Made by a program: the position numbers and the translations under genes | Origin: Escherichia coli | GTDB taxonomy: Bacteria > Pseudomonadota > Gammaproteobacteria > Enterobacterales > Enterobacteriaceae | Length of the DNA stretch: 1,853 nucleotides | Reading direction: 5' to 3' (one strand) | Assembly (NCBI RefSeq): GCF_003334335.1 | Contig: NZ_QOWQ01000098.1 | The notes under the pieces: generated by a model | What the model was told of the DNA's origin: nothing | What the model saw: only the letters and a program-made list of their open reading frames with translations | The model's database searches: none | In this document: positions 1 through 1,853 of the stretch, one piece after another | Layout: every line of letters starts with the position of its first letter | Position numbering within the stretch: position 1 is the stretch's first letter

Positions 1-631
1 GTGGTCCGGGTGGTCCGGCCTCTCCACGTGGGCCGGTGTCACCTTTCGGCCCCGGCGGTCCGCCCGGGTCACCTTTATCGCCCTTCGGTCCCTGTGGACC
101 TGTTTCTCCCCGTTCTCCCTTTGGCCCCGGCTCACCTTTTGGTCCGACCGCCCCCGTTGCCCCGGCTGGTCCCTGTGCCCCTGTGGCACCCTGTGGACCT
201 GTGTCCCCCTTCTCGCCCGCCGGTCCCCGGGCATTCTCTGCCCGTTTCTTCGCTTCCTCTGCACTCGCCGCCGACGCTTCAGCACGCTTCAGGATTTCCG
301 CTGCCACCGCTTCCAGCTCTGCAAGCGCTTTCGGGTAATACTGCGCCTCATCCTGTTCCATCAGAAATTTATTCAGCGTTCCCGGCTCAGAATCCGCCTT
401 CACCAGAATGTCACCCACATACGACGGGGCGTACCCTTCCGTGTTCAGCGTCACCCGGTACCACCCCGGCTCCACATCAAAACTGTAACTGCCGGTTTCC
501 CCCGGCTGCCCCTGCGCCACCGTGGTGACTATCACTGTCTCTGTGGTGCGTCGCGCTTTCAGCTCTATGGTGCATCCCGGCACCGGCTTCCCGGTGCCGT
601 CCTTCAGCACGCCCGATATTCTGACTGTCAT
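1..631 (-). CDS. stf: Side tail fibre protein, Stf-like N-terminal domain followed by collagen-like Gly-X-Y repeats; partial, 3' end runs off the window start
   Basis: The minus-strand frame (plus-strand triplets starting at position 2) is open from the ATG at 629-631 to the window edge; I checked every plus triplet in that frame for tta/cta/tca and found none. GGGAGA lies 5 nt upstream of the ATG. The translation [28 protein letters not shown]... matches, from memory, the N-terminus of lambda Stf ([17 protein letters not shown]...). Residues ~136-210 are Gly-X-Y triplets ([55 protein letters not shown]...). It is absent from the supplied ORF track, probably because it has no in-window stop. 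Confidence 0.8.
2..226 (-). repeat. Collagen-like Gly-X-Y triplet-repeat coding region within the stf-like gene
   Basis: Nineteen consecutive G-X-Y triplets from residue 136 (plus ~226) are followed by a 1-residue register shift and then more triplets to the window edge. Very GC-rich DNA (hand count 45/60 G+C over 1-60). A 14-bp exact direct repeat CCCTGTGGACCTGT occurs at 90-103 and 189-202. The proline-rich plus-strand ORFs 1..528 and 36..338 are the antisense shadow of these Gly/Pro codons. Confidence 0.8.
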
Positions 632-636
632 AGATT

Positions 637-642
637 TCTCCC
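637..642 (-). promoter_or_regulatory. Shine-Dalgarno sequence for the stf-like gene
   Basis: Plus-strand tctccc at 637-642 reads GGGAGA on the minus strand, separated by a 5-nt spacer (AATCT) from the ATG at 629-631. Confidence 0.6.
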
Positions 643-644
643 AT

Positions 645-677
645 AAAAAAAACCGCAGTACCGGTTACCCGGTCTGC
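645..677 (-). terminator. Intrinsic-terminator-like hairpin plus T8 tract between J and stf, on the coding (minus) strand
   Basis: The minus strand reads GCAGACCGG-GTAA-CCGGTACTGC (9-bp GC-rich stem with a 1-nt bulge and a 4-nt loop; plus coordinates 655-677), then GG, then TTTTTTTT (plus-strand A8 at 645-652). The T-run ends 13 nt before the stf ATG. Pairing was done by hand; no free energy was computed. Confidence 0.45.
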
Positions 678-713
678 GATCAGGGGTATAAATTGTGACT
701 GGCTGGTGTTAAA

Positions 714-737
714 GGGTGCCGTCAGTCAAAGGCACCC
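714..737. other. Inverted repeat / potential stem-loop in the J-stf spacer
   Basis: GGGTGCC (714-720) and GGCACCC (731-737) form a perfect 7-bp inverted repeat around a 10-nt loop. It is not followed by a convincing U-tract on either strand (the minus strand continues TTTAACACC). Confidence 0.25.
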
Positions 738-815
738 GTGGATAATGTACGATGTCCGGCTTTTGTCGTTTTCCGTCAATCACGAACAGATGGATGAAAC
801 CTCACTATCCACCTG

Positions 816-1853
816 TCACGATGCGGTATCAAAATCGTCTGTATAGGATTTCAGGTAAAACAGAACCGGGTCCGGGATCCGAATTTGACTCGTATCATGA
901 AGTATTGAACCACCCATGTAAAAAAGCACACCTGCTTCATACCTGAATGTAATTTCAACCCGCGCATCACCCTGTCCGGCAGGAATACCCCATGAGCCTG
1001 ACGCACTTCCGCCAACATCAGAATATACCGGCTCATATCTGCTGGCGTTTTTGGAAATCTGGACCTCCCGCTCCCCGGTTTTGACTTTGCCTGACCTGGC
1101 ATGAACGACAACTTTGTCATTTATCTTCATGATGAATTCACCTCTGGAAAAGGAATACGCCATAAGCATAAGCTTGCGATCAAACGGCATGTTGTCTTTC
1201 AGCAAAATCATTTTCTGAAAAGTCAGCTGGTTCTGAGTCATTACGCCCTGCCCCATATCAACCGTGTATCCCTTGACGATATCACCAATGATTCGGTCAG
1301 CGCTCATCGTTCCATTAATGGTGCAGTCTTCCGCAATCGTCACGTTATTCAGCGTACCGGAACTGGCACTGATATTCCCGCTGATATCGGCATTACGGGC
1401 CGTCAGCCTGCCGTCCGGCGTCAGGGAGAATGCCGGGGGATTGCCGCCGCTGGTAATGGTGGGGGCGGTGAGCGTCTTTATCAGCGCCTCATTGATAAAC
1501 GTCTGTCCCCCCTGCGTGACCAGTGCGGGTGTGGTATCACCATTCTCCGGATTAATGAATGCCACGCGGTCCGCTGCCAGCAGTATCTGGCTCTGCATCC
1601 CGTCAGGGGTGTTCTCAATACCGGCACCGATACCGGCAATATAGCGACGACCATCCTGCATCTGCTGTAGCTTCACCGCCCACATGCTGTTCAGGTCATT
1701 ATTTGTGTCCGTCTGCACACGCTGGATTTGCTGTATGGTGGCGTTCTGGTCCTCCAGCGTTTTACTGACCGTCTGCGTGATTTCATTGCGGGTTTCTGTG
1801 ATGGTGGTCTGCATTTCCGCCATCTCGTCCTTCAGCTGACTGTTGTCAATCTC
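816..1853 (-). CDS. J: Host specificity protein J (tail tip / central tail fibre), C-terminal portion; partial, 5' end lies beyond the window end
   Basis: The ORF track gives 816..1823 minus (335 aa) with the TGA stop at 816-818. The same frame stays open from 1824 to 1853 (…EIDNSQLKDE before the listed M), so the M at 1821-1823 is internal and not the true start. The translation contains MWAVKLQQMQDG, YIAGIGAGIENTPDGMQSQILLAADR, LTAPTITSGGNPPAFSLTPDG and NVTIAEDCTINGT, which I recognise as the conserved C-terminal third of lambda gpJ. The last ~151 aa diverge (see findings). Confidence 0.9.
   Translation of the reverse strand, partial: EIDNSQLKDEMAEMQTTITETRNEITQTVSKTLEDQNATIQQIQRVQTDTNNDLNSMWAVKLQQMQDGRRYIAGIGAGIENTPDGMQSQILLAADRVAFINPENGDTTPALVTQGGQTFINEALIKTLTAPTITSGGNPPAFSLTPDGRLTARNADISGNISASSGTLNNVTIAEDCTINGTMSADRIIGDIVKGYTVDMGQGVMTQNQLTFQKMILLKDNMPFDRKLMLMAYSFSRGEFIMKINDKVVVHARSGKVKTGEREVQISKNASRYEPVYSDVGGSASGSWGIPAGQGDARVEITFRYEAGVLFYMGGSILHDTSQIRIPDPVLFYLKSYTDDFDTAS

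Follow-up and report, generated by a model that had tools for sequence, protein, structure and literature searches.

A collagen-type side tail fibre gene and a probable hok/sok relic at the J-to-fibre junction of a lambda-like Escherichia coli prophage

Stf, the side tail fibre of lambda, provides one reference for the fibre protein considered here. In the Ur-lambda structure its residues 1-91 form a collar at the gpV/gpM junction (PDB 9e7m, PMC12617516), the counterpart of lambda Stf residues 92-129 comprises a linker and the start of a coiled coil, the coiled-coil shaft extends over ~290 residues, and the gp37-like tip binds OmpC (PMC12617516). In lambda the gene is flanked by lom upstream and tfa downstream. 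A second reference is given by the collagen-like proteins EPclA and EPclB of O157:H7 prophages (e.g. ECs2717, Z1483), which combine a PfN domain and a collagen triple-helix shaft with a PCoil of 109-116 residues and a PfC (PF06820) tip; recombinant EPclA was shown by CD, SEC-MALLS and EM to be trimeric, with a globular part at either end of its collagen stalk (PMC3368898). Ghosh et al. 2012 further classed ORF-401 of prophage P-EibA as EPclC and described the one-residue break motif GxPGGPxG as a feature of EPclC (PMC3368898). The fibre type reported here, for which P-EibA ORF-401 is the named representative, is therefore already known: it was sequenced in 2000 and classified and partly characterized in 2012. 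A third reference is the hok/sok system, known as parB of plasmid R1 and as hokW-sokW of prophage Sp5 (PMC8621323), of which relatives of the present locus hold a bona fide member between J and the fibre gene.

To compare this locus with these systems, we analyzed a 1853-nt stretch of E. coli DNA (the window), which very probably comes from a lambda-like P-Eib-group prophage and spans its junction between J and the side-fibre gene, with a collagen side fibre encoded behind a spacer that is what remains of a hok/sok cassette. The features on which the comparison rests are as follows.

816-1853, minus strand: 3' part of J (tail tip / central fibre), comprising 345 codons and a TGA stop codon (818-816)
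786-816, minus strand: hairpin ACAGGTGGAT ... ATCCATCTGT, directly 3' of the J stop, without a U-run
744-779, minus strand: putative hok promoter remnant, -35 TTGACG (779-774) and -10 TACATT (749-744), from alignment to intact hok spacers
714-737, minus strand: hairpin GGGTGCC-TTTGACTGAC-GGCACCC, from the flank matches to a hok spacer
645-681, minus strand: intrinsic terminator with 13-bp stem, one bulge and GUAA loop (681-651) and U8 (652-645), from a terminator scan
629-642, minus strand: Shine-Dalgarno (SD) motif GGGAG (642-638) and fibre ATG (631-629), read directly from the sequence
359-631, minus strand: fibre residues 1-91, predicted Stf-type collar (virion attachment) domain, from PF08400 and PDB 9e7m
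227-358, minus strand: fibre residues 92-135, linker (92-101) and Ala/Glu/Lys-rich segment (102-135), aligned to lambda Stf 92-129
2-226, minus strand: fibre residues 136-210, start of the first collagen-like region, from PF01391 and a listing of triplets

The J frame is open on the minus strand from 1853 down to 819, and the encoded fragment matches NCBIfam lambda_TipJ (E 6e-93) and the lambda gpJ chains in the PDB (E 2e-65). Its identity to lambda J residues 822-1041 is 49% and similarity is gone after residue ~236, while GC content drops to 42-48% over about 816-1300. The last ~110 residues of J appear to constitute a receptor-binding module unlike that of lambda, and the hok relic described below is always accompanied by this one particular non-lambda module. 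The hairpin behind the J stop (fold -13.9 kcal/mol, z -2.8) has no homology to hok-type spacers and is counted as part of the J module rather than of the hok remnant.

Between the J stop and the fibre ATG lie 184 nt (815-632, minus strand). A first-pass annotation, made from the letters of the window, had placed the J stop, a non-coding spacer of this length and a fibre start at 631, and had seen neither a lom-like gene nor a credible reading frame in between; all of the coordinates hold, and the searches bear out both absences. Lom of lambda and of P-EibA matched the window at chance level in six-frame tblastn (best E 1.8-2.5), Hok gave zero six-frame tblastn matches in the window at E<=10, and Rfam searches of the whole window (E<=1) and of the spacer alone (E<=10) returned chance-level matches (SNORD33, Chlorobi-RRM) and no sok (RF01794). 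Four spacer-overlapping frames of 24, 46, 58 and 64 aa were rejected as genes, having no significant PHROG or NCBIfam match. The sole listing for the small spacer frames was phrog_25552, at E 0.021, none of whose stretches passed; ahead of the 24-aa frame no SD was seen, and RefSeq annotates zero genes in the spacer across 29 genomes.

Beyond what had been annotated, this spacer appears to be a decayed hok/sok cassette, specifically a deletion relic that kept both flanks and the terminator and lost ~325 nt of interior. BLAST aligned spacer positions 32-98 to positions 15-74 of a hok spacer and positions 93-183 to positions 400-483, with an overlap of 6 nt; the E values of the two matches are 1e-8 and 2e-17, and neither score was reached in shuffled sequences (0/2000). 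Besides BLAST, the flanks were aligned pairwise under a low penalty for long gaps, since MAFFT placed the left flank wrongly against hok-type spacers. The right flank was also recovered when 28 Gb of E. coli genome sequence were searched (E 8e-12 to 1e-9), and the left flank is significant in pairwise comparison only, not database-wide. The identity of the cassette in intact relatives is well defined, as PF01848, Rfam RF01794 and the RefSeq name 'Hok/Gef' agree: these loci carry a 46-aa ORF matching PF01848 (E 2.5e-11), locus L027 scores 63.5 bits for the Rfam sok model (RF01794, gathering score 59), and in strain STEC434 the RefSeq order is J, Hok/Gef, fibre, DUF4376. The window contains no Hok/Gef ORF and no sok RNA, and it retains co-linear promoter-proximal and 3' flanks at the same position, which would make it a relic of such a locus and not a member.

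Several elements of the former transcription unit can be proposed within these flanks. The segment 744-779 is probably a remnant of the hok promoter, as it lies just ahead of the point at which the Rfam sok/hok model begins; its -35 and -10 elements are 24 nt apart, compared with 17 nt at intact loci, because of a 7-nt insertion. In intact loci the Rfam sok model begins at GGGUGCC, and the hairpin at 714-737 would be built from the opening 16 nt of the hok mRNA fused to the 3' segment complementary to them, with the deletion junction within GACGGC (723-718). The terminator hairpin at 645-681 is also present in hok-type loci. The relic itself would be silent. The spacer flanks are only 73-78% identical to the available intact hok alleles, and no closer intact ancestor was found among 5426 complete E. 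coli genomes, in which the 29 loci of identical type are followed by matches of ~79% identity covering the right half only; the deletion would thus be either old or derived from an unsampled allele.

The J-fibre slot was further examined in related loci. Among the 80 IMG/VR fibre loci closest to this one, lom is present in 34, hok/sok in 33 and the same 184-nt spacer in 8, and a J-to-fibre junction that lacks lom is accordingly common among relatives. This position thus accepts at least two alternative cargoes, lom being one and hok/sok, about as frequent in the closest relatives, another. The lambda lom gene (an Ail/Lom outer-membrane protein gene) occupies the same slot, and the T-run of its downstream terminator abuts the fibre SD; the terminator stem in the window is not homologous to the lom terminator. 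The block formed by the T-run and ATGGGRGAAATCYATG is kept across lom-type, hok-type and relic-type loci.

One alternative, which we consider very unlikely, holds that the spacer is not inert debris but a working RNA element, such as an sRNA or an attenuator that insulates the fibre gene and tunes its dosage. The spacer RNA folds more stably than its shuffles (z -3.1), a strong terminator (fold -22.4 kcal/mol, z -4.2, 0/200 shuffles) ends 13 nt ahead of the fibre ATG, the spacer is conserved at >=97% in 29 genomes, and lambda and lom-type loci have a terminator at exactly the same spot with a different hairpin. Against this reading, Rfam matches are at chance level only, the promoter scan of the hok-derived part found no sigma-70-like site and the spacing of its -35 and -10 elements is 24 nt, and the sole promoter-like match near the spacer (832-804, TTGATA-17-GATAGT, spanning the J stop, 9/12 match) is no more than chance would give (2 such sites, with 1.2 expected from shuffles). 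Conservation of the spacer equals that of the flanking genes and is therefore uninformative on constraint, and the terminator is accounted for as the end of the former cassette. A broader proposal along the same lines, equally doubtful in our estimation, is that the slot is three-state (lom, hok/sok or relic), that its terminator, which in every state sits 13 nt ahead of the fibre start, is needed to insulate or meter fibre expression, and that the relic still serves as an RNA element.

Very unlikely as well is the reading in which the 184 nt preserve the ancestral, unoccupied state of the slot, hok/sok or lom having been inserted in other phages with no deletion here. It would be consistent with the 73-78% identity to hok-bearing loci and with the failure to find a near-identical intact allele. 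Morons are gained as promoter-gene-terminator units, which also speaks for insertion. A site that never received an insertion would not contain both ends of the transcript, whereas the window keeps the hok -10 region and, from the transcript itself, its opening 16 nt (Rfam sok model position 1 onward), the 3' segment complementary to these, and the terminator. The junction lies within a 6-nt direct repeat, as a deletion predicts, and loci L012 and L018 show a second, independent deletion that ends at the same CCGGATGGC motif.

A deletion from a resident cassette is thus the reading we retain, and its course can be proposed. A hok/sok cassette would once have filled the slot in which lambda has lom, as it does in many relatives, and an internal deletion of ~325 nt between GATGGC microhomologies would have removed sok, mok and hok, leaving a crippled promoter, a hairpin made from both mRNA ends, and the terminator. 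Decay in place of such cassettes may account for other puzzling structured 'spacers' in tail operons.

The fibre frame opens at 631 and has no stop in the 210 codons that the window covers before the gene runs off its edge. PF08400 (phage_tail_N) covers residues 1-134 with the full model (1-134 of 134, E 3e-43), residues 1-129 are 52% identical to lambda orf-401/Stf by BLASTP (E 1e-41), and phmmer aligns residues 1-91 to residues 1-91 of Ur-lambda Stf in PDB 9e7m (E 2e-30). The first-pass annotation had suggested an Stf-like N-terminal domain that serves as the virion-attachment part, and had let this stand or fall with the significance of the similarity to Stf; the database searches returned highly significant similarity, and homology to the Ur-lambda collar supports the attachment function at the level of sequence. 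Full-length PF08400, the collar homology and a same-strand position downstream of J together identify the product, as far as homology can, as an Stf-type side tail fibre; the full tail operon around J and the fibre gene is seen in loci L001 and L002. RefSeq names the protein 'prophage tail fiber N-terminal domain-containing protein'.

The shaft differs from that of lambda. The Ala/Glu/Lys-rich linker, earlier placed at residues ~96-135 and thought likely to be helical, stands in composition, with the rich segment now at ~102-135 behind a linker at 92-101; it falls within the PF08400 model and aligns with the segment that opens the coiled coil in Stf, which suggests a helical, trimeric coiled coil of ~34 residues. 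The collagen-like repeats begin, as had been proposed, at residue 136: long Pro-rich G-X-Y repeats, matched by PF01391 (Collagen), run for 18 triplets over residues 136-189 and, after a break, resume to residue 210 (at least 6 more triplets). The break is a single extra Gly in GDPGGPPG (residues 187-194, window 73-50), in agreement with the EPclC motif, and as in EPclC the PfN domain passes directly into collagen with no long PCoil. EPclA and EPclB share PfN and the collagen triple-helix shaft with this fibre, and their PCoil and PfC tip are both missing from the fibre type. With Ur-lambda Stf (encoded by orf-401 plus orf-314 in lambda PaPa) the fibre shares the collar domain, the linker, the coiled-coil start, the position after J, a terminator and SD directly upstream and, in its full-length relatives, the Pf2 repeat, but it has a coiled coil of ~34 residues, a collagen shaft in place of the Ala/Ser-rich coiled coil of lambda, as the first-pass annotation had recognized, and, again in full-length relatives, an unrelated tip. 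Window-type relatives also have DUF4376 downstream in place of tfa. We considered the fibre as lambda Stf proper, with a gp37-like, OmpC-binding tip, and rejected this assignment, as similarity to orf-401 stops at residue 129 and the full-length relative has collagen regions and an unmatched tip.

The Ur-lambda structure, with its twelve-copy collar and four trimeric fibres, provides an attachment model for this fibre class, from which location on the virion, copy number, trimeric state and a role in adsorption would follow. The protein would be a trimeric side fibre in which a 10-residue linker and a coiled coil of ~34 residues lead into a collagen triple helix that takes the place of the long coiled-coil shaft of lambda, and it would probably speed up the reversible phase of adsorption that precedes binding of J to its own receptor.

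The closest match to the window is E. coli G1/2 (L001), with 99.7% DNA identity, followed by L011 at 99.5%. The G1/2 fibre gene encodes 496 aa with PF08400, Collagen, Phage_fiber_2, Collagen and a unique C-terminus; beyond the region covered by the window, PF03406 lies at 260-301 with Collagen on both sides, and PF06820 is absent. Full-length relatives have two collagen rods with a Pf2 repeat between them and a small tip of ~85 residues, for which no PDB or Pfam match was found, and fibre lengths among complete relatives vary by multiples of 3 residues. The fibre gene is followed in relatives by a DUF4376 gene, which has no NCBIfam match and is grouped with tail fibre proteins by PHROGs. Genes for Eib and a SPATE-type autotransporter adjoin the fibre in relatives. 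The window-type junction is also present in the complete genomes recorded for phages PhiR12_1 to _5, with E. coli K-12 or E. coli C entered as host; a literature search on the PhiR12 phages returned nothing relevant.

P-EibA (E. coli ECOR-9, AF151091) is 99% identical in DNA from 27 nt upstream of the ATG through the window end, and the full-length G1/2 fibre is near-identical to its ORF-401 through residue ~335. The domain order is the same, with PfN, collagen with the GxPGGPxG break, Pf2, collagen and a non-PfC tip, and in P-EibA as in the relatives ORF-191A/DUF4376 and then eib come after the fibre. P-EibA differs in having lom between J and the fibre and another J C-terminus, and its second collagen region and tip differ from those of G1/2-type relatives.

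It is highly unlikely that the fibre gene of the source genome is a truncated pseudogene remnant. The window does end at codon 210, and defective relatives exist, namely L068 (J-to-lom deletion), L057 (IS at the fibre start) and the G1/2 prophage, whose tape-measure (H) and L genes are frameshifted, so that some carriers are defective. The 210 codons in the window are nevertheless free of defects, and the frame is intact, at 493-523 aa, in every complete near-identical relative, at 488-520 aa in all complete loci with the window-type junction (L001, L002, L007, L008, L010, L011 and L014), and also in relatives with lom- or hok-type junctions. That the collagen-like protein is instead an Eib-like moron product, made by the lysogen as a surface or adhesion factor of the bacterium, is hardly credible, even with eib and SPATE-type genes adjoining in relatives and possible roles in pathogenic strains suggested by Ghosh et al. 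(PMC3368898), as its N-terminus is a Stf collar domain and not signal peptide-like, its gene lies in the tail operon on the strand of J and directly after it, the next gene groups with tail fibre proteins, and the upstream terminator together with the absence of a promoter-like site argues against independent expression. The opposite strand of the fibre region also carries a Pro-rich ORF of 175 aa (1-528, plus strand), which we regard as the collagen codons read in antisense.

The reading frames on the minus strand, the spacer and the J matches agree, and the first-pass annotation, which had placed the J stop at 816, a 184-nt spacer and the start of a side tail fibre (Stf)-like gene at 631, was therefore correct in its coordinates and description. 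The two genes, between which the spacer occupies 815-632, are as follows.

1853 to 818-816 (stop TGA), minus strand: 3' part of J, an open frame for the last 345 residues of a lambda-type J
631-629 (start ATG), minus strand: fibre gene, preceded by GGGAG at 642-638 and with no stop in the 210 codons up to the window edge

The N-terminal part of the fibre is of the Stf type, as had been proposed. The Pfam family PF08400 (prophage tail fibre N-terminal) is matched over its whole length by residues 1-134 (E 3e-43), and residues 1-129 share 52% identity with lambda orf-401, which corresponds to the N-terminal portion of Stf (BLASTP, E 1e-41), a value that disposes of the objection that this similarity might not be significant. 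Nothing in orf-401 is significantly similar after residue 129, and from residue 136 the fibre continues with an unbroken run of 18 G-X-Y triplets; a single additional Gly inside GDPGGPPG (residues 187-194) then interrupts the pattern, which resumes and lasts up to 210. The Pfam search also matched Collagen (PF01391), and the shaft thus differs from that of lambda Stf. Among solved structures, only the Stf chain of Ur-lambda (94 residues, PDB 9e7m; E 2e-30 over residues 1-91) is homologous to the N-terminus. In Ur-lambda, twelve copies of this domain encircle the gpV/gpM junction as a collar, each trimeric fibre is fed by three of them through linkers of ~10 residues, giving four fibres in total, and the Stf coiled coil begins at residue 102 (PMC12617516). 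Judged by sequence, residues 1-91 of the window's fibre would form the collar domain, 92-101 the linker, and 102-135 a short coiled coil rich in Ala, Glu and Lys. Antisense to the collagen region, a Pro-rich ORF of 175 aa occupies 1-528 on the plus strand; we take it to be a by-product of GGN-CCN codon periodicity and no gene, and the weak tandem periodicities of 8-10 nt at 150-208 have the same origin.

This fibre is of a known type. The "ORF-401-like" gene of prophage P-EibA (E. coli ECOR-9, AF151091) is 99% identical in DNA over a stretch that starts 27 nt before the ATG and extends to the window end, and its protein is nearly identical to a full-length relative to residue ~335, after which the second collagen region and the tip diverge. 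Ghosh et al. 2012 sorted the collagen-like proteins of E. coli prophages into EPclA to EPclD and listed "ECOR-9 ORF-401, P-EibA, 479 aa" as EPclC, together with proteins of 493 and 520 aa from strain ED1a; in EPclC the long PCoil region is often missing and the C-terminus is unrelated to PfC, and the related EPclA was shown to be trimeric, with a CD spectrum typical of collagen and two globular ends joined by a stalk (PMC3368898). The collagen shaft is therefore a real difference from lambda, yet one already in the literature, and the fibre is an ordinary feature: both its class and the prophage group have been described before.

Full-length relatives are closely similar. The closest match to the window, at 99.7% identity, is a prophage of E. 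coli G1/2, and ~28 further complete genomes and the phage records PhiR12_1 to _5 are 98-99.5% identical; no 100% match was found, and the fibre beyond residue 210 is known from relatives alone. In G1/2, J is followed, across the same 184-nt gap, by a 496-aa fibre annotated as "prophage tail fiber N-terminal domain-containing protein", then by DUF4376, a YadA-C-terminal (Eib-type) gene and the gene of a SPATE-type autotransporter. Pfam assigns this fibre PF08400 (1-134), Collagen (139-249), Phage_fiber_2 (260-301) and Collagen (311-403), with no match in the C-terminal ~85 residues. The fibre ORF is intact in all complete loci with this fibre type, at lengths of 493, 496, 517, 520 or 523 aa, where the differences lie in the collagen parts and are multiples of 3 residues; the possibility that the collagen region is a short pseudogene remnant is therefore without support.

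Genes for an Eib-type YadA-like trimeric autotransporter and a SPATE-type autotransporter lie downstream of fibre and DUF4376 in G1/2 (L001:12778-18842) and P-EibA (L004:3918-9939); the SPATE-type gene is a single gene, eaaA, in P-EibA, and in G1/2 it is broken into two ORFs, one for the S6 peptidase and one for the beta-barrel. The G1/2 copy, the best match to the window, is probably defective, since its tape-measure and L genes are frameshifted (L001:586-4835; RefSeq pseudogene flags). The same junction occurs in the PhiR12 phage records, which are complete genomes with K-12 or E. coli C entered as host. In PhiR12_2 (L002:10978-13259) an insertion-sequence-like pair of transposase and ATP-binding helper genes follows the fibre gene, and may interrupt the downstream DUF4376-type gene, because small ORFs noted as "tail fibers" flank the pair on both sides.

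On the other side of the spacer, the J fragment matches NCBIfam lambda_TipJ (E 6e-93), residues 822-1041 of lambda J (49% identity) and solved gpJ chains (E 2e-65). Protein similarity to lambda J stops at fragment residue ~236, and the last ~110 residues show none to its LamB-binding end; the alignment to PDB "A8 gpJ" (9wca) reaches further, to residue 297. Homology to relatives with lom in the J-to-fibre interval (P-EibA, PhiR5_1) stops ~173 codons before the J stop, with no DNA homology past ~1335, and GC content is 42-48% across this end of J versus 57-61% in the preceding part of J (~1300-1700). The last ~170 codons of J (816-1335, minus strand) are a swapped-in module, the receptor of which is probably other than LamB. 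Module and spacer occur together in 29 of 5426 complete E. coli genomes, at 52 places and up to 6 per genome, always complete, at no less than 98.4% identity and joined to the window's fibre type in all 29.

No Lom-like sequence was found in any frame of the window, and the small ORFs of the spacer have no significant family match and no RefSeq annotation in the 29 genomes, in agreement with the first-pass annotation, which had placed no lom-like gene and no credible ORF there. We classified the J-to-fibre interval in the 80 IMG/VR loci closest to the fibre N-terminal domain, which are not independent, several coming from the same genomes: 34 carry lom, 33 a hok-like ORF (matched over all 46 aa in 29 loci and shortened in 4) and 8 the window's spacer; 4 show other rearrangements, and in 1 the upstream sequence is missing. 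Clearly, lom is only one option for this slot and its absence, although correctly observed, is not unusual. An intrinsic terminator T-run abuts the fibre Shine-Dalgarno sequence in lambda and in loci with lom, hok or the spacer (window 645-652; L003, L004, L005). Homology to lom-type relatives begins exactly at this T-run, whereas homology to hok-type relatives reaches 20 nt further upstream, across a shared terminator; the stems of lambda and the lom-type loci are unrelated to the window's. The T-run is a recombination boundary, and the slot is thus bounded by the variable J end and the terminator-Shine-Dalgarno block. By analogy with lambda, antiterminated late transcription should read through this terminator. 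Defective junctions also occur in IMG/VR loci: in L068, L070 and L072 J is truncated after ~residue 250 and joined to the region of the lom terminator, and in L057 apparently foreign, possibly IS-derived DNA, judged by eye, abuts the fibre start.

The sole addition to existing knowledge concerns the spacer, which we read as a deletion product of a hok/sok cassette and not as an empty ancestral site, because both ends of the transcription unit are retained. In the hok-type relatives the ~487-nt interval encodes a 46-aa ORF, MSQKPLKTTVICITVVLIIWITHSSLCEFRFRIAGAEIAAFLQCKQ, that matches Pfam HOK_GEF (E 2.5e-11) and NCBIfam Hok models, and Rfam sok (RF01794) recognises its leader at 63.5 bits (gathering score 59) from GGGUGCC onwards; RefSeq annotates J, a Hok/Gef family protein, the fibre and DUF4376 in STEC434. 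Prophage hok/sok loci are already known, e.g. hokW-sokW of Sp5 (PMC8621323). Spacer positions 32-98 align with cassette 15-74 (73% identity when a 7-nt gap is counted, E 1e-8, significant pairwise only) and positions 93-183 with cassette 400-483 (78%, E 2e-17; recovered also in 28 Gb of E. coli genomes at E 8e-12 to 1e-9). The alignments are co-linear, overlap by six bases, GA(C/T)GGC, and neither score was reached in 2000 shuffles. The ~325 nt missing comprise the interior with sok, mok and hok, and the following elements are retained.

Within the spacer, minus strand: putative -35/-10 pair, now 24 nt apart versus 17
737-714, minus strand: hairpin GGGTGCC-N10-GGCACCC, in which the 5'-most 16 nt of the hok mRNA are joined to the complementary 3' segment
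681-645, minus strand: cassette terminator with a 13-bp stem, GUAA loop and U8 (-22.4 kcal/mol, z -4.2)

A near-identical intact hok ancestor of the spacer was not found in the 5426 complete E. coli genomes, so that the deletion is old or its parent unsampled. Two further loci (L012:3119-3501 and L018) carry a 10-nt deletion in the hok N-terminus and a ~100-nt deletion between CCGGATAGC and CCGGATGGC. This is a second decay, independent of the window's, and the cassette therefore decays repeatedly. The right end at CCGGATGGC is common to both deletions, pointing to the 3' fold-back element as a deletion hotspot.

Follow-up and report, generated by a model that had tools for sequence, protein, structure and literature searches.

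The window analyzed here, a stretch of 1853 nucleotides of Escherichia coli DNA, contains the 5' part of a prophage tail fibre gene, in the collagen-like coding region of which a 14-bp sequence is present twice in direct orientation. The question raised by this locus is whether the two copies serve as a substrate for slipped-strand or homologous recombination and thereby generate strain-to-strain differences of 99 bp (33 codons) in the length of the fibre shaft without a loss of frame, as was proposed in an earlier note on this sequence.

Fibre Gene and Its Genomic Context

The fibre ORF is located on the minus strand, begins with an ATG that is the reverse complement of positions 629–631 and is open at the left end of the window; residue n corresponds to window positions (632 − 3n)..(634 − 3n). 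The features of the gene and of the adjoining region were as follows:

2..226, minus strand: part of collagen-like domain 1 lying in the window (Gly-X-Y, residues 136–210), read from the translation; the domain goes on beyond the left end to residue ~252
50..64, minus strand: one-residue break of the Gly-X-Y register, G190-G-P-P-G194 in GDPGGPPG, read from the translation
227..631, minus strand: start codon (629–631) and prophage tail-fibre N-terminal domain, residues 1–134 (Pfam PF08400, PF13620)
651..681, minus strand: terminator-like hairpin with a U8 run behind it, in the intergenic region between J and the fibre gene, ending ~12 nt before the fibre ATG
816..1853, minus strand: 3' part of the gene of gpJ (tail tip attachment protein J), open at the right end of the window, with an ORF at 816–1823 from an internal ATG

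The locus was 100% identical to that of NZ_CP027586 (L001), a chromosomal prophage of E. coli 2012EL-2448, in which gpJ (5814–9344 according to the RefSeq annotation) is followed by the fibre gene (480 residues), a DUF4376 gene (tail-fibre-assembly-like) and a gene with a YadA C-terminal (Eib-like) domain. The order of gpJ, fibre gene and DUF4376 was also found in L004–L009 and L012. The YadA-anchor (Eib-like) gene is located at L001:1385–2647, downstream of the fibre and DUF4376 genes, and is also present in L011 and L014; since it follows the tail-fibre module, the prophage is P-Eib-like. Phage P-EibA had an identity of 98.9% with the gene over 71% of its length, and the recently deposited PhiR5/PhiR12 phages had an identity of 97–100%. 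The gene, thus, encodes the side tail fibre of an E. coli prophage of the lambdoid, P-Eib-like type.

The fibre protein, named in RefSeq as 'prophage tail fiber N-terminal domain-containing protein', consists of an N-terminal fibre domain, a coiled coil, collagen, a fibre repeat, collagen and a variable C-terminus. PF08400 (phage_tail_N) matched residues 1–134 (model 1–134 of 134, E = 2.1e-42), PF13620 residues 5–82, PF03406 (Phage_fiber_2) residues 260–301 between the shaft segments (E = 7.8e-16), and PF01391 (Collagen) residues 311–403 (E ~ 1e-8); the C-terminal part of the N-terminal domain (about residues 95–135) is helical and rich in alanine and glutamate. In the full protein, no Pfam match was obtained past residue 403 (the last ~75 residues), including PfC (PF06820), and no separate Pfam Collagen match was obtained for the repeat-bearing domain 1, the Gly-X-Y structure of which was established by direct reading. 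The Gly-X-Y runs comprised 19, 20 and 31 triplets with one interruption of one residue, which corresponds to collagen of the PF01391 type. The interruption is retained in paralogous fibres as GDPGGPQG; since it is conserved there and had already been described in 2012, the idea that it is a scar left through recombination by the 165-nt indel of L003 was rejected.

The intergenic hairpin had a minimum free energy of −23 kcal/mol (z = −3.5), with none of 200 shuffled sequences equally stable, and is presumably passed by Q-antiterminated late transcription. It should be noted that the content of the cargo slot separating gpJ from the fibre gene varies: none here (184-nt spacer), Ail/Lom in L005, L009 and L012, and Hok/Gef in L102.

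Coding Origin of the 14-bp Repeat

The sequence CCCTGTGGACCTGT was found without mismatches at 90–103 and 189–202, with a start-to-start distance of 99 nt, and both copies were translated on the minus strand as TGPQG in one register, in agreement with the earlier note. The copies and a degenerate relative are the following:

189..202, minus strand: 14-mer copy 1, ACAGGTCCACAGGG in gene orientation, gene nt 430–443, encoding T144-G-P-Q-G148
90..103, minus strand: 14-mer copy 2, gene nt 529–542, encoding T177-G-P-Q-G181
171..184, minus strand: degenerate third copy with two mismatches against the 14-mer, encoding TGAQG

Both the codon phase and the Gly-X-Y phase of the pair are identical, the distance being 33 codons, and TGPQG is spelt with the same five codons. 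The similarity around the copies extended over 39 nt (74%) and no further, and corresponds to GE(K/R)G(D/E)TGPQG, a decapeptide occupying residues 139–148 (copy 1) and 172–181 (copy 2); the TGPQG motif is recurrent across the fibre family. Tandem Repeats Finder detected no period-99 array, that is, no tandem periodicity of 99 nt. The shorter repeats said to encode GPKG or GEKG were also present: direct reading of the sequence and its translation gave PGPKGD for 38–55, GPKGE for 131–145 and KGDKGD for 68–85, the last with GDKG in place of either motif.

The frequency of repeats of this size in coding DNA of such composition was assessed with two coding-aware null models, in which either codons were permuted inside their class (G, X or Y) or the order of entire 9-nt units was randomized. 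The probability of a longest exact repeat of at least 14 nt was 0.06–0.13 for the part of collagen domain 1 visible in the window, 0.12–0.35 for the whole of collagen domain 1 and 0.41–0.72 for the collagen sequence of the gene taken together; between its two collagen domains, the full gene contains a longer exact repeat of 17 nt. Dinucleotide shuffling of the whole window gave three matches with at most two mismatches in 0 of 200 trials. Because the coding-aware shuffles yielded a 14-nt repeat in 6–35% of trials, such a repeat is ordinary for Gly-X-Y coding DNA. Thus, the 14-bp pair is the DNA image of the decapeptide recurring in collagen domain 1, a dispersed short repeat of a size common in Gly-X-Y sequences written with few codons, and no tandem 99-bp unit is present.

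A third exact 14-mer was found in collagen domain 2 of alleles whose protein ends with ...FQRAY, in about one-third of loci. All three exact copies are spelt ACA-GGT-CCA-CAG, in which ACA and CCA are non-preferred codons of E. coli, and this hints at common descent or conversion over pure compositional coincidence. Gene conversion was considered as the source of the third TGPQG in L029, L030 and L079 (TGAQG to TGPQG) and rejected, as the change was a single G-to-C substitution with no templated patch.

Spacing of the Pair in Genomes, Contigs and Proteins

The allele type was present over at least 80% of window positions 1–640 in 42 of 5426 complete E. coli genomes, and the length of this segment was constant among the matches listed. 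A search with the full gene revealed length differences from 9 to 72 nt and none of 99 nt among the 60 records listed, and the length variants fetched from it all mapped outside window 37–226; no change in the length of this segment was seen in any complete genome or isolated phage examined. A survey of 5.8 billion proteins with a cluster look-up gave 262 proteins of the family, 40 of which begin the collagen domain as in the window. TGPQG motifs 33 residues apart were found in 34 of these 40, the other proteins being truncated or devoid of one copy, and the peptides predicted for a 99-bp deletion or duplication were absent from all 262.

A single degenerate pattern covering both parental copies and both predicted recombinant junctions (TTCGGTCCCTGTGGACCTGTGTCCCC for the 99-bp deletion and GTGGCACCCTGTGGACCTGTTTCTCC for the 99-bp duplication) was used to scan 24 IMG/VR and 59 metagenome contigs, at least one 14-mer with defined flanks being demanded. 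Both parental copies were 99 nt apart in 24 of 24 and 53 of 59 contigs, respectively; the contigs retaining both copies numbered 78 of the 83 scanned. The deletion junction was found in none of the 83; the remaining cases were explained by contig ends, SNPs and one 1-nt frameshift, the last of which (contig L060, spacing of 98 nt after a 1-nt frameshifting deletion) was the sole spacing exception where both copies remain. In one metagenome-derived IMG/VR contig, L025, the 9 nt after copy 2 are those otherwise found after copy 1, which makes a junction of the duplication type in which 23 nt match the context of copy 1; the allele is complex, with a net change of −84 nt, and is known from this single contig. 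The junction suggests that the two copies can exchange. It should be noted that many of the sequences come from clonal STEC or UPEC lineages and are, therefore, non-independent.

The indels bounded by the two repeats that the earlier note expected in alignments of orthologues were not found. The spacing remained fixed at 99 nt, with no clean deletion or duplication in ~40 complete genomes, 83 contigs and 40 proteins, and by the terms of the note itself such invariance refutes its interpretation for this pair and for a 99-bp unit. A slipped-strand contingency locus is recognized by units arranged head to tail and by length polymorphism; the 14-mers show neither trait, since they are separated by unrelated sequence at a distance of 99 nt and their spacing, L060 excepted, is constant.

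Length Variation across the Fibre Family

Collagen domain 1, taken to begin at the first Gly and to end at the residue preceding the QKGVV fibre repeat, was represented by 30 distinct DNA alleles in 101 loci and varied from 42 to 139 residues on backgrounds otherwise 99–100% identical. Relative to the window allele, eleven simple deletions were identified (9, 18, 27, 45 (three different), 63, 108, 165, 192 and 255 nt), with junction repeats of 4, 5, 5, 5, 6, 6, 7, 8, 8, 11 and 12 nt (mean 7.0). As a null, all 3353 distinct deletions preserving both the frame and the Gly register were enumerated; their mean junction repeat was 1.0 nt, only 6% had one of at least 4 nt, and the mean of the natural deletions was not attained in any of 200,000 resamplings. 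Since the observed junction repeats far exceed the null, natural shaft deletions do fall at short direct repeats.

Within the window, the only length-polymorphic site was a short tandem repeat:

1..18, minus strand: perfect tandem 9-bp repeat (GTGGTCCGG x2; CCGGACCAC x2 in gene orientation), gene nt 614–631, encoding GPP-GP

Three copies of the unit (an extra GPP, i.e., a 9-nt insertion) were present in 13 of ~100 loci, including the isolated phage PhiR5_1, and both the tandem arrangement and the variable copy number of a contingency locus were, thus, found at this site. Thus, the claim that in-frame repeats alter shaft length holds for the family, in which eleven deletions at 4–12 nt repeats and the 9-bp tandem repeat bear it out, but not for the 14-mer pair.

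Eight of the eleven deletions were distal to gene nt 595 (to the left of window 37), where 27% of the substrates of at least 5 nt are located (binomial P = 0.002). Length variants were present in complete genomes or isolated phages (L005, L007, L009, L012 and L018), one of them a 27-nt deletion spanning window 10–36 in the complete genome L007, and are, therefore, not merely assembly artefacts. The events surviving in complete genomes and isolated phages were of 9–108 nt and extended from window 36 leftwards and beyond the window.

The three deletions touching the proximal segment came from metagenome scaffolds or a truncated gene, and all involved the 14-mer copies or adjoining sequence. The junction microhomology of the 255-nt deletion (metagenome scaffold L002), ACAGGTCC, is the first 8 nt of copy 1; that of the 192-nt deletion (L014/L015), CGGGGAGAAAC, is the 11 nt directly 5' of copy 2 in the gene; and the 165-nt deletion (L003) takes out both copies. 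In addition, a 699-nt in-frame deletion (L016), found in metagenome scaffolds only, joins copy 2 to the third exact 14-mer in collagen domain 2; its junction consists of the 14-mer plus CCGA, the partner copy belonging to another allele type. Altogether, one or the other copy of the pair was located at the junctions of three rare larger deletions, with a partner site that differed in each. The fibre gene of L014/L015 (P0178, 210 residues) is truncated after the 192-nt deletion; past ...GPAGSVA the sequence gives way to DNA of no relation to it (RIFVLNGNCLF...), suggestive of a decaying prophage that underwent an insertion or rearrangement.

An assembly artefact was considered as the source of the deletion variants. 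Assemblers usually use k-mers longer than 4–12 nt, and such an origin is unlikely given the shorter junction repeats; it is excluded for the variants of complete genomes and isolated phages, and may apply to L002, L003, L016 and L025, each known as a single scaffold from a metagenome. The clusters of P0015 and P0017, two of the seven 90%-identity clusters inspected and together comprising 198 of the 216 members, contained mostly partial proteins ending inside the collagen region; short-read assemblies evidently break in the fibre gene, so length variants from draft assemblies need care.

The 14-nt pair is the longest single substrate among the 3353 possible deletions, and the 12-nt substrate and one of the three 11-nt substrates were seen as natural deletions. 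A pure slippage model, therefore, predicts a frequent 99-nt deletion, and its absence calls for an explanation by sampling or selection. The results show that the 14-mer pair has no clean recombinant and at most feeds very rare variants.

In a sister subfamily (P0108, P0056, P0021 and P0043; 616–717 residues), a near-perfect tandem unit of 36 residues, GATGATGPQG(P/A)...(T/A)GAPGAKGEK, each with TGPQG, was present in one to four full copies, the copy number corresponding to protein lengths of 616, 652, 688 and about 724 residues. A 108-bp tandem array was sought with Tandem Repeats Finder in the sister-subfamily gene L102 (570-residue allele) and not found, so the copy-number variation of this unit is documented at the protein level only. 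The 14-mer was also considered as a sharp mosaic breakpoint with this subfamily, since the megablast matches end at window 188, but this reading was not supported, as the similarity decays gradually, N-terminal identity is only ~90% and the site itself has two differing nucleotides.

A longer 'tail fiber protein' with a different N-terminus, downstream of a 'phage adaptor protein' gene, was identified at L010:2035–3996 and L011:2035–3969. It is homologous to the fibre studied from about window 56 or 100, sharing the distal portion of collagen 1 together with the Pf2 repeat and collagen 2, and contains a tandem duplication of an 11-residue-plus-(P/A) segment. The C-terminal domains of close alleles of the fibre gene studied are of three unrelated kinds, ending with ...IKTE, ...FQRAY and ...FQRIA, and the breakpoints lie around L001 gene nt ~1027–1109 (collagen domain 2). 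The scattering of these breakpoints indicates an exchange of modules inside the collagen sequence.

Possible Mechanism and Alternative Explanations

The repeat quite probably reflects a recurring decapeptide, with slippage generating the length polymorphism of the family, mostly in distal parts of the shaft, and with the 14-mer pair being at most a rare contributor. According to the anatomy of the junctions, short in-frame repeats would be substrates for RecA-independent slipped misalignment or microhomology-mediated deletion, and selection for the frame and the Gly register (a continuous triple helix) would then filter the variants, leaving a polymorphism of fibre length. The prevalence of short distal events may be due either to slippage falling with distance or to a constrained proximal shaft. 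If each residue contributes about 0.29 nm (Ghosh et al. 2012, PLoS One 7:e37872, PMC3368898), a change of 33 residues would amount to ~9.6 nm, and the span of 42–139 residues to ~12–40 nm.

That the pair itself is an active recombination substrate, with 99-bp (33-residue) shaft variants circulating among strains, is very doubtful. It is the longest direct repeat of collagen domain 1 in a family whose deletions are strongly repeat-associated, L025 bears the diagnostic duplication-type junction, and each copy joins a rare deletion with another partner; however, the allele type yielded no clean 99-bp event in the genomes, contigs and proteins surveyed, and the allele of L025 is complex and comes from one metagenome-derived contig. 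Moreover, efficient RecA-dependent recombination in E. coli reportedly usually requires ~23–27 bp, so for a pair of 14 bp only events of the slippage type are plausible. Highly improbable is an origin of the copies as relics of an ancient, since diverged tandem duplication of a 99-bp (33-codon) shaft segment: the spacing, an exact multiple of 9, the 39 nt of 74% similarity and the identity of 8 of the 10 residues of the decapeptide are consistent with it, but in-register Gly-X-Y repeats are always spaced by multiples of 9, the 33-residue segments are unrelated outside the decapeptide, and a period-99 array is lacking according to Tandem Repeats Finder.

It is rather unlikely that the exact 14-mer was kept or spread by duplication or conversion as a shared 'linker' for the in-frame exchange or deletion of collagen and receptor-binding modules between co-resident prophages. 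Such a role is suggested by the third exact copy in collagen domain 2 of about one-third of loci (the ...FQRAY alleles), by the identical codons of all copies and by the 699-nt deletion connecting copy 2 with the third copy, although this deletion is known from metagenome scaffolds alone. Alleles 99–100% identical over the first ~340–370 residues bear the three unrelated C-terminal domains, with breakpoints scattered in collagen domain 2, and the paralogous fibre with a different N-terminus joins the sequence at window ~56 or ~100; however, the module breakpoints occupy many positions, none of them at the 14-mer. The homology with the sister subfamily fades gradually, its site differing at two nucleotides, and a repeat of 14 nt is nothing unusual under the codon-aware nulls. 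In favour of such a role, Desiere 1998, as cited in PMC7242381, proposed that collagen-like repeats are hotspots of phage recombination. Thus, slippage at short repeats, mainly distal, with the pair as at most a very rare contributor, is the preferred explanation.

An extension of it, according to which the collagen shaft is a built-in length-tuning region, is unlikely. Here, the distal half of domain 1 and domain 2 would tolerate frequent in-frame, repeat-mediated indels that tune the reach of the fibre to the depth of the O-antigen or capsule, while purifying selection would maintain the proximal window 37–226 for some particular function, e.g., register, stability or docking near the coiled coil. 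Although the best slippage substrate, the 14-mer pair, is located in this proximal segment, its length was constant in the complete genomes and isolated phages examined.

Relation to Known Systems

For the collagen-like proteins of EHEC prophages, EPclA–D, Ghosh et al. 2012 (PMC3368898) described the architecture PfN-PCoil-Col-Pf2-Col with a single G-X-P-G-G-P-X-G interruption and reported that the lengths of the Col domains vary in steps of three residues. The fibre studied belongs to this EPcl family. The protein studied resembles EPclB in PfN (PF08400), the alanine/glutamate-rich helical segment, collagen, Pf2 (PF03406) and a second collagen domain, as well as in the single break of the same form, collagen lengths varying by multiples of three residues and a site downstream of J. 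In contrast to EPclB, PfC (PF06820) is absent from its C-terminal ~75 residues, and the protein is, therefore, EPclB-like rather than a strict member of EPclB. The host prophage is P-Eib-like with a downstream YadA/Eib gene, whereas the EPcl proteins belong to O157 Stx or Sp prophages, and the 2012 study of EPcl was made without an analysis of DNA junctions or microhomology.

With lambda Stf (orf401/orf314) and K-12 StfR, the fibre shares the N-terminal domain, the Phage_fiber_2 repeat, the position after J (with or without lom) and a tail-fibre-assembly-like gene next to it. Lambda Stf is not known to have collagen-like Gly-X-Y domains. [quoted passage not shown] 2012, PMC3368898).

Deletion or recombination within collagen-like repeats has been described in several viruses. 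In PMC7242381, the hotspot proposal of Desiere 1998 is cited together with a deletion in S. thermophilus phage Sfi21 and an 81-nt deletion in ORF8 of the Guarani virophage, and the antireceptor genes of S. thermophilus phages (VR2 region) are a further case (PMC5601072). In-frame deletions of collagen repeats in attachment proteins are tied there to changes of host range (PMC7242381, PMC5601072). The Sfi21, VR2 and Guarani cases involve tandem units of at least 27 nt or deletions observed experimentally, in contrast to the dispersed 14-mer without a clean recombinant here.

Deletion between short direct repeats by replication slippage has reportedly been observed in E. coli. The end points found here are similar in that they lie in direct repeats of 4–12 nt, tens to hundreds of nucleotides apart, and differ in that the mechanism is deduced here from the anatomy of the junctions.

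Since the variation of Col length and the hotspots in collagen repeats are already in the literature, the finding is an instance of a known phenomenon. The small addition made here is the quantitative evidence that natural deletions of the shaft sit at repeats of 4–12 nt and the finding that the flagged 14-mer pair is not among the used sites. In lambdoid phages, Stx-converting and Eib-carrying prophages among them, both the rate of adsorption and the host range are set by the side tail fibres, and the length of the shaft is, therefore, a plausible adaptive variable.

Follow-up and report, generated by a model that had tools for sequence, protein, structure and literature searches.

Does the single-residue slip in the Gly-X-Y register of this collagen-like repeat represent a lesion of the DNA sequence or a property of the protein? 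The repeat lies in a 1,853-nt stretch of Escherichia coli DNA (the window), in which every gene is on the minus strand. The 5' part of a side tail fibre gene occupies positions 1-631, beginning at an ATG at 631-629 and running off the window after 210 codons. Its product consists of an N-terminal domain (PfN, residues 1-134; 230-631) and the visible part of a first collagen domain (Col1, G136-P210; 2-226), which comprises 19 triplets, one residue, and 5 2/3 triplets. A first-pass annotation had placed a single-residue break after 19 triplets, at residue ~193, and translation of positions 631-2 of the minus strand agrees: 19 uninterrupted triplets (G136-P192) are followed by P193, and the register is back at G194. 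Likewise, the cggcgg at 53-58, which reads CCGCCG on the minus strand, corresponds exactly to the codons of P192 (58-56) and P193 (55-53). The naming of Pro as the extra residue was arbitrary, since an equivalent reading of the same sequence fits equally well. In the GnG nomenclature, where G3G denotes a one-residue insertion, the break is a G3G interruption, G190-(G-P-P)-G194, with 18 full triplets before it and 20 after it in the full-length reference described below, and it can equally be written as G0G (G190-G191; codons 64-62 and 61-59). Comparison across the family identifies this Gly-Gly doublet, and not the Pro-Pro, as the landmark.

Previous work has described a conserved interruption in the EPclP proteins (Ghosh et al. 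2012, PLoS One 7:e37872; PMC3368898), and the motif in the window, G187-D-P-G-G-P-P-G194 (GGTGACCCGGGCGGACCGCCGGGG; 50-73, minus strand), fits the published consensus exactly. The interruption, then, is a family signature already on record for this well-known class of prophage tail fibre. In Table 3 of the same paper (PMC3368898), ORF-401 of P-EibA is listed as EPclC with collagen lengths of 117 and 75, and the other interrupted collagen domains in its tables have lengths of 157, 190, 106, 118, and 322 aa, all of which are 1 mod 3, as one extra residue requires. We attribute the length of 117 to a 3-nt difference in the P-EibA record (AF151091; our locus L083, ~2990-3000), which lacks a CCG present in the window (~7-9) and in a modern genome. 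The deletion changes GPPGPQ to GPRPQ and creates a second break in the Gly-X-Y register, which is found neither in the window nor in modern genomes; it could be a real variant or a record error.

The first-pass annotation had put a 3-nt insertion or a sequencing artefact on an equal footing as the source of the extra residue. Such an origin, whether by misreading, misassembly, or a private slippage that duplicated CCG, draws on the facts that CCGCCG is a tandem codon duplicate in GC-rich repetitive DNA prone to slippage and compression errors, and that the CCG missing from AF151091 is a comparable 3-nt difference nearby. However, many independent complete genomes contain the identical sequence, as do sequenced phages. 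Among the matches listed, at least 15 complete E. coli genomes, each assembled independently, carry positions 1-300 with 100% identity, and the number at 99% identity or more is 40. At full length, the window is 99-99.7% identical to lambdoid prophages in ~20 complete E. coli genomes, and phages PhiR12_2 and PhiR12_5 also match all of it at 99-99.7% identity. Codon spelling argues in the same direction. In 82 related loci, G-D-P-G-G-P-(P/Q)-G is encoded by at least eight different 24-nt spellings (e.g., GGAGATCCAGGAGGACCTCCGGGA and GGGGACCCGGGTGGTCCTCAGGGG), and in most of them the Pro-Pro or Pro-Gln codons (among them CCT CCG, CCA CAG, and CCT CCC) are not a tandem repeat, so that slippage of one repeated codon does not describe them, and the amino acids have been kept through synonymous change.

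Comparison with homologues, which had been proposed as a check, was run on the 120 closest protein homologues, and the interruption recurs in 62 of them as a Gly-Gly junction, at which one run ends on Gly and the next Gly starts a new run. Identical genomes, recurrence in homologues, and codon diversity, together with the published description of the motif (PMC3368898), rule out an artefact or a private insertion, to which we assign a negligible probability. Annotators should neither 'correct' the interruption as an error of sequencing nor mark it as a lesion prone to frameshifts; beyond correct annotation, the feature is of little consequence.

Nor is the interruption a chance irregularity: when short breaks (at most 8 residues) separating two Gly-X-Y runs were counted in the 120 homologues, 62 of 64 were the same Gly-Gly junction. 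One of the other two is a Gly-to-Ser change within the same motif (GDPGSPPG), and the second is a distinct six-residue break (GERGPAVPQGAKG). The core changes that we saw are limited to GETGG in two proteins and GDPGSPPG in one. The position of the junction varies: 9, 17, 18, 26, or 27 triplets precede it, and one viral locus has 28 of them. Many members of the family function with no interruption at all: an internal break is absent from 56 of the 120 homologues, several of which are fragments and some of which end their collagen domain in G-E-P-G-G-P; the EPclA-like forms in this set have uninterrupted collagen runs.

To place the interruption in its protein, we determined the identity of the fibre. 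Pfam assigned residues 1-134 of the fibre ORF to PF08400, 'Prophage tail fibre N-terminal' (E = 3e-43; all 134 model positions), followed by the collagen family PF01391, and genomes that are 99-100% identical carry the RefSeq label 'prophage tail fiber N-terminal domain-containing protein'. PfN is 53% identical to residues 3-129 of lambda orf-401 (window-protein residues 2-128, BLASTP), and a PDB sequence search matched it to the tail fiber protein 9e7m, the Ur-lambda StfN collar (E = 1.3e-28); queries for the PDB search, the lambda BLASTP, and the full-length Pfam analysis lacked the initial Met, with residue numbers one lower. By homology, PfN would form the collar by which the fibre is anchored on the tail. 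Because the collagen begins at residue 136, directly after PfN, the window protein has no PCoil.

Beyond residue 210, the window protein's own C-terminus lies off the window, and a 99.7% identical genome (L001) served as the full-length reference. Its complete fibre gene product has 496 residues, in the order PfN (1-134), Col1 (G136 to ~V253), Pf2 (PF03406, E = 8e-16), a short helical stretch, Col2, and a C-terminal domain. Col1 of L001 consists of 19 triplets, one residue, and 20 triplets, with the GG motif as its sole interruption, and Col2 consists of 31 uninterrupted triplets. Pfam reported four PF01391 matches in this protein, and the split falls exactly between the two glycines of the motif. 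The C-terminal domain of L001 has no Pfam match, and PfC (PF06820) is absent both from the L001 protein and from the precomputed domains of the 100% identical protein P0001.

The window protein thus has features by which EPclP proteins are recognised, namely PF08400, PF01391, and a place in a prophage tail cluster downstream of J, and it has those of the EPclC group, namely Pf2 between two collagen domains (as seen in L001) and a C-terminal region that is not PfC-like (L001 and P0001). We consider it very probable, with the structural mechanism discussed below taken in, that this is an ORF-401-like, EPclC-type fibre of a P-EibA-type lambdoid prophage and that its interruption is a genuine, selected family signature.

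The closest named relative is ORF-401 of P-EibA (AAF63232.1), which shares the order PfN, Col, Pf2, Col and the sequence of the motif region with the window protein; positions 10-658 of the window are 99.4% identical to P-EibA orf-401 DNA (AF151091). The C-terminal domain of ORF-401, however, differs from that of L001, the best full-length match. EPclB (Z1483/ECs1228 of the Stx2 phages 933W and Sp5) and EPclD (Stx2-86_gp21) also join PfN to collagen, and their first or long Col has the same single interruption (157, 190, and 322 aa). In contrast to the window protein, in which collagen directly follows PfN, they contain a PCoil coiled-coil together with PfC or other C-terminal domains. The GG signature helps to recognise a subfamily of prophage side tail fibres that is common in Shiga-toxin and Eib prophages. 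It is not general to PfN fibres: among the best 150 representatives (at 50% identity) in a search with PfN only, 25 have collagen runs, and the GG junction occurs only in the closest subfamily, in which Col directly follows PfN.

Our analysis adds two observations to those of Ghosh et al. The first is that the motif sits within a conserved block of ~20 residues bracketed by Lys-Gly-Asp/Glu triplets. In 34 distinct contexts, column composition gave the consensus (E/P)-K-G-(E/D)-(K/R)-G-D-P-G-G-P-(P/Q)-G-P-K-G-D-T-G-P, which in the window extends from K183 to residue 198 (38-85, minus strand). The window protein has Lys-Gly-Asp at K183 and K186 on the N-terminal side of the doublet and at K196 on the C-terminal side. 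In 42 distinct interrupted domains, the frequency of K-G-D/E was 81% and 76% at the two Gly positions preceding the doublet and 71% at the second Gly position following it, compared to 17% elsewhere in the same domains. Since the 42 domains are homologous, this excess shows that a single block has been conserved; it does not represent separate enrichment events. The pattern fits one reported for collagens in general: KGE and KGD salt-bridge triplets are enriched around collagen interruptions, where they slow unfolding and raise kinetic stability (PMC11923368). The second observation is that a sister subfamily has G-E-P-G-G-P as the last residues of its collagen domain, adjoining the Pf2 repeat (GEKGEKGEPGGPDATTAQKGIVQLSS).

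This second observation bears on whether the doublet is simply a neutral seam, at which two collagen modules were joined and which has since been passively inherited with no structural role. One module would end in ...G-D/E-P-G, and the next would start with GP(P/Q)GPKGDTG..., like a domain start after PfN. In favour of a seam, the sister subfamily ends its collagen with the same G-E-P-G-G-P, P0017 and P0082 open their collagen domain with exactly the sequence that follows GG, the start of the window protein's own collagen domain resembles that sequence, and the number of triplets varies freely on each side, as expected of shuffled modules. Based on these domain ends and domain starts, the interruption may have originated as such a seam. 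A neutral scar, however, could be erased by any one-codon deletion, and triplet number changes constantly in these domains, yet among the close homologues examined we found no precise one-codon removal of the extra residue. In the close homologues that do not have the motif (P0017, P0019, P0040, P0041, and P0043), the entire block is gone or has been replaced. Furthermore, the amino acids of the motif are maintained through synonymous change and the charged flanking triplets are maintained with them. We thus judge passive inheritance of a neutral seam to be unlikely, and a seam origin and a present structural role are compatible.

The five motif-less homologues have an identical PfN and large in-frame deletions or replacements in Col1; P0017, for instance, lacks exactly 55 residues (G136-G190), with R135 joined to G191. 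These changes indicate that the collagen repeats are actively reshuffled by recombination with the reading frame kept. In the 34 contexts, upstream and downstream blocks re-assort, and the differences start several triplets away from GG. We considered GG as a preferred recombination breakpoint and, given where these differences begin, found no evidence for it.

Conservation over ~20 residues is more than a bare register shift needs, and we therefore also weighed whether the block is a recognition or processing site, bound or cleaved by a phage or host protein, for example as a docking site in fibre assembly or as a protease target. Just downstream of the fibre gene, the matching genome encodes a DUF4376 protein, presumably at the place where lambda has its tail-fibre assembly gene. 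However, K-G-D/E triplets stabilise triple helices generally, and the conserved flanks consist of exactly these triplets; a fixed docking site is unlikely because the distance of the motif from PfN and from Pf2 varies widely. We regard a recognition site as very improbable.

How, then, might a selected register shift be accommodated in the fibre? The related EPclA has been shown by experiment to trimerise and to form a collagen triple helix; this protein, the one examined by biophysical methods, is uninterrupted. In the cryo-EM description of the Ur-lambda side tail fibre Stf (orf-401 + orf-314), 12 copies of StfN (residues 1-94) form a collar on the tail. Four trimeric fibres project from this collar, and each consists of a proximal rod (102-393), a hinge (394-422) of ~107-134 degrees, and a distal domain. 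Stf has a homologous PfN, is 56% identical to Pf2 over 52 residues, and is encoded at the same position downstream of J. Pf2 of the window protein family aligns (BLASTP) to lambda orf-401 at ~354-390, the last part of the proximal rod, immediately ahead of the hinge. Unlike the window protein, lambda builds its proximal rod from an alpha-helical coiled coil rich in alanine and not from collagen, so lambda Stf has neither Gly-X-Y repeats nor an interruption of this kind.

By analogy with these proteins, we propose that the window fibre protein forms a homotrimer, in which a Col1 triple helix would serve as the proximal rod and stand in for the proximal coiled coil of lambda, with a length of roughly 33 nm. 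At the GG doublet, each of the three chains would shift its Gly phase by one residue. As the two adjacent glycines lie between prolines, either Gly could pack at the helix axis at minimal steric cost, and the helix would consequently be loosened only locally. The K-G-D/E triplets on both sides could form interchain salt bridges that hold the helix and re-nucleate it across the break. Plausibly, the rod would then be loosened locally at the GG site or would flex slightly there, as a secondary point of movement. The kink or flexibility that the first-pass annotation supposed is thus a reasonable expectation from what is generally known of collagen. The main joint of the fibre is expected after Pf2 and not at GG, and given the large hinge just after Pf2 in the Ur-lambda homologue, a hinge role for GG is not needed for jointed fibres.

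A structural role for the GG interruption has, in our estimate, somewhat less than an even chance. The more specific proposal, that the ~20-residue block is a selected, salt-bridge-clamped one-residue register shift acting as a minor joint or folding checkpoint, with G-(D/E)-P-G-G-P serving also as a collagen C-terminal cap, is offered tentatively, as a possibility on the doubtful side. PDB sequence searches returned no solved structure with the GG motif; the matches were generic collagens, 9e7m, and the phage Mu fibre S, which matched the Pf2 region, and HMMER placed a gap across GG in every printed PDB alignment.

Interruptions in other collagens provide a comparison. The G1G and G4G interruptions of type IV collagen and those of the G3G class, like the motif in the window, break the Gly-every-third rule within a regular repeat, and natural collagen interruptions are likewise flanked by KGD/KGE. 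Unlike the collagen classes, the window motif has Gly itself at the inserted position, with Pro on both sides, in what is probably an unhydroxylated homotrimer. If the idea of a clamped Gly-Gly joint is correct, the motif would be a small model for collagen interruptions and for bacterial collagen design that extends known ideas, and it would offer a compact natural model of an unhydroxylated homotrimeric triple helix that tolerates a G3G insertion.

The remainder of the window contains the 3' part of the tail tip/host specificity gene J (816-1853, minus strand), assigned from its ORF and the gpJ annotation in matching genomes and phages. J lies directly upstream of the fibre gene, and in the annotation of L001 and of the PhiR12_2 locus (L002), gpJ, tail assembly, and minor tail genes precede the fibre gene as a prophage tail gene cluster. 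Between J and the fibre gene is a 184-nt spacer (632-815). In P-EibA the order is J-lom-orf401, as in lambda (AF151091; L083 3623-4440), whereas the window prophage lacks lom and has the spacer instead.

The spacer contains a terminator-like element (645-681, minus strand), composed of a hairpin at 681-651 and a run of eight T residues at 652-645. Folding of the hairpin gave 13 pairs with one bulge and a dG of -26.3 kcal/mol (z = -3.9), and 0 of 200 shuffled sequences was equally stable. The similarity of P-EibA to the window ends at 658, inside this hairpin. Directly after the hairpin and T run, ahead of the fibre ATG at 631, is a GGAG Shine-Dalgarno sequence (642-638); the terminator-like element ends ~3 nt ahead of GGAG and 13 nt ahead of the ATG. 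The hairpin could leave the fibre gene expressed at a lower level than J, unless antitermination in the late operon carries transcription past it. An Rfam scan of the window gave no match.

Long plus-strand ORFs (36-338 and 1-528) lie opposite the collagen repeat. They are by-products of GC-rich triplet periodicity, and the matching records list no annotated feature under the match for either of them.

On the 3' side of the fibre gene, L001 (E. coli G1/2; 1835-4121) contains a DUF4376 gene and a gene with a YadA C-terminal domain (Eib-type), followed by a hypothetical gene and then a gene for an S6-family, autotransporter-like peptidase. The counterparts of the DUF4376 and YadA-C-terminal genes in P-EibA are ORF-191A and eibA, which encodes an immunoglobulin-binding trimeric autotransporter. 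From these downstream genes in L001 and P-EibA, we infer that the window comes from a prophage that carries virulence cargo. Insertion sequences are also found in this region. In PhiR12_2 (L002 592-2873), an IS21-like pair, a transposase and its ATP-binding helper, is inserted just 3' of the fibre gene and splits ORFs noted in the record as 'tail fibers', and in strain SW070917 the region that matches the window is split by an IS4 element.

Follow-up and report, generated by a model that had tools for sequence, protein, structure and literature searches.

Results

The J-stf junction and its phage context

The window, that is, the whole stretch of 1,853 nucleotides of Escherichia coli DNA analysed here (contig NZ_QOWQ01000098.1), carries parts of a J-like and a stf-like gene, both on the minus strand. 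In the list of open reading frames (ORFs), the 3′ part of the J-like tail-tip host-specificity gene occupies positions 816-1853, with its stop codon TGA at 818-816, and the frame continues past the high end of the window. Phage matches are annotated 'tail tip host specificity protein J'. The translation places the 5′ part of the stf-like side tail fibre gene at 1-631, with its ATG at 631-629, and this gene continues past the low end. Between the TGA and the ATG lies a spacer of 184 nt on the same strand, in which a Shine-Dalgarno (SD) sequence for stf, GGGAGA, can be read at 642-637 (minus strand). In a genome that is 100% identical over the J-stf junction (window 840-600), PGAP annotates the end of gpJ and the start of a 'prophage tail fiber N-terminal domain-containing protein' at the same positions. 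The translated stf-like product has a lambda-Stf-like N-terminal domain followed by collagen-like G-X-Y repeats. These repeats start after ~133 residues (window 1-235, minus strand), and lambda Stf differs here.

Among infectious lambdoid phages, PhiR12_1 to PhiR12_5 share 98-99% identity with the window. PhiR12_2 (99% identical) carries N, cI, Cro and Q (17478-17996), with a terminator-like site just downstream of Q, and its lysis, head and tail genes form one same-strand run through J to stf. In the record of this phage (PV340550), J is annotated as two coding sequences (40212-43076 and 43250-43741) with a gap between them, where the J frame of the window is open, and the tail-fibre assembly region (45503-48670) is split by an insertion sequence (transposase and ATP-binding helper). 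In E. coli SW071611 (L011, 9123-10448), a gene with a YadA C-terminal domain stands downstream of stf and of a DUF4376 (tfa-like) gene. This resembles the arrangement of eibA in prophage P-EibA; the stf starts of P-EibA and the window share 97% identity.

A terminator-like hairpin before stf

Within the spacer, we found an intrinsic-terminator-like element at 645-678 on the minus strand, where the sequence reads, 5′ to 3′, CGCAGACCGG GUAA CCGGU(A)CUGCG G UUUUUUUU AUGGGAGAAAUCU AUG. The GC-rich stem has 10 pairs (678-669 with 664-654), a single bulged A659 and a GUAA loop (668-665). A tract of eight U residues (U8, 652-645), preceded by G653, stands directly 3′ of the stem, and 13 nt (644-632), the SD included, separate this tract from the ATG. 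An earlier reading made from the letters of the window (the sequence-only reading) had described a terminator-like hairpin plus T8 13 nt before the stf start codon, and this was confirmed by folding and by a consensus scan. The isolated hairpin has a folding energy of −16.7 kcal/mol. Its 46-nt context folds at −21.4 kcal/mol, compared with −10.7 ± 2.6 kcal/mol for 200 dinucleotide shuffles of that context (z = −4.17), and none of the 200 shuffles was as stable. The consensus scan reported a terminator-like site at the hairpin in which only the inner 5 pairs were counted. The same reading had given the stem as 9 bp with one bulge and a GUAA loop; the bulge and the loop were as described, but the stem has 10 pairs, since the end placed at 677 omits the outer pair C678-G654.

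Intrinsic terminators have a stem of ~5-14 bp, a loop of 3-8 nt and a U-rich tract, and the 10 bp, the GUAA loop and U8 found here lie within this description. In form, the hairpin with U8 looks like a normal transcription terminator. From the hairpin to the ATG, the consensus scan found no site resembling a sigma-70 promoter, in agreement with the earlier remark that no convincing −35/−10 pair stands there; 13 nt are too short to hold a promoter.

Two other roles for the hairpin were considered and rejected. It is not a candidate for a bidirectional terminator, as the plus-strand stem has A8 before it and no T-run after it. Occlusion of the SD would involve CCC (685-683), which pairs with the GGG of the SD in the 46-nt fold, but this comprises only 3 bp, is missing from the centroid of a longer fold and is not conserved in hok-type relatives. 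Two short ORFs overlapping the hairpin, at 522-698 on the plus strand and 477-644 on the minus strand, also extend over the beginning of stf; one is antisense to it and the other out of frame.

Hok cassettes carry a homologous hairpin at their 3′ end

Database comparisons revealed that window 723-600 matches phage 1720a-02 and about 100 E. coli genomes over a 3′ untranslated region (UTR), the hairpin and the stf start; the BLAST matches to hok-bearing loci start at window 723. Between J and stf, loci of the 1720a-02 type encode a protein of 46 aa that PGAP names 'Hok/Gef family protein'; its NCBIfam Hok matches reach E = 6e-9 and fall under the curated cut-offs. Upstream of the hok ORF, the Rfam sok/hok-leader family RF01794 scored 63.5 bits in locus L008 (gathering score 59) and 57, 51, 51 and 35 bits in four other hok loci, with 87 bits in an R1-type plasmid used as control. 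Homologous hairpins lie 3′ of hok in loci L004 and L006-L009. The hairpins of the relatives, which read CGCAG(G/A)CCGG-GAAA-CCGG(U/C)(A/C)CUGCG followed by T7, are clearly the same element as that of the window. Pair covariation among the hok-type hairpins was not significant (70 of 500 shuffles reached the observed score), with 9 of the 10 pairs invariant and the only variable one occurring as A-U, G-U, U-A and one mismatch.

This type of hairpin was also found away from stf. A hok locus of the same subfamily (L135) lies by an ogr-like gene and tRNA genes with no stf adjoining, and has, in order, the 3′ element fbi (GGCACCC), ~24 nt, CCCGCAG-CGUAAGAA-CUGCGGG and a T-run. Its presence at this locus indicates that the CGCAG/CTGCG terminator travels with the hok cassette. 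The lom-bearing relatives PhiR5_1, P-EibA and lambda match the window only from 658, over the last stem bases, the T-run, the SD and stf, and the stems of lom-type hairpins differ in sequence from the window stem. The SD GGGAGA and the T-run are kept in both lom-type and hok-type relatives.

The spacer as a probable deletion scar

The fold-back of hok mRNA, in which its 5′ end (tac) pairs with fbi, has been described (PMC9841398). For the intact mRNA of 1720a-02, folding predicts a helix between nt 2-17 and nt 338-354, with the terminator as a separate 3′ hairpin; the R1-type hok locus has the same order, fbi and then the terminator. Local alignment to the 1720a-02 spacer matched window 784-722, in the 5′ portion of the spacer, to the promoter region of the hok cassette and the first 17 nt of its mRNA; the score of 47 compares with 16.2 ± 2.2 for 500 shuffles, of which the best reached 25. 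Further 3′, positions 720-632 align to the cassette sequence running from fbi through the stf start. On the minus strand of the window, the first 17 nt of a hok-type mRNA, the tac end GGGUGCCUUUGACUGAC, are located at 721-737 by this alignment and by the start of RF01794 in intact relatives. The fbi element GGCACCC follows at 714-720, pairing with 737-731 in the folds, and the former hok 3′ UTR linker from fbi to the terminator extends over 679-713 by alignment to 1720a-02. In intact hok cassettes the homologous element comes after fbi, which places it at the 3′ end of a same-strand transcription unit.

In intact cassettes, the 5′ end has the sequence GGGTGCCTTTGGCTGATGGC|CGGAGG and the region close to the 3′ end has CCGGATGGC|ACCG; the window sequence at the junction is GGGTGCCTTTGACTGACGGCACCC. 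This comparison places the deletion junction within a 6-nt microhomology at 723-718 on the minus strand, GACGGC (GATGGC in intact cassettes), with ~330 bp missing, and the missing part corresponds to sok, the leader and the hok ORF. Because the deletion would have joined both strands of the tac/fbi helix, it also accounts for a second hairpin in the window at 737-714 (minus strand), GGGUGCC (737-731)-N10-GGCACCC (720-714), with a stem of 7 bp. A search for intact hok cassettes preceded by the upstream sequence found in the window matched only the 29 scar-type genomes, and we infer the deletion of the hok/sok middle from more distant relatives (~82% identity).

Two features of hok/sok loci are found in the window, the complementary tac/fbi ends and the terminator hairpin downstream of fbi. 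The ORF list of the window contains no Hok/Gef ORF (~50 aa), and an Rfam scan of the window with E up to 1 gave no match. Since it has neither a toxin ORF nor a sok region, the window is not a hok/sok toxin-antitoxin system.

Other hok loci were recorded during these comparisons. The gpJ-stf spacer of E. coli M3 (L009, NZ_CP010183) carries an independent and different hok-cassette deletion, between CCGGAT(A/G)GC repeats, which leaves a truncated Hok ORF of 36 aa fused to the 3′ UTR. The hok cassette at the J-stf junction seems to decay repeatedly by deletions between short repeats. In E. coli O103:H2 12009 (L134, NC_013353; 532-2100), genes of the Ail/Lom and Hok/Gef families stand in tandem, and another ORF comes directly after fbi, with no obvious terminator. 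Text searches yielded no description of the position or the terminator of hokW-sokW of prophage Sp5 (PMC8621323), which was left out of the comparison.

A residual promoter

A remnant of the hok-cassette promoter was recognized at 744-779 on the minus strand, with a −35-like TTGACG at 779-774 and a −10-like TACATT at 749-744. The two are 24 nt apart, compared with 17 nt in intact cassettes, the alignment showing 7 extra nt, and no usable −35 was found at 16-18 nt from TACATT. As far as its letters tell, the remnant is probably inactive. With a promoter that looks inactive, the terminator may have little transcription left to stop in PhiR12-type phages. Another promoter-like sequence, TTGATA-17-GATAGT, was seen across the J stop codon (804-832, minus strand), and a transcript from it would reach the terminator before stf.

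Survey of lambda-like stf starts

We then compared 130 stf starts, of which 120 were located by a stf-start pattern in viral contigs and 10 came from fetched loci, with 37 distinct upstream sequences among them. A GC hairpin (−10 to −22 kcal/mol) followed by T5-8 ends 11-13 nt before the ATG in all 130, lambda included. The cargo upstream was lom in 115 places, hok in 9, a scar of the window type in 4 and an unrelated gene in 1 (L032), and for one further place (L127) the upstream sequence was too short to classify. A single slot before stf is filled by three unrelated stem sequences. It is this repeated occupancy by non-homologous elements, together with the canonical terminator form, that makes the case for a function. 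The hairpin is an ordinary feature of lambdoid tail regions.

The locus with the unrelated gene (IMGVR_UViG_2713896799_000028) has a lambda-type hairpin and T6 before stf, and the ORF upstream ends 59 nt before the hairpin. Within 700 nt upstream of stf, it has neither lom nor a J C-terminus of the lambda or window type.

Discussion

We consider it likely that the hairpin and U8 are the intrinsic terminator of a deleted hok/sok cassette, which would stop unmodified RNA polymerase and be read through by the Q-modified enzyme. In this explanation, a type I toxin-antitoxin cassette of the hok/sok type would formerly have stood between J and stf, and a deletion of ~330 bp between two GA(T/C)GGC repeats would have removed sok, the leader and the hok ORF. 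The survivors would be the promoter region with its 24-nt spacer, the first 17 nt of the mRNA, fbi, the 3′ UTR linker and the terminator, which would now adjoin the ribosome-binding site of stf, as the lambda lom terminator does. Unmodified RNA polymerase, coming from the residual cassette promoter or from stray transcription of J in the lysogen, would be released at the U-tract (652-645). Polymerase modified by Q, coming from the late promoter, would ignore the terminator and go on into stf and tfa. In lambda, the Q-modified polymerase reads through terminators along the late transcript. The hairpin has the structure, the homology and the position given above, and by analogy with lambda it would terminate transcription in vivo and be read through in a Q-dependent manner. 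Inserts in late operons (morons) carry a promoter and a terminator of their own, which allows their expression while the prophage is repressed (PMC3594210); lambda lysogens express lom (PMC7067206).

These results bear on the two proposals made in the sequence-only reading. One was that stf is reached only by read-through; the anatomy agrees with it, with Q and a single late operon in PhiR12_2 and the corresponding layout in lambda, and read-through by means of Q would be expected by the same analogy. The other was that the hairpin is the relic terminator of a lost lom-type moron, which was right about the kind of relic but not about its cargo, the element being homologous to the 3′ end of hok/sok. 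The two proposals appear to be compatible, and both appear to hold once the cargo is corrected. We found no support for the further suggestion that the hairpin tunes the stoichiometry of fibre to J.

The uniform presence of the element before stf could also mean that hairpin and T-run are retained chiefly as a component of the stf module, serving as an insulator independent of cargo or as a stabilising or processing hairpin before the ribosome-binding site. The element stands at the same distance in every stf start surveyed, whether lom, hok, a scar or the L032 gene lies upstream, the T-run and SD are common to lom-type and hok-type loci whose stems differ, and the element has twice outlived an independent internal deletion in a hok cassette, once in the window and once in L009. 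However, the same type of hairpin follows hok without stf in L135, the stem varies in sequence with the cargo and not with stf, and its survival after a recent deletion needs no selection; we regard this explanation as unlikely. A terminator left by a lom-type gene would fit the usual cargo of the site, as lom occupies 115 of the 130 places and lom terminators have the same position. Yet the window stem is unlike either class of lom hairpin, similarity to lom loci starts only at window 658, and the hairpin together with the 45 nt upstream of it aligns to hok cassettes, so that next to no credence is left for a lost lom.

It is very improbable that the scar is transcribed as a small RNA of ~93 nt, made up of both ends of the former toxin mRNA, with a regulatory role in PhiR12-type phages. 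Such an RNA would have two clean hairpins, a 32-nt linker and a U8 tail (−34.6 kcal/mol), the former mRNA start is preceded at a distance of 6 nt by the −10-like TACATT, and 29 E. coli genomes as well as infectious phages carry the scar with 98-100% identity. This identity, however, reflects recent common descent and does not demonstrate constraint, the −35/−10 spacer has 24 nt with no usable −35 at 16-18 nt, and the window has no Rfam match. Hardly credible, too, is a hairpin that arose by chance and leaves transcription unaffected. The weak covariation would allow it, but the fold is more stable than every shuffle (z = −4.2), U8 follows directly, and all relatives have hairpins at homologous or analogous positions.

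The preferred explanation, a terminator left by a hok/sok cassette, changes little in the general picture: the hairpin would be a standard terminator that closes an insert in a lambdoid late operon and is read through by antiterminated polymerase, as in lambda. Our results suggest that cargo at the J-stf junction is interchangeable (lom, hok/sok or other genes, or none at all), with each cargo bringing its own terminator 11-13 nt before stf. This pattern can aid the annotation of prophage tail regions and may help to explain silent side-fibre genes in lysogens. The decay of hok/sok at J-stf would leave recognisable shells, with two independent cases in the window and in strain M3, and in annotation such a shell could pass wrongly for a regulatory hairpin or a small-RNA gene.

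Comparison with known systems

The element resembles the lambda lom-stf (orf-401) hairpin with its T6, and the variants in lom prophages, in place and geometry, standing at the 3′ end of a late-operon insert between J and stf. It shares with the lom type a GC-rich stem of −15 to −18 kcal/mol, T6-8 and a distance of 11-13 nt, with the SD, to the stf ATG. Our literature search found no description of the lambda lom-stf hairpin as a mapped terminator. Unlike the lambda lom terminator, the window hairpin has a stem of unrelated sequence, and its cargo would have been hok/sok, now deleted.

The likeness to hok/sok of plasmid R1 and to chromosomal hok loci lies in the order of the elements, namely a promoter, a 5′ tac, a leader with sok, the hok ORF, a hairpin, fbi and a terminator (PMC9841398). 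Of the R1 elements, the window keeps tac, fbi and the terminator, and it is unable to act as a toxin-antitoxin because sok, the leader and the hok ORF are absent. The distance from fbi to the terminator is about 35 nt in the window, 30 nt in 1720a-02 and 8 nt in the R1 type.

Like the lambdoid morons in the sense of Juhala and Hendrix (HK97 gene 15, lambda lom and bor), the former cassette would be an insert between two conserved late genes (PMC3594210): J and stf flank the site, and the cargo varies among relatives. Unlike intact morons, the window has only the shell, with the cargo gene gone and the promoter probably disabled. On the whole, the element probably works like the lambda lom terminator before stf, and it probably derives from the terminator of a hok mRNA.

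Follow-up and report, generated by a model that had tools for sequence, protein, structure and literature searches.

The hok/sok locus (parB) of plasmid R1 is among the described systems closest to the locus analyzed here. It is known that full-length R1 hok mRNA is closed by a long-range stem, in which the 5′-terminal tac ('translational activator') element pairs with the fbi element of the 3′ UTR, approximately 60 nt past the hok stop codon, and that this stem blocks both translation and Sok access until slow 3′ processing removes fbi (PMC9841398). Phages Sp5 and 933W carry toxin-antitoxin (TA) cassettes of the hokW/sokW type (PHROG 251). HokW-SokW is a working TA system (PMC8621323), and Hok cassettes are enriched in prophages (bioRxiv 10.1101/2025.08.07.668861).

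A further point of reference is provided by the morons, such as lom, that lambda-type phages carry between J and the side tail fibre genes. These are autonomous promoter-to-terminator units placed between late genes, which is also the layout of the locus described below, and in related phages Lom is found at the same position. Unlike these morons, our locus had a TA cassette as its cargo and is now empty. Decayed chromosomal hok copies have long been known, and inactivation is common. In K-12, according to what Pedersen and Gerdes are said to have reported in 1999, hokA, hokC and hokE are associated with IS elements, and hokB and hokD are mutated or rearranged. The decayed K-12 loci keep most of the cassette, whereas in our case a clean internal deletion has left only the promoter, 16 nt of the 5′ end and the 3′ UTR.

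The locus lies in a 1,853-nt stretch of Escherichia coli DNA (the window). Both gpJ and a tail-fibre gene are on the minus strand, and the spacer between them (815..632) is 184 nt long. At 79 nt past the J stop in the transcribed strand there is a palindrome, GGGTGCCGTCAGTCAAAGGCACCC, at positions 714-737, consisting of two perfect 7-bp arms and a 10-nt loop. It reads GGGTGCC GTCAGTCAAA GGCACCC in the plus strand and GGGUGCC UUUGACUGAC GGCACCC in the transcribed strand (737..714). The first-pass annotation had described GGGTGCC-N10-GGCACCC at this place, between the J stop and a terminator-like hairpin, which the sequence confirms for both the repeat and, in minus-strand order, its location. 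It was also right that the palindrome is no terminator: the 714-737 hairpin was absent from the terminator scan, no U-tract follows directly 3′ of it (the flank is UUUAACACC), and the real terminator is found at 681-645. The features of the window are collected in Table 1.

Table 1. Features of the window around the 714-737 palindrome
Feature	Position	Strand	Remarks
gpJ 3′ part (tail tip host-specificity protein J)	816..1853	-	stop 816-818; ORF 816..1823(-); PGAP 'gpJ' end equivalent in L001
Putative relic hok promoter	744..779	-	-35 TTGACG (779-774), 24-nt spacer, -10 TACATT (749-744); aligns with L004 1118-1154
5′ arm GGGUGCC, first 7 nt of hok mRNA, tac	731..737	-	putative +1 G737; Rfam RF01794 and two-piece alignment
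Hairpin loop	721..730	-	UUUGACUGA (730-722) is hok mRNA +8..+16; junction in GA (723-722); C721 is fbi side
3′ arm GGCACCC, fbi (fold-back inhibitory) of hok 3′ UTR	714..720	-	alignment to intact loci
Unstructured 32-nt C/A-rich 3′ tail of former hok mRNA	682..713	-	aligns with L003/L004 after fbi; predicted single-stranded
Intrinsic terminator of former hok mRNA	645..681	-	stem 681-651 (core 678-654), U8 652-645; terminator scan and fold
Tail-fibre gene 5′ part ('prophage tail fiber N-terminal domain')	1..631	-	ATG 631-629, SD GGGAG 642-638; PGAP in L001

As RNA, the palindrome was predicted to form a hairpin of -13.9 kcal/mol (z = -3.9). Its symmetry, on the other hand, is statistically weak. 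In dinucleotide shuffles of the window, perfect 7-bp inverted repeats with loops of 3-12 nt numbered 1.06 +/- 1.25, and at least one was present in 8% of shuffled 184-nt spacers (P ~0.08). It is homology, not symmetry, that raises the palindrome above chance. A separate perfect 9-bp inverted repeat, CGGCACCGG-cttc-CCGGTGCCG, is present at 578-599, where the fibre gene encodes the N-terminal part of its product, and has a GGCACC/GGTGCC core in common with the 714-737 palindrome.

The homology was found in a second group of genomes, which match only from window position 723, within the loop, down to the fibre gene, with approximately 79% identity. In these genomes gpJ is separated from the same fibre gene by a gene of the Hok/Gef family (46 aa). 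The relatives' Hok ORF matches PHROG 251 'MokW-like host killing' (category: moron) at 1.8e-21 and the NCBIfam Hok models at 1e-9, below the curated cut-offs. With at least 80% query coverage, the J-hok-fibre arrangement was found in 121 genomes and in phage 1720a-02. The cassette of these relatives shares about 79% identity with the hokW/sokW-type locus that Stx phages, 933W for example, carry, and both are morons located by tail or lom genes; the 933W cassette differs in coming after lom and in having another 3′ tail. The window itself has the mRNA 5′ end GGGUGCCUUU(C)GGCUGA and the fbi sequence GGCACCC of the hokW/sokW type (L011/L023).

The Rfam hok/sok model RF01794 matches the intact spacers. 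Phage-type loci scored 32-55 bits (E 1e-4 to 1e-10), under the gathering score of 59, and R1-type loci 93-105 bits. In 11 phage-type relatives position 1 of the model fell on GGGUGCC; the first model position is at GGGUGCCUUUGGCUGAUGG, which corresponds to the 5′ arm of the window together with 9 of the 10 loop nucleotides. The first-pass annotation had looked to relatives with the same gene order for conservation of the palindrome. It is not conserved there: the J-hok-fibre loci carry both arms, without a local hairpin. L028 (320-948), one of the intact loci compared below, has two tandem hok/sok cassettes by an ogr/delta gene in a P2-like prophage.

In the intact cassettes the two arms are far apart. 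The hok mRNA begins with GGGUGCCUUUGGCUGA... (tac), and the fbi side, ...UCAGCC..GGCACC(C), is found approximately 345 nt downstream. In all 13 intact loci compared, the first 7 nt of the mRNA, as placed by Rfam, are complementary to a 7-mer located 57-63 nt past the hok stop codon, whereas among control 7-mers taken from these loci only 0.2-1% are matched there by a perfect complement. The pairing was counted from an in-register table together with the 7-mer control; a MAFFT alignment of tac, linker and fbi shifted the R1-type row by one column.

The pairing GGGUGCC/GGCACCC is perfect in five phage-type loci (L011, which is phage 933W, L012, L013, L023 and L025), where GGCACCC lies 58-60 nt past the hok stop. 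In L003 and L004 GGGUGCC faces GGCACCG, giving six pairs out of seven and a second helix, GGCUGA/UCAGCC. L008 and L010 have GGCACCU, with G1 in a G-U pair, L026 has GGCAUCC, also with one G-U pair, and L028 has GGCCCCC, with one mismatch. The R1-type plasmid loci L030 and L032 have GGCGCUU/AAGCGCC, which is again perfect although five of the seven pairs are changed on both sides in comparison with the phage type. These G-U variants and compensatory changes indicate pairing in RNA, transcribed from the gene strand, and not a palindrome recognized in DNA. The window has precisely GGGUGCC and GGCACCC as its arms, which makes its local hairpin the tac/fbi helix with its 'loop' of about 345 nt cut to 10 nt. 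A loose scan of viral contigs for collapsed hairpins of the form GGGTGCCTTT-N0-30-GGCACC revealed a hok promoter context in none of 119 extra loci, among the matches listed.

To locate the deletion we used a two-piece local alignment; a one-piece MAFFT alignment of the window with intact spacers misplaced the 5′ half of the window. Positions 782..722 of the window (minus strand) match L004 1118-1170, that is, the hok promoter and the mRNA from +1 to +16. The tac element is present in this piece: GGGUGCCUUUGACUGA (737-722, minus strand) differs from intact +1..+16 by one mismatch. Positions 723..612 (minus strand) match L003/L004 1501-1606, the 3′ UTR from ..GA(C/T)GGCACC through the terminator to the fibre ATG, and here 720-714 (minus strand), GGCACCC, aligns with intact fbi and is fully complementary to tac. 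The last position of the 5′ piece is L004 1170 (..CTGA), and the 3′ piece begins at L003/L004 1501 (GAC/GATGGCACC), where L003 has exactly GACGGCACC.

Approximately 330 nt between L004 1170 and 1501 are missing from the window. They comprise ucb and the rest of the leader, the Sok target with sok, mok, hok and a GC-rich 3′ hairpin. Consistent with this, the window contained no Hok-like coding remnant in tblastn searches with the relatives' Hok and R1 Hok (E >= 0.85, i.e. noise), the feature in question being a Hok/Gef ORF of about 46-52 aa. There was also no Rfam match at E <= 1 in the window, so no Sok/hok leader (RF01794) was detected. The two alignment blocks overlap in GA, and L004-type sequences read GATGGC at both sides. 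Short direct repeats at both breakpoints make the deletion look like a product of slippage or recombination between them.

Two other loci have lost part of the cassette at the same end. L006 (1440-1480) and L009 carry an independent deletion of approximately 103 nt between CCGGATAGC, inside hok, and CCGGATGGC, at fbi, which truncates hok to its 5′ part and keeps sok. The right-hand breakpoint repeat is common to this deletion and to that of the window, which suggests that the fbi-side repeat is a deletion-prone site. Both deletions appear to lose the toxin with or before the antitoxin, as expected for TA loss that can be survived. In L029 (1-340 and 287-453), an R1-type plasmid hok has an IS150 transposase gene immediately upstream, the RF01794 match is weak (31.9 bits) and the 5′ end is not GGCGCUU; its tac end is probably disrupted. 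Decay of hok cassettes is thus a repeated event, with the L006/L009 deletion and the IS150-flanked L029 as examples.

The window is 99-100% identical to E. coli lambdoid prophages and to the inducible phages PhiR12_1/2/4/5. Among 5,426 complete E. coli genomes only 29 have the whole spacer, in every case with at least 97.6% identity. We compared 13 copies of the deletion allele, namely the window, L001, L002, L007 and nine contigs from IMG/VR; to these nine, one genome contributes three separate prophages. The deletion junction is identical in all 13, and the local hairpin is present only in copies of this one allele. The simplest reading is a single deletion event, the product of which was spread with lambdoid prophages or recombined among them. 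Divergence between the copies is small: the spacer has six variable sites, none of them in the 24-nt palindrome, against approximately 0.8 expected by chance. With so little divergence, the deletion alleles carry no signal of selection on the palindrome.

The flanks of the deletion are distinctive as well. We defined window-type flanks by a 7-nt duplication in the promoter (CGGACATCGTACATT promoter) and a 7-nt insertion in the 3′ tail (CCCCTGAT). The promoter duplication and the deletion are fully linked in every collection searched. No intact cassette with such flanks was found in the complete E. coli genomes, IMG/VR or the species-representative genomes, and the IMG/VR search for the window-type 3′ tail or promoter duplication returned the same deletion allele only. 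The direct ancestor therefore has to be reconstructed from relatives that are approximately 80% identical in the 3′ part. The insertion in the 3′ tail (682-688, minus strand; aligned CCCTGAT) is located right before the terminator and distinguishes the window from all intact J-hok-fibre relatives.

All intact phage-type loci have the same promoter geometry, TTGCC(G/C) - 17 nt - TA.A.T - 6 nt - GGG. In the window the corresponding sequence is TTGACG - 24 nt - TACATT - 6 nt - GGG, and the conserved geometry is lost. A 7-nt tandem duplication, CGGACAT|CGTACAT, at 758-745 (minus strand) has lengthened the spacer from 17 to 24 nt. Homology and spacing point to this element as the hok promoter, with a probable start at G737, and the lengthened spacer would be expected to cripple it. 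In agreement with this, the promoter scan gave no sigma-70 match at the relic, and there is no acceptable alternative -35. For hokW, a mapped 5′ end was looked for in Takada et al. 2021, where only the start of sokW is given. Position 776 is A in the window (-35 TTGACG) and C (TTGCCG) in the 12 other copies of the deletion allele.

Taken together, these data make it very probable that the hairpin is the scar of an internally deleted hokW-like hok/sok moron, a collapsed tac/fbi stem which most likely has no function today. Both halves of the relic are homologous to defined parts of intact loci, the breakpoints are located, hok and sok are lost, and the tac/fbi complementarity covaries between subfamilies. 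In the intact state the tac and fbi ends would pair and close the full-length hok mRNA, which would be untranslatable and hidden from Sok. A single deletion, flanked by short direct repeats (GA, in some relatives GATGGC) and spanning about 330 nt from mRNA +16 to fbi, would have fused these ends and turned the long-range helix into a local 7-bp hairpin with a 10-nt loop, leaving behind the hok promoter, the 3′ tail and the terminator. The relic is probably transcribed for the most part passively, within the late J-to-fibre transcript; read-through of terminators by late antitermination is established lambda biology.

By ancestry the relic is hok/sok. It has no toxin and no antitoxin, its promoter is altered, and it keeps tac, fbi and the terminator. 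In R1 the corresponding stem is long-range, encloses the whole mRNA and is regulatory, whereas the stem in the window closes a 10-nt loop and has nothing left to regulate. Compared with HokW-SokW, the window has wholly lost sok, mok and hok and cannot work as a TA system. A residual or new function of the relic appears unlikely, though its sRNA-like layout and a fold far better than that of shuffled sequences would speak for one.

Other explanations of the palindrome have to be considered against this background. The relic could have been exapted; its own promoter would then produce a non-coding RNA of approximately 90-95 nt with a regulatory role in the lysogen. The fold predicted for such a transcript (-34.6 kcal/mol, z = -4.6), in which the 5′ hairpin and the terminator are joined by a single strand, is far more stable than that of shuffled sequences, and the layout of the RNA resembles that of Hfq-dependent sRNAs, with the 5′ hairpin, 32 nt of C/A-rich single strand, a GNRA-capped terminator and U8. 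The -10 TACATT and its distance to +1 are intact, the C-to-A change at 776, found in the window only, gives a better -35 hexamer, TTGACG, and the allele persists in 29 genomes and in the inducible PhiR12_1/2/4/5. Against this stand the 24-nt spacing of the -35 and -10 elements in place of the conserved 17 nt, with no acceptable alternative -35, and the lack of any Rfam match in the window; moreover, the stability of the fold comes largely from the inherited terminator, and all copies belong to a single recent allele (identity above 97%) and show no signal of selection. We consider this explanation improbable, also in its boldest form, in which the fused hok UTRs would be expressed in lysogens as a stable RNA of about 95 nt that acts by base pairing or as a protein sponge. 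If true, the untranslated ends of a toxin mRNA would have given rise to an sRNA.

A processing or stability signal for the 3′ end of J mRNA, as an intercistronic element of the late operon, is somewhat less probable still. It was suggested in the first-pass annotation, and is favoured by the stability of the hairpin (-13.9 kcal/mol) and by its location in the transcribed strand, 79 nt past the end of J. However, relatives with the same J and fibre genes have 330 nt of hok/sok in place of the local hairpin, other lambdoid phages carry lom there, and conservation is limited to one recent allele. The suggestion was correct in placing the element at the RNA level, and failed in assigning it to the 3′ end of J, since the arms are the ends of hok mRNA. 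A chance inverted repeat without history would be compatible with the shuffling data (approximately one repeat per window, and one in 8% of spacers), but this very unlikely reading is refuted by the homology to intact hok loci: both arms, flanks included, align to defined parts of these loci, and the two parts are known pairing partners. The perfect dyad symmetry with a 10-bp centre would suit the binding site of a dimeric regulator, which the first-pass annotation had also mentioned. The half-sites, however, are approximately 345 bp apart in intact loci, the variants GGCAUCC (L026) and GGCACCU (L008/L010) keep RNA pairing by G-U and break the symmetry of the DNA, and the R1-type loci change both arms in a compensatory manner, as for RNA pairing. 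With the arms being tac and fbi of a hok toxin mRNA, a protein-binding site is without support and is the explanation to which we give hardly any credence.

As a separate candidate, a known prophage sRNA of the AgvB/AsxR type was tried and rejected; no match was found in Rfam 15, including AgvB, AsxR, STnc100 and Esr41. These four are listed in the Pas sRNA preprint, where Sok appears only as a neighbouring Rfam match.

With the hairpin read as a collapsed hok/sok moron, an unexplained palindrome in a prophage spacer becomes the footprint of a lost TA cassette, which is mainly an aid to annotation. The two records inspected carry no annotation within this spacer, yet the collapsed form is an ordinary outcome of gene decay. 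Collapsed relics of this kind may mislead the prediction of motifs or sRNAs in prophage spacers. The relic also illustrates how a type I TA module may be lost tidily and safely, toxin and antitoxin going out in one step by slippage between short repeats near fbi. The decay series at one site, with intact, 3′-truncated and fully collapsed forms, could be used in studies of TA turnover in phages. The current understanding of hok/sok is not changed by the relic.

Some further observations concern the parts downstream of the hairpin. The terminator is kept in all J-hok-fibre relatives. Its loop (664-667, minus strand) is a GNRA tetraloop, GUAA in the window and GAAA in intact relatives, and its stem has one bulged A, which is conserved. 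The fibre gene encodes collagen-like Gly-X-Y repeats in window 1-240 (minus strand), and its part in the window has a 99.4% match in phage P-EibA. In L001 (4223-7853) this gene precedes a DUF4376 gene and a YadA-C-terminal (Eib-like) gene. When carriers of one and the same spacer allele are aligned, 177 columns are variable within the initial 300 nt of the fibre gene, which may represent mosaicism or artefacts of alignment and truncation.

Follow-up and report, generated by a model that had tools for sequence, protein, structure and literature searches.

In phage lambda, the three receptor-binding domains (RBDs) of the central tail fibre J insert their distal loops L1-L4 into LamB, and the spreading of the RBDs acts via the prism and the shaft to open the tail (PMC11101478). 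The names of the J domains used here are those of Ge et al. (PMC11101478), in which the alpha-helical shaft (AHS) comprises lambda residues 809-861. Natural J C-termini grafted onto lambda J retarget lambda to OmpC (Brodel et al. 2024, PMC11338833). The swapping of J tips is an accepted way for lambdoid phages to change their receptor and has already been used in engineered lambda; the principle is not new. Among the tip types compared in this study, the receptor is known for two, namely LamB for the lambda type and OmpC for the type of the A8 tip.

The window analysed here, a stretch of 1,853 nt from an Escherichia coli contig, contains the end of a gene of this kind. All coding of interest lies on the minus strand, where the J frame enters from the right end and, according to the ORF translation, stops at a TGA codon at 816..818. 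The encoded protein is a lambda-type tip attachment protein J (central tail fibre). In phmmer against PDB sequences it matched lambda gpJ structures (E 3e-66), its GenBank/RefSeq annotation is J, and in the annotations of E. coli G1/2, 99RCEF and PhiR12_2 the gene is placed after K-/I-like genes and before stf. A prophage of E. coli G1/2 contains the window at 99.7% identity, and there the full J has 3,531 nt and 1,176 aa. The 99.7%-identical full-length J carries all five gpJ Pfam domains with E values of 1e-30 to 3e-40, in the series FNIII-A_GpJ, Phage-tail_3 hub, Ig_J, Ig_J_second and Phage_Tail_Tip. Mapping via the full-length gene (L005:6508-10038) placed window position 1853 at J nt 2494 of 3531, and the window therefore holds only the C-terminal 345 aa of J.

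Three parts of J could be delimited on the minus strand of the window. Part of the AHS occupies 1686..1853 and aligns with lambda J 822-861, the gene going on past the right end. The beta-sheet prism, or central straight fibre (CSF), extends over 1272..1685 and aligns with lambda J 862-1000; it ends in the junction motif GDIVK (1272-1286), and Pfam Phage_Tail_Tip (PF09327) spans the CSF region in the full-length homologue. The C-terminal RBD, hereafter the tip, is encoded at 819..1271; it has 151 aa and belongs to a rare and highly divergent type. Overlapping ORFs at 851-1120 on the minus strand and at 992-1084 and 1101-1670 on the plus strand were rejected, because they were unannotated in all inspected records and the J frame explains the conservation.

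A preliminary description, made from the letters of the sequence, had regarded the protein as near-identical to lambda gpJ up to GDIVK. This was overstated. In BLASTP against lambda J (NC_001416), query aa 18-235 aligned with lambda 822-1041 at 49% identity over 221 aa (E 7e-70), and 81% identity (54/67) was reached in the last block before the tip, LTAPTITSGG...GDIVK. However, the divergence of the terminal 151 aa after GDIVK was borne out. The tip, GYTVDMGQGVMTQNQL...SYTDDFDTAS, directly follows this motif; past it BLASTP leaves only a weak stretch, including DNMPFDRKLMLMAYSF against lambda DDHPFDRQIVVLPLTF, and DNA homology to lambda stops at 1271. A high full-length identity to the LamB-binding domain of lambda was not seen, as the tip and lambda J residues 1001-1132 were 23% identical in a global alignment. 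The PFDR-containing stretch, described earlier as the sole remnant of lambda likeness, is present, but T, D, N (NG/NA), P..G (PAGxG) and K also align. The preliminary description was right in substance, since a J protein with an extreme C-terminal module unlike that of lambda and a sharp boundary at GDIVK is supported; it overstated the identity to lambda and leaned on an argument from base composition that does not discriminate.

That argument concerned the G+C content, for which the earlier hand counts proved correct (44.2% over 1141-1260 and 56.7% over 1441-1500). The tip has 46.6% G+C (GC3 49.7%) against 58.8% (GC3 70.3%) in the rest of the full-length J, where the minimum over 453-nt windows of the scaffold is 53.2%. 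The expected step near position ~1270 was present in the profile and the drop is confined to the tip, as the adjacent window 1272-1727 has 56.4%. As a sign of an exchanged cassette, however, the shift is worth less than had been proposed. Real though the drop is, most other J RBD types show it too, with 47-52% G+C in the RBD against 50-55% in the scaffold and a lower GC3 as well, lambda being the exception. Low G+C alone was therefore rejected as a mark of foreign DNA, and it counts here as weak evidence of foreign origin because most other tip types share it.

The tip is rare. It was found in 29 of 5,426 complete E. coli genomes (~0.5%), at 98-100% identity and with the ORF intact, and also on five IMG/VR contigs. 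The 29 genomes hold 52 copies in all, and several hold tip DNA more than once: SW070917 at 6 places, DETEC-S792 at 4, and G1/2, G6/7, G8 and NCTC9112 at 3 each. When the 151 aa were searched by tblastn against 50,697 phage records, only the five PhiR12 phages were returned. A blastn search of the E. coli genomes in 'distant' mode returned the same 29 genomes and no more diverged DNA relatives. Protein searches gave a similar picture, with only three near-identical fragments in a word-indexed search of 5.8 billion clustered proteins, and three near-identical fragments and one weak match in a full HMMER (phmmer) search of 1.84 billion representatives. The weak match (E 4e-4), a repeat protein with pre-peptidase-like domains, was regarded as chance. 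A look-up of contigs encoding the tip gave one short E. coli contig only, and a degenerate-codon pattern for MPFDRKLMLMAY, verified to match the window itself, had no match in 100,044 species represented by one genome each. Relatives of the tip between ~27% and 95% identity were not found in these searches.

To place the tip among other J tips, we used a sample of 80 IMG/VR loci encoding the conserved block before the junction, together with lambda and two E. coli relatives. Each frame was read to its stop after GD[ILF]VK, which resulted in 11 tip types. The ten other types are 32-80% identical to one another and have in common the motifs FP, GT-TV, DD-FDRQ, C-L-V-NG-IY, DMPAGxG-TL-F-V and ISDL-V-KK-GISI. 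The tip of the window is 19-27% identical to them. Such mosaicism is ordinary among phages; what stands out is how distant this member is.

We favour the reading that the tip is related, very distantly, to the Ig-like RBD and is not a foreign fold. BLASTP and tblastn of the tip against canonical J tips gave nothing significant, and no PDB sequence was matched by the 151 aa in phmmer at E up to 10. In a MAFFT alignment of the tip plus 25 upstream anchor residues with 15 canonical tips, the invariant columns T42, D51, F55-D56-R57, N100, P122, G126 and K166 appeared in the same order, with insertions of ~4, 10 and 9 residues at variable-loop segments and a shorter first loop. The tip alone was further aligned by hhalign with a profile of 40 other tips, with 60 shuffles as control. 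The local score was 28.8 (P 3e-4, with a probability of only 39%; query 23-108 against template 24-99), about 6 SD above the shuffles (12.5 +/- 2.6, maximum 22.6), and the global score was 13.0 (P 0.015; shuffles 3.4 +/- 2.0). The PHROG 5269 profile, whose membership is not known, matched the tip at E 2.5e-17.

Structure prediction pointed in the same direction. An AF2 monomer from the single sequence was unusable (pLDDT 34). With an alignment, which was dominated by canonical tips, AF2 gave a beta-sandwich with a mean pLDDT of 65.6 and a pTM of 0.63, in which the core strands had pLDDT 70-90 and residues 87-111 fell below 50. In Foldseek against PDB, this model matched the tips of lambda and A8 gpJ, in their closed and open states, in the four top positions (E 6e-7 to 4e-6, TM ~0.5); the best overall was the closed-state fibre of lambda, and the next match after these tips had E 2e-3. 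In the BFVD viral library, Foldseek returned nothing beyond weak, generic matches of beta-sandwich or collagen/C1q-like type (E of at least 1e-4, TM of at most 0.43). This structural evidence is not independent of the alignment, because the usable model was built from an alignment of canonical tips.

Our results revealed that the change at the tip is abrupt at the DNA level. In blastn, the match to the lambda J gene spans window 1271-1472 (76.7%) and breaks off at 1271; that to J of strain GE3 breaks off at 1273. In all other J tip types sampled, divergence likewise starts at GD[ILFV]VK. Megablast of the full J against E. coli genomes matched thousands of J genes over nt 1-3012 at 91-93%, after which the matches stop. 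The closest such relative, that of UPEC-245U, showed a sliding identity of 93-100% to ~nt 2620, of 63-78% over J nt ~2650-3075 (window 1272 to ~1700), and of chance level over J nt 3076-3531, where there is no homology. An upstream breakpoint was placed at 1692..1727 by megablast, and by sliding identity to UPEC-245U and LZSFT34 together with the positions of mismatches. Common E. coli J genes match the sequence at 93-100% to the right of it (5' in the gene) and at 63-78% to the left. The three tiers of identity therefore imply two breakpoints within the window, and in these alignments the J gene is a nested mosaic with respect to its closest E. coli relatives.

The exchanged segment has its 3' border within the J-stf intergenic region 632-815. 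PhiR5_1 shares window 1-658, the stf region, at 98.9% and carries a different tip together with lom; an stf module so similar next to another tip requires recombination between the two. In GE3, homology to the left of J covers window 56-784 in pieces. From the homology breaks and PhiR5_1, and not from G+C, we infer that the tip was acquired by recombination and did not diverge in place. All 29 tip-bearing E. coli genomes have the same shaft/prism scaffold and the same stf N-terminus; a second scaffold carrying the tip was not seen among them, and a donor lineage was not found either.

The intergenic region between J and stf (632..815, minus strand, 184 nt), as delimited by the annotations of neighbours and the limits of homology, is without a lom or hok/gef gene. 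Elsewhere this slot holds lom, as in lambda, PhiR5_1 and UPEC-245U, or a hok/gef toxin gene, as in GE3, and it is thus a second variable site next to the tip. A terminator scan found a terminator-like hairpin with a T8 run at ~645-680 (minus strand), just upstream of the RBS and start of stf; at this site PhiR12_2 has a 2-nt deletion. Rfam gave no match anywhere in the window. From the ATG at 631, the minus-strand translation of 2..631 gives 210 aa, the N-terminus of a side tail fibre (Stf-like) whose gene is cut by the left end of the window. Over its first 129 aa it shares 52% identity with aa 1-129 of lambda orf-401/StfN, the function of which was taken from PMC12617516, and PHROG tail-fibre families match. 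An StfN-like collar domain is followed by collagen-like G-X-Y repeats (aa ~135-210, window 1-230), which at ~66-72% G+C form the maximum of the window.

Some features of the wider neighbourhood may be added here. The stf N-terminus is 99.4% identical to that of phage P-EibA of ECOR-9. In the tip-bearing prophages, a YadA-like (Eib-type) surface protein is encoded downstream of stf and of its DUF4376 assembly gene (L005 12778-14019; L086 7581-8453; L087 7097-8453). E. coli G1/2 carries two separate prophages with the same J-stf-tfa-YadA order, one of them with a frameshifted J and stf. In PhiR12_2, an insertion sequence consisting of a transposase and an ATP-binding helper (L002 8978-11259) breaks the tail-fibre region downstream of stf.

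The same tip could in principle have arisen without import, if a resident J RBD had been under long diversifying selection from receptor variation; its low G+C would then follow from rapid evolution or from amino-acid composition, and the fact that most other RBD types also lie below their scaffold in G+C and GC3 would agree with this. The tip is still collinear with the canonical RBD, and neither a donor lineage nor intermediate relatives emerged from the searches. The natural variants of the tip include 6 nonsynonymous and 2 synonymous changes, all within RBD residues 95-133, against 2 nonsynonymous and 6 synonymous in the adjacent 194 aa of scaffold, a contrast that is suggestive but not significant (Fisher P 0.13). 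However, DNA similarity shows no gradual decay but falls from ~75% to none within a few bases at 1271-1273. The flanking stf of PhiR5_1 is nearly unchanged beside a different tip, and the other tips at the same junction differ as discrete types. For these reasons we consider hyperdivergence of a resident domain improbable. Far less credible still is the view that the tip is the decayed or non-functional end of a gene in a cryptic prophage. It is true that several genomes annotate neighbouring tail genes or J as frameshifted, that J of PhiR12_2 is annotated as two CDSs and that the tip region of PhiR12_5 is listed as 'hypothetical protein'. Against this, the 151-aa frame is intact and 98-100% conserved in the 29 genomes and the five IMG/VR contigs, and the frameshift, located in a homopolymer upstream, does not occur in PhiR12_1, PhiR12_2_star and PhiR12_4, in which J is annotated intact. 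The records of the five sequenced phage genomes with the tip, moreover, name laboratory hosts; this speaks against a dead remnant and implies that laboratory strains have the receptor.

Divergent sequence alone is no proof of a different receptor. The tip might bind a receptor already used by J proteins (LamB, OmpC or FhuA), perhaps in an allelic variant, and the host range would then not be fundamentally new. According to their GenBank records, the host of the PhiR12 phages is E. coli K-12 MG1655 or E. coli C; both of these strains express the common porins. The J chimeras A8 and 1A2 both use OmpC (PMC11338833), so that more than one J chimera may target one porin. Yet the tip is only 23% identical to the LamB-binding tip of lambda and 22-25% to the A8-type tip (L025/L030), and its segments at the variable loop regions differ in length. 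We regard a shared receptor as rather unlikely. Our preferred reading, to which we assign a probability of about 75%, is that the tip is the RBD of a lambdoid prophage or phage J of the PhiR12/Eib-prophage group, a distant Ig-like homologue that probably has a different receptor.

According to this preferred reading, and by analogy with lambda on LamB and A8 on OmpC, the trimeric fibre would end in three tips whose distal loops enter an outer-membrane protein, and binding would trigger a rearrangement of the CSF and AHS that leads to tail opening. We infer such trimeric, loop-mediated binding from these two systems. The beta-strand framework, marked by T, D, FDR, N, PAGxG and K, is kept, and it is in the segments aligned with the variable regions of the family that the tip departs furthest and is longer. 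At least two of the longer segments we take to be receptor-contact loops, considering the lambda host-range mutations at residues 1012 and 1107. The segment between the GD(I/L/F/V)VK junction at 1271/1272 and the J-stf intergenic border would have been exchanged as a unit, which would be the usual reassortment of host-range modules among lambdoid phages.

In our view the tip is functional in receptor binding and has a predicted specificity unlike the lambda and A8 types. Its receptor, or receptor variant, most likely differs from those of these two types, because the loops and most surface residues differ; the use of LamB appears unlikely, and a changed receptor and host range may reasonably be expected. 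That the tip recognises a receptor new to lambda-type central fibres, i.e. not LamB, OmpC, OmpF or FhuA, is a more tentative proposal, to which we give somewhat less than even odds. If true, the tip would be a new orthogonal host-range module that could be grafted onto lambda J at GDIVK. If the receptor should be LamB or OmpC after all, the tip would show how little sequence suffices for a specificity. A receptor-prediction preprint of 2026 does not cover the PhiR12 phages.

Those phages carry the closest known relatives of the locus. PhiR12_1, _2, _2_star, _4 and _5 (PV340549-PV340554), which reportedly come from the temperate phage panel of Brenes and Laub 2025, have the same tip at 99.3% amino-acid identity and match the whole window at 97.6-99.2%; they represent the same element with no substantive difference. 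J is split in PhiR12_2 because its G6 homopolymer at window 1507-1512 (plus strand C6; L002 ~6342) differs by 1 nt, which may be a sequencing error or a real homopolymer frameshift. In another sampled locus, L019 (IMG/VR 2731957947_000001), the J frame runs past the PAGxG position into a 297-aa side-fibre-like tail, which suggests a J-stf fusion or a deletion joining both genes.

The J of the LZSFT34 prophage (WP_306594699) has an N-terminal scaffold as in the J studied here (91.6% over J nt 2-3066). Its tip (L089 5577-6030) is also atypical, also has 151 aa and follows GDVVK. It remains recognisably related to tips of the 434 and 21 types, with 27-33% identity in tblastn, and it showed no significant similarity to the tip of the window (BLASTP E 11).

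Compared with lambda gpJ (PDB 8XCJ, 8XCK, 8IYK), the J protein studied here has the same gene position and the same domain order of hub, two FNIII/Ig domains, alpha-helical shaft, beta-prism and C-terminal tip. In both proteins the tip starts after GDIVK and contains FDR, N, PAGxG and K in the same order. However, the tip has 151 aa here and 132 aa in lambda, the two are ~23% identical and without DNA homology, the segments in the loop regions are longer here, and the lom gene found downstream of J in lambda is absent from this locus. The natural OmpC-binding tip of the A8 gpJ chimera (PDB 9WCA, 9WCB; PMC11338833) belongs to the canonical cluster. This A8 tip (9WCA chain J residues 296-428) equals the L028 type of our sample and shares 41-44% identity with the lambda tip, whereas the tip of the window is only 22-25% identical to the A8 cluster (L025, L030). 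What makes the tip useful is its extreme sequence position, ~20-25% identical to every other type and without intermediates. It nonetheless sits on a standard scaffold behind a clean junction, in sequenced phages that name laboratory strains as hosts. It may serve as a test case of how far the J RBD framework may diverge while still coupling binding to tail opening, and as a possible orthogonal targeting module for lambda-based delivery vectors.
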